Under the pieces are notes generated by a model. The model did not search any database. It was given only the letters and a program-made list of their open reading frames with translations, and was not told the DNA's origin. A stretch of DNA of 64,000 nucleotides from the NCBI RefSeq assembly GCF_036507355.1, contig NZ_AP027877.1, one strand, 5' to 3'. Numbering within the stretch: position 1 is the stretch's first letter; each line of letters opens with the position of its first letter. Shown here piece after piece: positions 1 through 64,000 of the stretch. Origin of the DNA: Escherichia coli (GTDB taxonomy: Bacteria; Pseudomonadota; Gammaproteobacteria; Enterobacterales; Enterobacteriaceae). A program made the translations under genes and the position numbers.

Positions 1-2016
1 CGGCCATTGTAAAATCCACTGGCGAGCCAGATTACGCTGGCCCGCAAAACGGTGCCAGACGCGGGCAACGGGCAGGGCCAGTTCTGTTGCGCCGAAATTT
101 AAAATTAACGGAAATGTTTCTTTTGGACGATGTGAAAAAGCCAACAGCAGACCTGGTAGCGCATCCAATCCGAGGATACTGAGAAAATAGTCCTCACCCG
201 CGAACAGATGTTTTTTCTCATTGATACGCAGCCAGAAGGTCAAAGCCATCTCACGCGGCAACTGTGCCAATAAATACAGGTTCCAGACACTCTTTTCCGG
301 ACGATAACGTGAGTAGTTGTCATTTTCCCATATGTTAATTAACGCTTCTATGTGACCGCTGCGGAGCGCCTGTTCTGCTAATTGTGCTTCCGGGGAGTTC
401 CAGCCATTCAGGATCTCTTCAACCCGCCCCTGGTAGTAATGCCACTGAACAATGAGTGAATTGCGTGCAGCATCCAGTTTTCCAGGGAGTATATAATTCA
501 AAAACAGCCATACATCATCCCCAAAACCCAGTTCCTGTAATACAACTCGCCCACTTTTTTGTTCCATGCGTTGCGCAAGAGATTCCGTGCTGAAATAACG
601 GGCAGACTCAGTGGCGGCAAGCCTCTCTCGTTCGCCTGGTTGCCAGTAAACTTGCGGAGTTAATTCGAGCCGTGCCAAATCAAGACGTGGAGCTGTCATT
701 TTTTTCTTACTACGCCACGGTGGTGAAACGAGGATTTCAGGCAGATTGCTGTTATCGGTGCCATCAATAACCGGTTTTGGCAGTGCCGATAAATAACTCT
801 TCAGCACTGCCCTGGCTTGAGTACTTAACCACGGTATCACTTCTGCTGCCAGTTGTGGCTGCGATGCCATCAGCGTTTGTAACAGCGTACGCCAGTATTC
901 ATCTCGAGCTTTTTGCTGTGCAGGCAGCTTTTTGTCTTCGATGATTGGATAACCAGGGCGTGCAGGTGGTTCTGTTAACGCCAGCAGTTCTGCCAGTGCG
1001 GCGAGCGTCGCATGGGGGAAGTTTTTATGGTATTTAGCTACACGTTGCAGGCTGGGTTTGTTTTTATCAGCAACTAACAGCAAGGTGCGGATGACTTGCG
1101 GATGGTTAATTTGTACCAGCAGACTGCCGCAATCTTCTTTATGAGCATACATTGCCAGGCGCGGAACGGCTGCCAGTCCTTGTTCGCGCAAAAGGGAGGC
1201 GCAGGCCGCGTAGCCGAAGCGGTTTTCTTGTGACATGTAGCTGGCTTCGCGATCGCTAAATACGTCCAGGCCCCAGTATCGTTCGAGTTTTTTTACCGCC
1301 GTATTATCAGTAGCAACGACCTTTAACCACTCCTTTGAATGGAGACTTGACCGGGAGCTTTCAAGACTGGCGAGTTCATTGGCTATTTCAGGTTTTTCCG
1401 GGAGGATCAGCGCAATAAAAGGACGGCGAATTTTGGGTATTCCTGGCAGTGCGGCAATGAGTTTATCGGCACAACGCTGCCAGCAACTTTCCTCTGCCAG
1501 CGACAGATGCTTACGCAAACGGAGATCGAAATCGTTATAGGTCGCGGAGCCATAACCGTAGCCATAGTCCTCGTCCTGATACTGCAAAGTGACGACCAGT
1601 GAGTCACTCTCATAACGCCGCGCAATGCACTGACGCGATATCACTACATCCGTCGCATATTCCAGCCCCTCTTGTTGCACGATTTCATCAAGTAACTGCT
1701 GGCTGTCATTTTGCGCGATACAGATCAGAGCCGCCATGGTAAGGGCTGGGATTGACGGTTTATGCTCGCCAGTCAAATTGATTGCCTGCTGGATGGCGGA
1801 CTGCCACTCCAGTGAGCATTTATCATAATTCCAGGTGATATTTTCCTTCTGGCCTGCTTGTTGTAGTAATTCATCTCCCAATGTCTGGATGAGACTTCCA
1901 GTGATAACAGGCACCGGTTCGCCCGGCCATTTGCGATGACTGAGTGGTGTTTTGCCTTTTTTATATTTCAGTTCCAGTTGGGCGTTATCCGCCAGCCACG
2001 GTAATTCCTTGTCCAT
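1..2016 (-). CDS. yehI: DUF4132-family protein YehI, 5' portion (gene runs off the window start)
   Basis: Minus-strand frame opens at ATG 2014-2016 (MDKELPWLADNAQLELKYKKGKTPLSHRKWPGEPVPVITGSLIQTLGDELLQ...) and stayed open over the ~150 bp I translated by hand (down to ~1861); openness to position 1 is assumed, since the ORF track omits edge-truncated frames. Position downstream of molR matches K-12 synteny. Confidence 0.6.
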   Translation of the reverse strand, partial: MDKELPWLADNAQLELKYKKGKTPLSHRKWPGEPVPVITGSLIQTLGDELLQQAGQKENITWNYDKCSLEWQSAIQQAINLTGEHKPSIPALTMAALICIAQNDSQQLLDEIVQQEGLEYATDVVISRQCIARRYESDSLVVTLQYQDEDYGYGYGSATYNDFDLRLRKHLSLAEESCWQRCADKLIAALPGIPKIRRPFIALILPEKPEIANELASLESSRSSLHSKEWLKVVATDNTAVKKLERYWGLDVFSDREASYMSQENRFGYAACASLLREQGLAAVPRLAMYAHKEDCGSLLVQINHPQVIRTLLLVADKNKPSLQRVAKYHKNFPHATLAALAELLALTEPPARPGYPIIEDKKLPAQQKARDEYWRTLLQTLMASQPQLAAEVIPWLSTQARAVLKSYLSALPKPVIDGTDNSNLPEILVSPPWRSKKKMTAPRLDLARLELTPQVYWQPGERERLAATESARYFSTESLAQRMEQKSGRVVLQELGFGDDVWLFLNYILPGKLDAARNSLIVQWHYYQGRVEEILNGWNSPEAQLAEQALRSGHIEALINIWENDNYSRYRPEKSVWNLYLLAQLPREMALTFWLRINEKKHLFAGEDYFLSILGLDALPGLLLAFSHRPKETFPLILNFGATELALPVARVWHRFAGQRNLARQWILQWP

Positions 2017-4241
2017 GCTCTTTCCTTATTCAAACAGGGCTTCAATATCGTTAATTAGCTCGCTGGCGGTGATGGCATCGAGTACGGAGAACTGCGCTTC
2101 CTGTGTTGAATTACTCCCCCAGCCATAGCTTTCTGCGTTGCCTTCCCATAGCCACAGCTTGCTTAAGATTTGCTCGGCACTCAGTTCGGCTGGCGACATG
2201 CCTACCGCAAAACCTTCATCGATTTCCATGATTAACGACCAGCGGCCCAGAGGTTTGATCATCCAGCCGATCCAGCCTCCATCCTGCGGGGTGCCCTTTA
2301 TCCAGCCTTTATTCGCCAGCCCCATGACCCGACCGCTCGGGTATTTTCTGCCTGCCCAGCGGGTCAGTTCGCTGGCGTTGCGCTCGGCTTCTGTCAGGGC
2401 GTAACTGTTACGGTCAAGCTGACGGAACGGTGGTAGCAGTTCATAGTCGGCAAAAAGCTGACCAAAGGCGGCAGCATCCGTCGGTGATATTTCCAGAACG
2501 TGAGGAATGCCAACAGAGATATCGCCTTCCGGCAGGGTGAAAAGATCATCGTCAGCGGTGCTGTAGCTGTTATCTTCCGCCACGCGGAAGCACGTCAGTA
2601 GCTGGTTTTCGGTGCTATAAACGCCCCAAATCAGACGGCGGGTTAAGTGGCGTACCAGTGGATGTTCAACCAGGAAGAGCTGAAAGTTTTCTGGCGACCA
2701 GCGGCGACGCAGGCACATGGCGGATTCCAACCTTGCTACCTGCTGGGCGGCGACGGTACGCGCATCTTTTTTCAGCAGTTTGTAGCGGTTAACAGCATCG
2801 TTCGCCTGTGATTCATCATCGCTTTTGTTTGGTTTGGGCAGGTCTTTCAGACGGCTGCCAGAAACATCACGCACAAACGGTTTTAAGGTTTCATCAAAGC
2901 TGACGGTGAACTGGCGTGAGCCGAAATCCAGCAGCAACGAACCGTTATCATCCAGACCGAGATCCGGTGCTAACCGATCTTCAAGCTCTGCCACCGTGAG
3001 TTCGCGGCTCTCGGCAATGTCGGCAATTTTTTCTTTTGCCCGCTCCTGTAATGCTTTGAATTTCAGTTTCTGGGCGATGCCGTTAAGCTGCATCAGGGCG
3101 ATATCACTACCGATAGCAGCGAGAATATCCAACCCAACGGTGGCGCGTTTATGCTGGGATTCACCAGGCCAGGCGCGGATTAATGGCGTCAGTTTGCGGG
3201 CGGTGTCGTCGTTACCGAGAACGCCTAACGCAGCGAACGCCCAACTCTCTTTCGACGGCGCGCCAGCGGTCTGCCAGGCGGTAAACAGATCCCAGGCAAA
3301 TCCCGCCAGTGAGTCGGCGGTACAGGCATCTTTCACCTGCAATAATCCCGGATACAGAGCCTCTTCCTGAGGGAAGCGGAGCATTTCACCGAGGTGGAGG
3401 AGGGCGCTATCTGGCAGTACCTTGCTGCTATTTTTGAGTTTCGGGCGAGTCCATAATGGAGGTTGATAAAACAACGGTAAAGGGGGGATTTTCGCCGGGT
3501 ATTTACCCACAGGACTGTTGTCGTTATTTTTATTTTGAGTTTCCCAGGGCGGCGAGACTAGTACCATTGGTAGAATTTCTGAGTTTGCAAAATCTTCATT
3601 GCGACTATTCAGCAATTGCTGACATTGTTGCAATAAATTTGCCGCTTGCGACGATAATCCGATGACTAATTTTTCGACCAATAAAGAATTTGCATTAAGT
3701 AATGAAACCAGCAATGTATGTTTGCGTTTATCATCTTTTTTTACCAATGCTTCGGCTAATGCCACTATCGTTGCAGAAGGAAAATTTTCGGCACTTTTTA
3801 TTAGTCGTTCATAACAGCGTTTATTAGTATCGGCGGCTTCGATGAGTGCCGTAATGGCCAACGGATGATTAATACATTTCAGTACGTCACCGCAATTATC
3901 TTCTTCAGCATAGGGAGCCAGGCGAGCCAGTGCCGCTATACCTTGCTCCCGTAATACCGTAGCTGACCAACTGGCACCATAGGTGTTAAATACATCAATG
4001 TATTGATAGTTCTCCAGTATTTCGAGCGTGAATGGATCTGTCGCTACCAGTTTCAACATTTCAAGTTGTGGAACATCTACGACCTGGTGTAAACGATGTA
4101 CGATCTCATGGGCCACTTCGGGTATTTCTGGCATTAAAATGGCAATTAACGGTTGGCGATAGAGTGATATATCTGGTAACGCAACGAGTAATTTTGCAAT
4201 GCAATTTTGCCATACTTCTTCTTCTGGGTAATGACTCCAAC

Positions 4242-4745
4242 TTATTGATAGTGTTTTATGTTCAGATAATGCCCGATGACTTTGTCATGCAGCTCCACCG
4301 ATTTTGAGAACGACAGCGACTTCCGTCCCAGCCGTGCCAGGTGCTGCCTCAGATTCAGGTTATGCCGCTCAATTCGCTGCGTATATCGCTTGCTGATTAC
4401 GTGCAGCTTTCCCTTCAGGCGGGATTCATACAGCGGCCAGCCATCCGTCATCCATATCACCACGTCAAAGGGTGACAGCAGGCTCATAAGACGCCCCAGC
4501 GTCGCCATCGTGCGTTCACCGAATACGTGCGCAACAACCGTCTTCCGGAGCCTGTCATACGCGTAAAACAGCCAGCGCTGGCGCGATTTAGCCCCGACAT
4601 AGCCCCACTGTTCGTCCATTTCCGCGCAGACGATGACGTCACTGCCCGGCTGTATGCGCGAGGTTACCGACTGCGGCCTGAGTTTTTTAAGTGACGTAAA
4701 ATCGTGTTGAGGCCAACGCCCATAATGCGGGCTGTTGCCCGGCAT
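4242..4745 (-). CDS. insB: IS1 InsB (made as InsAB' fusion by -1 frameshift)
   Basis: 167-aa ORF overlapping insA in the -1 frame, as expected for IS1. Confidence 0.9.
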
Positions 4746-4939
4746 CCAACGCCATTCATGGCCATATCAATGATTTTCTGGTGCGTACCGGGTTGAGAAG
4801 CGGTGTAAGTGAACTGCAGTTGCCATGTTTTACGGCAGTGAGAGCAGAGATAGCGCTGATGTCCGGCGGTGCTTTTGCCGTTACGCACCACCCCGTCAGT
4901 AGCTGAACAGGAGGGACAGCTGATAGAAACAGAAGCCAC
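4664..4939 (-). CDS. insA: IS1 InsA
   Basis: 91-aa [43 protein letters not shown]..., identical in all four IS1 copies in the window. Confidence 0.9.
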
Positions 4940-5678
4940 TGGAGCACCTCAAAAACACCATCATACACTAAATCAGTAAGTTGGCAGCATCACCAACTCT
5001 GTAATTCCTGGTGTGATATCCGTGACGGCAGGAATGGGAAGTACCGGTAAATCAAATACGGGTATGACATTCTTTTTCTTATTTATTACCCACGGTGGAG
5101 CGACAAGCAGCTCCGGCAACATATCCACAGTGGCATATTCACATTCTTCAGCTACTGGCAGCGGACGACATTCAGATAAGATGCCTGCCGCCTTAGCATT
5201 AACCCAGGGAATGACCTCGCATACTAACTCTGGCGTGGCGGTAATCAGTTTGACAAGCGCTTTACGCCACTCATTATTTTCATGTATTGCCAGCAAAGTA
5301 GCATAAGCGGCAATAGCCGCAGCGGGATGTTTTTGGCAGGCTTTGCTTAAGTATTCCAGGTGCTTTTTCTTGCCATTTACACCGAGGATCAGAATTTGAA
5401 TCGCATCCGGGTGATTCGTTTTCCATAGCCATTTGACAAGATTTTCAGTCTCGCTGATGCGTTCGAAGAGATAAGTGGGATTGTCAGAATGGTCTTCCGT
5501 AAACTAAAGAAGTATCCGGCTTACACCGCGCACCCCAGATACTGCTCTGAGTACAGTGGAAAAATACGATTTCCCACCGTTGTATCGTGATTTTCGTAAT
5601 TTTCGCGCTTATCTGGCAATGTTGTTGGCAAATAATGAGGTGTACTGGCAATAGCGGACACTACCATTTGTTCTTTTT

Positions 5679-6497
5679 TTAAGCAGCCATCTGATGATAT
5701 TTTTCCCTGAAGGCTGCCGGGGAGATATTCCCCAGACGAGAGTGACGACGCTGACGATTGTAGAAAATCTCAATGTATTCCCGTATTACTGAGATGGCTT
5801 CATCCCGGTTATTAAAACGATAGTGGCTCAGGCTCTCATTTTTCAGCGTTCCCCAGAAGCTTTCCATCGGAGCGTTGTCGTAACAGTTACCTTTACGCGA
5901 CATTGATGTTTTCAGACCAAACTGCTCCTGTATGACCCGGTAATCGTATGCGCAGTACTGTGAACCTCGATCAGAGTGGTGGATTAGCCCGGCAGGTGGG
6001 CGCTGGCTCCTGAGCGCCATAAACAGGGCTTTACCTGTCAGCTCTTTTGTCATGCGCTCTCCCATGGCGTAGCCGACAATTTCGCACGTATAAACATCTT
6101 TGATGCCAGCGAGGTACAACCATCCCTCCTGTGTGGCAACATACGTCAGGTCCGCCACCCAGACCTGATTTGGTGCTGTAGGAGCGAACGTCTGGTTCAG
6201 CAGATTTGGCGCAACTGGCAGATTGTGGTTCGAGTTCGTAGTCGCTCTGAACTTGCGTTTCTGCTTACAGCGTAGCCTTAGCTCCTTACGAAGACGTGCC
6301 AGTCGGTCACGACCAACGATGATGCCATTCTCTGCCAGCTCCGTCTGGAGCCGCCGGGTTCCATATGTTTCGCGAGTGCGGATATGTGCCACCTTAATCT
6401 CCAGTTTTAGCCGCTCATCACTTTGTTTTCTGTCTGAGGGTTCATGCTGTACCCAGTTGTAATAACCGCTCCTGGATACACCAAATACCTGACACAT
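5679..6497 (-). CDS. IS3-family transposase OrfB (DDE catalytic part)
   Basis: 272-aa ORF with DDE integrase-core motifs (VWVADLTY...HSDRGSQY...NAPMESFW). Confidence 0.85.
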   Translation of the reverse strand: MCQVFGVSRSGYYNWVQHEPSDRKQSDERLKLEIKVAHIRTRETYGTRRLQTELAENGIIVGRDRLARLRKELRLRCKQKRKFRATTNSNHNLPVAPNLLNQTFAPTAPNQVWVADLTYVATQEGWLYLAGIKDVYTCEIVGYAMGERMTKELTGKALFMALRSQRPPAGLIHHSDRGSQYCAYDYRVIQEQFGLKTSMSRKGNCYDNAPMESFWGTLKNESLSHYRFNNRDEAISVIREYIEIFYNRQRRHSRLGNISPAAFREKYHQMAA

Positions 6498-6532
6498 CGC
6501 TTCAATGGGAAATTGTTGTCGCCATTGTTCGA

Positions 6533-6832
6533 TTAACGCGTATTTTTCAGCGACTCCTGTGCAAAATACGTTGCTTTTTTTAATATATCTCGCTCAAGGC
6601 GAGCTTCATTTAACGCCTTACGCAGTTGCAGAATTTCAGATTCCAGTTCAGCCACCGTGCGGGAACCAGGAGTACCGAGCCCTTTTCTGGCGGCGGTAAC
6701 CCATTGTCCTAAAGTGCCTTCAGGAAGAGATAATCGGGAAGCGCCTTCACTGATCGAAAGTTGATTTTCAAGAACCGTTCTGACAGCTTCGGCTTTGAAC
6801 TCTTTAGAGTAACGTTGGGTTTTTCTGCTCAT
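6533..6832 (-). CDS. IS3-family transposase OrfA (HTH/leucine-zipper part)
   Basis: 99-aa ORF MSRKTQRYSKEFKAEAVRTVLENQLSISEGASRLSLPEG... Confidence 0.85.
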   Translation of the reverse strand: MSRKTQRYSKEFKAEAVRTVLENQLSISEGASRLSLPEGTLGQWVTAARKGLGTPGSRTVAELESEILQLRKALNEARLERDILKKATYFAQESLKNTR

Positions 6833-7939
6833 TATTAGCTCCTTCTGATGCCATTCTATTTCAGGAAGGAGTGTCCGTTAAACTCAGGCTACCTCAATCA
6901 TCGGTTATCACCAGTCTTAACCAGGTCATCGCCGGGACGTTTTGGTCTGCATAGCGTAGAGCTATAGCATGGGCGATATCCGGGCGTTCAGGGAGCAGTA
7001 ACGCCGCAAAAGGTTGCCGTGCGGGGGATAGCGTCGGAATGGCGGTGAGTACTTTATCTACACAGCGTTGCCACTCATCTTCTGAAGCGAGTGAAAGATG
7101 ATGACATAGACGTTGATGCCAACTAGGTAGCGATTCTGCTTTGTGATTAGGTGGAATGATGGTGGTTACTGCGCCTTTTACTGGTTTATATTTGAGTTGA
7201 AGGGCAAAAAGGACGATTTCAACGGCGCTTTCCAGACCACAGCGAATGACTAAGTCATCGACCAGTTCATCTGCAGAGTAAGAGTTCCAAAAACTCCAGA
7301 GCAATGCTGCATCAGATTGCGCACTCCCTGTCTGTTGATTATCCAGAATTCGCCTTTGTAACTCAGCAAAAGCCTGCTGCCAGTTTTCAGGATAAGAGCG
7401 GTAATTGTTGTCGGGATCATATGCCCTGGTGTTATTCGCGATGCGTTGCCATATTTGACCATCTTTGTGCAGATAATTGATCTCTCTGGGGCGAGAACGA
7501 TGAGGAAAAGCAAATCGATTAATATCGCCAGTTATCGGAATGACTGCGTCATCAACCAGCCATGGGCGTTGGATTTTACTCTCAGGGGAAGATTCAACTT
7601 CAGGAGTGGCTTTGGTGATGGGGGGGATATGCACGTTTGCTGAAGCATTTTCTACATAGCCTTTTTTCGTTTTCTCTGCGATCAGCTTAAGCTTCGCTTT
7701 TTCCGCTGCTGCAACATCAGCAAAATTTTTTACCTGGCTTTGCCCTTGGGTACCAACTTTCCCCCAGCTGATATGCAACTCGTTTCCCTGCTGCTCCACC
7801 GCCCAGAATTTATGTGATTTTTCGTCCTGATAGATATAACTCTTCATCCGCGTTCCCTGTATTTATATCCAGTTATAAGCGGATGCTAGCAGTTAATGAA
7901 AAAAATTAAGAGCGTTGAACAAACAAGAAAACAACTTTA

Positions 7940-7976
7940 GGAATTTATAAAGAAAAGGCGCTGTCGATGCAGCGCC
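7940..7976 (-). terminator. Rho-independent terminator downstream of metG
   Basis: Hairpin GGCGCTG-TCGATG-CAGCGCC at 7957..7976, followed on the minus strand by TTTTCTTTAT. Confidence 0.55.
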
Positions 7977-7987
7977 TTGAAGGGGGA

Positions 7988-10021
7988 TTATTTCACCTGA
8001 TGACCCGGTTTAGCACCGGCATCCGGGCTTAGCAGGAAGATATCTTTCCCGCCAGGACCGGCAGCCATCACCATGCCCTCAGAGATACCGAAGCGCATTT
8101 TACGTGGTGCCAGGTTAGCCACCATAATGGTGTGACGACCAATCAGTGCCTGCGGATCCGGGTAGGCAGAACGAATGCCAGAGAAGACATTGCGTTTTTC
8201 ACCGCCGAGATCCAGCGTCAGGCGCAGCAGTTTGTCAGAACCTTCAACAAACTCTGCGTTTTCAATAAGCGCCACGCGCAGGTCAACTTTAGCGAAGTCG
8301 TCAAAGGTGATGGTTTCCTGAATCGGATCATCTGCCAGTGGGCCAGTAACTGGCGCGGCAGCTGCTTTCACTTCTTCTTTAGACGCTTCCACCAGTGCTT
8401 CAACCTGCTTCATATCGATGCGGTTATACAGCGCTTTGAACGGATTCACTTTGTGGCCCAGCAGAGGTTGCTGGATACCATCCCAGGTCAGTTCTGTATT
8501 GAGGAATGCTTCTGCGCGCTCGGTCAGTTTCGGCAGTACCGGCTTCAGGTAAGTCATCAGCACGCGGAACAGGTTGATGCCCATTGAGCAAATCGCCTGC
8601 AGGTCAGCATCGCGGTCTTCCTGTTTTGCCACCACCCACGGAGCCTGTTCATCGACATAGCGGTTAGCCAGATCAGCCAGCGCCATGATTTCGCGCACTG
8701 CTTTACCAAATTCGCGGCTTTCCCACGCTTCACCAATCACTTCAGCGGCATCAGTGAAGGTTTTGTACAACTGCGGGTCAGCCAGTTCGCTTGCCAGCAC
8801 ACCGTCAAAACGCTTGTTGATAAAGCCCGCATTACGAGAGGCCAGGTTAACCACTTTGTTAACGATATCAGCATTCACGCGCTGAACGAAATCTTCCAGG
8901 TTGAGATCGATATCATCAATGCGCGAAGAGAGTTTCGCAGTGTAGTAGTAACGCAGGCTGTCGGCGTCAAAATGATTCAGCCAGGTGCTGGCTTTAATAA
9001 AGGTACCGCGAGACTTAGACATCTTCGCGCCGTTCACCGTCACATAGCCATGAACAAACAGGTTGGTCGGCTTGCGGAAGTTGCTGCCTTCCAGCATTGC
9101 TGGCCAGAACAGACTGTGGAAGTAAACAATATCTTTACCGATGAAGTGGTACAGCTCGGCGGTGGAGTCTTTCTTCCAGTATTCATCGAAGCTTACGCTG
9201 TCGCCGCGCTTGTCGCACAGATTCTTGAAAGAACCCATATAGCCAATCGGCGCATCTAGCCAGACGTAGAAATATTTACCCGGCGCGTTCGGAATTTCAA
9301 AACCGAAGTACGGCGCGTCGCGGGAGATATCCCACTGTTGCAGGCCAGATTCAAACCACTCCTGCATTTTATTTGCCACCTGCTCCTGCAACGCACCGCT
9401 GCGGGTCCATGCCTGCAACATTTCGCTGAAAGAGGGCAGATCAAAGAAGAAGTGTTCAGAATCACGCATTACCGGCGTAGCGCCAGAAACCACCGATTTC
9501 GGCTCGATCAATTCAGTCGGGCTGTAGGTCGCGCCGCAGACTTCGCAGTTATCGCCGTATTGATCCGGGGATTTACATTTCGGGCAGGTGCCTTTTACAA
9601 AACGGTCCGGCAGGAACATGCCTTTTTCCGGATCGTACAGCTGAGAGATGGTGCGGTTTTTAATAAAACCGTTTTCTTTCAGGCGAGAGTAGATAAGTTC
9701 TGACAACTGGCGGTTCTCTTCGCTGTGCGTCGAGTGATAGTTGTCATAGCTGATGTTAAAGCCTGCGAAATCAGTCTGATGCTCCTGACTCATTTCGCCA
9801 ATCATCTGCTCCGGGGTGATACCCAGCTGCTGAGCTTTCAGCATGATCGGTGTACCGTGGGCATCGTCGGCGCAGATGAAGTTGACCTCGTGGCCGCGCA
9901 TTCGCTGGTAACGGACCCAGACATCAGCCTGGATGTGCTCCAGCATATGGCCGAGGTGGATTGAGCCGTTAGCGTACGGCAGTGCGCACGTCACCAGAAT
10001 TTTCTTCGCGACTTGAGTCAT
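7988..10021 (-). CDS. metG: Methionine--tRNA ligase
   Basis: 677-aa product from [31 protein letters not shown] (HIGH motif), KMSKS present, C-terminal tRNA-binding domain. The ORF track's start 3 codons upstream (MPTM) is probably an over-extension. Confidence 0.95.
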
Positions 10022-10152
10022 AGTAGGCATTACTTCTTAATAGTGAAAAGGGGTTAGATAGTACCAAATGGGAAAATGTTAAGTAAGTACTTCTCTATAT
10101 TCTTCAGGTAAACTATCAGCTGATGGTTTATCTATACAAAAAAGGAGTCGGG

Positions 10153-11262
10153 ATGAACGAACAATCCCAGGCCAAATCACCAGAAGCCTTGCGCGCAATG
10201 GTCGCCGGGACACTGGCCAATTTTCAGCACCCAACCCTGAAGCATAACCTCACCACGCTGAAAGCGTTGCACCATGTCGCCTGGATGGACGACACGTTGC
10301 ATGTGGAACTGGTTATGCCATTCGTCTGGCATAGCGCGTTTGAAGAGTTAAAAGAGCAATGTAGCGCCGAACTGCTGCGTATCACCGGGGCGAAAGCTAT
10401 CGACTGGAAACTGTCGCACAATATCGCCACCTTAAAACGCGTGAAGAATCAGCCAGGTATTAATGGCGTGAAGAACATCATTGCGGTCAGTTCCGGTAAA
10501 GGCGGCGTGGGTAAATCCTCCACGGCGGTAAACCTGGCGCTGGCACTGGCGGCGGAAGGGGCGAAAGTCGGCATTCTGGACGCCGATATCTACGGTCCAT
10601 CAATTCCCACCATGCTGGGCGCAGAAAATCAGCGTCCAACTTCGCCGGACGGTACCCATATGGCACCGATTATGTCTCATGGCCTGGCAACCAATTCAAT
10701 TGGTTATCTGGTCACTGACGACAATGCGATGGTGTGGCGTGGACCGATGGCGAGCAAGGCGTTAATGCAGATGTTGCAGGAAACCTTGTGGCCGGATCTC
10801 GACTATCTGGTGCTTGATATGCCGCCAGGCACCGGTGACATTCAATTGACGCTGGCGCAAAACATTCCAGTAACTGGTGCAGTCGTGGTCACCACCCCGC
10901 AGGACATCGCGTTGATCGATGCGAAAAAAGGCATTGTGATGTTCGAGAAAGTCGAGGTTCCGGTGCTCGGTATTGTCGAGAACATGAGTGTGCATATTTG
11001 CAGTAACTGTGGTCACCATGAACCGATTTTCGGTACCGGTGGTGCAGAGAAACTGGCTGAAAAATACCATACACAGCTGCTGGGGCAGATGCCGTTACAC
11101 ATCTCCTTACGTGAGGATCTCGATAAAGGCACGCCAACGGTTATCAGCCGTCCGGAGAGCGAATTTACCGCTATCTACCGCCAGCTGGCTGACCGCGTTG
11201 CAGCTCAGCTCTACTGGCAGGGTGAAGTCATTCCAGGCGAGATTTCCTTCCGCGCGGTCTAA
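10153..11262 (+). CDS. apbC: Fe-S cluster carrier ATPase ApbC/Mrp
   Basis: 369 aa from MNEQSQAKSPEALRAM; P-loop GKGGVGKSST and CxxC (CSNCGHHE). ORF-track start 10123 is an upstream in-frame extension. Confidence 0.9.
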   Translation: MNEQSQAKSPEALRAMVAGTLANFQHPTLKHNLTTLKALHHVAWMDDTLHVELVMPFVWHSAFEELKEQCSAELLRITGAKAIDWKLSHNIATLKRVKNQPGINGVKNIIAVSSGKGGVGKSSTAVNLALALAAEGAKVGILDADIYGPSIPTMLGAENQRPTSPDGTHMAPIMSHGLATNSIGYLVTDDNAMVWRGPMASKALMQMLQETLWPDLDYLVLDMPPGTGDIQLTLAQNIPVTGAVVVTTPQDIALIDAKKGIVMFEKVEVPVLGIVENMSVHICSNCGHHEPIFGTGGAEKLAEKYHTQLLGQMPLHISLREDLDKGTPTVISRPESEFTAIYRQLADRVAAQLYWQGEVIPGEISFRAV

Positions 11263-11523
11263 CGCCTATTAACCATTCTGGTTATTCTTCATACACCGCA
11301 GAGATGTTACATTGATGCGGTGTATTTGTTTTTGCCGCATTAATGAACACTTATTTAATACTGCGAATATTCTGCGGACCTTCGTCCGAAACTCTACAAA
11401 GTCGATTGATCGTACAGGCAGTGCTTCATTATCATCCTTCGTGCTGTGTAGTGGATGTACAGCTATAGTTTGTTATGCACTCATTCTATCCAGGCATAAC
11501 CTTTACTACAGGGATAACGTTCA

Positions 11524-11805
11524 ATGAATAAGTATTGGCTGTTAGGAATTATTTTTCTTGCCTATGGATTGGCTTCTCCCGCGTTCTCTTCAGAGACTGC
11601 CACATTAACGATTAATGGCAGGATCAGCCCCCCAACATGCAGTATGGCTATGGTTAATAGTCAACCTCAACAGCATTGTGGTCAGTTAACGTATAATGTC
11701 GATACCCGTCATCAGGTTTCTTCGCCCGTCAAAGGTGTAACGACAGAAGTGGTTGTTGCAGGTAGTGATAGCAAACGTCGAATCGTGTTAAATCGCTACG
11801 ATTAA
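11524..11805 (+). CDS. yehE: Small secreted protein YehE
   Basis: 93-aa ORF with N-terminal signal peptide; position between apbC and the yeh fimbrial operon as in K-12. Confidence 0.75.
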   Translation: MNKYWLLGIIFLAYGLASPAFSSETATLTINGRISPPTCSMAMVNSQPQQHCGQLTYNVDTRHQVSSPVKGVTTEVVVAGSDSKRRIVLNRYD

Positions 11806-12097
11806 TTTGGCAACCTGATTTTAATTGCATTTAGAAAGCCGAAATCATTTATATAAATGATTTCGGCTTTTTTATTGATATCAACAATACCATTTACATA
11901 AATCTACATTAATTAATAGATGCGATAAATATTTAATACTCTTAAGTATTTGTTGTATTTATATTACAATGGTTAATTTGTTTTAAATCAATAAAACAAT
12001 ATGTTTACATTGCGGCAACTTTTTTGATGTGAGAAATTTGTTTCCAAGAGATACATACTCTTAACAACCAAAAATAAATTTTATTAAGGAACATATT

Positions 12098-12640
12098 ATG
12101 AAACGTTCAATTATTGCTGTCGCTGTCTTTTCTTCTTTTTTTATGAGCGCTGGAGTATTTGCTGCAGACGTTGATACCGGAACATTAACTATTAAAGGGA
12201 ATATTGCAGAATCTCCGTGTAAATTCGAAGCGGGTGGTGATTCAGTAAGTATTAATATGCCGACTGTACCAACCACTGTCTTTGAAGGTAAAGCTAAATA
12301 TTCTACCTATGATGATGCAGTCGGTGTAACCAGCAGCATGTTAAAAATTAGCTGCCCGAAAGAAGTTGCTGGTGTAAAACTCTCGTTGATTACCAACGAT
12401 AAAATAACTGGCAACGATAAGGCGATAGCCAGTAGCAACAATACCGTGGGTTACTATCTCTATTTAGGTGATAACAGCGAAGTCCTGGATGTTTCTGCAC
12501 CTTTTAATATTGAGAGTTATAAAACAGCGGAAGGTCAATATGCTATTCCGTTTAAAGCAAAATACCTGAAACTGACAGATAACTCAGTGCAATCAGGTGA
12601 TGTGTTATCTTCTCTGGTTATGCGTGTGGCGCAGGATTAA
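12098..12640 (+). CDS. yehD: Fimbrial major subunit (chaperone-usher family)
   Basis: 180 aa with signal peptide MKRSIIAVAVFSSFFMSAGVFA and fimbrial-subunit character; AT-rich upstream region. Confidence 0.85.
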   Translation: MKRSIIAVAVFSSFFMSAGVFAADVDTGTLTIKGNIAESPCKFEAGGDSVSINMPTVPTTVFEGKAKYSTYDDAVGVTSSMLKISCPKEVAGVKLSLITNDKITGNDKAIASSNNTVGYYLYLGDNSEVLDVSAPFNIESYKTAEGQYAIPFKAKYLKLTDNSVQSGDVLSSLVMRVAQD

Positions 12641-12676
12641 TAAATAAAATTGCAAGTTTCTCCAGGTAATAAACAT

Positions 12677-12702
12677 GGCCGCTATCCCCATGGCGGCTTT
12701 TT
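12677..12702 (+). terminator. Weak intra-operon hairpin plus T-run between yehD and yehC (possible attenuator)
   Basis: GCCGC-loop-GCGGC followed by TTTTT, between the major subunit and chaperone genes. Confidence 0.3.
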
Positions 12703-12720
12703 AATTTAAGAGGCATTAAG

Positions 12721-13395
12721 ATGAAAGGATTATTATCTTTACTCATTTTTTCTATGGTCCTTCCTGCACATGCCGGAATTGTTATCTACGGGACGCGCAT
12801 TATTTACCCGGCAGAAAATAAAGAAGTTATGGTGCAGTTGATGAACCAGGGAAACCGTTCTTCGCTGCTGCAGGCGTGGATTGATGATGGCGATACGTCG
12901 TTACCACCAGAAAAAATTCAGGTTCCTTTCATGTTAACGTCACCAGTGGCAAAAATAGGGGCAAACTCCGGGCAGCAAGTAAAAATCAAAATTATGCCGA
13001 ATAAACTGCCCACTAATAAAGAAAGCATTTTTTATCTGAATGTTCTAGATATTCCACCAAATAGTCCAGAACAAGAAGGTAAGAATGCACTGAAGTTTGC
13101 GATGCAAAACAGAATCAAATTGTTTTACCGCCCGGCGGGTATTGCTCCGGTAAATAAAGTGACCTTTAAAAAGTTACTGGTAAATCGCAGTGGCAATGGA
13201 TTGGTGATAAAAAATGACTCAGCTAATTGGGTGACGATTTCGGATGTCAAAGCTAATAATGTTAAAGTCAATTATGAAACTATTATGATTGCCCCCTTAG
13301 AAAGTCAGAGTGTTAATGTCAAAAGTAATAATGCAAATAACTGGTATCTGACCATTATCGATGACCACGGCAACTATATTAGTGACAAAATTTAA
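12721..13395 (+). CDS. yehC: Periplasmic fimbrial chaperone (PapD-like)
   Basis: 224 aa with signal peptide; chaperone-like N-terminal region (GIVIYGTRIIYP). Confidence 0.85.
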   Translation: MKGLLSLLIFSMVLPAHAGIVIYGTRIIYPAENKEVMVQLMNQGNRSSLLQAWIDDGDTSLPPEKIQVPFMLTSPVAKIGANSGQQVKIKIMPNKLPTNKESIFYLNVLDIPPNSPEQEGKNALKFAMQNRIKLFYRPAGIAPVNKVTFKKLLVNRSGNGLVIKNDSANWVTISDVKANNVKVNYETIMIAPLESQSVNVKSNNANNWYLTIIDDHGNYISDKI

Positions 13396-15891
13396 TTGCA
13401 GGAGCTGCCTATGTTGAGAATGACCCCACTTGCATCAGCAATCGTAGCGTTATTGCTCGGCATTGAAGCTAATGCAGCTGAAGAAACCTTTGATACCCAT
13501 TTTATGATAGGTGGAATGAAAGACCAGCAGGTTGCAAATATTCGTCTTGATGATAATCAACCCTTACCGGGGCAGTATGACATCGATATTTATGTCAATA
13601 AGCAATGGCGCGGGAAATATGAGATCATTGTTAAAGACAACCCGCAAGAAACTTGTTTATCAAGGGAAATTATCAAGCGGTTAGGCATTAACACCGATAA
13701 CTTCGCCAGTGGAAAGCAATGTTTAACATTTGAGCAACTTGTTCAGGGTGGGAGCTATACCTGGGATATCGGGGTTTTTCGTCTCGATTTCAGTGTCCCG
13801 CAGGCCTGGGTGGAAGAACTGGAAAGTGGCTATGTTCCACCGGAAAACTGGGAGCGGGGTATTAATGCGTTTTATACCTCTTATTATGTGAGTCAGTATT
13901 ACAGTGACTATAGAGCGTCGGGTAATAGTAAGAGTACATATGTACGTTTTAACAGCGGGTTAAATTTACTGGGGTGGCAACTGCATTCTGATGCCAGTTT
14001 CAGTAAAACAAATAACAATCCAGGGGTGTGGAAAAGCAATACCCTGTATCTGGAACGTGGATTTGCCCAACTTCTCGGCACGCTTCGCGTGGGTGATATG
14101 TGCACATCAAGCGATATTTTTGATTCTGTTCGCTTCAGAGGTGTGCGGTTGTTTCGTGATATGCAGATGTTGCCTAACTCGAAACAAAATTTTACGCCAC
14201 GGGTGCAGGGGATTGCTCAGAGTAACGCGCTGGTAACTATTGAACAGAATGGTTTTGTGGTTTATCAGAAAGAGGTTCCTCCTGGCCCGTTTGCAATTAC
14301 AGATTTGCAGTTGGCTGGTGGTGGAGCAGATCTTGATGTCAGCGTGAAAGAGGCGGACGGTTCGGTAACCACCTATCTGGTGCCTTATGCAGCCGTGCCA
14401 AATATGCTGCAACCCGGCGTGTCGAAATATGATTTTGCGGCGGGTCGTAGCCATATTGAAGGGGCGAGCAAACAAAGTGATTTTGTCCAGGCGGGTTATC
14501 AGTATGGTTTTAATAACTTATTGACGCTGTATGGTGGCTCGATGGTCGCGAATAATTATTACGCGTTCACTTTGGGGACTGGCTGGAATACACGCATTGG
14601 TGCCATTTCCGTCGATGCCACGAAGTCGCATAGTAAACAAGACAACGGCGATGTGTTTGACGGGCAAAGTTATCAAATTGCCTACAACAAATTTGTGAGC
14701 CAAACGTCGACGCGTTTTGGTCTGGCGGCCTGGCGTTATTCGTCGCGTGACTACCGGACATTTAACGATCACGTTTGGGCAAACAATAAAGATAATTATC
14801 GCCGTGATGAAAACGATGTCTATGACATTGCCGATTATTACCAGAATGATTTTGGTCGCAAAAATAGCTTTTCCGCCAATATGAGCCAGTCATTGCCAGA
14901 AGGTTGGGGTTCTGTGTCATTAAGTACGTTATGGCGAGATTACTGGGGGCGTAGCGGCAGTAGTAAGGATTATCAGTTGAGTTATTCCAACAACCTGCGA
15001 CGGATAAGCTATACCCTCGCGGCAAGCCAGGCTTATGACGCGAATCATCATGAAGAGAAACGTTTTAATATTTTTATATCGATTCCCTTTGATTGGGGTG
15101 ATGACGTTTCGACGCCTCGTCGGCAAATATATATGTCTAACTCAACGACGTTTGATGATCAGGGGTTTGCCTCAAATAATACGGGATTATCAGGAACAGT
15201 AGGGAGTCGGGATCAGTTCAATTATGGTGTCAACCTGAGTCATCAACATCAGGGAAATGAAACGACAGCTGGAGCGAATTTAACCTGGAACGCGCCGGTG
15301 GCAACAGTGAATGGCAGTTATAGTCAGTCGAGTACTTATCGACAGGCTGGAGCCAGTGTTTCAGGGGGCATTGTCGCCTGGTCGGGTGGCGTTAATCTGG
15401 CGAACCGTCTTTCCGAAACGTTTGCTGTGATGAATGCGCCAGGAATTAAAGATGCTTATGTCAATGGGCAAAAATATCGCACAACAAACCGTAATGGAGT
15501 GGTGGTATACGACGGAATGACACCTTATCGGGAAAATCACCTGATGCTGGATGTGTCGCAAAGCGATAGCGAAGCAGAATTGCGCGGTAACCGGAGAATT
15601 GCCGCACCTTATCGCGGCGCGGTTGTACTGGTTAATTTTGATACCGATCAGCGCAAGCCCTGGTTTATAAAAGCGTTAAGAGCGGATGGGCAACCATTAA
15701 CGTTTGGTTATGAAGTCAATGATATCCACGGTCATAATATTGGCGTTGTCGGCCAGGGAAGTCAGTTATTTATTCGCACCAATGAAGTACCGCCATCGGT
15801 TAATGTAGCAATTAATAAGCAACAAGGACTTTCATGCACAATCACCTTCGGTAAAGAGATTGATGAAAGTAGAAATTATATTTGCCAGTAA
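13396..15891 (+). CDS. yehB: Outer-membrane fimbrial usher
   Basis: 831-aa ORF with usher-like length and composition. The true start may be the MLRMTPLASA Met at 13411. Confidence 0.9.
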   Translation: MQELPMLRMTPLASAIVALLLGIEANAAEETFDTHFMIGGMKDQQVANIRLDDNQPLPGQYDIDIYVNKQWRGKYEIIVKDNPQETCLSREIIKRLGINTDNFASGKQCLTFEQLVQGGSYTWDIGVFRLDFSVPQAWVEELESGYVPPENWERGINAFYTSYYVSQYYSDYRASGNSKSTYVRFNSGLNLLGWQLHSDASFSKTNNNPGVWKSNTLYLERGFAQLLGTLRVGDMCTSSDIFDSVRFRGVRLFRDMQMLPNSKQNFTPRVQGIAQSNALVTIEQNGFVVYQKEVPPGPFAITDLQLAGGGADLDVSVKEADGSVTTYLVPYAAVPNMLQPGVSKYDFAAGRSHIEGASKQSDFVQAGYQYGFNNLLTLYGGSMVANNYYAFTLGTGWNTRIGAISVDATKSHSKQDNGDVFDGQSYQIAYNKFVSQTSTRFGLAAWRYSSRDYRTFNDHVWANNKDNYRRDENDVYDIADYYQNDFGRKNSFSANMSQSLPEGWGSVSLSTLWRDYWGRSGSSKDYQLSYSNNLRRISYTLAASQAYDANHHEEKRFNIFISIPFDWGDDVSTPRRQIYMSNSTTFDDQGFASNNTGLSGTVGSRDQFNYGVNLSHQHQGNETTAGANLTWNAPVATVNGSYSQSSTYRQAGASVSGGIVAWSGGVNLANRLSETFAVMNAPGIKDAYVNGQKYRTTNRNGVVVYDGMTPYRENHLMLDVSQSDSEAELRGNRRIAAPYRGAVVLVNFDTDQRKPWFIKALRADGQPLTFGYEVNDIHGHNIGVVGQGSQLFIRTNEVPPSVNVAINKQQGLSCTITFGKEIDESRNYICQ

Positions 15892-15906
15892 TAGTCAGGT
15901 GGTTCT

Positions 15907-16941
15907 ATGAAAATTCGCATAATGCTATTTATATTAATGATGATGGTTATGCCTGTGAGCTATGCGGCATGTTATAGTGAGTTATCTGTTCAGCACAACT
16001 TGGTTGTTCAGGGGGATTTTGCACTTACTCAAACACAAATGGCGACATATGAGCATAATTTTAATGATTCGTCATGCGTGAGTACAAATACTATCACCCC
16101 TATGAGCCCGTCGGATATTATTGTTGGACTTTATAACGATACTATTAAATTAAATTTACATTTTGAATGGACCAATAAAAATAACATCACGTTGTCAAAT
16201 AATCAGACCAGTTTCACCAGTGGTTATTCGGTAACGGTGACACCTGCGGCCAGTAATGCAAAAGTGAATGTTTCTGCGGGGGGCGGCGGTTCAGTGATGA
16301 TTAATGGTGTTGCGACATTATCCAGTGCTTCATCATCGACACGCGGGAGTGCCGCAGTACAATTTCTACTGTGTTTATTAGGTGGCAAGTCATGGGATGC
16401 ATGTGTAAATAGCTACAGAAATGCATTGGCACAAAATGCAGGTGTCTATTCCTTTAATCTGACATTGTCATACAACCCGATAACCACAACCTGCAAACCG
16501 GACGATTTATTAATTACTTTAGACAGTATTCCCGTTTCACAATTACCAGCCACAGGTAACAAAGCAACAATAAATAGTAAAAAAGAGGATATTATTCTGC
16601 GTTGTAAAAATTTATTAGGTCAACAAAATCAAACATCACGGAAAATGCAGGTGTATTTATCAAGTACTGACTTGTTAACCAACAGCAACACAATACTGAA
16701 AGGTGCGGAAGATAATGGCGTAGGATTTATTCTTGAAAGTAATGGTTCGCCAGTCACACTTTTAAATATCACTAACAGCAGTAAAGGATACACAAATTTA
16801 AAAGAAATTGCGGCAAAGTCAAAACTTACAGATACAACGGTTTCAATTCCGATAACAGCCAGTTACTACGTCTACGATACAAACAAAGTTAAATCTGGCG
16901 CACTGGAGGCAACCGCATTAATCAACGTGAAATACGACTAA
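15907..16941 (+). CDS. yehA: Fimbrial adhesin-like protein
   Basis: 344 aa with signal peptide; last gene of the yehDCBA chaperone-usher cluster. Confidence 0.85.
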   Translation: MKIRIMLFILMMMVMPVSYAACYSELSVQHNLVVQGDFALTQTQMATYEHNFNDSSCVSTNTITPMSPSDIIVGLYNDTIKLNLHFEWTNKNNITLSNNQTSFTSGYSVTVTPAASNAKVNVSAGGGGSVMINGVATLSSASSSTRGSAAVQFLLCLLGGKSWDACVNSYRNALAQNAGVYSFNLTLSYNPITTTCKPDDLLITLDSIPVSQLPATGNKATINSKKEDIILRCKNLLGQQNQTSRKMQVYLSSTDLLTNSNTILKGAEDNGVGFILESNGSPVTLLNITNSSKGYTNLKEIAAKSKLTDTTVSIPITASYYVYDTNKVKSGALEATALINVKYD

Positions 16942-16996
16942 TAACAAGCAAGACGAGCAAGTGGCTAATAATAAAAAATAACAAGGTGTCTGCATT

Positions 16997-17024
16997 TCCC
17001 CCTCATGATGAGGGGGCTTTTTTT
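16997..17024 (+). terminator. Rho-independent terminator after yehA
   Basis: Hairpin CCCCCTCATGATGAGGGGG followed by CTTTTTTT. Confidence 0.7.
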
Positions 17025-17361
17025 AGCGATGATAAAAAATCTCACCGTCGTAGGCTTTAATGATTTTTCCGTCGGTATTATTGATCAGCACATATGCACC
17101 GCCCATATAGGTCCAGTGGGTTCCGGCGTCAGGTGCGGGCAGGTTACGCAACTGCCACTGCTTAATGTTGTACTCATCGGTACGGTACATCTCTGGTACG
17201 GTGTCACCTGGTTTGAAATGCTTGAAGTCAGCAATGAAGCTGCTTAACTCATACTTTGAAATTCCCGAGGCATTGGTCGAACCCGCGGTGGCTGGTGCGG
17301 CCCATGCTGCGCTGGTTACCAGCAAAAGCGCACCCAGCAACATCTTATTTTTTATGGTCAT
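17023..17361 (-). CDS. rcnB: Periplasmic Ni/Co homeostasis protein RcnB
   Basis: 112 aa from MTIKNKMLLGALLLVTSAAWAAP (signal peptide). The ORF-track frame extends further upstream, but this Met is the start consistent with the signal peptide. Confidence 0.85.
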   Translation of the reverse strand: MTIKNKMLLGALLLVTSAAWAAPATAGSTNASGISKYELSSFIADFKHFKPGDTVPEMYRTDEYNIKQWQLRNLPAPDAGTHWTYMGGAYVLINNTDGKIIKAYDGEIFYHR

Positions 17362-17622
17362 ATACTCTCCACTTTGGGGATCAGTAAAATCAGTCGTATA
17401 TCTTTCCCGCCATACAATATAACCGACAAGAGATATTTTGTTAGTGATCCCGTGATTTCGTAAAAAGTGTAAATGAAAGGATGTAGCAAAAGCATCCTCA
17501 TTGAGCGAGAAGTGAGCGGAATAAGCTGATTTAAGAATCATCCTGGGCTAAAAGGATAGCGAAGCCCGGTGATGCTGCCAACTTACTGATTTAGTGTATG
17601 ATGGTGTTTTTGAGGTGCTCCA

Positions 17623-17898
17623 GTGGCTTCTGTTTCTATCAGCTGTCCCTCCTGTTCAGCTACTGACGGGGTGGTGCGTAACGGCAAAAGCACCGCCGGA
17701 CATCAGCGCTATCTCTGCTCTCACTGCCGTAAAACATGGCAACTGCAGTTCACTTACACCGCTTCTCAACCCGGTACGCACCAGAAAATCATTGATATGG
17801 CCATGAATGGCGTTGGATGCCGGGCAACAGCCCGCATTATGGGCGTTGGCCTCAACACGATTTTACGTCACTTAAAAAACTCAGGCCGCAGTCGGTAA
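17623..17898 (+). CDS. insA: IS1 InsA
   Basis: Identical 91-aa InsA. Confidence 0.9.
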
Positions 17899-18320
17899 CC
17901 TCGCGCATACAGCCGGGCAGTGACGTCATCGTCTGCGCGGAAATGGACGAACAGTGGGGCTATGTCGGGGCTAAATCGCGCCAGCGCTGGCTGTTTTACG
18001 CGTATGACAGGCTCCGGAAGACGGTTGTTGCGCACGTATTCGGTGAACGCACGATGGCGACGCTGGGGCGTCTTATGAGCCTGCTGTCACCCTTTGACGT
18101 GGTGATATGGATGACGGATGGCTGGCCGCTGTATGAATCCCGCCTGAAGGGAAAGCTGCACGTAATCAGCAAGCGATATACGCAGCGAATTGAGCGGCAT
18201 AACCTGAATCTGAGGCAGCACCTGGCACGGCTGGGACGGAAGTCGCTGTCGTTCTCAAAATCGGTGGAGCTGCATGACAAAGTCATCGGGCATTATCTGA
18301 ACATAAAACACTATCAATAA
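17817..18320 (+). CDS. insB: IS1 InsB
   Basis: Identical 167-aa InsB. Confidence 0.9.
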
Positions 18321-18355
18321 GTTGGAGTCATTACCGCGAAGCCCAGGTGATTGTT

Positions 18356-19189
18356 TTATCTCATAATACCCATAAAGCCATGCACTCCCATATACACCCC
18401 GACTAAACCAATTAACAGACTGGAAAAATAGGGGGCGCGTTTAGCGAGAGTGTTAAATCCGCTCCAGCGTTTTGCAACTTGTTGAACACTGATTGCCGCT
18501 CCAACGCCTACTGTAACCAGCGTTAATGCCAGGCCGATGCTGAAACTGACGACCAGTGTTGCGCCCAGTGTCAGGGCTTTCAACTGAATGCAAATCAATA
18601 GCACGGTAATTGCTGCCGGGCAGGGAATAAGGCCACCTGTTAAGCCAAATAACAAAATTTGCCAGTTGGTGACCTCTCTACCATCAAAGCGTCGTTTAAT
18701 GTCATTGGCATGGGCTCGTGCATGGGCATCCTGATACTCTTCGTTGTCGCCATGTTCATGATGGTGATGATGTTCGTGGTCGTGGTCTTGATGATGTTCG
18801 TGATCGTGATGATGGTGATCATGCCCGTACATATTCTCCAGCCAGTTGCGTTCGCCGCGCCAGGTACGCCAGAACATCCAGAAAGCGGTGCTAATAATGA
18901 TCACTGCGGAAATCAACTGGAGCCACGGTTCTGCTGATTGAGCAGTAAAGCGCTTGCTGATCACCATCCCGCCAAAGGCAATCAACCAGACCACTGCGGT
19001 ATGCGAAATGGTTGCTGCCAGTCCGAGCATCACCGCCTGTTTAATGGTGCCTTTGATGGCGATGATAAACGCCGCCATCATCGTTTTTGAGTGCCCTGGT
19101 TCCAGGCCATGAAGCGCACCAAGTAAGATGGCGCTGGGGATGAAGAACCAGGCGTTTCCTTGCTGAAGAAGAGTTGTAAATTCGATCAT
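18356..19189 (-). CDS. rcnA: Nickel/cobalt efflux transporter RcnA
   Basis: 277 aa, multi-pass membrane protein with His-rich loop (HDHHHHDHEHHQDHDHEHHHHHEHGD). Confidence 0.95.
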   Translation of the reverse strand: MIEFTTLLQQGNAWFFIPSAILLGALHGLEPGHSKTMMAAFIIAIKGTIKQAVMLGLAATISHTAVVWLIAFGGMVISKRFTAQSAEPWLQLISAVIIISTAFWMFWRTWRGERNWLENMYGHDHHHHDHEHHQDHDHEHHHHHEHGDNEEYQDAHARAHANDIKRRFDGREVTNWQILLFGLTGGLIPCPAAITVLLICIQLKALTLGATLVVSFSIGLALTLVTVGVGAAISVQQVAKRWSGFNTLAKRAPYFSSLLIGLVGVYMGVHGFMGIMR

Positions 19190-19220
19190 GATAATAATTC
19201 TTAGTATTAATTCGGCAATC

Positions 19221-19262
19221 TGATTCTACTCCCCCCCAGTACCTGATACTACCCCCCAGTAG
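19221..19262. promoter_or_regulatory. RcnR operator sites in the rcnR-rcnA divergent promoter
   Basis: Two TACT-C7/C6-AGTA elements (TACTCCCCCCCAGTA and TACTACCCCCCAGTA), the G/C-tract inverted-repeat type bound by RcnR. Confidence 0.75.
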
Positions 19263-19309
19263 ATTAATAGTGCTATGATTTTTCATGTTCTTGTTAACCA
19301 GGTGTTGCC

Positions 19310-19582
19310 ATGTCTCATACAATCCGTGATAAACAGAAACTGAAAGCGCGTGCCAGTAAGATTCAGGGCCAGGTCGTGGCGCTCAAGAAAATGCTCGACG
19401 AGCCGCACGAATGCGCTGCAGTTTTACAACAGATTGCTGCTATCCGTGGCGCGGTAAACGGTCTGATGCGGGAAGTGATTAAAGGTCATCTAACGGAACA
19501 TATCGTTCACCAGGGGGATGAGCTAAAACGTGAAGAAGATCTGGATGTTGTTCTGAAGGTGCTGGATTCTTATATCAAATGA
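19310..19582 (+). CDS. rcnR: Ni/Co-responsive repressor RcnR (CsoR/RcnR family)
   Basis: 90-aa [64 protein letters not shown]. Confidence 0.95.
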
Positions 19583-19691
19583 AAGTGCCTAATATGGCCG
19601 TAGTTGAGGCAATAAATAGAGGGACAAGTGACGTTAAGCTGAATTAGAGTAAATGGCGTGAGGACACACGCCATTCGAGGTTATAGTTTGA

Positions 19692-20006
19692 TTAATTTTC
19701 GAAAAATTGCTTCACAGCCCAGCCACCATGACCACCTGGAGTTATGAATGAAACAAAACCTTTGTCATCTACGCTCTGGATTTCTACCGTCATTGATTCA
19801 TCTAACACGCGACATTTATTGGATGTAATGAGACTCAGCATAGCCTGTTGGTCATTGTCCAGGATGTAACTGATCATCTCGTAAAAGTCAGTTAACTTTT
19901 TACAGTTAAATGTACCTTCTTTAAGTGTTGCGCTGTCTCCGTGACTTAGTGCGAATGCATTTGGCATCATTGCCACAAAGATGACGGTAACGAGTAGTTT
20001 TTTCAT
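19692..20006 (-). CDS. Hypothetical small secreted protein (two Cys), accessory
   Basis: 104-aa ORF; N-terminal signal peptide MKKLLVTVIFVAMMPNAFA; I recognise no family. Confidence 0.5.
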   Translation of the reverse strand: MKKLLVTVIFVAMMPNAFALSHGDSATLKEGTFNCKKLTDFYEMISYILDNDQQAMLSLITSNKCRVLDESMTVEIQSVDDKGFVSFITPGGHGGWAVKQFFEN

Positions 20007-20015
20007 TTTAGCCTC

Positions 20016-20363
20016 TTATAATTCAGAACATTCACTGATGTTGTAAGTGCCTTTTCTACCATCATCGTTTACGAGATGTAGCACGAAGATGATGGGATTG
20101 GCATCAATGAAAGATACAGAGACGTTCCCGCTTTCGGTGCTATACATCTTTGCAATCTGTTTTTCACCAATATATGAGAGATCCCAACTCACTCCGTTCA
20201 AGCTAAAATGCATCTGTTTGCCGACAATATCGATGGAGGATTGTGCCGTAACGGTTTTCCCATTGCTGCCAATTTGACCCTGCTGAAGAGCATCACATTT
20301 ATAGGAGCTTGCATAAGTAGATAGAGGTAGTAGCAGAAGTGCAGCAAAAATTTTACTCTTCAT
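20016..20363 (-). CDS. Hypothetical small secreted protein (Cys near both ends of mature chain), accessory
   Basis: 115-aa ORF; signal peptide MKSKIFAALLLLPLSTYA; lies 9 bp upstream of the preceding ORF on the same strand. Confidence 0.5.
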   Translation of the reverse strand: MKSKIFAALLLLPLSTYASSYKCDALQQGQIGSNGKTVTAQSSIDIVGKQMHFSLNGVSWDLSYIGEKQIAKMYSTESGNVSVSFIDANPIIFVLHLVNDDGRKGTYNISECSEL

Positions 20364-21414
20364 ATTTTCCCTTTGCTTGGATTTGAGTTACCTATTTTGG
20401 GGTAGTCATTATAAAACTATTAATTAGTAAAACGAACAAGTTTTCATTTGTTTAGCAATGGTATTGTTTAGGTTTGAAATTATTACGTATTTTCATAGCA
20501 ATAGATTGGATAAACAGCAGTTCAGGGAACAAGTTGCACTATCTACATACTTTTCCGCTTTCCATTGCATGTTAGGTAATAGATAGCCTTTGCCCGTAAG
20601 ACTAAAAATATTAGAAATGACTCATTCGAATACCTTCTATTCACCTTAATATAGGTTTGATTATTGTAATCGTTTAATGTGTCTTATGGATTTTTTCCTA
20701 CTTTTCATTTGCATAATATAGGGGGCACAGCATGCTCTTGAAATTAATTATTAAAATATTTAAATTTTACAGCACACAACTACTTTTCGTTGTCTTATGT
20801 GTTGAACGTACTTCGAGTATAGGTAGGGTTGTATATATATTGCGTGGGTAGAGTTAGAATAGAGGAAGCATCATTTATAGAATATTCAAGAACGTTAGCC
20901 TGTGATCAATAAATAAAAATATCAAATGGTGTTCAAACATATTTTTCTATGAAAAATCCAGCCATCTATGATGAATTTTTAGATCCATTTTAATTAAAGT
21001 ATGATTATGAACCAAGATTTAGCCAAGAATGGTGGTATAGCGCGTATCCAATGACACCGGAAAACGCATCTATGAAGTCCTTATTTATCTCTATAAGAGG
21101 AAATCAACACTAATAAAATGTAGTGATGTAACATATCGAGCAGGTTGCTCTGATGCTGGTCTTCAACTGTGGCTTAAACAGCTATCAAACTTCGGTGTTA
21201 TTGAGATGAAAGAATTATCATTCTCAACTATCAATCTCAAAAAGCTAGAGAAAATAGACCTTAATTATTCCACTCTCTAAATTTATCTATTTATTTAAAG
21301 TAAAAATGAAAATATTATGGTATCAGCCACGTGGTGGTAACTGGTTTTTATGATCATAGGTACATATACAGGGAACCCTGGAAAACGAAAGTAATATATT
21401 GATGATTTCGTTTG

Positions 21415-21654
21415 TTATAACTTCGTGGTATCAAGTCCGGCGGCTTTGAGTCGCTCGGTAAGATTTCTCATTTTGCTGAACTCTGTAGCAAAGCTGGCTT
21501 TAAGTCCTACACCTTCGCAAAACTCTTTTGCCGTGACGTTTTTCAGATGGTCAGCGTATTTGATCATCTGGAGGTGCATTTCCATCGTTTGGCTATTTCG
21601 TGGTGCGCTGCTAATGGCTTGCTTAATGTTCTCGTAGATCTGGGTTTCTGTCAT
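21415..21654 (-). CDS. Hypothetical small protein, possible HTH DNA-binding
   Basis: ORF-track frame 21415..21672; an internal Met (MTETQIYEN...) is preceded by GGTGAG at suitable spacing. The segment AKEFCEGVGLKASFATEFSKM looks helix-turn-helix-like. Sits at the edge of an AT-rich islet. Confidence 0.4.
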   Translation of the reverse strand: MTETQIYENIKQAISSAPRNSQTMEMHLQMIKYADHLKNVTAKEFCEGVGLKASFATEFSKMRNLTERLKAAGLDTTKL

Positions 21655-21852
21655 TTTTATCTCACCTATCAAATTTAGATAAATAATATAAATTAGCTAA
21701 TTAAGATAGTCTACAGTTTTTACCACCTGAATGATGGGTGTGAATTGTTTCTTTTTCATTACTGATATGGGGTACACAGTGAAGACGTAATGAATGGATG
21801 CGAGCTTGCATCTGCAAGTCACTTCCCCTAATCTGGCACAAAATATAGAGAT

Positions 21853-21987
21853 TCAACCAAACGACTCGGGGTGCCCTTCTGCGTGAAGGCTGAGAAATAC
21901 CCGTATCACCTGATCTGGATAATGCCAGCGTAGGGAAGTCACGGACCACCAGGTCATTGCTTCTTCACGTTATGGCAGGAGCAAACT
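21853..21987 (+). promoter_or_regulatory. TPP (THI-box) riboswitch in the thiM leader
   Basis: CTCGGGGTGCCCTTCTGCGTGAAGGCTGAGAAATACCCGTATCACCTGATCTGGATAATGCCAGCGTAGGGAA directly upstream of the thiM start. Confidence 0.9.
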
Positions 21988-22776
21988 ATGCAAGTCGACC
22001 TGCTGAGTTCCGTGCAATCTGCGCACACGTTACACCTTTTTCACCAACATTCCCCTCTTGTGCATTGCATGACCAACGATGTGGTGCAAACCTTTACTGC
22101 CAATACCTTGCTGGCGATCGGTGCATCGCCAGCGATGGTTATCGAAACCGAAGAGGCCAGTCAGTTTGCGGCTATCGCCAGTGCCTTGTTGATTAACGTT
22201 GGCACACTGACGCAGCCACGCGCACAGGCGATGCGTGCTGCCGTTGAGCAAGCAAAAAGCTCTCAAACACCCTGGACGCTTGATCCAGTAGCGGTTGGTG
22301 CGCTCGATTATCGCCGCCATTTTTGTCATGAACTTTTATCTTTTAAACCGGCAGCGATACGTGGTAATGCTTCGGAAATCATGGCATTAGCTGGCGTTGC
22401 TAATGGTGGACGGGGAGTGGATACCACTGACGCCGCAGCTAACGCGATACCCGCTGCACAAACACTGGCACGGGAAACTGGCGCAATCGTCGTGGTCACT
22501 GGCGAGGTGGATTATGTTACCGATGGCCATCGCGCCGTTGGCATTCACGGTGGCGATCCGTTAATGACCAAAGTGGTAGGAACTGGCTGTGCATTATCGG
22601 CGGTTGTCGCTGCCTGCTGTGCGTTACCAGGCGATACGCTGGAAAATGTCGCATCTGCCTGTCACTGGATGAAACAAGCCGGAGAGCGCGCAGTCGCCAG
22701 AAGCGAGGGGCCAGGCAGTTTTGTTCCACATTTCCTTGATGCGCTCTGGCAATTGACGCAGGAGGTGCAGGCATGA
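21988..22776 (+). CDS. thiM: Hydroxyethylthiazole kinase
   Basis: 262-aa ORF; 4-bp overlap with thiD. Confidence 0.95.
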
Positions 22777-23573
22777 AACGAATTAACGCTCTGACGATTG
22801 CCGGTACTGATCCGAGTGGTGGTGCGGGGATTCAGGCCGATCTTAAAACCTTCTCGGCACTTGGCGCTTATGGTTGCTCAGTTATTACTGCACTGGTGGC
22901 GCAAAATACCCGTGGCGTACAGTCGGTGTATCGCATTGAGCCTGATTTTGTCGCCGCCCAGCTCGATTCGGTGTTCAGCGATGTGCGAATCGATACCACT
23001 AAAATCGGTATGTTGGCGGAAACCGATATTGTTGAAGCGGTGGCAGAACGGTTGCAACGTTATCAGATCCAAAACGTGGTACTCGACACCGTTATGCTGG
23101 CAAAAAGCGGCGACCCACTGCTTTCACCTTCGGCAGTTGCCACGCTACGCAGTCGATTATTGCCACAGGTTTCATTAATAACGCCAAACTTGCCCGAAGC
23201 AGCCGCCTTACTCGACGCGCCACACGCGCGCACCGAACAGGAAATGCTGGAACAAGGGCGATCGCTGTTGGCGATGGGCTGTGGCGCAGTGCTAATGAAA
23301 GGTGGTCATCTGGATGATGAGCAAAGCCCGGACTGGCTGTTTACCCGCGAGGGTGAACAACGGTTTACCGCACCGCGCATTATGACCAAAAACACCCACG
23401 GCACTGGTTGTACACTCTCTGCGGCGTTGGCTGCACTACGCCCGCGCCATACAAACTGGGCTGACACCGTACAGGAGGCAAAAAGCTGGCTTTCATCGGC
23501 GTTAGCCCAGGCCGACACGCTGGAAGTTGGTCACGGTATTGGTCCGGTTCACCACTTCCACGCCTGGTGGTGA
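22773..23573 (+). CDS. thiD: Hydroxymethylpyrimidine/phosphomethylpyrimidine kinase
   Basis: 266-aa ORF, translationally coupled to thiM. Confidence 0.95.
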
Positions 23574-23628
23574 GCACCGTACTATAGCTGCTTTGGTTAT
23601 TGTCAGCCTTTGGCACTGACATTCAGGG

Positions 23629-24456
23629 ATGAAACCAATGCAGCTAAGAATTACCAGTCGAAAAAAACTCACCGCTCTATTATGCGCTCTTGGGCTAATT
23701 TCCATCGTTGCAATTTATCCGCGTCAGACGGTGAATTTTTTCTATTCGACAGCAGTTCAGATTACAGACTACATCCACTTCTACGGTTATCGCCCGGTTA
23801 AATCTTTCGCTATTCGTATTCCTGCCAGTTACACCATTCACGGAATAGATGTTTCGCGCTGGCAGGAGCGGATCGACTGGCAGCGGGTGGCAAAAATGCG
23901 CGATAACGGTATCCGCTTACAATTTGCCTTTATCAAGGCGACGGAAGGCGAAAAGCTGGTGGACCCCTATTTTTCGCGTAACTGGCAACTAAGCCGCGAA
24001 AATGGCCTGCTGCGCGGGGCGTATCATTATTTCTCCCCGTCGGTAGCAGCGCCTGTTCAGGCGCGATTATTTCTGCAAACGGTGGATTTCTCACAAGGCG
24101 ATTTCCCTGCCGTGCTGGACGTAGAAGAACGGGGAAAATTATCGGCAAAAGAATTACGCAAGCGGGTAAGTCAGTGGCTAAAAATGGTCGAAAAAAGTAC
24201 GGGAAAAAAGCCGATTATTTACTCAGGAGCCGTTTTTTATCACACCAATCTGGCGGGCTATTTCAATGAATATCCGTGGTGGGTGGCTCACTACTATCAA
24301 CGTCGTCCGGACAATGACGGCATGGCCTGGCGCTTCTGGCAGCATTCCGACCGTGGACAGGTAGATGGCATCAATGGTCCGGTGGATTTTAATGTGTTTA
24401 ATGGCACGGTGGAGGAGTTGCAGGCATTCGTTGATGGGATTAAAGAAACGCCTTAA
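23629..24456 (+). CDS. yegX: Glycoside hydrolase family 25 (lysozyme-like) protein
   Basis: 275 aa; N-terminal membrane anchor; position as K-12 yegX. Confidence 0.85.
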   Translation: MKPMQLRITSRKKLTALLCALGLISIVAIYPRQTVNFFYSTAVQITDYIHFYGYRPVKSFAIRIPASYTIHGIDVSRWQERIDWQRVAKMRDNGIRLQFAFIKATEGEKLVDPYFSRNWQLSRENGLLRGAYHYFSPSVAAPVQARLFLQTVDFSQGDFPAVLDVEERGKLSAKELRKRVSQWLKMVEKSTGKKPIIYSGAVFYHTNLAGYFNEYPWWVAHYYQRRPDNDGMAWRFWQHSDRGQVDGINGPVDFNVFNGTVEELQAFVDGIKETP

Positions 24457-24507
24457 ATAAGAAGCAGTGATATACTCCCACCAGACTCCCTGGCAGGAAA
24501 AAGACAA

Positions 24508-25254
24508 ATGGAACAAGCGCATACCCAGCTGATTGCCCAACTGAACGAGCGTATTTTAGCGGCGGATAACACGCCGCTTTATATTAAGTTTGCCGAAACG
24601 GTAAAAAATGCCGTGCGCAGCGGGGTGCTGGAGCATGGCAATATTTTGCCCGGTGAGCGTGATTTAAGTCAGTTAACCGGCGTTTCACGCATTACGGTGC
24701 GCAAGGCGATGCAGGCGCTGGAAGAAGAGGGTGTGGTGACGCGTTCGCGCGGTTACGGCACGCAGATCAACAACATCTTCGAATACTCGTTGAAAGAAGC
24801 GCGAGGTTTTTCTCAGCAGGTGGTATTGCGCGGGAAAAAGCCCGATACGCTATGGGTTAACAAGCGTGTCGTGAAATGTCCCGAAGAAGTCGCGCAGCAG
24901 CTGGCGGTCGAAGCGGGAAGTGATGTCTTTTTGCTTAAGCGTATTCGCTATGTCGATGAAGAAGCGGTATCGATTGAGGAATCGTGGGTTCCTGCGCATT
25001 TAATTCATGATGTTGATGCCATCGGAATTTCTCTTTATGACTATTTCCGCAGCCAGCACATTTACCCACAACGTACACGTTCCCGCGTTAGCGCCCGGAT
25101 GCCAGATGCCGAGTTTCAGTCACATATTCAGTTAGATAGCAAAATACCGGTGCTGGTGATCAAGCAAGTGGCGCTTGACCAACAGCAACGGCCTATTGAA
25201 TACAGCATTAGCCACTGTCGCAGCGATCTATACGTTTTTGTGTGCGAGGAGTAG
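24508..25254 (+). CDS. yegW: GntR-family transcriptional regulator
   Basis: 248 aa; N-terminal HTH region (GNILPGERDLSQLTGVSRITVRKAMQALEEEGVV) with C-terminal effector domain. Confidence 0.9.
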   Translation: MEQAHTQLIAQLNERILAADNTPLYIKFAETVKNAVRSGVLEHGNILPGERDLSQLTGVSRITVRKAMQALEEEGVVTRSRGYGTQINNIFEYSLKEARGFSQQVVLRGKKPDTLWVNKRVVKCPEEVAQQLAVEAGSDVFLLKRIRYVDEEAVSIEESWVPAHLIHDVDAIGISLYDYFRSQHIYPQRTRSRVSARMPDAEFQSHIQLDSKIPVLVIKQVALDQQQRPIEYSISHCRSDLYVFVCEE

Positions 25255-26193
25255 TTCCTCGCGCGTTGGCGCACAATCACCGCCCCGATGCCCGACAACC
25301 CACGACGCCACTGCATTGCCCAGTAATACGGCATCCGCCAGTGGCAGACCAGAGGCCAGCCCGGCAAGTACGCCACCGGCATGACTGTCGCCCGCCCCAA
25401 TGGTGTCGACAACTTGCGTTGGAAATGCCGGAATGCAGCCAGAAGCGTCGTTGCTGAAATACCATGCGCCTTCTTTATCGAGACGAACGATCACCGGCGC
25501 GGCAAATTTCTCCTGCCATTGTTTGCCAAGTGTTGTTATCTCTGCGGATAAAGCAAAACGTTCGGCGGCAATCTCAGCCTCTTGACGATTGAGCGACACT
25601 AAAGGGCGACAGGCCATGATCCGCGCCAGTAATGCATCCGGGATATCGCCAATACGTGGGCCAAAATCGATAAACGGCGTCACGTCTTGCAGCTCTTCCA
25701 GCCATTCCACTAATAATTCGCCGCAGGGCGAGGCCAGTTGATAACCGGAAAAATAGAGCAGGCTGCCAGGCGCAACGGTTAATCGCGCCAGCCACTGGCG
25801 ATTCCACTGATTTTCCACACCGCTGAATGACATAAAAGTGCGTTCGCCATCCGGCTCAACCAGCGCCAGACACCAGCCGTTATCACCTTCGGCGTTATCG
25901 ATCAGGCTGATTAACCCCTCTTTCGCCATCCGGTTGCGAATAATCTCCGCCCACACGCCCTGACCGAGCGGCAAGGCATTACCCGCTTCGATGCCGAGGC
26001 GCTTTAACGCCACGGCAATATTCAGTGCGCAGCCGCCAACGTTAACGCTCTGCTGTTTCAGTTCGATATCGCACCCACGCCAGGGGAGGGCATAAGCGTC
26101 GGCGATCACGTCAATGACCGCCGCGCCGACGACCATCACCGACTGACGCGTGGTTAATTCAGGCAGCAGCGTGTGTAATCGAGCGCCGCTCAT
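25228..26193 (-). CDS. yegV: PfkB-family sugar kinase
   Basis: 321 aa; carbohydrate-kinase signature near C-terminus (DTIGAGDSHAGGVLAG). Confidence 0.9.
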   Translation of the reverse strand: MSGARLHTLLPELTTRQSVMVVGAAVIDVIADAYALPWRGCDIELKQQSVNVGGCALNIAVALKRLGIEAGNALPLGQGVWAEIIRNRMAKEGLISLIDNAEGDNGWCLALVEPDGERTFMSFSGVENQWNRQWLARLTVAPGSLLYFSGYQLASPCGELLVEWLEELQDVTPFIDFGPRIGDIPDALLARIMACRPLVSLNRQEAEIAAERFALSAEITTLGKQWQEKFAAPVIVRLDKEGAWYFSNDASGCIPAFPTQVVDTIGAGDSHAGGVLAGLASGLPLADAVLLGNAVASWVVGHRGGDCAPTREELLLAHKNV

Positions 26194-27194
26194 ACCGCCT
26201 CCCGTTGTTGACGATATTTCGCCAGCGCTGTGGCATAGCGGTTGAAATCAAGCTGATTTACCGCATCCAGCTCCGCCTTTAACGCAGGATCGATAGCGTT
26301 AATGCCATGCAACGCGCCGCAGATTGCCGTCGCCATAGCACCGATGGTGTCTGTATCGCCGCCAAGGTTAGCGCAGAGGACGGCGCAACGGTTCGGGTCG
26401 GTTTGTGCCAGTTCAACCAGCGCAATGGCGCACGGAACGGACTCAATAGTGCTGGTACCTGCGCCAACGACCTGGTAAAGCTGTTCGCTGGCGGATTCGG
26501 TGCCGTCGGCATTGCGCACAATTTTCAGCGCAATCTCCAGCCGTGCCGCCAGTGAGGCGCTGAAGGTAGTGATGCGTTTTTGCTGGGCATGTCGGGCAAT
26601 TGAAGGCAGTGAATCAACAATCGCTGACCAGCTTTCTCCGTCAATGGCACGAGAAATCGCCCATGCGATGACTACCGCACCTGCAACTGCCAGATCGGAT
26701 TTATGGGTCGGGCTCGACGCCAGCGCCACATCATCAATAAAGGAATCAACATCACGCGCCGGAAGCAAACAACCTAATGGCGAGACGCGCATCGCTGCGC
26801 CGTTGGTCACGCCGTTGTTTTCCAGTTCAGCAACGGGTTTACCGTCGCGAATGGCGTTAAGCGCAATCTTCGAGGTCGGACCTAGTACGTTTTTATTAAA
26901 GGCGTCGAAACGCAGCGCCCAGTCGAGAATATTACGCCCAATCAGATCCGGATCGATCTTGCCTTTACGTTCCAGCAACGCATCCGCCAGACACAGCGCC
27001 ATCGAGGTATCGTCGGTGAATTCGGCGCGGTTAAAATAACAGGCCGCGTTATTCTCCTTTGGTCCAGGCAGAAAACGGTCAATCCAGCCAAAGTGTGCTT
27101 TAACGCGGCTGCGTGGCCAAAGCTCGGAGGGCATCCCCATCGCATCCCCTAACGCCTGCCCATAAAGAGCACCGAGAATACGTTCTGTTTTCAT
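26190..27194 (-). CDS. yegU: ADP-ribosylglycohydrolase-family protein
   Basis: 334 aa; 4-bp overlap with yegV and with yegT upstream (yegTUV operon). Confidence 0.9.
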   Translation of the reverse strand: MKTERILGALYGQALGDAMGMPSELWPRSRVKAHFGWIDRFLPGPKENNAACYFNRAEFTDDTSMALCLADALLERKGKIDPDLIGRNILDWALRFDAFNKNVLGPTSKIALNAIRDGKPVAELENNGVTNGAAMRVSPLGCLLPARDVDSFIDDVALASSPTHKSDLAVAGAVVIAWAISRAIDGESWSAIVDSLPSIARHAQQKRITTFSASLAARLEIALKIVRNADGTESASEQLYQVVGAGTSTIESVPCAIALVELAQTDPNRCAVLCANLGGDTDTIGAMATAICGALHGINAIDPALKAELDAVNQLDFNRYATALAKYRQQREAV

Positions 27195-28468
27195 TTAACT
27201 TCCCCTTGTGTCAACGCAATATCGCGATCATCGACCTTGATAGCCGTAATTTCGTTGTCGGATTCGCGGAAAAAGATCATGAACAGCACGGCGATAATGG
27301 CAATCATCACCGCGCCAAAAGTCCACATCCCGGACCAGTTGAAAGTCAGTCCGTTTACCGGTTCCTGATAAGCGAACATCTTTTCCATCATCACACCGCC
27401 AAGACGATAGCCGAGCAAACTGCCGAAGCCCTGGCAGCAGAGCGTGATCAGCCCCTGCGCAGCGGTACGCATATGCACGGGGGCTTTTTTATCGACATAG
27501 ATGTAAGCGGTAACGTAGTAAAAATCGTAACTTACGCCGTGAAGCAAAATACCGAGGAACAGTAACGCGTAGGTGAAATATTCATCCGCACTACCGTAAA
27601 TAAAGAAGCCATAGCGGATCGCAGCGGTGACCAGACCAAGCAATAATACCTTTTTGATACCAAAGCGTTTAGTGAAAAACGGTAATGCCAGCATAAAGAA
27701 TATTTCAGAGAACTGGCCGAGCGTCATCCAGCCGGTGGCGTTGTTCATGCCAACTTCGGTCAGATAACCGTTGGCAAAGATGTAATAGAACGCCAGTGGC
27801 ATCGCAAACAGGAATGAACAGAAGAAAAAGACGAGGAAGTTTTTATCGCGCAGTAGGATCAGCGCATCCAGGCCGAGCATGACTTTAATGTCCATTTTGC
27901 CGGTGCTTTTTGGCGGCGTGTCGGGCAGTAAAAACGCAAACACACCGAGCAGAGCAGAACTTCCGGCGGTAATCAGCAGCGGGATGTTAGTCGGTGAGAT
28001 ATCGGCATACCCCAGCATTTGCGGCAAGAAACCACATGCCAGACCAGAGGCAATCCAGCCGATAGTGCCCATCACACGAATGCGCGGGAAATCACGCTCC
28101 ACATCCGGCACGTTGGCAAAAGCGATACTGTTAGTCAGCGCAATGGTCGGCATATAGGTTAGCGAGTAGGCCAGCAGTAACGGGAAGAACCCGGCAAAAG
28201 TGGTCTGTTGCGCAGCGAAATACATCAGCAGCGCGCCTGCGAACATCAATACCGCCAGCACTTTTTGCGCCGAGAAAAAGCGGTCAGTGATGGAGCCAAC
28301 CAGAATTGGCGACAGGATCGCCGCAATGGCTGTGCAGGCATACGACCAGCCAATTTCTCCGGCACTAAAACCGCTTTTACTTAACCACAACCACAATGGC
28401 ACAAACCACGCGCCCCAGATAAACCATTCAACAAACATCATGAACGACAGCTTTGCTGTTGTTTTCAT
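27191..28468 (-). CDS. yegT: MFS nucleoside transporter
   Basis: 425 aa, polytopic membrane protein. Confidence 0.9.
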   Translation of the reverse strand: MKTTAKLSFMMFVEWFIWGAWFVPLWLWLSKSGFSAGEIGWSYACTAIAAILSPILVGSITDRFFSAQKVLAVLMFAGALLMYFAAQQTTFAGFFPLLLAYSLTYMPTIALTNSIAFANVPDVERDFPRIRVMGTIGWIASGLACGFLPQMLGYADISPTNIPLLITAGSSALLGVFAFLLPDTPPKSTGKMDIKVMLGLDALILLRDKNFLVFFFCSFLFAMPLAFYYIFANGYLTEVGMNNATGWMTLGQFSEIFFMLALPFFTKRFGIKKVLLLGLVTAAIRYGFFIYGSADEYFTYALLFLGILLHGVSYDFYYVTAYIYVDKKAPVHMRTAAQGLITLCCQGFGSLLGYRLGGVMMEKMFAYQEPVNGLTFNWSGMWTFGAVMIAIIAVLFMIFFRESDNEITAIKVDDRDIALTQGEVK

Positions 28469-28724
28469 CTTTTAATTCCTTCATGACAGGTAATGCAAGG
28501 TACGCGATGACAATACCACTTAATAATACCTTTTAAATACCTTTGCGGTGAAAACTTGACCGCGCTAACATTTTTTCTGATGAATCGAGCCAACAGAAAA
28601 CGCTGAAAAAACATCCAAAAGATGGAAAAACTCGCCCGTAACGACCAGGATTATGATTGCCCGCAAAAGGCGGGCCAGGACAATCCATAGCCGATATCCA
28701 ATCGGAATTTACGGGAGCATAGTA

Positions 28725-29777
28725 ATGACAGATATTGCACAGTTGCTTGGCAAAGACGCCGACAACCTTTTACAGCACCGTTGTATGACTATTCCTTCTG
28801 ACCAGCTTTATCTCCCCGGACATGACTACGTAGACCGCGTGATGATTGACAATAATCGCCCGCCAGCGGTGTTACGTAATATGCAGACGTTGTACAACAC
28901 CGGGCGTCTGGCTGGCACAGGATATCTTTCTATTCTGCCGGTTGACCAGGGCGTTGAGCACTCTGCCGGAGCTTCATTTGCTGCTAACCCGCTCTACTTT
29001 GACCCGAAAAACATTGTTGAACTGGCGATCGAAGCGGGCTGTAACTGTGTGGCATCAACTTACGGCGTGCTGGCGTCGGTATCGCGGCGTTATGCGCATC
29101 GCATTCCATTCCTCGTCAAACTTAATCACAACGAGACGCTAAGTTACCCGAACACCTACGATCAAACGCTGTATGCCAGCGTGGAGCAGGCGTTCAACAT
29201 GGGTGCGGTGGCGGTTGGTGCGACTATCTATTTTGGCTCGGAAGAGTCACGTCGCCAGATTGAAGAAATTTCTGCGGCTTTTGAACGTGCGCACGAGCTG
29301 GGCATGGTGACAGTGCTGTGGGCCTATTTGCGTAACTCCGCCTTTAAGAAAGATGGCGTTGATTACCATGTTTCCGCCGACCTGACTGGTCAGGCGAACC
29401 ATCTGGCGGCAACCATAGGTGCAGATATCGTCAAACAAAAAATGGCGGAAAATAACGGCGGCTATAAAGCAATTAATTACGGTTATACCGACGATCGCGT
29501 GTACAGCAAGTTAACCAGCGAAAACCCGATTGATCTGGTGCGTTATCAGTTAGCTAACTGCTATATGGGCCGGGCCGGGTTGATAAACTCCGGTGGTGCT
29601 GCAGGCGGTGAAACTGACCTCAGTGATGCAGTGCGTACTGCGGTTATCAACAAACGCGCTGGCGGAATGGGGCTGATTCTTGGACGTAAGGCGTTCAAGA
29701 AATCGATGGCTGACGGCGTGAAACTGATTAACGCCGTGCAGGACGTTTATCTCGATAGCAAAATTACTATCGCCTGA
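28725..29777 (+). CDS. fbaB: Class I fructose-bisphosphate aldolase
   Basis: 350 aa from [42 protein letters not shown]-track start 28653 is an upstream extension. Confidence 0.9.
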
Positions 29778-29802
29778 TGTGCTTTGTACGACCAGCACTG
29801 CC

Positions 29803-29840
29803 ACGTATGACGGATAAGGCGTTTACACTGCATCCGGCAT
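29803..29840. repeat. REP (repetitive extragenic palindromic) element
   Basis: GACGGATAAGGCGTTTACACTGCATCCGGCAT, matching the REP consensus. Confidence 0.6.
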
Positions 29841-29861
29841 AAAATAACGCGCACTTTGCTA

Positions 29862-29891
29862 CGGCTTCCCTATCGGGAGGCCGTTTTTTTT
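29862..29891 (+). terminator. Rho-independent terminator after fbaB
   Basis: Hairpin CGGCTTCCC-TATC-GGGAGGCCG followed by TTTTTTTT. Confidence 0.65.
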
Positions 29892-29953
29892 GCCTTTCAC
29901 TCCTCTAACAATTTTCATATTGTCGTTTTTGTGATCGTTATCTCGACATTTAA

Positions 29954-32152
<2,199 letters not shown>

Positions 32153-32161
32153 GGACGGTAT

Positions 32162-32614
32162 ATGACTAACCTGTTTGTTCGTAGCGGAATTTCTTTTGTC
32201 GATCGTAGCGAAGTTTTAACCCATATCGGTAATGAGATGCTCGCCAAAGGTGTGGTTCATGATACCTGGCCACAGGCATTAATTGCCAGAGAAGCAGAAT
32301 TCCCTACCGGGATAATGCTTGAGCAGCACGCCATTGCAATACCGCATTGTGAGGCGATTCATGCTAAGTCGTCAGCCATTTATCTGTTAAGGCCAACAAA
32401 TAAAGTTCATTTTCAGCAAGCGGATGATGATAATGACGTGGCGGTATCGTTGGTTATTGCGTTGATTGTGGAAAATCCGCAGCAGCAATTGAAACTTTTA
32501 CGCTGTTTATTTGGCAAGTTACAACAGCCCGATATCGTCGAGACACTAATCACTCTTCCTGAAACCCAGTTAAAGGAATACTTCACAAAGTATGTTTTAG
32601 ATTCAGACGAATAA
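32162..32614 (+). CDS. gatA: Galactitol PTS EIIA
   Basis: 150 aa. Confidence 0.9.
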   Translation: MTNLFVRSGISFVDRSEVLTHIGNEMLAKGVVHDTWPQALIAREAEFPTGIMLEQHAIAIPHCEAIHAKSSAIYLLRPTNKVHFQQADDDNDVAVSLVIALIVENPQQQLKLLRCLFGKLQQPDIVETLITLPETQLKEYFTKYVLDSDE

Positions 32615-32644
32615 ATCCCTCTGTAACAATAAAAAGGACTATTT

Positions 32645-32929
32645 ATGAAACGCAAGATTATTGTCGCTTGCGGAGGCGCGGTTGCGACCTCTACGATGGC
32701 GGCGGAAGAAATTAAAGAGTTGTGTCAGAGTCATAATATTCCTGTTGAATTAATCCAGTGTCGGGTTAATGAAATAGAAACCTATATGGATGGTGTGCAT
32801 TTGATATGTACCACTGCCAGGGTGGATCGTAGTTTTGGCGATATTCCGTTAGTTCACGGCATGCCTTTTGTTTCTGGTGTCGGTATCGAAGCATTACAAA
32901 ATAAAATTCTGACTATCTTACAGGGGTGA
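32645..32929 (+). CDS. gatB: Galactitol PTS EIIB
   Basis: 94 aa; Cys near N-terminus ([11 protein letters not shown]). Confidence 0.9.
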
Positions 32930-32932
32930 CCT

Positions 32933-34288
32933 ATGTTTTCAGAAGTCATGCGTTATATTCTCGACCTCGGCCCTACGGTGATGCTGCCGATTGTCATCAT
33001 AATTTTTTCTAAAATATTAGGCATGAAGGCAGGCGATTGCTTTAAAGCGGGTCTGCATATCGGGATTGGCTTTGTTGGCATTGGCCTTGTGATTGGCTTA
33101 ATGCTGGATTCCATTGGCCCGGTGGCGAAAGCGATGGCGGAAAATTTCGACCTGAATCTGCATGTGGTCGATGTCGGCTGGCCGGGCTCTTCACCAATGA
33201 CCTGGGCGTCGCAAATTGCGCTGGTGGCGATTCCGATTGCGATTCTGGTTAACGTGGCGATGTTACTGACCCGTATGACGCGGGTGGTAAATGTTGATAT
33301 CTGGAATATCTGGCATATGACCTTCACCGGCGCGTTGCTGCATCTGGCAACCGGTTCATGGATGATAGGGATGGCGGGTGTGGTAATTCACGCGGCGTTT
33401 GTTTATAAGCTCGGCGACTGGTTTGCCCGCGATACCCGAAATTTCTTTGAGCTGGAAGGCATTGCTATTCCGCACGGTACGTCGGCGTATATGGGGCCGA
33501 TTGCGGTGCTGGTCGATGCCATTATCGAGAAAATCCCAGGTGTTAACCGAATTAAATTTAGCGCCGACGATATTCAGCGCAAATTTGGTCCGTTTGGCGA
33601 GCCTGTCACCGTGGGTTTTGTGATGGGGCTGATTATCGGCATCCTCGCGGGTTACGATGTCAAAGGTGTATTGCAGCTGGCGGTAAAAACGGCGGCGGTG
33701 ATGCTGCTAATGCCACGGGTGATTAAACCCATCATGGATGGTTTAACGCCCATCGCTAAGCAGGCCCGTAGTCGTTTACAGGCGAAGTTCGGCGGTCAGG
33801 AGTTCCTGATTGGCCTGGATCCCGCATTACTGCTGGGGCATACGGCGGTGGTATCGGCAAGCCTGATTTTTATTCCGCTCACCATTTTAATTGCTGTTTG
33901 TGTTCCGGGTAATCAGGTACTGCCGTTTGGCGATCTTGCAACTATCGGCTTCTTCGTGGCGATGGCGGTCGCGGTGCATCGTGGAAATCTGTTCCGCACC
34001 TTAATCTCGGGTGTCATCATTATGAGCATCACCCTGTGGATCGCGACGCAAACTATTGGTTTGCACACCCAACTGGCGGCTAATGCTGGGGCGTTAAAAG
34101 CCGGGGGTATGGTGGCTTCAATGGATCAGGGCGGTTCTCCCATTACCTGGTTACTGATTCAGGTTTTCTCCCCGCAAAATATTCCCGGTTTCATTATTAT
34201 CGGCGCAATTTATCTTACCGGTATTTTCATGACCTGGCGTAGAGCGCGTGGCTTTATTAAACAAGAGAAAGTCGTTCTCGCAGAATAA
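32933..34288 (+). CDS. gatC: Galactitol PTS EIIC permease
   Basis: 451 aa, polytopic membrane protein. Confidence 0.9.
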   Translation: MFSEVMRYILDLGPTVMLPIVIIIFSKILGMKAGDCFKAGLHIGIGFVGIGLVIGLMLDSIGPVAKAMAENFDLNLHVVDVGWPGSSPMTWASQIALVAIPIAILVNVAMLLTRMTRVVNVDIWNIWHMTFTGALLHLATGSWMIGMAGVVIHAAFVYKLGDWFARDTRNFFELEGIAIPHGTSAYMGPIAVLVDAIIEKIPGVNRIKFSADDIQRKFGPFGEPVTVGFVMGLIIGILAGYDVKGVLQLAVKTAAVMLLMPRVIKPIMDGLTPIAKQARSRLQAKFGGQEFLIGLDPALLLGHTAVVSASLIFIPLTILIAVCVPGNQVLPFGDLATIGFFVAMAVAVHRGNLFRTLISGVIIMSITLWIATQTIGLHTQLAANAGALKAGGMVASMDQGGSPITWLLIQVFSPQNIPGFIIIGAIYLTGIFMTWRRARGFIKQEKVVLAE

Positions 34289-34335
34289 TTTTTACCTGAG
34301 GGGGAGGTTATCCCCCTTAACAATCAGGAGTTTTT

Positions 34336-35376
34336 ATGAAATCAGTGGTGAATGATACTGATGGTATCGTGCGCGTTGCAGAAAGCGTCATTCCTGAAAT
34401 TAAACATCAGGATGAGGTGCGGGTAAAAATTGCCAGCTCGGGCTTATGTGGTTCCGATTTACCCAGGATATTTAAAAATGGTGCACATTATTATCCAATA
34501 ACGTTAGGCCATGAATTTAGCGGCTATATTGATGCGGTAGGATCCGGTGTTGATGATTTACACCCTGGCGATGCGGTTGCCTGTGTGCCGTTATTACCCT
34601 GTTTTACTTGTCCAGAGTGTTTGAAAGGGTTTTATTCCCAGTGCGCAAAATATGATTTTATTGGCTCACGGCGTGATGGAGGATTTGCCGAATATATTGT
34701 CGTTAAGCGAAAAAATGTCTTTGCTCTACCCACGGATATGCCTATTGAGGATGGGGCTTTTATTGAGCCGATTACCGTTGGCCTGCATGCTTTTCATTTA
34801 GCGCAAGGTTGTGAGAATAAAAACGTTATTATTATTGGTGCCGGAACCATTGGCCTGCTGGCTATTCAGTGCGCTGTCGCGCTGGGAGCAAAGAGTGTGA
34901 CGGCGATCGACATTAGCTCAGAAAAACTGTCACTGGCAAAATCTTTCGGTGCGATGCAAACATTTAACAGTAGCGAAATGAGCGCGCCGCAAATGCAGGG
35001 GGTTTTACGCGAGCTGCGCTTTAATCAGCTTATCCTCGAGACGGCTGGCGTACCGCAAACTGTCGAACTGGCGGTAGAGATTGCCGGTCCTCATGCCCAA
35101 CTGGCGCTGGTGGGCACGTTGCATCAGGATCTGCATTTAACATCGGCAACGTTTGGCAAAATATTGCGTAAAGAGTTGACGGTTATCGGCAGTTGGATGA
35201 ACTACTCCAGCCCTTGGCCAGGGCAGGAGTGGGAAACGGCGAGCCGGTTGCTGACAGAACGTAAGTTAAGCCTGGAGCCATTAATCGCTCACCGTGGAAG
35301 CTTTGAATGCTTCGCCCAGGCGGTGCGTGACATCGCTCGTAATGCTATGCCGGGCAAAGTGTTGCTCATTCCCTGA
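34336..35376 (+). CDS. gatD: Galactitol-1-phosphate 5-dehydrogenase (Zn-dependent MDR family)
   Basis: 346 aa; zinc-ADH motifs (GHEFSGY, CxxCxxC) and GxGxxG NAD fold. Confidence 0.9.
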   Translation: MKSVVNDTDGIVRVAESVIPEIKHQDEVRVKIASSGLCGSDLPRIFKNGAHYYPITLGHEFSGYIDAVGSGVDDLHPGDAVACVPLLPCFTCPECLKGFYSQCAKYDFIGSRRDGGFAEYIVVKRKNVFALPTDMPIEDGAFIEPITVGLHAFHLAQGCENKNVIIIGAGTIGLLAIQCAVALGAKSVTAIDISSEKLSLAKSFGAMQTFNSSEMSAPQMQGVLRELRFNQLILETAGVPQTVELAVEIAGPHAQLALVGTLHQDLHLTSATFGKILRKELTVIGSWMNYSSPWPGQEWETASRLLTERKLSLEPLIAHRGSFECFAQAVRDIARNAMPGKVLLIP

Positions 35377-35475
35377 AACCGCGGGCCAGCGTGATGCTGG
35401 CCCGGTATTGTGCAAAACAGATCATTCACCAATGGTCCCCCTTCGTTTACACTAGCCACAATTGAATATGGGTAA

Positions 35476-36255
35476 ATGACGATGAATTCATTCGAGCGAA
35501 GGAATAAGATCATCCAATTAGTGAATGAACAGGGAACCGTGCTTGTTCAGGATCTGGCGGGAGTATTTGCTGCCTCGGAAGCGACAATCCGTGCCGATTT
35601 GCGCTTTCTCGAACAAAAAGGCGTGGTTACGCGCTTTCATGGCGGTGCGGCGAAAATAATGTCCGGTAATAGTGAAACCGAGACCCAGGAAGTCGGGTTT
35701 AAAGAGCGATTTCAGCTCGCCAGCGCGCCAAAAAACAGAATAGCGCAGGCGGCAGTCAAAATGATCCACGAAGGGATGACCGTTATTCTCGACAGCGGAA
35801 GTACGACAATGCTTATCGCCGAAGGATTAATGACCGCCAAAAATATCACGGTGATTACCAACAGTCTCCCGGCAGCGTTTGCCCTTTCCGAAAATAAAGA
35901 CATTACTCTGGTCGTCTGTGGTGGCACGGTCCGCCATAAAACGCGCTCGATGCATGGTTCCATTGCCGAGCGTTCATTGCAGGATATTAATGCCGATTTA
36001 ATGTTTGTCGGTGCTGATGGTATTGATGCGGTTAATGGTATTACGACCTTTAATGAAGGTTATTCGATTAGCGGGGCGATGGTCACCGCCGCAAATAAAG
36101 TGATTGCCGTTCTCGATTCATCGAAATTTAATCGTCGCGGTTTTAATCAGGTACTGCCAATCGAAAAAATTGACATTATTATTACCGATGATGCCGTGTC
36201 AGATGTGGATAAACTGGCATTGCAGAAGACACGGGTAAAATTAATTACGGTGTAG
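35476..36255 (+). CDS. gatR: DeoR-family repressor of the gat operon (intact here)
   Basis: 259 aa; N-terminal HTH and C-terminal DeoR sugar-binding domain; uninterrupted, unlike K-12 where an IS3 splits gatR (from memory). Confidence 0.85.
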   Translation: MTMNSFERRNKIIQLVNEQGTVLVQDLAGVFAASEATIRADLRFLEQKGVVTRFHGGAAKIMSGNSETETQEVGFKERFQLASAPKNRIAQAAVKMIHEGMTVILDSGSTTMLIAEGLMTAKNITVITNSLPAAFALSENKDITLVVCGGTVRHKTRSMHGSIAERSLQDINADLMFVGADGIDAVNGITTFNEGYSISGAMVTAANKVIAVLDSSKFNRRGFNQVLPIEKIDIIITDDAVSDVDKLALQKTRVKLITV

Positions 36256-36264
36256 TATTGTTCT

Positions 36265-36300
36265 GTATGCCGGATAAGGTGTTTACACCGCATCCGGCAT
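36265..36300. repeat. REP element
   Basis: GTATGCCGGATAAGGTGTTTACACCGCATCCGGCAT. Confidence 0.6.
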
Positions 36301-36336
36301 TACGGATTCTCCCTGGTTCAAGAGAGAATAGTTTGA

Positions 36337-37236
36337 TTAACGCAATAATGGACAATCTGGTGGTAATCGACAACGCAACGCCGCCGGAAGTATTTCAATA
36401 TGGAAGTTTTGCCCACTCAACGGTTCGCCATCAAGATTAAAAGTGATTTCGTGTGGGGCTTGTATATCAAACCACGACGAAGCGCCTTCGATAATATTCG
36501 GGTTATCTTCGTCAGATTTTAAGGTTGATACGAGAGCCGGAAGAATTTCATCGCCGGTAAAAATGCGCAGTTGCAGCAAGCCATCGTTAATTAACGCGTT
36601 CGGGCACAATTGTTGACCGCCACCGGCCTGACGCCCGTTACCAATACCAATGACCAGGGCGTCACCTTGCCAGTGAAAGTTTTCACCGCGGATTTCACAA
36701 CGGTCCGGTTGCAGAGTATCCATGCGCATTAAGCCATGAATGATGTAAGAGACGCCACCCAGCGCGGCTTTTAATTTTTCCGGCGTTTCTGTGGTAATAC
36801 GCGTCCCAAATCCGCCTGTCGCCATATTAATAAAACAGGTTTGTTTGTTGACCTGCGCCATATCTATCGCAATGGCGTTACCGGCAATTGCCAGTTTCAG
36901 CGCCTTATCCAGTGCCTCAGGAATCCCTACACTGGTGGCAAAATCATTGGCGGTTCCTAATGGCAAAATTCCCAGCGCGGGTATGTCATCCCCCTCACAC
37001 TGAATCAACGCCGTAGAAACTTCATTAATGGTGCCATCGCCACCACCGGCAATCACCGTTGCGACGCCCAACTTCCGGGCCTCCTCTACATATCGTGCGG
37101 CATCGCCTTTCTCCCAGGTGACCCGCACATGGATCGTCATTCCTTCCTCACGCAACAGCATAATTGCTTCGCGCAATGGTAAATTGTCAGTACTTTTGCC
37201 ATTAAGAATCAGTAAGCTGGCGGGAAATTCTGCCAT
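36337..37236 (-). CDS. yegS: Lipid kinase YegS (DAG-kinase catalytic domain family)
   Basis: 299 aa; GGDGT motif. Confidence 0.9.
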
Positions 37237-37641
37237 GATCGTATGTGCCTTTATGATTGGTCTGTAGATAGTGTAGAGCAGAAAAGAAAAGGTGGAGTCA
37301 GAACAGGATGAAAGTCGGAGGATAAATAGTCAGTTCAAGTATGGAGGATTCAGTGGTTACCACCAGGAGCTTGCAATGGGGACAGCGAATACTAACGGCA
37401 GCCACCGATAAATTTCAAAAAAGAGCATATACCTAATATTCAACTAAACAGTGGCATCTTCAATATAATATATTAAAGCCTCCATGGAGTTACCCGGAAG
37501 GGCCTCCATGTCCGTAATTCCTACTTATGTAGGAAATGTTGTACAGAACATTTATTATAATCCTATTCAATTATAATAATCATGCCATTATTATATTTAA
37601 ACACTAGAGAGTGTCGTTGGTATTTAATGGGGGAAGGTGAG

Positions 37642-37959
37642 GTGAACAAGATAGCTGCTATATCATTAATTAGTGTTTTTCTTATGTCTGGTTGTGCTGT
37701 GCATAATGATGAGACAAGTATCGGTAAATTTGGTCTTGCATATAAAAGTAATATTCAGCGTAAACTCGATAATCAATACTACACCGAAGCCGAAGCTTCT
37801 TTAGCCAGGGGCAGAATTTCTGGTGCAGAAAATATAGTAAAAAATGATGCAGCCCATTTCTGTGTTACTCAGGGCAAAAAAATGCAGATAGTTGACCTGA
37901 AGACAGAAGGTGCAGGATTACATGGCGTCGCTCGTCTGACATTCAAATGTGGAGAGTGA
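37642..37959 (+). CDS. yegR: Small lipoprotein-like protein YegR
   Basis: Probable GTG start (VNKIAAISLISVFLMSGCAV lipobox); ORF-track start 37582 is an upstream extension. Confidence 0.6.
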   Translation: MNKIAAISLISVFLMSGCAVHNDETSIGKFGLAYKSNIQRKLDNQYYTEAEASLARGRISGAENIVKNDAAHFCVTQGKKMQIVDLKTEGAGLHGVARLTFKCGE

Positions 37960-38117
37960 GAATATTTTTTGGTAAGCGCCAAACATGCGCGTTCTGGTTG
38001 TGCTTAGCCGGAACCTGTGCGAGCACGATGCCGTTACGTGAAAGGCATCGTGCTATGAAGGGAGATTCTATCGATGTGGTCAATGGAAGACGGTGACCAG
38101 GGATAGGGCTTATGCAT

Positions 38118-38204
38118 AAAAAATAAGCCCGTGTAAGGGAGATTACACAGGCTAAGGAGGTGGTTCCTGGTACAGCTAGCATTTTATGGGTTATGTTTTT
38201 CAGC
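38118..38204 (-). ncRNA. cyaR: Hfq-dependent sRNA CyaR (RyeE)
   Basis: Reverse complement reads GCTGAAAAACATAACCCATAAAATGCTAGCTGTACCAGGAACCACCTCCTTAGCCTGTGTAATCTCCCTTACACGGGCTTATTTTTT, which matches CyaR as I remember it, including the terminator hairpin and U-tail. Confidence 0.85.
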
Positions 38205-38288
38205 GAAACGGATGATAACCTTAATAAATGCAGCTGTATGTGATCGGTTTCTAAGAATTTTCCATCCGGGAAAAATAATCGAAATTAA

Positions 38289-39650
38289 TCACTTACCGTG
38301 TGGGTTACGCGTGGTTTCCCCGGAGAAATTACGCATCAGCAGCGCGTAATTTAGCTCAAGATCCTGCGGCACCGGGAGCCACACAGTATAACCATCGCCT
38401 GGTGCTACCGGCATAGCTTCGCCTTTGGCGTTTTCCATGTGCTCAAGGGTAAAGTTAATGTTGCCTTGCGGCGTCATCAGCTCAAGGCTGTCGCCAACGG
38501 AGAATTTATTTTTCACCGCTACCGCCGCGAGGTCCCCCTTGCGCTCACCGGTAAACTCACCAACAAACTGCTGGCGGTCAGAAACTGAATAACCGTATTC
38601 GTAGTTCTGATAATCGTCGTGAGTATGACGACGCAGAAATCCTTCGGTGTAACCACGATGCGCCAGACCTTCCAGAGTTTCCAGCAGGCTGGTATCGAAC
38701 GGTTTTCCCGCAGCGGCGTCATCGATAGCTTTGCGGTAAACCTGTGCGGTGCGTGCGCAATAGTAGAAAGATTTAGTACGGCCTTCGATTTTCAGCGAAT
38801 GCACGCCCATTTTGGTCAGGCGTTCTACATGGGCGATGGCGCGCAGATCTTTCGAGTTCATGATGTAAGTGCCGTGCTCATCTTCAAACGCGGTCATATA
38901 CTCGCCCGGACGCTGGGCTTCTTCGATCATAAACACTTTGTCGGTTGGCGCGCCAATACCAAGCGTAGGCTCAACGTTTTGCACCGGAATCGGCTCGTAC
39001 TTGTGTACGATGTTGCCGACGTCATCTTCTTTACCTTCCTGTACGTTGTACTCCCAGCGGCAGGCATTGGTGCAGGTTCCCTGGTTCGGGTCGCGTTTGT
39101 TAATGTAGCCCGAGAGCAGGCAGCGACCGGAGTAGGCCATGCACAGTGCGCCGTGAACGAAGATCTCGATCTCCATATCCGGCACCTGATTGCGGATCTC
39201 TTCAATCTCTTCCAGCGACAGCTCGCGAGAGAGGATCACGCGGGTCAGGCCCATTTGCTGCCAGAATTTCACCGTCGCCCAGTTTACGGCGTTAGCCTGC
39301 ACCGAGAGGTGGATCGGCATTTCAGGGAAGTGCTCACGCACCAGCATAATCAGCCCTGGATCGGACATAATCAGCGCATCCGGCCCCATTTCCACCACCG
39401 GTTTCAGGTCACGGATAAAGGTTTTCAGCTTGGCGTTGTGCGGGGCAATGTTGACCACGACATAAAACTTTTTCCCCAGCGCGTGGGCTTCATTGATGCC
39501 GAGCTGAAGATTTTCGTGGTTGAATTCGTTGTTGCGCACACGCAGGGAGTAACGCGGCTGGCCCGCATAAACAGCATCTGCGCCATAAGCGAAAGCGTAA
39601 CGCATATTTTTCAGCGTTCCCGCCGGGGAAAGGAGTTCCGGTTTAAACAT
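38289..39650 (-). CDS. yegQ: U32-family peptidase-like protein YegQ
   Basis: 453 aa. Confidence 0.9.
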   Translation of the reverse strand: MFKPELLSPAGTLKNMRYAFAYGADAVYAGQPRYSLRVRNNEFNHENLQLGINEAHALGKKFYVVVNIAPHNAKLKTFIRDLKPVVEMGPDALIMSDPGLIMLVREHFPEMPIHLSVQANAVNWATVKFWQQMGLTRVILSRELSLEEIEEIRNQVPDMEIEIFVHGALCMAYSGRCLLSGYINKRDPNQGTCTNACRWEYNVQEGKEDDVGNIVHKYEPIPVQNVEPTLGIGAPTDKVFMIEEAQRPGEYMTAFEDEHGTYIMNSKDLRAIAHVERLTKMGVHSLKIEGRTKSFYYCARTAQVYRKAIDDAAAGKPFDTSLLETLEGLAHRGYTEGFLRRHTHDDYQNYEYGYSVSDRQQFVGEFTGERKGDLAAVAVKNKFSVGDSLELMTPQGNINFTLEHMENAKGEAMPVAPGDGYTVWLPVPQDLELNYALLMRNFSGETTRNPHGK

Positions 39651-39752
39651 AATTCTCTCGTTCTGATGACAGGTCAGATCCGCTTCACCTGATGAAGCGG
39701 TTAGGGGAGTGCCCCCACTTTAAGGGCGGGCATTGTAGCGCAATCGGCGGGT

Positions 39753-40049
39753 TTAGCTCCAGTGTAAATGTCTGGTGGCGTCCTGGTTTTGGTTAAGGAT
39801 ACGAATGACGATAATTTCCCCTGGTGATTGCAGGAAATAAATTACGTGGCGTTCAAAAGGAAGAACAAAAATACCTTCGCCTAATTCAGGTCTGGGCGTA
39901 CCTATATTATTGTTACTCAGAATCTGGAGAACGTCTGAAAGATGTTCCACATATCTGTCGGCTTGTGGTTCGCCGAAATGGTGATAACTGTAATACCAGA
40001 TGCCTTCTAAATCCTCATTGGCTTTTGGCATGAGTTTAATAATACGCAC
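39753..40049 (-). CDS. ParE/RelE-superfamily toxin (ParE-like)
   Basis: 98-aa ORF MRIIKLMPKANEDLEGIWYYSYHHFGEPQADRYVEHL...IVIRILNQNQD; 1-bp gap to the upstream antitoxin gene. Confidence 0.7.
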   Translation of the reverse strand: MRIIKLMPKANEDLEGIWYYSYHHFGEPQADRYVEHLSDVLQILSNNNIGTPRPELGEGIFVLPFERHVIYFLQSPGEIIVIRILNQNQDATRHLHWS

Positions 40050-40050
40050 A

Positions 40051-40302
40051 TTATTTCCTTATCCCTGCTTTCACCTTCCGTAAAAACGCGTCCTTTTCCC
40101 ACGGCTGAGCTTCACCACTACTCAACCCTTCTGCAAGCATGTCACGTAACGCTTGCAGGCGAGACTCTGCTTGCTTTTCTCGAAGTAAGCGCAGTGACTC
40201 ACGGATCACTTCGCTTTGGGTGCGATAGTCGCCGGATTCAATTAAGGACTCGATAAATTCACGCAACTCATCGCCGAGATCAACCGTCATCGTTCTGGCC
40301 AT
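40051..40302 (-). CDS. ParD-like (ribbon-helix-helix) antitoxin
   Basis: 83-aa ORF MARTMTVDLGDELREFIESLIESGDYRTQSEVIRESLRLLREKQ; immediately upstream of the toxin. Confidence 0.7.
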   Translation of the reverse strand: MARTMTVDLGDELREFIESLIESGDYRTQSEVIRESLRLLREKQAESRLQALRDMLAEGLSSGEAQPWEKDAFLRKVKAGIRK

Positions 40303-40352
40303 GTTTATGCTCTCCTGTAAGTAAAAATCTTACATCAGTGTATGTCATAAAC
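40303..40352. promoter_or_regulatory. Nested inverted repeats upstream of the parD-like gene (candidate autoregulatory operator)
   Basis: GTTTATG...TGTAAG-TAAAAAT-CTTACA...CATAAAC directly upstream of the antitoxin start. Confidence 0.35.
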
Positions 40353-40544
40353 CGGATAGCGTCACGAAAGTATTAGAAGATATTTTGGCAGATGAACATG
40401 TTCAGGAGGATAAGCATGGAGATGTTAAACAAAGAAAGCACAATGAGTATTCATCAGTGTCCACTATTTTAATGGCGCAGGTAAATAAATAAGCGTTATT
40501 TGGAAATAAAGCCGGACGCCAACAACCCACGCCCGGCATCGTAA

Positions 40545-40877
40545 TTACGTATTGTCTTTCACCGTCTGGCTTGTGCCATTGGCTTTAACGGAGGCAATTC
40601 CGGTTTCACGAGATTGCGCGGTGGCATACATCTGGCTGGAGCCGATAATTTGATGATTGGCGGCTTTCAGATTGAAATAGAATTTGCCGTTGCTTGCCGT
40701 TTTTTTCTCATAGCGTTCTTCTTGCGGGCTGTTGCTACGCACCGACGCGATGCCCTTTTCCGCAGAGGCTTTTGAGGTATACAGCTCGCTGGTGAGGATA
40801 GTCTCACCATTGCCCGCTTTTAGCACAAACCGGAACTGATTATCACTGCTCTTACTGAGTTCAAACCAACCAGCCAT
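40545..40877 (-). CDS. yegP: Small conserved protein YegP (tandem-repeat protein, function unknown)
   Basis: 110 aa from MAGWFELSKSSDNQFRFVLKAGNGE with an internal repeat (GKFYFNLKAANHQIIGSSQMY). Confidence 0.85.
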   Translation of the reverse strand: MAGWFELSKSSDNQFRFVLKAGNGETILTSELYTSKASAEKGIASVRSNSPQEERYEKKTASNGKFYFNLKAANHQIIGSSQMYATAQSRETGIASVKANGTSQTVKDNT

Positions 40878-41067
40878 AATGACTCCTTGATTGAAATTGC
40901 TTATCGAAAACAGCATCTAAAGGTGCTGTTTACCGATTAAAGTATGAGCGATTTTCTGATGCCTGCCAGGGCGGAGAGATAATGTCAGTTTGCTGACCAT
41001 GCGTGGGATAATGTTGCCGGATCTGGTCTGAACGCCATCTCCGGCTAACAAAATAATGTCGCTAAAA

Positions 41068-41790
41068 CTAAACGATGCGGCAGGCGTCGGCTTCCCAGCG
41101 GTAACCGACGCCGTAAACGGCGCGGATAAATGACTGTTCGGCGTCGAGAGATTCCAGCTTGCGGCGCAGGTTTTTAATGTGGCTGTCGATGGTGCGGTCG
41201 GTTACTACGCGGTAGTCGTCATAAAGATGATTGAGCAATTGCTCGCGGGAGAACACTTTTCCTGGTTCGTGAGAGAGCGTTTTCAGCAGACGAAATTCCG
41301 CAGGCGTCAGGTCAAGCATTTTACCGCGCCATGAAGCCTGAAAACGACCTTCGTCGATAATCAACGGGCTTTCAGCATCCTGTTGCTGCAACTCGCGCTG
41401 CGGTTTGCAACGGCGCAAAATGGTTTTGACGCGCGCTACCACTTCCCGTGGGCTGTACGGCTTACAGATATAATCATCTGCGCCAATCTCCAGTCCGAGC
41501 AGGCGGTCGATCTCTTCGATTTTTGCCGTGACCATCACGATAGGAATGTCAGAAAAACGACGAATTTCCCGGCACAGCGTCAAGCCATCGGTGCCAGGGA
41601 GCATCAGATCCAACAGGATCAGATCCGGTGGTGTCTGGCGCACATACGGCAGTACCTGATCGCCGTGGCTGATAAGCGTCGGCGCATAGCTCGCAGCACG
41701 CAGATAATCAATGAGCAACTGCCCCAGCTTCGGTTCATCTTCCACGATCAAAATACGCGGTGTGTTTTCGTCGATTGGTAACTCGGTCAT
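41068..41790 (-). CDS. baeR: OmpR-family response regulator BaeR
   Basis: 240 aa; receiver domain plus winged-helix; 4-bp overlap with baeS. Confidence 0.95.
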
Positions 41791-43190
41791 ACTTCTCTCT
41801 GTAAATCCCGTTCCAGCGGTAACTCTACTGTAATGCTTACCCCGCCAAAAGGCGAATGGGCGGCAATAATGCGGCCATTATGTGCTTCAACAATGTTCAG
41901 GCAAATCGCCAGCCCCAGCCCGGAACCGCCGCTGGCGCGGTTGCGGGAACCTTCGGTGCGATAAAAACGTTCAAACAATTTTTGTAGCTGATCGTCACTG
42001 ACACCTGGCGCACTGTCGGCAAAGGTCAGGCGCACCGTTTTGTCGTGCTGCTCGGCAGAGATTTTCAGGCTGCCGCCGCTGTCAGTGTAGCGCAGGCTGT
42101 TTTCCAGTAAGTTATTGAATAACTGCATTAAACGGTCGCGATCGCCAAATACGGTGATACTGTCTGGCAGGGAAAATTGCAGTTTCAGGCCACGGCTGGC
42201 AAATCGTTCGCGAAATGCGCCGCCCGCCACTTCCAGCAGTGGGATCAAATCTACCGGTGCTTTTTGATAGGCGAGAGCGCCTTCATCAGACATCGACAAC
42301 TGATGGAGATCGTCAACCAGTTTGGTCAGTGTACCGACCTCCGCCTGTAAAGACGCCACCGTCTCCGGCGTGAATTTACGCACGCCATCCTGAATGGCTT
42401 CCAGTTCACCGCGCAGCACTGCTAATGGCGTACGCAGTTCGTGAGAAATATCGGCCATAAAATCGCGCCGCATTTGCTGGTTTTTCTCCAGCGTGCTGGC
42501 GAGCTGGTTGAAGTCTTGCGCCAGTTTGCCCAGTTCATCTTCACTGGTGGGCGTTACGCGGGTAGTGAAATCGCCCGCCGCCAGTTTGTGCGTGCCATCG
42601 ACAAGTCGTTTTACCGGTGCCAGTAAACCGCGCGCTAGCAGAAAAGTGGCGAGTGCCGCGAGTAACGTTGCCAGGGCGACAATCAGCCAGCTGGTTTGCC
42701 GTTGTTGTTTATCGAAATTGATATCAGTATTGCGGGTCAGCCGCTCAACGGGGGAGGCAATCACCGCGCCCACTTCCGCACCGTTGACCAGAATGGGTCG
42801 CCGTGTACCGTCAGGTGGAATCGGCGCTCGCGGACCAACCAGCACCTTGTTGTTTTGATCAACCACCCAGAACTGAGTACGCCAGCCGTGTGGTGGCATA
42901 CCCGGGCCGGGTTTATCTTCCGAATTATCGTGTTCAAATGAACGCAGGATCTGAAAGACAAAGCGATCATTGTTGCGCAGGAAGCGCCAGTTGCCATGCT
43001 GCGCATACTGCTCGCCAAGCGCATCACTTAACAGTTGTAATCGCTGTTCATTACCATGCTTGATGTAATCAATAAAGCCACGCTCAAAACTGATACGCAC
43101 CGCCCAGTGCATACTGATCAGCAAGACAATGCAGGTGGCGAAAATCGCCAGAAACAGTTTGCCGGTAATACCAGGTCGCCAGAACTTCAT
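41787..43190 (-). CDS. baeS: Sensor histidine kinase BaeS
   Basis: 467 aa; H-box SHELRTPL, HATPase domain. Confidence 0.95.
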
Positions 43191-44602
43191 TGCGCGCTCC
43201 TTTTTCGCCGCGAAATAGCTACATTTTGATGCGTATCGTTCGGCACTCTGGCAAAGATGAACGCCGGAAGGGCGATGATAAACGCCATGCTAAGCCAGGT
43301 GTACATAAAGACGGTTTGTGTGGTGCTGCTGTCGACGCTGACATGCTGCGAACCAAAAAGTCCCAGCAACAGCCCGGCGATGGTGACGCCGATACTCATC
43401 GACAATTGCATAATCATCGACAGCAGACTGTTGCCGCTGCTCGCCAGATTGTCCGGGAGATCTTTCAGCGTCAGGGTGTTCATGGAGGAGAAACGGGTCG
43501 AGTTGACCATCCCTTGTAAAAACAGGACGAACGGCAAAACGTAGTACCAGCCCAACAGAGCGGTAGTCATAAACAACAGGGTGACCAGCGACAGACCCAG
43601 CGTGGTCGCTACCAGTACCCGACGATAACCAAAGCGATTCACCACCTGTACAACAATCCGCTTCATCCCCATGCTGCCAAGCACCATCGGGATCATCATC
43701 AGTCCGGCATGAAACGGTGAGAAGCCAAGGCCAATTTGCAGGAAAACCGGTGTCATAAAGGGCAACATGCCACTGCCAATACGTCCGGCAAAGCTCCCCG
43801 CCAGGCCCAGCGAAAAGGTACGAGTACGGAACAGTTTCAGACTGAACAGGGCACGGTTGTTATTTCTGGCGTGCAGCAGATAAAGCACCAGTGCCACCAC
43901 GCCAACTGCGACCAGGCCAGCAATCGCCAGCGGCGATAAACCTGTACCTTTACTGCCGTCCAGCGCCAGGGTTAATACCGCCATGCCAACCGCCAGCAAC
44001 AGAAAGCCGGAGAGATCAAAGCGCCGCGTCTGCATGGTATAGTTCGGCATTAACATCAATGTGGCGATCGCACCAATAATTCCCACCGGAATGTTGATCA
44101 AAAAGATCCAGTGCCACGACGCGTACTCCACCAGCAGACCGCCAAGCGCCGGACCGAGCAGCGGACCGACCTGACCGGGTAACGTGACAAAGGTCATCGC
44201 CGCCATATATTGCTCGCGCGGTACGATTTTCATCACCGTCAACCTGCCGACCGGCACCATCATCGCACCGCCCACGCCCTGTAACGCGCGTGCCAGCAAC
44301 AGTTCGTTCAGCGTGCCGGAAAGCGCGCAAAACAGTGAACCGAGAGTAAACAGCATGATGGCGGTAAAGAAAATATTGCGCACGCCGACTTTGTCCGCCA
44401 GCCAGCCGCTGGCGGGCAGCATCACCGCCACGGTCAGTACATAAGAGACAATAACCATGTGCATATGCAACGGACTTTCCCCGAGGCTTTGCGCCATTGA
44501 GGGAAGGGCGGTGTTTACGATGGTGGTGTCCAGCGACTGCATAAAGAAGCCGAAAGCCACAATCCACAATTGCCAGCGGGTGCTGTCGGGAAGATCTGTC
44601 AT
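43187..44602 (-). CDS. mdtD: MFS transporter MdtD
   Basis: 471 aa, polytopic. Confidence 0.9.
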
Positions 44603-47600
44603 TTACTCGGTTACCGTTTGTTTAGGTTTACGCGAAAAACGCAGCCGCAGACGGTCGAAAAAGAGATACACCACCGGCGTGGTATACAGCGTCAGGAGCT
44701 GGCTCATTACCAGACCGCCGACAATGGTGATCCCCAATGGTTGGCGCAACTCCGAGCCGTCACCGCCCGACAACACCAGCGGCAGCGCGCCAAACAGCGC
44801 CGCCAGGGTAGTCATCATAATCGGGCGAAAACGCAGCAGACAGGCCTGGAAAATAGCTTCCTGCGGCGTCAGGTTACCGTGCCGTTGGGCTTCGAGCGCA
44901 AAATCGACCATCATAATGGCGTTTTTCTTCACGATGCCGATTAATAGCATGATCCCTATCAGGGCGATTAGGCTGAACGGGGCATTGAACAGCTCCAGCG
45001 CCAGCAGCGCTCCAACGCCCGCCGAGGGCAGGGTGGAGAGAATCGTCAGCGGATGTACGTAACTCTCGTAAAGGATACCCAGCACGATATACACCGTAGC
45101 GATGGCGGCGATAATCAGGATCACCTGCGAGTTCATCGTCTCCTGGAACACCTGCGCCGTGCCGGCAAAACTACCGCGCACCGTCGAAGGCACACCAAGC
45201 TGGGTCATTGCGCGATCGATCGCCGCACTGGCGTCCGAGAGCGATTTTCCGGTCGGCAGGTTGAACGAGATGGTCGAGGCCGCCGATAATCCCTGATGAT
45301 TCACCGACAGCGGGGCATTCGCCGGTTGCCATTTAGCGAAATACGACAGCGGGATCGCTTTGCCTTCGTTATTGATAACGAACATTTTTTCCAGCGCGCT
45401 GATGTCCTGGGTATAGCGCGGATCCACTTCCATCACCACTTTATACTGGTTCATCGGCTGGTAAATGGTCGAGATTTGCCGCTGACCGAAGGCGTTATTT
45501 AACAGACTGTTGGCGGCCTGTACGTCGATTCCCAGCCGTGCCATGGTGTCGCGGTCGTAAACCAGATTCATCTCCGCGCCGTTATCTTGCTGATCGGAGT
45601 TCACGTCCGCCAGTTCCGGCAACGTCGCCAGTTTTTTGCGGATTTTCGGCTCCCATTCGCGCAGTGCCGCCAGGTCGTCGGATAACAACGTGTACTGGTA
45701 GCTGGCGTTCGACTGACGCCCACCAACGCGAATATCCTGTACCGCCATCAGGAACAGATTCGCCCCCGGTTCTTTCGCCAGCTTCACGCGCAGACGGTCG
45801 ATAATTTGCTGCGCCGTTTCGCTGCGTTCGTCGCGTGGCTTGAGGGTGATAAACATCATCCCGCTGTTCACTCGCGAACCGCCGGTAAATCCGGTGACAT
45901 TATCCACTGCCGGATCGTCACGGATAATTTTCATGAAATCCTGCAACTTACCGCGCATCGCCTGAAACGAAATACTCTGATCCGCCTGAATCCCGCCCAT
46001 CAACACGCCAGTGTCCTGCTCCGGGAAGAAGGTTTTCGGGATCGAGATATATAGCCAGATATTCAGCGCAATGGTGCCAAGCAGCACCACGCCCACCAGA
46101 CGGGTATGATTGAGCACCCATTTCAGTGACTTGCCGTAGCCTTGTTGCAGGGCTACCAACATGCGACCAAAACCACGTAGTCGCTTTTGCTCGCGCGGCT
46201 TGCTGGCTTTCAGCATCCAGCCACACATCATCGGCGTTAGCGTCAGGGAAACCAGCAACGAAATACCAATGGCGACAGAAAGCGTTACGGCAAACTCGCG
46301 TAACAGACGCCCCGGCAATCCGCCCATCAACAGCAGCGGCAGGAACACCGCCACCAGTGACAGACTCATCGACAGCACCGTAAAACCGACTTCGCGAGTA
46401 CCTTGTAGCGCGGCCTGTAGTGGTTTCATCCCCGCTTCCAGATGACGGGCAATGTTTTCCAGCACCACGATGGCGTCATCCACCACAAAGCCTGTGGCGA
46501 TGGTGAGCGCCATTAACGACAGGTTATTGAGACTGAATCCGCACAGGTACATCGCCGCAAACGTACCAATCAGCGAAACCGGCACCGCAACGGCGGGAAT
46601 AATAGTGGCGCGACCCGAGCGCAGGAATAAAAACACCACCAGAATCACCAGCGCCACCGAGATAATCAGCGTTTGCTCGACTTCTTCCAGCGAGGCGCGA
46701 ATGGTGGGGGAGCGATCCTGAGCAATTTGCAGATCAATCGCCGCCGGAATGGTTTCCTGCAACTCCGGTAATTTTGCCCGGATGCTGTCAACCGTCTGGA
46801 TAATATTGGCTTCCGGCAGCTTGCGGATCATCAGCAAAATAGCCGGTTTGGCGTTGGTCATCCCGGCGTTGCGCACATCCTGCACTGAGTCGGTCACCGT
46901 CGCCACATCGCCCAGACGAACCGCGCCGCCGTTGTTGTAGTGAATAATCAGCGGCTGATATTCAGCGGCGGTTTTCAGTTCATCGTTGGTCTGGATCTGC
47001 CAGCGGTGAGTGCCATCTTCCAGCGCCCCCTGCGGTTTACGCACGTTGGCATTGCTGATGGCAGTGCGTACGTCGTCCAGCGACACGCCCTGATTAAACA
47101 GCGCCTGCGGGTTCAGCCCGACGCGCACGGCGGGCAGCGAGCTGCCGCCGACATCGACATCACCGACGCCGTCGATTTGCGAAATCGTCGGAGCCAGCTG
47201 CGTCGAGGCGAAATCGTACAATTCACCCTGCGAATAAGTATCGGAGGTTAGCGTCAGGATCATAATTGGCGCATCCGACGGGTTCGCTTTGCGATAAGTC
47301 GGGCGGCTGGGCATCCCACTGGGCAGCAGACTTTGTGCGGCGTTGATCGCCGCCTGCACATCACGCGCCGCACCGTTGATATCCCGGTCAAAATCAAACT
47401 GCAAAATAATACGCGTGCTGCCGAGCGAACTGCTGGAGGTCATTTCACTGACCCCGGCAATGCGCCCAAGTGAACGCTCCAGCGGCGTGGCAACGGAAGA
47501 CGCCATTGTCTCCGGCGACGCACCGGGCAGCGAGGCGCTGACCATAATCACCGGAAAATCGACCTGCGGCAGCGGGGCGACCGGCAGCATACGGAAACCC

Positions 47601-47680
47601 AGTATGCCGCACAGGGTAATGGCGACCGACAGTAAAATCGTCGCCACCGGGCGGTAAATGAAGAGGGCAAAAAACTTCAC
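44603..47680 (-). CDS. mdtC: RND multidrug efflux pump subunit MdtC
   Basis: 1025 aa RND permease. Confidence 0.95.
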
Positions 47681-50600
47681 TTACGCCTCCTCTTCATGGC
47701 GAGCAAAGCGACTTTTGGTCCACAATGCAAGGCGGTCGAACAGCAGATAAATCACTGGCGTGGTAAACAGCGTCAGTACCTGGCTGACAACCAGACCACC
47801 GACCATACCAATGCCTAACGGACGACGCAGTTCCGCGCCGACCCCGGTACTCAACATCAGCGGCAGCGCGCCAAGCAGAGCCGCCAGGGTGGTCATCAGG
47901 ATCGGACGAAAACGCAACAGACAAGCCTGGTAGATTGCATCGCGCGGCGACATGCCTTGCTCGCGCTCAGCAGCCAGCGCGAAGTCGATCATCATGATGG
48001 CGTTCTTCTTCACGATACCGATCAGCAAAATAATGCCGATAATCGCAATCACATCCAGTTCGCTACCGGCAATCATTAACGCCAGCAGGGCGCCAACACC
48101 TGCCGTGGGTAGCGTCGAGAGAATGGTGATCGGGTGAATAAAGCTCTCGTACAGAATGCCGAGCACGATATACATCGCCACCACCGCCGCGACAATCAGC
48201 CAGACAGTGCTGCCCAGCGCCGACTGGAAGGCGAGGGTGCTGCCCTGGAACTGCGTGGTGATATCCACCGGCAGATTCAGCGTCTTTTCGGTGTCCATAA
48301 TCGCCTGCACCGCATCGCCCAGCGAATAGTTATCTGGCACGTTAAAAGAGATGGTCGTTACCGGGAACTGATCCAGATGGTTGATGGAAAGCGGCGCAAA
48401 ACGCTGTTCAACTTTGGCAATTGAGCTTAACGGCACCACGCCGCCGTCGCTGCTGGTCAGGCGAATGGTATCCAGCGCCGCGAGGCCTGGGGTATTTTCG
48501 GTATTGTGCTCCAGCACTACGCGATACTGGTTAGCCTGAGTATAAATAGTGGAAATCAGTCGCTGACCAAACGCGTTGTACAGGGCGTTATCGACATCCG
48601 CCATGCTGATCCCCAGACGGCTGGCGCTGTCGCGATCAACATTGACATACGCCACCAGCCCTTTGTCCTGCCAGTCGCTGGAGACATCAGAAATCTGTGG
48701 CAGCTGCTGGAGTTTTTCCATCAACTGTGGCACCCAGGTACTGAGCGCATCTAGTGACGTGGCCTGCAAGGTAAACTGGTACTGGGTGCGGCTGACCTGA
48801 GTATCGATGGTCAGGTCCTGCGTTGGTTGCAGGAAGAGATCGACGCCCGGCACTTTATCCACCGCCGTTTGCAGACGGGCGATGACTTTTTGCACTCGAT
48901 CATCACGTTCATCCAACGGTTTGAGGTTGATCTGCAAACGCGCACTGTTCAGCGACGGGTTAGTGCCATCAACGCCAACAAATGAGGTCAGATTTTGCAC
49001 TGCCGGATCCTGCAAAATCACGTCCGCGACCTGGCGTTGCCGCTGGGCCATATTGGCAAAGGAGCTGGATTGCGGTGCCTGCAAAGTGCCCTGAATAATG
49101 CCGTTATCCTGTACCGGGAAGAAACCTTTCGGAATGAACATCCACAATAGAACGCTAAGCAGCAGCGTGCTGAGCGCCACGCTTAAGGTCAGCCACGGAT
49201 GATTCAGCACTTTCGCAAGTCCCTGACCATAGGCGGCGATTATCCTGTCGAACATTTTTTCCGAGGCACGGGAGAAGCGGTTCTGTTTACGCAACGACTC
49301 CTGGCTGAGCATCCGTGCGCACATCATCGGTGTCAGGGTTAGCGACACCACGGCTGAGATTAAAATCGCTACCGCCAGGGTAATAGCAAATTCGCGGAAC
49401 AGTCGCCCGACGATATCGCCCATAAACAGCAGTGGGATCAACACCGCAATCAGCGAGAAGGTCAGCGAGATAATGGTAAAGCCGATTTCACCTGCGCCTT
49501 TGAGCGCCGCCGCCAACGGTTTTTCGCCTTTTTCGATATAGCGGGAAATATTTTCGATCACCACGATGGCGTCATCGACCACGAACCCGGTGGCGATAGT
49601 TAACGCCATCAGCGTCAGGTTATTGATTGAAAAATCGAGAAACACCATAACCGCAAAAGTGCCGATTAACGACAGCGGCACGGCAACACCGGGAATGATG
49701 GTCGCCGGAATATTGCGCAAAAACAGGTAGATAATCATGACTACCAGCGCGATAGCCATCATCAGCTCAAACTGGGTATCGTCGACGGATGCGCGGATAT
49801 TGGTGGTGCGGTCAGAAAGTACCGTCACCTTCACCGATTTCGGCAGACTCTCGGTAAGCTGCGGCAGCATCTGCCGAATACTGTCGGCGGTAGAGATAAT
49901 GTTAGCACCAGGCTGGCGCTGAACATTCATCACAATAGCCTGTTCTTTATTCGCCCACGCCCCAAGCCAGCCGTTTTCGGCCCCTTGTTCAACGGTTGCG
50001 ACATCACCAAGACGAATCGGCGCGCCGTTCTGGTAGGCGATGATTAGCTGGCGATACTCTTCGGCGGATTGCATCTGGTCGTTAGCGGAAAGCGTGACCG
50101 CGCGGGAAGGGCCGTCGAGGCTACCTTTGGCTGAGTTAACGTTAGCACCGGTAATGGCGGTGCGCACGGTTTCGCTGGTCAGGCCGAGGGCGGCAATCGC
50201 CTGGGCGTTAAGTTTGACGCGAACAGCCGGACGCTGGCCGCCGGAAAGCGTCACCAGGCCGACGCCGGAAATCTGCGAGATTTTCTGCGCGACGCGGGTT
50301 TCCACCATATCTTCCACTTGCGTCATCGGCATGGCTGTTGAGGTGACGGCGAGCGTCATGATCGGCGGATCTGCCGGGTTCACTTTGCTGTAAACCGGCG
50401 GGTTAGGCAGATCGCTCGGCAACAAGTTGGTCGCAGCGTTAATCGCGGCCTGTACTTCCTGCTCGGCGACATCCAGCGGTAATGTTAGCTGGAACTGCAA
50501 AGTGATAACTGACGCACCGCCGGAACTTTGCGACGACATCTGTTTCAGACCAGACATCTGCCCGAACTGGCGTTCGAGCGGCGCGGTAACGGCAGAGGTC

Positions 50601-50803
50601 ATGACATCCGGGCTGGCACCTGGGTAGAGCGTGACCACCTGAATGGTCGGATAGTCCACTTCCGGCAGCGCCGAAACGGGCAGGGCGCGATAACCGATAA
50701 TCCCGGCGAGTAAGATCGCCACCATCAGCAGCGTGGTGGCCACAGGACGCATAATAAACAGGCGCGACGGGCCGCCTGTGCTGCTCGGAGGTAACACCTG
50801 CAT
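47681..50803 (-). CDS. mdtB: RND multidrug efflux pump subunit MdtB
   Basis: 1040 aa RND permease. Confidence 0.95.
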
Positions 50804-52050
50804 CAGGAGCGTGCTCCTTTTTTCGCGTATTCGCGGCTGGTGGCTTTCTCTTCCGGAGTGGTGGCGCTCTGGGCTTCCACCACTTCCACTTTCGCCCCTT
50901 CGGTCAGGCGATCAATGCCGTCTGTCACCACGCGATCGCCCGCAGAAATACCTGCGCGGATCACCACTTTCTGACTGTCCTGAATGCCCGGCGTCACCAG
51001 ATGTTTGCTGACCTTGTTTTCGCTATTCAGCACCCAGACAAAATGGCCTTCATTGCCCATTTGCAGGGCGGCGGTGGGGATCACTACGGCGTTTTGTTCG
51101 GTGTCGACTAACATGCGCGCGTTAACAAACTGATTGGGAAACAGCGCATCATCCTGATTATTAAAGCGTGCTTTCACTTTAATCGTACCGGTAGTGGCAT
51201 CGATTTGGTTATCGAGACTTAACAGCGTGCCTTCACTTAATTTCTTCGAGTTGGTGCGATCCCAGGCTTCTACCACCAGCGGTTTCCCGGCTTTTTGCGC
51301 CTGCATAACGGTAGTGATATCGCTTTCCGGCAGGGTAAAGACTAAATCGATAGGATGCGTCTGGGTGATCACCACAATTCCGGTGGTATCACCACTGGAG
51401 ATTTGGTTACCGACATCAACCTGCTTGAGACCAACGCGACCATCGACTGGTGCGGTGATGCGGCTCCAGTCGAGTTGCAGCTGTGCGCTGGCGACGCTTG
51501 CTTCATCAGCCTTAATGGTGCCTTCGGTTTCACTGACCAGCGCTTGTTGGGCATCCAGTTCCTGACGAGATACGAGATTGGTTTTTACCAGTTGTTGATA
51601 ACGCGCCAGGTCACGGCGGGCGTTGGCAAGCGTGGCTTTATCTTTTGCCAGTTGGCCCTGGGCTTGTGCTAATGCAACTTTGAACTGGCTGGGGTCAATT
51701 TCTGCCAGTAAATCGCCTGCTTTGACCTGCTGGCCTTCCTGGAAATGTAACGCCATCAGTTGACCGTCCACGCGGCTACGCACCGTAACAGTATTAGCAG
51801 CGGTAATAGTGCCAAGCCCGGTGAGGTAACGCGGAACTGCCTGTTCTACGGCGGTCGCCGCCTGAACCGGGGCTAATGGGCCGGAACGCATACCACGGCG
51901 ACCACCCGCTGGCGATTGCTGCGCTTGTTTCGTCGCCCCTGGGGCTGCACTCTGGGAGTCATTGCGGCCTTGCCAGAACCAGAATGCGGCGATGGCGGCG
52001 ATAACCACCACGATTACGATTACCCAACGGGATTTATAACTGCCTTTCAT
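50803..52050 (-). CDS. mdtA: RND membrane-fusion (periplasmic adaptor) protein MdtA
   Basis: 415 aa from [19 protein letters not shown]-track start 52197 is a 49-codon upstream extension. Confidence 0.9.
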
Positions 52051-52103
52051 CGTTAAGAGTTTCTCTTCCTGAAACGTTTCGCGGAATGATACTAGTGTAG
52101 CCA

Positions 52104-52121
52104 GCCAATAAGGGAGAAAAA
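52104..52121 (-). promoter_or_regulatory. Candidate BaeR box in the mdtA promoter
   Basis: Minus strand reads TTTTTCTCCCTTATTGGC, close to the BaeR consensus TTTTTCTCCATDATTGGC (from memory). Confidence 0.5.
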
Positions 52122-52289
52122 TGGAGGAATTATGAAACACTATCGGGAATCGTCTGAATGGCGGGCACATTTGCGAGCACGCATCCAGTAATAACACAGG
52201 AAACTATTTTATCTACGCGTTAGCGATAGACTGCTTGCATGGCGAAAGGAGGTAAGCCGACGATTTCAGCGGGACGCTGAAACGGGAAA

Positions 52290-52435
52290 GCCCCTCCCGA
52301 GGAAGGGGCCATAAATAAGGAAAGGGTCATGATGAAGATACTCATCATCGTGGCGCTCTTAGTGATTAGCTACCCAGCATACTAAGACTACCAGGGCGGG
52401 GGAAACCCCGCTCTACCCTCACTCCTGAAAGTATG
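52290..52435 (-). ncRNA. sib: Sib antisense sRNA (antitoxin) overlapping ibs; ends approximate
   Basis: In Ibs/Sib loci the Sib RNA is encoded fully antisense to ibs; hairpin CCCCTCCCGAGGAAGGGG lies upstream of ibs (candidate Sib terminator on the minus strand). Confidence 0.35.
52329..52385 (+). CDS. ibs: Ibs-family type I toxin (18 aa)
   Basis: ATGATGAAGATACTCATCATCGTGGCGCTCTTAGTGATTAGCTACCCAGCATACTAA encodes MMKILIIVALLVISYPAY; good RBS (AAGGAAAGGG) upstream. Confidence 0.75.
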   Translation: MMKILIIVALLVISYPAY

Positions 52436-52721
52436 CCTTCACGTTCAGAATGTCAATCCGCAGGCTTTGCAGTCTGCGATCCTGCCAGCAAATATTCTTT
52501 GCGAGACGTTACGCAATAATCACAGAGGAAACTATTTTGTTCACGCGTTAGCGATAGACTGAATTCAGGGCGAAAGGAGGTAAGCCGACGATTTCAGCGG
52601 GACGCTGAAACGGGAAAGCCCCTCCCGAGGAAGGGGCCTTAAATAAGGTAAGTTGCACATTTAAAATCTCTTTAATTATCAATAAACTACAATGTATAGG
52701 TCATTATTAGTCAAAATAAAA

Positions 52722-53612
52722 TCATTTGTTGATTTCAATTTTGTCCCATTCTCTCCCTCGGCTATCCCTATACCGCGCCGCCATTGAATCTGATTTATGT
52801 CCGAGAAGACGTTGAGCAAACTTATCGCCAATCTGATTCCGGTATAGCCTCGCCGACAGGCTACGCAGTTCATGGAATGTTGGTGGGTCTCCATCAAATG
52901 AGAGTCCAGATGCATTTCTCGCCTTTGTAAAATACTTCGATACTGTTTTCGGGGAAAGCGGTTCGTGATGCGTTGAGGCGATTATAGTTTCACTGCCGCT
53001 GGCCTCCCTGCATTTCTGTAGTGTATCAGCCAATGAGATATTGAGCGCGTCAATCGTTAGCATCAGCGGAATGGCGAGCTTAGCCCCTGTTTTACCCTGT
53101 TCAATGTGAAGATGGTTGTCGTTTATGTCTGACCATTTCATTCTGCACAAATCGCCGACTCTCTGCCCTGTAACGACAGCCGAATCCATCGCCAGTCTTA
53201 GCCAGATTGGGAGAGGTTCGGCTGCATGGTAAATCGCGACATACTCATTAGCTGTCAGCCTTGAGCGCCTTACTTCTGACTTTGCTGTGCGGGTTGCTGT
53301 TACCGGATTCGTTTCCACATGCCCCTCGGCTATTGCCTCACGAAAAACGTCAACAAGGGTTGACCTGATTAATTTTGCGGAAGCCGCTTTACCTTCTGCT
53401 ACGTAGGTGTTTAGCATTGCTGCCACCTCTTTCGTTGATATGTCAGCGAGCGGTTTGTCCGGCAATTTTCTTCGGATTGCCCTGATTTTGCTGGCGTAGT
53501 CGAGTAGAGTTTTCGTCCTGATCCCCCTCTCGCTGAGGATTGTTTCATATCGGTCAAGCCACGCATGAAGAGTGATTACGTCAGCGCCTTTAATCCTGTC
53601 TATCAGTGAGGT
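52722..53612 (-). pseudogene. int: Lambda-family tyrosine integrase, C-terminal fragment (truncated by IS600-like insertion)
   Basis: C-terminus ...HELRSLSARLYRNQIGDKFAQRLLGHKSDSMAARYRDSRGREWDKIEINK resembles the lambda Int C-terminus (catalytic R, H-x-x-R, Y). Frame remains open upstream of the first Met up to the IS600 end at 53613. Confidence 0.8.
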
Positions 53613-54122
53613 AGCCTGAGTTTAACGGACACTCCTTCCTGAAATAGAATGGCATCAGAAGGAGCTAATAATGAGCAGAAAAACCCAACGTTACTCTAAA
53701 GAGTTCAAAGCCGAAGCTGTCAGAACGGTTCTTGAAAATCAACTTTCGATCAGTGAAGGCGCTTCCCGATTATCTCTTCCTGAAGGCACTTTAGGACAAT
53801 GGGTTACCGCCGCCAGAAAAGGGCTCGGTACTCCTGGTTCCCGCACGGTGGCTGAACTGGAATCTGAAATTCTGCAACTGCGTAAGGCGTTAAATGAAGC
53901 TCGCCTTGAGCGAGATATATTAAAAAAAGCAACGTATTTTGCACAGGAGTCGCTGAAAAATACGCGTTAATCGAACAATGGCGACAACAATTTCCCATTG
54001 AAGCGATGTGTCAGGTATTTGGTGTATCCAGGAGCGGTTATTACAACTGGGTACAGCATGAACCCTCAGACAGAAAACAAAGTGATGAGCGGCTAAAACT
54101 GGAGATTAAGGTGGCACATACG
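53613..54122 (+). mobile_element. IS600-like element, 5' fragment only
   Basis: Left end TGAGGTAGCCTGAGTTTAACGGACAC at 53613; complete OrfA (53671..53970, identical to the other copy); OrfB matches only for about 38 residues (MCQVFGVSRSGYYNWVQHEPSDRKQSDERLKLEIKVAH) then diverges. Confidence 0.75.
53671..53970 (+). CDS. IS3-family transposase OrfA
   Basis: Identical to the 99-aa OrfA at 6533..6832. Confidence 0.85.
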   Translation: MSRKTQRYSKEFKAEAVRTVLENQLSISEGASRLSLPEGTLGQWVTAARKGLGTPGSRTVAELESEILQLRKALNEARLERDILKKATYFAQESLKNTR

Positions 54123-54149
54123 GTAACAAGCCGATACATGCCACACGCA

Positions 54150-54747
54150 TTACTCACCCTCTTTGATGCGAATGCCAGCGGCGCGTGGCACATTAACTTC
54201 CACGATGCGCACTGTTGGTTTGTACATCTCAATCGCTGTCAGCCAGTCAGCTCCTGTCATGCGCTTTTCCGCATCGCCATTAGTCCACTGAACCGGTACA
54301 CCAATAGCCTTCATCGCGATTTCTATTTCCCCGGCAATGGCGCTTTTTCCGCAACCAGTAAAACCAGAAACAACGACAAGAACTTCACCTTTGGCTGGTT
54401 TTATTTCCCGTGCTTCCAGTTCTGCAATGCGCTTACTTCCATCCGCGATTACTCCCTCGTAATATTCACGCTGCTCGTTGAGTTTTGATTTTGCTGCTTC
54501 AAGCTCAACTCTCAGCTTCCCTACCGTTAGCGCAATATCCTCGTTCTCCTGGTCACGGGATTTGATGTATTGCTGGTTTCTTTCCCGTTCATCCAGAAGC
54601 GCCAGCACGGTTGCCGGATTAGCCTTGGCAACAAAATCACGGACTGGCTTACAATCAATCTCAGCAATGGGTTGATACGATGTGTATCCATGCTGTCTTG
54701 TATAACTACCGTGACGAATAACGAAAAAATCACCATTTATTTTTTTA
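54150..54747 (-). pseudogene. Phage early-region protein fragment (Ead/Ea22-like, tentative), N-terminus removed by IS1
   Basis: Reading frame enters from inside IS1 (the ORF-track start codon lies within the IS1 end); C-terminal part ...LVVVSGFTGCGKSAIAGEIEIAMKAIGVPVQW. The family assignment is by resemblance only. Confidence 0.4.
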
Positions 54748-54771
54748 GCCTGCCACGGTAATGACTCCAAC

Positions 54772-55275
54772 TTATTGATAGTGTTTTATGTTCAGATAAT
54801 GCCCGATGACTTTGTCATGCAGCTCCACCGATTTTGAGAACGACAGCGACTTCCGTCCCAGCCGTGCCAGGTGCTGCCTCAGATTCAGGTTATGCCGCTC
54901 AATTCGCTGCGTATATCGCTTGCTGATTACGTGCAGCTTTCCCTTCAGGCGGGATTCATACAGCGGCCAGCCATCCGTCATCCATATCACCACGTCAAAG
55001 GGTGACAGCAGGCTCATAAGACGCCCCAGCGTCGCCATCGTGCGTTCACCGAATACGTGCGCAACAACCGTCTTCCGGAGCCTGTCATACGCGTAAAACA
55101 GCCAGCGCTGGCGCGATTTAGCCCCGACATAGCCCCACTGTTCGTCCATTTCCGCGCAGACGATGACGTCACTGCCCGGCTGTATGCGCGAGGTTACCGA
55201 CTGCGGCCTGAGTTTTTTAAGTGACGTAAAATCGTGTTGAGGCCAACGCCCATAATGCGGGCTGTTGCCCGGCAT
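54772..55275 (-). CDS. insB: IS1 InsB
   Basis: Identical 167-aa InsB. Confidence 0.9.
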
Positions 55276-55469
55276 CCAACGCCATTCATGGCCATATCAA
55301 TGATTTTCTGGTGCGTACCGGGTTGAGAAGCGGTGTAAGTGAACTGCAGTTGCCATGTTTTACGGCAGTGAGAGCAGAGATAGCGCTGATGTCCGGCGGT
55401 GCTTTTGCCGTTACGCACCACCCCGTCAGTAGCTGAACAGGAGGGACAGCTGATAGAAACAGAAGCCAC
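55194..55469 (-). CDS. insA: IS1 InsA
   Basis: Identical 91-aa InsA. Confidence 0.9.
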
Positions 55470-55548
55470 TGGAGCACCTCAAAAACACCATCATACACTA
55501 AATCAGTAAGTTGGCAGCATCACCGCCTGCCACGGTAATGACTCCAAC

Positions 55549-56052
55549 TTATTGATAGTGTTTTATGTTCAGATAATGCCCGATGACTTTGTCATGCAGC
55601 TCCACCGATTTTGAGAACGACAGCGACTTCCGTCCCAGCCGTGCCAGGTGCTGCCTCAGATTCAGGTTATGCCGCTCAATTCGCTGCGTATATCGCTTGC
55701 TGATTACGTGCAGCTTTCCCTTCAGGCGGGATTCATACAGCGGCCAGCCATCCGTCATCCATATCACCACGTCAAAGGGTGACAGCAGGCTCATAAGACG
55801 CCCCAGCGTCGCCATCGTGCGTTCACCGAATACGTGCGCAACAACCGTCTTCCGGAGCCTGTCATACGCGTAAAACAGCCAGCGCTGGCGCGATTTAGCC
55901 CCGACATAGCCCCACTGTTCGTCCATTTCCGCGCAGACGATGACGTCACTGCCCGGCTGTATGCGCGAGGTTACCGACTGCGGCCTGAGTTTTTTAAGTG
56001 ACGTAAAATCGTGTTGAGGCCAACGCCCATAATGCGGGCTGTTGCCCGGCAT
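55549..56052 (-). CDS. insB: IS1 InsB
   Basis: Identical 167-aa InsB. Confidence 0.9.
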
Positions 56053-56246
56053 CCAACGCCATTCATGGCCATATCAATGATTTTCTGGTGCGTACCGGGT
56101 TGAGAAGCGGTGTAAGTGAACTGCAGTTGCCATGTTTTACGGCAGTGAGAGCAGAGATAGCGCTGATGTCCGGCGGTGCTTTTGCCGTTACGCACCACCC
56201 CGTCAGTAGCTGAACAGGAGGGACAGCTGATAGAAACAGAAGCCAC
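55971..56246 (-). CDS. insA: IS1 InsA
   Basis: Identical 91-aa InsA. Confidence 0.9.
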
Positions 56247-56296
56247 TGGAGCACCTCAAAAACACCATCATACACTAAATCAGTAAGTTGGCAGCA

Positions 56297-57112
56297 TCAC
56301 CCTTCCTTGATTCTTTTTTCTTCTGCTATTCTGGCTTGCTCTTTTGCTTCAGCCTCGCGCCGGATTCGTTCAGCCTCCTCCTGTGCTTTTCTGCGTTCTG
56401 CTTCAATTGCTGCCTGCTTTTCTCTTTCAGCTCGTTCTGCTGCCTCTTTTGCTTCGCGCTGTGCTCTCTGCTCGGCTTCAATGCGTTCACGCTCTGCACG
56501 TTCCGCTGCGGCCTTAGCTTCTGCTTCTCGCCTTGCTGCTGCTTCAATTTCGGCTTTTGCCTTTGCTTCGGCTTCAGCTCTGGCTTTCTCTTCAGCTTCT
56601 CTTTTTAAGCGTTCTTCATGCTCTCGCTTTTCCTGCTCCGCTTTGAGTCTTGCCTCTTCTCTTTGGCGGTCAAATTCGCGATCCATCAAAATCGCTATTT
56701 CATGGTCAGACTCAATTTGCTTTGCGAGAGCTTCAGCTGCTGCCTTAGCTTCTTCTTCGGCTTTAATCCGCGCCTGTTCTTCCTCATAATCAGTAAGAGG
56801 CTGGCGCGCCTTGGCTTTCAGTTCATCAAGGCGATCGCGCACTGTCTTGCGGTTGGCATCAATTAGCTTTGGAATTTCCTTCAGTTCAGCAACAAGGTCT
56901 TTGCCAAGACCATCGAGATATGTTTTCGTCTGCGCAACTTTATACGCCAGAGAAGCGATCTCCTTTCTGCCCTTTGCCGTTGTGATATCAGGCACAAAGG
57001 ACATAACTTCACGTTCAACCTTTTGAAGGATTTCTTCAATCTGGTCGGCAGACTGAAATACAGTCATTGCATTTGCTTTTTCAATAACAACTAAATCTGT
57101 TACTTCACTCAT
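56297..57112 (-). pseudogene. Phage protein with E/A/K/R-rich coiled-coil, C-terminally truncated by IS1
   Basis: Probable start MSEVTDLVVIEKANAMTVFQ at 57112, preceded by GGAGG. Long EAKAAAEALAK / REAEAK low-complexity helix; the stop codon TGA is supplied by the IS1 terminus (GGTGATG). Confidence 0.5.
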
Positions 57113-57246
57113 ATATCCTCCATCAAAAAAATTGCCCTCACATCGGAGGGCAAAGAAGATTTCCAATAATCAGAACAAGTCGGCTCCTGTTTAGTTACGA
57201 GCGACATTGCTCCGTGTATTCACTCGTTGGAATGAATACACAGTGC

Positions 57247-57450
57247 TTATTCGCGAGCTTTGAGCATTGCGTCTGCAAACTTATATGCAGCGCTTGCTGC
57301 ATAATTAACAGCTCCATCAGAATCATTATCGATAATCGATGGATTGCTAATCATTGCTTGCATAGCCTTAGCAGCGAAGTAATCACGTAATGTCGCATCA
57401 CTTGCCATTTCTGGGCGTTTGATATCTGCTTCATAAAACTCGCACATCAT
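57247..57450 (-). CDS. Hypothetical small phage protein
   Basis: 67-aa ORF MMCEFYEADIKRPEMASDATLRDYFAAKAMQAM..., preceded by GGAGGTGA RBS. Confidence 0.45.
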   Translation of the reverse strand: MMCEFYEADIKRPEMASDATLRDYFAAKAMQAMISNPSIIDNDSDGAVNYAASAAYKFADAMLKARE

Positions 57451-57674
57451 TCACCTCCCAGAGCCTTGCTGATTGCTGCAAGACCTTTATTAACAGCTCC
57501 ATACCATTCTGGATATGTTGTCGTTGTTCTATTTTTGGATTGCTTAAGTAATAACTGAAGTGCTTCGAGAAGGTCAGGTGCTGCCGCTATTAGATTGGCA
57601 TCTTCAATACATTGAACTGAATCGCCACGGGTTTAACAGACACCTCAGAGTCATTTAAGATGGCTTAAAGAGAG

Positions 57675-57959
57675 GTGCCCATGAGCGGTAAGCGTTATCC
57701 CGAAGAGTTTAAAATTGAAGCAGTCAAACAGGTTGTTGATCGCGGTTATTCTGTTGCCAGCGTTGCAACACGTCTCGATATCACCACCCACAGCCTTTAC
57801 GCCTGGATAAAGAAGTACGGTCCGGATTCTTCCGCTAATAAAGAACAGTCAGATGCTCAGGCCGAGATCCGCCGTCTCCAGAAAGAGCTGAAGCGGGTTA
57901 CCGACGAACGGGACATATTAAAAAAAGCCGCGGCGTACTTCGCAAAGCTGTCCGACTGA
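57675..57959 (+). CDS. IS3-family transposase OrfA
   Basis: 94-aa ORF MPMSGKRYPEEFKIEAVKQVVDRGYSVASVATRLDITTHSLYAWIKKYG... Confidence 0.85.
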   Translation: MPMSGKRYPEEFKIEAVKQVVDRGYSVASVATRLDITTHSLYAWIKKYGPDSSANKEQSDAQAEIRRLQKELKRVTDERDILKKAAAYFAKLSD

Positions 57960-58015
57960 GGTACGCCTTTATCCGTGACAACACCTGTTGCTGGCCTGTT
58001 CGCCTGCTCTGTCGG

Positions 58016-58828
58016 GTGCTGGATGTTCATCCCAGTGGTTTTTACGCCTGGCTTCAGCAGCCGCATTCACAACGCCATCAGGCAGACCTGAGGCTGACAG
58101 GGCAGATTAAACAGTTCTGGCTGGAATCGGGATGCGTCTATGGTTATCGCAAAATCCATCTGGATCTGCGGGACAGCGGGCAACAGTGCGGAGTGAACAG
58201 AGTCTGGCGACTGATGAAACGTGTCGGGATAAAGGCTCAGGTCGGATACCGGAGCCCGCGGGCACGTAAAGGCGAGGCCAGTATCGTGTCGCCCAACAGG
58301 CTCCAGCGACAGTTCAATCCGGATGCTCCGGATAAGCGTTGGGTAACGGACATAACCTACATCAGGACCCACGAAGGCTGGCTGTATCTTGCCGTGGTTG
58401 TTGATCTGTTCTCACGCAAAATTATCGGCTGGTCCATGCAATCCCGGATGACAAAGGACATTGTCCTGAACGCACTGCTGATGGCTGTATGGCGCCGTAA
58501 TCCCCAAAAACAGGTGCTGGTTCATTCGGATCAGGGCAGTCAGTACACAAGCCATGAGTGGCAGTCGTTCCTGAAATCACACGGCCTGGATGGCAGCATG
58601 AGCCGTCGCGGTAACTGCCATGATAATGCGGTTGCAGAAAGCTTTTTCCAGTTGTTGAAACGCGAACGGATAAAGAAAAAGATCTACGGAACGCGGGAAG
58701 AAGCCCGCAGCGATATTTTTGATTACATCGAAATGTTTTATAACAGTAAGCGTCGGCATGGTTCCAGCGATCAGATGTCACCGACAGAATATGAAAACCA
58801 GTATTATCAACGGCTCGGAAGTGTCTAG
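58016..58828 (+). CDS. IS3-family transposase OrfB (DDE)
   Basis: 270-aa ORF with DDE motifs (WVTDITY...HSDQGSQYTS...NAVAESFF). Confidence 0.85.
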   Translation: MLDVHPSGFYAWLQQPHSQRHQADLRLTGQIKQFWLESGCVYGYRKIHLDLRDSGQQCGVNRVWRLMKRVGIKAQVGYRSPRARKGEASIVSPNRLQRQFNPDAPDKRWVTDITYIRTHEGWLYLAVVVDLFSRKIIGWSMQSRMTKDIVLNALLMAVWRRNPQKQVLVHSDQGSQYTSHEWQSFLKSHGLDGSMSRRGNCHDNAVAESFFQLLKRERIKKKIYGTREEARSDIFDYIEMFYNSKRRHGSSDQMSPTEYENQYYQRLGSV

Positions 58829-58846
58829 ATTATCCGTGGCGATTCA

Positions 58847-64000: not shown

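Follow-up and report, generated by a model that had tools for sequence, protein, structure and literature searches.

How do two complete and identical copies of an insertion sequence come to stand head to tail, in a prophage that has lost several kilobases of DNA at that very point? The question is raised by positions 54748-56310 of a 64-kb stretch of Escherichia coli DNA (hereafter the window), where two IS1 elements follow each other with 9 bp in between.

Read along the + strand, the locus begins with the 9-bp sequence GCCTGCCAC (54748-54756), which forms the last bases of an ead/Ea22-like gene fragment and abuts the IRR of copy a, a complete IS1 of 768 bp carried by the minus strand (54757-55524, with IRR at 54757 and IRL at 55524). 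GCCTGCCAC is found again as a spacer (55525-55533) that joins the IRL of copy a to the IRR of copy b, in a circle-type IRL-IRR junction. Copy b, also complete and on the minus strand (55534-56301, 768 bp), is followed by CTTCCTTGA (56302-56310), which is unlike the spacer and lies within a coiled-coil phage gene. The two copies have the same orientation (IRR to IRL on the + strand) and show 0/768 differences. This layout bears out the initial annotation, which had described a head-to-tail IS1 pair with one 9-bp repeat between its members. The 777-bp repeat unit cannot be extended by even one base, to the left or to the right. In the 64-kb window, GCCTGCCAC occurs on the + strand at these two sites only. 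A 9/9 match at a fixed position would arise by chance with a probability of about 4e-6, and a chance origin of the repeat was rejected. Copy a has GCCTGCCAC on both sides. Copy b has GCCTGCCAC on its left and CTTCCTTGA on its right and is devoid of a target duplication of its own, which led us to reject two ordinary independent insertions as well. The window contains two further IS1 copies (4227-4994 and 17568-18335), both 100% identical to those of the pair. Since all four copies are identical, their sequence is silent on parentage and on which copy came first.

The identity of the elements is clear. Both copies of the pair are bordered by terminal inverted repeats of about 23 bp (GGTGATGCTGCCAACTTACTGAT and GGTAATGACTCCAACTTATTGAT) and have the length of IS1; they are 98.8-100% identical to E. 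coli copies annotated IS1A, and copy a is 100% identical to IS1 copies of E. coli A30 (L030). On the minus strand, insA (55194-55469 in copy a, 55971-56246 in copy b), the insB' ORF (54772-55275 and 55549-56052, respectively) and the A6C frameshift motif (around 55209-55228 in copy a), visible as TTAAAAAACTC, are all intact in both copies. Pfam searches with copy b returned the domains DDE_Tnp_IS1, Zn_ribbon_InsA and HTH_Tnp_IS1 (entries PF03811, PF12759 and PF03400, with E-values from 1e-21 to 2e-78). A native IS1 promoter-like site, CTGCCA-16-TATGAT, lies within the IRL of copy a (55490-55517, minus strand), and the identical site is present in copy b (56267-56294, minus strand). A consensus scan, which is a weak test, revealed only this native site in each IRL and no extra promoter across the IRL-IRR junction. 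A junction promoter is not known to be needed by IS1.

On either side of the pair, a phage gene is interrupted. The ead/Ea22-like fragment (54150-54756, minus strand; PF13935) has lost its N-terminus to copy a and has kept its stop codon. The coiled-coil ('TolA-like') phage early gene (56302-57112, minus strand) retains 270 of 322 codons, its 3' end having been lost to copy b; by comparison with intact relatives of 322 aa, the loss amounts to the last 52 codons, or about 158 bp. The truncation of two phage ORFs, already pointed out in the initial annotation, is thereby borne out in both genes. Intact lambdoid/P22-like prophages share the coiled-coil gene at 98-99.6% identity. In these relatives, cIII, kil, Rad52 or Erf, ssb, anti-RecBCD, DUF2737 and other small genes lie between the coiled-coil gene and ead, over a distance of 3.6 kb (L001), 2.65 kb (L012) or 3.9 kb (L008). 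Because the two truncated genes lie 2.7-3.9 kb apart in intact relatives, the IS1 pair occupies a deletion junction. It marks the scar of a deletion of about 3-4 kb in a gtrABC-carrying lambdoid prophage remnant, and not insertions into neighbouring genes. At the position of the right junction, the intact coiled-coil gene reads ...gctcttcttCTTCCTTGAttc, so that the spacer derives from the ead side. A search of E. coli genomes and phages for an intact homologue of the roughly 130 bp of ead that adjoin IS1 gave no close match.

The prophage around the pair is in an advanced state of decay. To the left, mdtA lies outside the remnant, which contains an integrase fragment (52722-53465) and an IS911-like orfA with a truncated orfB (about 53.67-54.12 kb). 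To the right of the coiled-coil gene come an IS3-family element (57675-58828), taken to be IS600, then a tail-fibre-like fragment, and then the gtr genes, with a gtr-type gene (59580-61067) followed by gtrB and gtrA. Such a set of IS1, IS600-like and IS911-like sequences would be plausible for Shigella or for an IS-rich E. coli. The arrangement of this locus is absent from 5,426 complete E. coli genomes, where the best coverage was 61%. Exact-protein look-ups with MdtA, the Gtr transferase and the products of the two truncated phage genes (coiled-coil and ead) returned drafts only, broken at IS copies; the drafts GCA_905398585.1 and GCA_016660925.1 have MdtA and/or Gtr proteins in common with the window. 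The event cost the prophage kil, cIII and the recombination module, and gtrABC was retained. The pair is a further step of IS-driven decay in a serotype-converting prophage.

Head-to-tail IS1 pairs are a real and recurrent class in E. coli. Abutted junctions were screened for with a query made of the last 30 nt of IS1 followed by its first 30 nt, using sensitive blastn and an E-value of <=1e-8, a threshold at which single IS1 ends fail and only closely abutted junctions pass. This screen retrieved 200 end-to-start records in 195 of the 5,426 complete E. coli genomes (~3%). Spacer lengths were counted in matches taken at even intervals along the ranking, 51 of which covered the full query. Spacers of 8 bp dominate (32/51), spacers of 7 and 6 bp were found four times each and spacers of 9 bp three times (3/51, ~6%); 43 of the 51 sampled junctions therefore fall within 6-9 bp, the commonest length being 8 bp. 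The remainder comprises spacers of 1 bp (4/51), 11 bp (2/51) and 3 bp (1/51), and one 7-bp overlap (1/51). In the sole 1-bp match inspected (L031), what follows the IS1 is a 120-bp fragment of the element, so that this match is not a full pair. In metagenome and viral contigs, five junctions were found, with spacers of 6, 8, 9, 8 and 29 bp; in the 29-bp case, the two elements inserted independently and each is flanked by a separate duplication. The partners were non-identical in four of these five junctions (74/768 differences, 12/393 differences, or differences within the terminal 55-58 nt). More generally, the partners differ at 3 to 74 positions in many of the surveyed pairs, and such pairs can result from neither duplication nor misassembly. 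A search of species-representative genomes for the pattern IS1 end-N0-30-IS1 start gave 0 matches, as did a search of viral contigs for the right-junction pattern.

Among 26 E. coli examples fetched, and with the window and one metagenome pair included, 23 full-length pairs were tabulated. In 12 of these 23 pairs, the spacer exactly repeats flanking DNA, against 0 matches in 2,000 permutations of the spacers. The 22 pairs used for comparison were picked across spacer classes, non-randomly and with shared ancestry uncorrected; even so, 14 of 15 sampled eight-bp spacers are distinct. In seven pairs, the spacer copies the n bases abutting the IRR of the left partner, n being 9 in the window, 8 in L021, L022, L040 and L036, 7 in L046 and 6 in L045. 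Three of these pairs, L036, L045 and L046, have a full 9-bp duplication on both outer flanks and a spacer of just 8, 6 and 7 bp, respectively. Two of these same-site dimers interrupt genes, pdeC in L045 and yeiL in L046. Since the spacer is shorter than the retained 9-bp duplication, neither an insertion nor a crossover between duplications can yield these three structures. Precisely this structure results when an IS1 end is joined to a point lying a few bases beyond the opposite end of a second copy. In other pairs, the spacer is a prefix of the duplication of the left partner (L024, L030 and L016) or a suffix of that of the right partner (L029 and L038). Finally, in L023 and L041, the whole pair lies within one 9-bp duplication, which is new in L041, and the spacer is unrelated to it. 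L041, on a plasmid, and L040, on a chromosome, have an identical 1,544-bp unit, and the spacer of L040 matches its local flank, so that IS1 pairs either move as units or are rebuilt elsewhere from a circle. As a whole, the spacers of the survey point to end joining by the transposase, in preference to simple insertion, crossover or misassembly.

With a confidence slightly better than even, we consider the pair of the window to be a true dimer, with its copies head to tail, that was made by the IS1 transposase and is not the product of two ordinary insertions. The two complete copies are direct repeats with abutted IRL and IRR, as in a tandem (IS)2. The 9-bp spacer repeats the 9 bp that abut the IRR of copy a, and natural IS1 pairs cluster at 6-9 bp, which corresponds to the spacing and flank copying looked for in an (IS)2, the spacing in the IS1 circle reportedly being 6-9 bp as well. 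From the anatomy and the deletion, together with the comparable natural pairs and their flank-copy rule, we infer the following chemistry and order of events. A single IS1 would have occupied the ead site, either at the left-hand break of the deletion of about 3-4 kb in the prophage early-left operon or as the later maker of this deletion. A deletion of the adjacent type would have reached the coiled-coil gene, before or after dimerisation. For dimerisation, the IRL of one copy would have been joined 9 bp outside the IRR of its sister copy; by an equivalent route, an IS1 circle with 9 bp of flank could have re-entered a resident copy via homologous recombination. Under this scheme, the 9-bp repeat would be captured flank next to the IRR, and not necessarily the footprint of an insertion. 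The repeat had been read at first as a target duplication. Its length fits the 8-9 bp duplications of IS1, but it need not be one: in comparable E. coli pairs, the spacer is a copy, 6-9 bp long, of the DNA beside one IS1 end.

Against the dimer, it should be noted that few spacers in E. coli are 9 bp long (~6% of the sample, as above). Two direct repeats of 768 bp recombine down to one copy at appreciable frequency. Being prone to such recombination, the pair of the window is probably young. As for any present activity, the IRL-9 bp-IRR junction shares the geometry of the IS1 circle junction and, by analogy, is expected to be a reactive substrate for transposition. The 1,545-bp unit can also be moved on its outer ends. 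Indirect hints that the junction of an IS1 pair may be reactive come from the occurrence, in L041 and L023, of whole pairs with a new 9-bp duplication. These considerations lead to a broader proposal, which is tentative and to which we give a little less than even chances. Natural IS1 dimers would be common, frozen products of the circle reaction, their 6-9 bp spacers being usually copies of the IRR-abutting bases and the IRL being the preferred attacker; the pair of the window would be a recent and still reactive member of this class.

Of the two origins put forward in the initial annotation, insertion abutting a resident IS1 or formation of an IS1 dimer, the dimer fits best in view of the pairs with shorter spacers in the survey, and the insertion keeps a modest share of the probability. 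In the latter case, copy b would have been resident after an adjacent deletion, and copy a would have entered the 9 bp abutting the IRR of copy b, thereby duplicating GCCTGCCAC. The spacer has indeed the normal, full length of an IS1 duplication and is in register with the left flank. As a consequence, the window is indistinguishable from a fresh insertion abutting a resident copy. Insertions at or near a resident IS1 are also found in the survey, where L028 is best read as an ordinary insertion with a 9-bp duplication that overlaps the end of a resident IS1 by 2 bp, and where L017 consists of two independent IS1 insertions merely 12 bp apart. Moreover, IS30 and IS911 have been documented to insert beside their own inverted repeats (PMC9333248). 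We nevertheless regard an abutting insertion as unlikely. It has to hit one exact position. It accounts neither for L036, L045 and L046, where spacers of 6-8 bp coexist with outer duplications of 9 bp, nor for the offset prefix cases L024, L030 and L016. Thus, as it fails for the related pairs, a second mechanism would be needed for a single structural class.

A dimer might also have arisen by joining two copies that were distant at the outset. One IS1 (copy a) would have inserted into ead, duplicating GCCTGCCAC, and another (copy b) into the coiled-coil gene, duplicating CTTCCTTGA; the IRR of copy b would then have been joined 9 bp outside the IRL of copy a, with loss of the intervening 2.7-3.9 kb. 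The attraction of this scenario is that the deletion and the tandem result from one event. Non-identical partners with a spacer that is a prefix or suffix of the duplication of one of them, as in L024, L016 and L038, speak in its favor, and IS30 dimers have been reported to form from distantly positioned copies (PMC9333248). It requires, however, that two elements had earlier inserted with the same orientation no more than about 4 kb apart, and the commoner pattern of the survey, in which the spacer is a copy of the IRR-abutting bases, fits dimerisation at the same locus. Among the genomes within reach, there was no relative with separate IS1 copies at the two sites. For the window, we hold such joining of distant copies to be quite improbable.

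Duplication without the transposase deserves even less credit. If the two 9-bp duplications around a lone IS1 underwent unequal crossover or slippage, the 777-bp unit could double; a third GCCTGCCAC and everything from there to CTTCCTTGA would then have to be lost in a later adjacent deletion by IS1. Identical copies and a spacer that is exactly the full 9-bp repeat are what such an event would leave. However, exchange between 9-bp repeats is very inefficient, an extra deletion event is needed, and the same-site dimers of E. coli carry spacers of 6-8 bp that crossover cannot reach, so that we regard a crossover or slippage origin as very improbable. It is hardly more credible that a single IS1 was turned into a pair by an assembler that duplicated the 777-bp unit or misjudged its copy number: the copies are identical, the tandem is perfect and repeats are the usual site of assembly errors, but the sequence IS1 end-GCCTGCCAC-IS1 start would be missing from the reads of a single-copy locus with CTTCCTTGA as its right flank, so that the junction would have to be invented, and ~3% of complete E. 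coli genomes show the same architecture, in many cases with partners that differ in sequence.

IS1, its circles, its adjacent deletions and the dimers of insertion sequences are already known. For IS1 dimers in natural genomes, descriptions seem to be scarce. A search of open-access papers, which leaves a large part of the older work uncovered, found no use of the terms 'IS1 dimer' and 'tandem IS1'. To our knowledge, the formation of IS1 dimers has not been shown experimentally. The spacer pattern revealed by the survey is a more interesting lead than the pair of the window itself. As a rule, head-to-tail IS1 pairs are collapsed in assemblies or receive no attention. Since their spacers preserve a record of the attacking end and of the site attacked, a census could test how IS1 moves in natural populations from sequence alone; replicative cointegration and circle-mediated transposition have long been ambiguous alternatives for this element. 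Loci liable to further deletions could be flagged by the same census. If dimers are indeed products of the circle reaction, they would provide genome-scale evidence, in the wild, for end joining of the copy-out type by IS1, and the 'target duplication' seen around one partner would be captured flank.

Comparison with known systems places the pair of the window close to several of them. IS1 forms circles, it is counted among the copy-out-paste-in elements and its transposition depends on the length of the spacer. The junctions of IS1 circles reportedly carry 6-9 bp, a result said to come from the work of Sekine in 1997 (Gene 191:183) and Shiga in 1999 (Genes Cells 4:551), and IS1 circles are also said to have been described by Turlan and Chandler in 1995 (EMBO J 14:5410). 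As in these circles, IRL and IRR are abutted in natural pairs across a few bp of captured flank (6-9 bp, most often 8). The difference is that the junction of the window is chromosomal and located between two complete copies, and does not belong to a free circle.

The second comparison is with tandem dimers, which have been documented as (IS30)2 and (IS21)2, for IS911, IS2, IS3 and IS150, and for IS256 (PMC9333248). The initial annotation mentioned that the configuration of the pair had been described as unusually active in transposition and deletion formation. In the literature consulted, hyperactive junctions or dimers were shown for IS30, IS21, the IS3 family and IS256; IS1 is listed solely as a circle former, and not with the elements for which dimers were demonstrated (PMC9333248). 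The pair of the window resembles the (IS)2 dimers in having two complete head-to-tail copies with an IR-IR junction spaced as in the circle of the element. (IS)2 dimers form from sister copies of one element or from two distant copies, and they are associated with deletions, as is the pair of the window. Two differences are apparent. The spacer of IS1 pairs is longer (9 bp here, 6-9 bp in general) than the 2-3 bp of IS30 and IS911. In addition, a strong junction promoter assembled from the abutted ends is among the features looked for in an (IS)2, and the consensus scan, weak as this test is, gave no sign of one in the pair of the window.

IS1 is also known for adjacent deletions, which classically leave one IS1. 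The loss observed here likewise begins exactly at an IS1 end, and it has removed the cIII-kil-recombination module of the prophage; two IS1 copies remain at the junction, in contrast with the single copy of the classical event. Finally, in composite transposons of the Tn9 type, IS1 copies in direct repeat are mobile on their outer ends. The whole pairs enclosed in one 9-bp duplication in L041 and L023 are alike in this respect, with the difference that the 'cargo' of IS1 pairs is just the spacer of 6-9 bp.

Closely abutted IS1 copies, joined end to start, were found in 195 of 5,426 complete E. coli genomes. In the sampled matches, the lengths of the spacers separating the two copies show a sharp peak at 8 bp, and 43 of 51 fall between 6 and 9 bp. 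No description of such abutted junctions, or of the 8-bp peak, was found in the searchable literature.

Not all these pairs join identical copies. A divergent IS1, 94.4% identical to the copy of the window, is the left partner (copy a, 163-930) in four of the compared E. coli records (L023, L025, L037, and L042), where its IRR tip reads GGTAGT rather than GGTAAT. These are four different mixed pairs, each with a different 8-bp spacer; the second partner is of the IS1A/B type in three of them and more divergent in L042. Partial pairs also occur. In L031 (901-1051), the single record of this type retrieved, a complete IS1 is separated by 1-2 bp from a second one, which is reduced to its first ~120 bp. 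The same 61-bp junction match was recovered by the junction screen in 13 other records, chromosomes and plasmids, as judged from the match span only. This arrangement may be what is left of a dimer after decay, or else a small mobile unit in its own right. Finally, a 14-kb viral contig (L017) carries three nearly identical divergent IS1 copies (7901-9465 and 12135-12902). A gap of just 12 bp separates two of them, which inserted independently and have a duplication each, a hint that insertions cluster locally near a resident IS1.

One pair is found in two settings. A 1,544-bp unit, IS1B-GTCCGGGG-IS1B, is identical in the chromosome of strain U1 from Japan (L040, 163-1706) and in plasmid pCE2050_B, from a gull in Australia (L041, 163-1706). 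In U1, the spacer GTCCGGGG is a copy of the local flank; in pCE2050_B, a new 9-bp duplication, CAATTCTCC, lies on both sides of the whole unit.

The window itself contains two further IS1 copies (4227-4994 and 17568-18335), both 100% identical to those of the pair. The copy at 17568 is surrounded by a clean 9-bp duplication, GCGAAGCCC. The copy at 4227 has CTTCTTCTG as left flank and AACTCTGTA as right flank; because these show no duplication, another IS1-associated rearrangement is suggested at this site.

The IS1 pair is flanked by two IS3-family elements. On one side, an orfA with a truncated orfB (53671-54120), which we read as IS911-like, lies ~30 bp past the stop codon of the ead/Ea22-like ORF. 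On the other, a complete element (57675-58828), in our reading IS600-like, occupies the joint of the prophage early region with the tail-fibre/gtr end. Thus, the prophage was mostly lost at IS boundaries. The ead/Ea22-like gene itself is an unusual mosaic. In its C-terminal half (54150-54500, minus strand), which is without a match in Pfam or NCBIfam, lies a Walker-A-like motif, GFTGCGKS; for the ~130 bp beside IS1, neither E. coli genomes nor phages gave a close match.

The ~10-kb segment inserted between ibs/yegL and mdtA is, as judged from its gene content, an O-antigen-modifying prophage remnant, since it brings together an integrase fragment (52722-53465), a tail-fibre-like fragment (59169-59534) and, adjoining the latter, a gtr cluster (59580-62342, minus strand). 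This cluster encodes GtrA (120 aa), GtrB (309 aa), and a type-specific glucosyltransferase of 495 aa. Relatives of the type-specific protein carry the Pfam domain Glucos_trans_II, and comparison with P22-type GtrC in the phage collection gives only ~25% identity.

Follow-up and report, generated by a model that had tools for sequence, protein, structure and literature searches.

The intact homologue of the gene analysed here is gene 33 of Shigella phage Sf6 (NP_958209.1, 322 aa). Within the early-left operon it sits between the terminator annotated as tL2A and cIII/kil (L001:3135-4103), and it has counterparts in gp32 of phage Sf101, in a 'TolA protein' of phage 683R2 and in PHROG 1376. The annotations of Sf6, 683R2 and Sf101 agree on a gene length of 969 nt. 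The full-length homologue is matched by PHROG 1376 (E 2e-110), which is listed as of unknown function, and also by PHROG 17211; searches of Pfam (E up to 10), NCBIfam (E ≤ 0.01) and PADLOC gave no match. A sequence search of the PDB returned only weak, composition-driven matches, the best of them to Zuotin (E 0.0046), and a Foldseek comparison of the AlphaFold model with the PDB gave nothing below an E value of 1.9. No study of Sf6 gene 33 was found in a literature search; in the phage L genome paper, the majority of early-left genes have no known function.

The gene 33 family is large (proteins P0083-P0225). Counted as clusters at 50% identity, 4984 representatives were retrieved with the N-terminal 121 residues at E ≤ 0.001 and 3503 at E ≤ 1e-10, and the top matches listed were mostly 290-390 aa long. 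The natural length was judged from this exhaustive search of representatives and from DNA searches; a word-indexed search with the N-terminal domain gave fragments of at most 212 aa only. In 43 aligned representatives (34-57% identity), conserved N-terminal and C-terminal domains flank a helical E/A/K/R-rich region of variable length. The C-terminal domain comprises about 45 residues, from the motif RE-AD..H...IN to I.Y, and is found in most of the 43 members, none of which has a Pfam match. The AlphaFold model of the full-length Sf6 protein is nearly all helix (residues 46-172 and 181-295), with block-mean pLDDT values of 87-96 over residues 271-322. A family of this size, with conserved terminal domains and no Pfam model, may repay further work. 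The common annotation as TolA was considered and rejected, as it is backed by neither the Pfam search at E ≤ 10 nor the NCBIfam search at E ≤ 0.01. TolA is a cell envelope integrity protein, whereas gene 33 belongs to a phage early-left operon, and the two have in common only a helical composition rich in Ala, Glu and Lys. The label is a composition artefact.

Two kinds of rearrangement by insertion sequences come close to the one described below. IS1 produces target duplications of 8-9 bp (PMC12428005), and a missing duplication is the expected mark of recombination between IS copies or of an adjacent deletion (PMC11708052). In the IS-associated deletions of E. coli evolution lines (PMC11708052), a single element sits at the deletion junction without a duplication around it. 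The second kind consists of the tandem dimers, (IS)2, and circles of IS30, IS256 and IS911, in which identical copies lie head-to-tail with abutted ends and the spacer is a few bp of flanking DNA. IS1 itself is said to form circles and to make replicative deletions. The spacer at an IS1 circle junction is 6-9 bp.

The window is the whole stretch of E. coli DNA that was analysed, 64,000 nucleotides in length. It contains a copy of gene 33, here called g33', whose upstream context is that of Sf6, Sf101 and 683R2 (a 67-aa ORF, a tL2A-type terminator, a Shine-Dalgarno sequence and the ATG). It differs from Sf6 gene 33 in that residues 271-322 and the downstream cIII and kil are missing and the ORF ends in IS1. 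The junction resembles the deletions of the evolution lines in having an IS at the break, flanks from two genes with kilobases between them in intact phages, and no duplication around it. It differs in that two tandem IS1 copies with a 9-bp copy of one flank take the place of the single element. With the tandem dimers of other IS families it shares the identical head-to-tail copies, the abutted ends and a spacer of a few bp from the flanking DNA. The features of the region are listed in Table 1.

Table 1. Features of the region around g33' in the window.
Feature	Position	Strand	Basis or remark
Integrase-like remnant	52722..53605	-	translation judged by eye; adjoins mdtA
Partial IS600-like element (orfA and start of orfB)	53606..54119	+	between the integrase-like and ea22 remnants
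ead/Ea22-like gene, 3' remnant	54150..54756	-	Pfam PF13935; alignment with intact E. coli prophage copy L004
IS1 copy A, 768 bp	54757..55524	-	identical to copy B, same orientation
9-bp spacer GCCTGCCAC	55525..55533	.	same sequence as 54748-54756
IS1 copy B, 768 bp	55534..56301	-	GGTGATGCTGCC end abuts g33'; insA and insB on minus strand
Hybrid codon 271 and stop TGA	56297..56302	-	sequence read and translation
g33' (truncated Sf6 gene 33 homologue, codons 1-270)	56303..57112	-	protein and DNA alignments; PHROG 1376
G + C-rich hairpin and T-run, tL2A in Sf6	57132..57153	-	Sf6 annotation; collinear with Sf101
Intact 67-aa phage ORF upstream of g33'	57247..57450	-	Sf101 gp33 homologue; PHROG 2201
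IS3-family element, 1229 bp	57618..58846	+	38-nt imperfect terminal inverted repeats; no target duplication

The ORF starts on the minus strand with an ATG at 57112, preceded by a GGAGG Shine-Dalgarno sequence, and runs for 271 sense codons to a TGA at 56299-56297. A 289-aa version started at a TTG has no support from the Sf6 annotation. The last phage base is 56302; together with 56301-56300 of IS1 it makes codon 271 (GGG, Gly), and the TGA that follows is wholly IS1 sequence, located in the inverted repeat end GGTGATG. The initial annotation, which had described an E/A/K/R-rich ORF that runs into IS1 and takes its stop from GGTGATG, was thus correct, and its coordinates 56297-57112 are exact. 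An N-terminal domain of about residues 1-115 is followed by an E/A/K/R-rich helical region, and the four amino acids together make up 81% of residues 111-270 in the translation. Read in the three frames, the IS1 end gives a stop at codon 1, 7 or 9, so that any ORF cut here stops within 9 codons. The immediate TGA in g33' is a one-in-three outcome of chance and nothing special.

The protein is 100% identical to the phage 683R2 homologue through residue 270, after which only the Gly and the stop follow. Across the retained part it has 99% identity to Sf6 gp33, with the match running through residue 269/270, and residues 1-115 are identical to those of the Sf6, 683R2 and Sf101 proteins. At the DNA level, 56302-57250 shows 98-99% identity over its full length to 35 lambdoid/P22-like phage records, including those of Shigella phages Sf6 and Sf101 and of E. 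coli phages HK544, CUS-3 and mEp213. When phage and E. coli records were searched with a 309-nt probe centred on the break, the probe was spanned uninterrupted in 35 of 35 phage records and in 513 of the 535 E. coli records containing it, which shows that the gene naturally ends at codon 322. A natural ending at the position of the break was looked for in these records and none was found. It had been proposed to locate and align the intact homologue, and loss of an unknown part of the C-terminus was one of two options given; the alignment with Sf6 gene 33 puts that loss at 52 residues of the 322-aa homologues, all after residue 270. The conserved C-terminal domain of the family is absent from the window copy, which ends at residue 271. 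The window copy is a truncated remnant of a gene 33 family member and not an intact member. Its exact 271-aa sequence was absent from the clustered protein collection.

Adjoining the break are two identical IS1 copies, arranged head-to-tail with the GGTGATGCTGCC end toward g33'. They have the terminal inverted repeats GGTGATGCTGCCAACTTACTGAT and GGTAATGACTCCAACTTATTGAT and ORFs of 91 aa and 167 aa (insA and insB'), and their matches in E. coli are annotated as IS1A family transposase. The stretch 54748-56301 is an exact 2 x 777-bp tandem, in which 9 bp plus IS1 are present twice. GCCTGCCAC stands on both sides of copy A, and CTTCCTTGA lies to the right of copy B. No target duplication was found around copy B or around the pair as a whole. 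The GCCTGCCAC repeat may be a true duplication, or a flank that was copied when the tandem was formed. In total the window holds four 768-bp IS1 copies that are 100% identical. The other two are located at 4227-4994 and 17568-18335; the copy at 17568 has a normal 9-bp duplication (GCGAAGCCC), and the copy at 4227 has none, which suggests that it marks another IS1-associated rearrangement.

On the far side of the IS1 pair the phage DNA belongs to another gene. The ORF found there is an unrelated ead/Ea22-like gene (PF13935, 93.3 bits against a cut-off of 27, E 2.6e-26), so the other option of the initial annotation, that the ORFs on the two sides are separate genes, holds as well. An intact E. 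coli prophage copy of ea22 (L004) reads ...GATAAGTGGCAGGCTAAAAAAATAAATGG..., and its alignment with the window gene begins at GTGGCAGGC; about 20 codons are missing from the N-terminus. In annotation, the 271-aa ORF is best entered as a pseudogene of the Sf6 gene 33 family with its 3' end missing, under a name other than 'TolA' and kept apart from the Ea22-like ORF. The C-terminal half of the Ea22-like protein (54150-54560, minus strand) contains a Walker A-like motif, GFTGCGKS, and weakly matches adenylyl-sulfate kinase, well short of the cut-off (E 0.0098), a hint that the Ead/Ea22 domain may be fused with a P-loop domain.

In Sf101, eleven annotated genes, including cIII, kil, erf and abc2, lie between the gene 33 homologue and the Ea22-like gene, and the equivalents of the two break points are about 3.4 kb apart. 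The Sf101 segment 8949-12400 has no blastn match anywhere in the 64-kb window, which indicates that the intervening DNA was deleted and not moved within the window. Sf6 and Sf101 have homology to the window at 56304-57478 and nowhere else in it. A gene merely split by a simple insertion was also considered; this was rejected, as the 3' end of g33 is nowhere in the window. The window ea22 allele is a different mosaic variant from that of Sf101: at the nucleotide level nothing in it matches the Sf101 segment, although this segment takes in no more than the initial ~70 nt of Sf101 ea22. E. coli PSS-11, which carries the same gtr cluster, was tried as a stand-in for the ancestor and rejected, its prophage being different and also decayed. 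The size of the deletion and the list of lost genes rest on synteny with Sf101.

Identical head-to-tail IS1 copies, a 9-bp repeat from the ea22 side and no duplication around the pair form the signature of an IS1-mediated deletion. It is highly probable that the window gene is the 5' 84% of a gene 33 family gene, cut by such a deletion and probably both non-functional and silent. The ancestral gene would have been a member of the Sf6 gene 33 family in the early-left (pL) operon of a P22/Sf6-like (Lederbergvirus) prophage. An IS1-mediated deletion would have removed the last 52 codons of g33 together with the downstream genes of the pL operon (in an Sf101-like layout cIII, kil, erf, abc2 and several others, ~3.4 kb), and would have joined the g33 break through IS1 to codon ~21 of the ead/Ea22-like gene. 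The g33 frame now enters the IS1 inverted repeat for 2 bases and stops at the TGA. The tandem duplication (IS1 plus 9 bp, twice) is a separate event, either before or after the deletion. The order of events and the exact size of the deletion are what we infer from the present arrangement.

Two routes to this deletion were weighed. One possible route starts from two independent IS1 insertions in the same orientation, at codon 270 of g33 and within the ea22-like gene, after which RecA-dependent recombination deleted the DNA between them, the tandem arising before or after. The four identical IS1 copies of the window offer ample substrate for it, the GCCTGCCAC sequences flanking copy A resemble an ordinary 9-bp target duplication from an insertion in ea22, and recombination between IS copies is often the cause of missing duplications (PMC11708052). 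However, an extra event is needed to place the second IS1 exactly 9 bp from the first, and no strain with either of the single insertions was found among the complete E. coli genomes and species representatives searched. In the species-representative genomes, the exact pattern of the junction between g33 and IS1 had 0 matches.

The other route, which we hold to be just as possible, requires a single IS1. A transposase-mediated adjacent deletion (replicative and intramolecular) would have fused g33 codon 270 to ea22, and the IS1 with its 9-bp flank would have been duplicated in tandem later, for instance via an excised circle that re-enters the resident copy through homologous recombination. 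This agrees with the pair, taken together, being flanked by no target duplication, and so do tandem IS1 pairs elsewhere in E. coli: the one-sided spacer pattern of the window is seen in 6 of 17 other pairs, in 3 of the 17 both flanks are copied, and a further 3 have an outer-flank duplication around an unrelated spacer. The one-sided, both-flank and outer-duplication classes are all explained by a route through circles or dimers. Against it stands that there is no direct sign of IS1 circles in the window strain.

These other pairs were found by searching E. coli with the IS1-spacer-IS1 junction. About 40 of the best 60 matches were tight tandems, in which the whole junction was covered by one aligned piece of 166-169 nt. 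The 17 pairs compared with the window (loci L017-L033) have spacers of 6-9 bp. With the window pair included and an offset of 1-2 nt allowed by eye, the spacer copies one outer flank only, as in the window, in 7 of the 18 pairs and both outer flanks in 3; another 3 have an 8-9 bp duplication around the whole pair with an unrelated spacer, and in the remaining class (5/18) the spacer has no relation to the flanks. The exact pattern of an IS1 end, N0-20 and an IS1 start had no matches in species-representative genomes, and no description of tandem IS1 pairs was found in the literature searched. Judged from these loci, tandem IS1 pairs with flank-derived spacers are common in E. coli. The classes suggest that pairs are formed via IS1 circles or dimers and that a pair may move as a unit; an IS1 circle with a few flank bases that re-enters a resident IS1 would explain all of them. 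That the window pair itself is a dimer made by transposase, for example by a circle with 6-9 bp of flank re-entering the resident copy, and that such dimers are widespread, little described and mark or drive one-sided deletions, is a broader proposal, and we consider it rather unlikely. The tandem IS1 architecture may repay further work and, like the gene 33 family, is perhaps more useful than the truncation itself.

The terminator hairpin (57153-57132) stands directly upstream of the g33' start codon, the minus strand from the IS3-family element to the g33' ATG showed no promoter-like site, and pL and N are absent from the window. From this combination g33' is predicted to be probably silent, although weak read-through is possible. 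The loss of the conserved C-terminal domain makes it most likely that a product would be non-functional, a prediction that follows from the domain loss alone. There is little to recommend the opposite view, that the 271-aa protein is expressed and has been retained since its N-terminal domain and coiled coil are useful to the host, and we regard it as very improbable. It could draw on the 270 codons without a further lesion, which match phage 683R2 exactly, and on the nearby conversion genes gtrABC, which belong to this prophage and look intact. However, the near-identity to phage copies may just mean that the event was recent, and the upstream terminator, the missing promoter-like site, the loss of N and pL and the loss of the C-terminal domain all speak against expression of a useful protein.

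An even smaller chance is given to the junction, or the tandem IS1 pair, being an assembly artefact of a repeat-rich region. Four identical 768-bp repeats within 64 kb are hard to assemble, and the junction between g33 and IS1 was absent from the complete E. coli genomes of the collection searched. However, the exact protein has one match, its sole one, on a 1.4-kb short-read contig of a separate assembly that ends at IS1. The presence of the same 271-aa product, ending at IS1, on an independent contig argues against misassembly. In addition, tandem IS1 pairs with spacers of 6-9 bp are found in dozens of complete E. coli genomes, and the structure of spacer and flank is internally coherent. 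The idea that the ORF ends where a gene naturally ends, as a short isoform with IS1 merely downstream, can practically be dismissed: the existence of a stop codon is all that speaks for it, against 322-aa homologues, phage and E. coli records that continue through the break, and a stop and two bases of the last codon that are IS1 sequence.

The prophage remnant has mdtA on one side and the ibs/yegL region on the other. In order of increasing coordinates it consists of the integrase-like remnant, the partial IS600-like element, the ea22 remnant, the two IS1 copies and g33', followed by the 67-aa ORF, the IS3-family element, a tailspike remnant, gtrC, gtrB and gtrA. If the integrase-like remnant is indeed an integrase, the attL side of the decayed prophage is located there. 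The element next to it is taken to be IS600-like from its orfA, orfB and end sequences; it breaks off ~30 bp short of the ea22-like stop codon. On its other side this element cuts the integrase-like remnant, and xis and neighbouring genes are consequently missing. The IS3-family element cuts the next upstream phage gene, an early-left gene, and abuts the 3' remnant of the tailspike gene (58847-59534). A truncated early-left gene is thereby joined directly to the tailspike remnant, so that most of the prophage is lost at this element: pL, N, the immunity region and everything else as far as the tailspike gene.

IS1, the IS3-family element and the IS600-like element have thus stripped the prophage of almost everything but the gtrABC glucosylation genes. 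The truncation of g33 is one decay step of a P22/Sf6-like prophage at mdtA-ibs/yegL and matters little by itself; an IS1-truncated pseudogene in a decayed Sf6/Sf101-like prophage is a well-known, ordinary kind of prophage decay. The O-antigen glucosylation cluster, gtrA-gtrB-gtr (495 aa), at 59580-62400 is apparently intact and is the sole part of the prophage that looks whole. An identical gtr-specific protein is on record from E. coli. Other E. coli assemblies have the same gtr cluster beside ibs/yegL, which suggests that conversion genes are kept while the phage decays.
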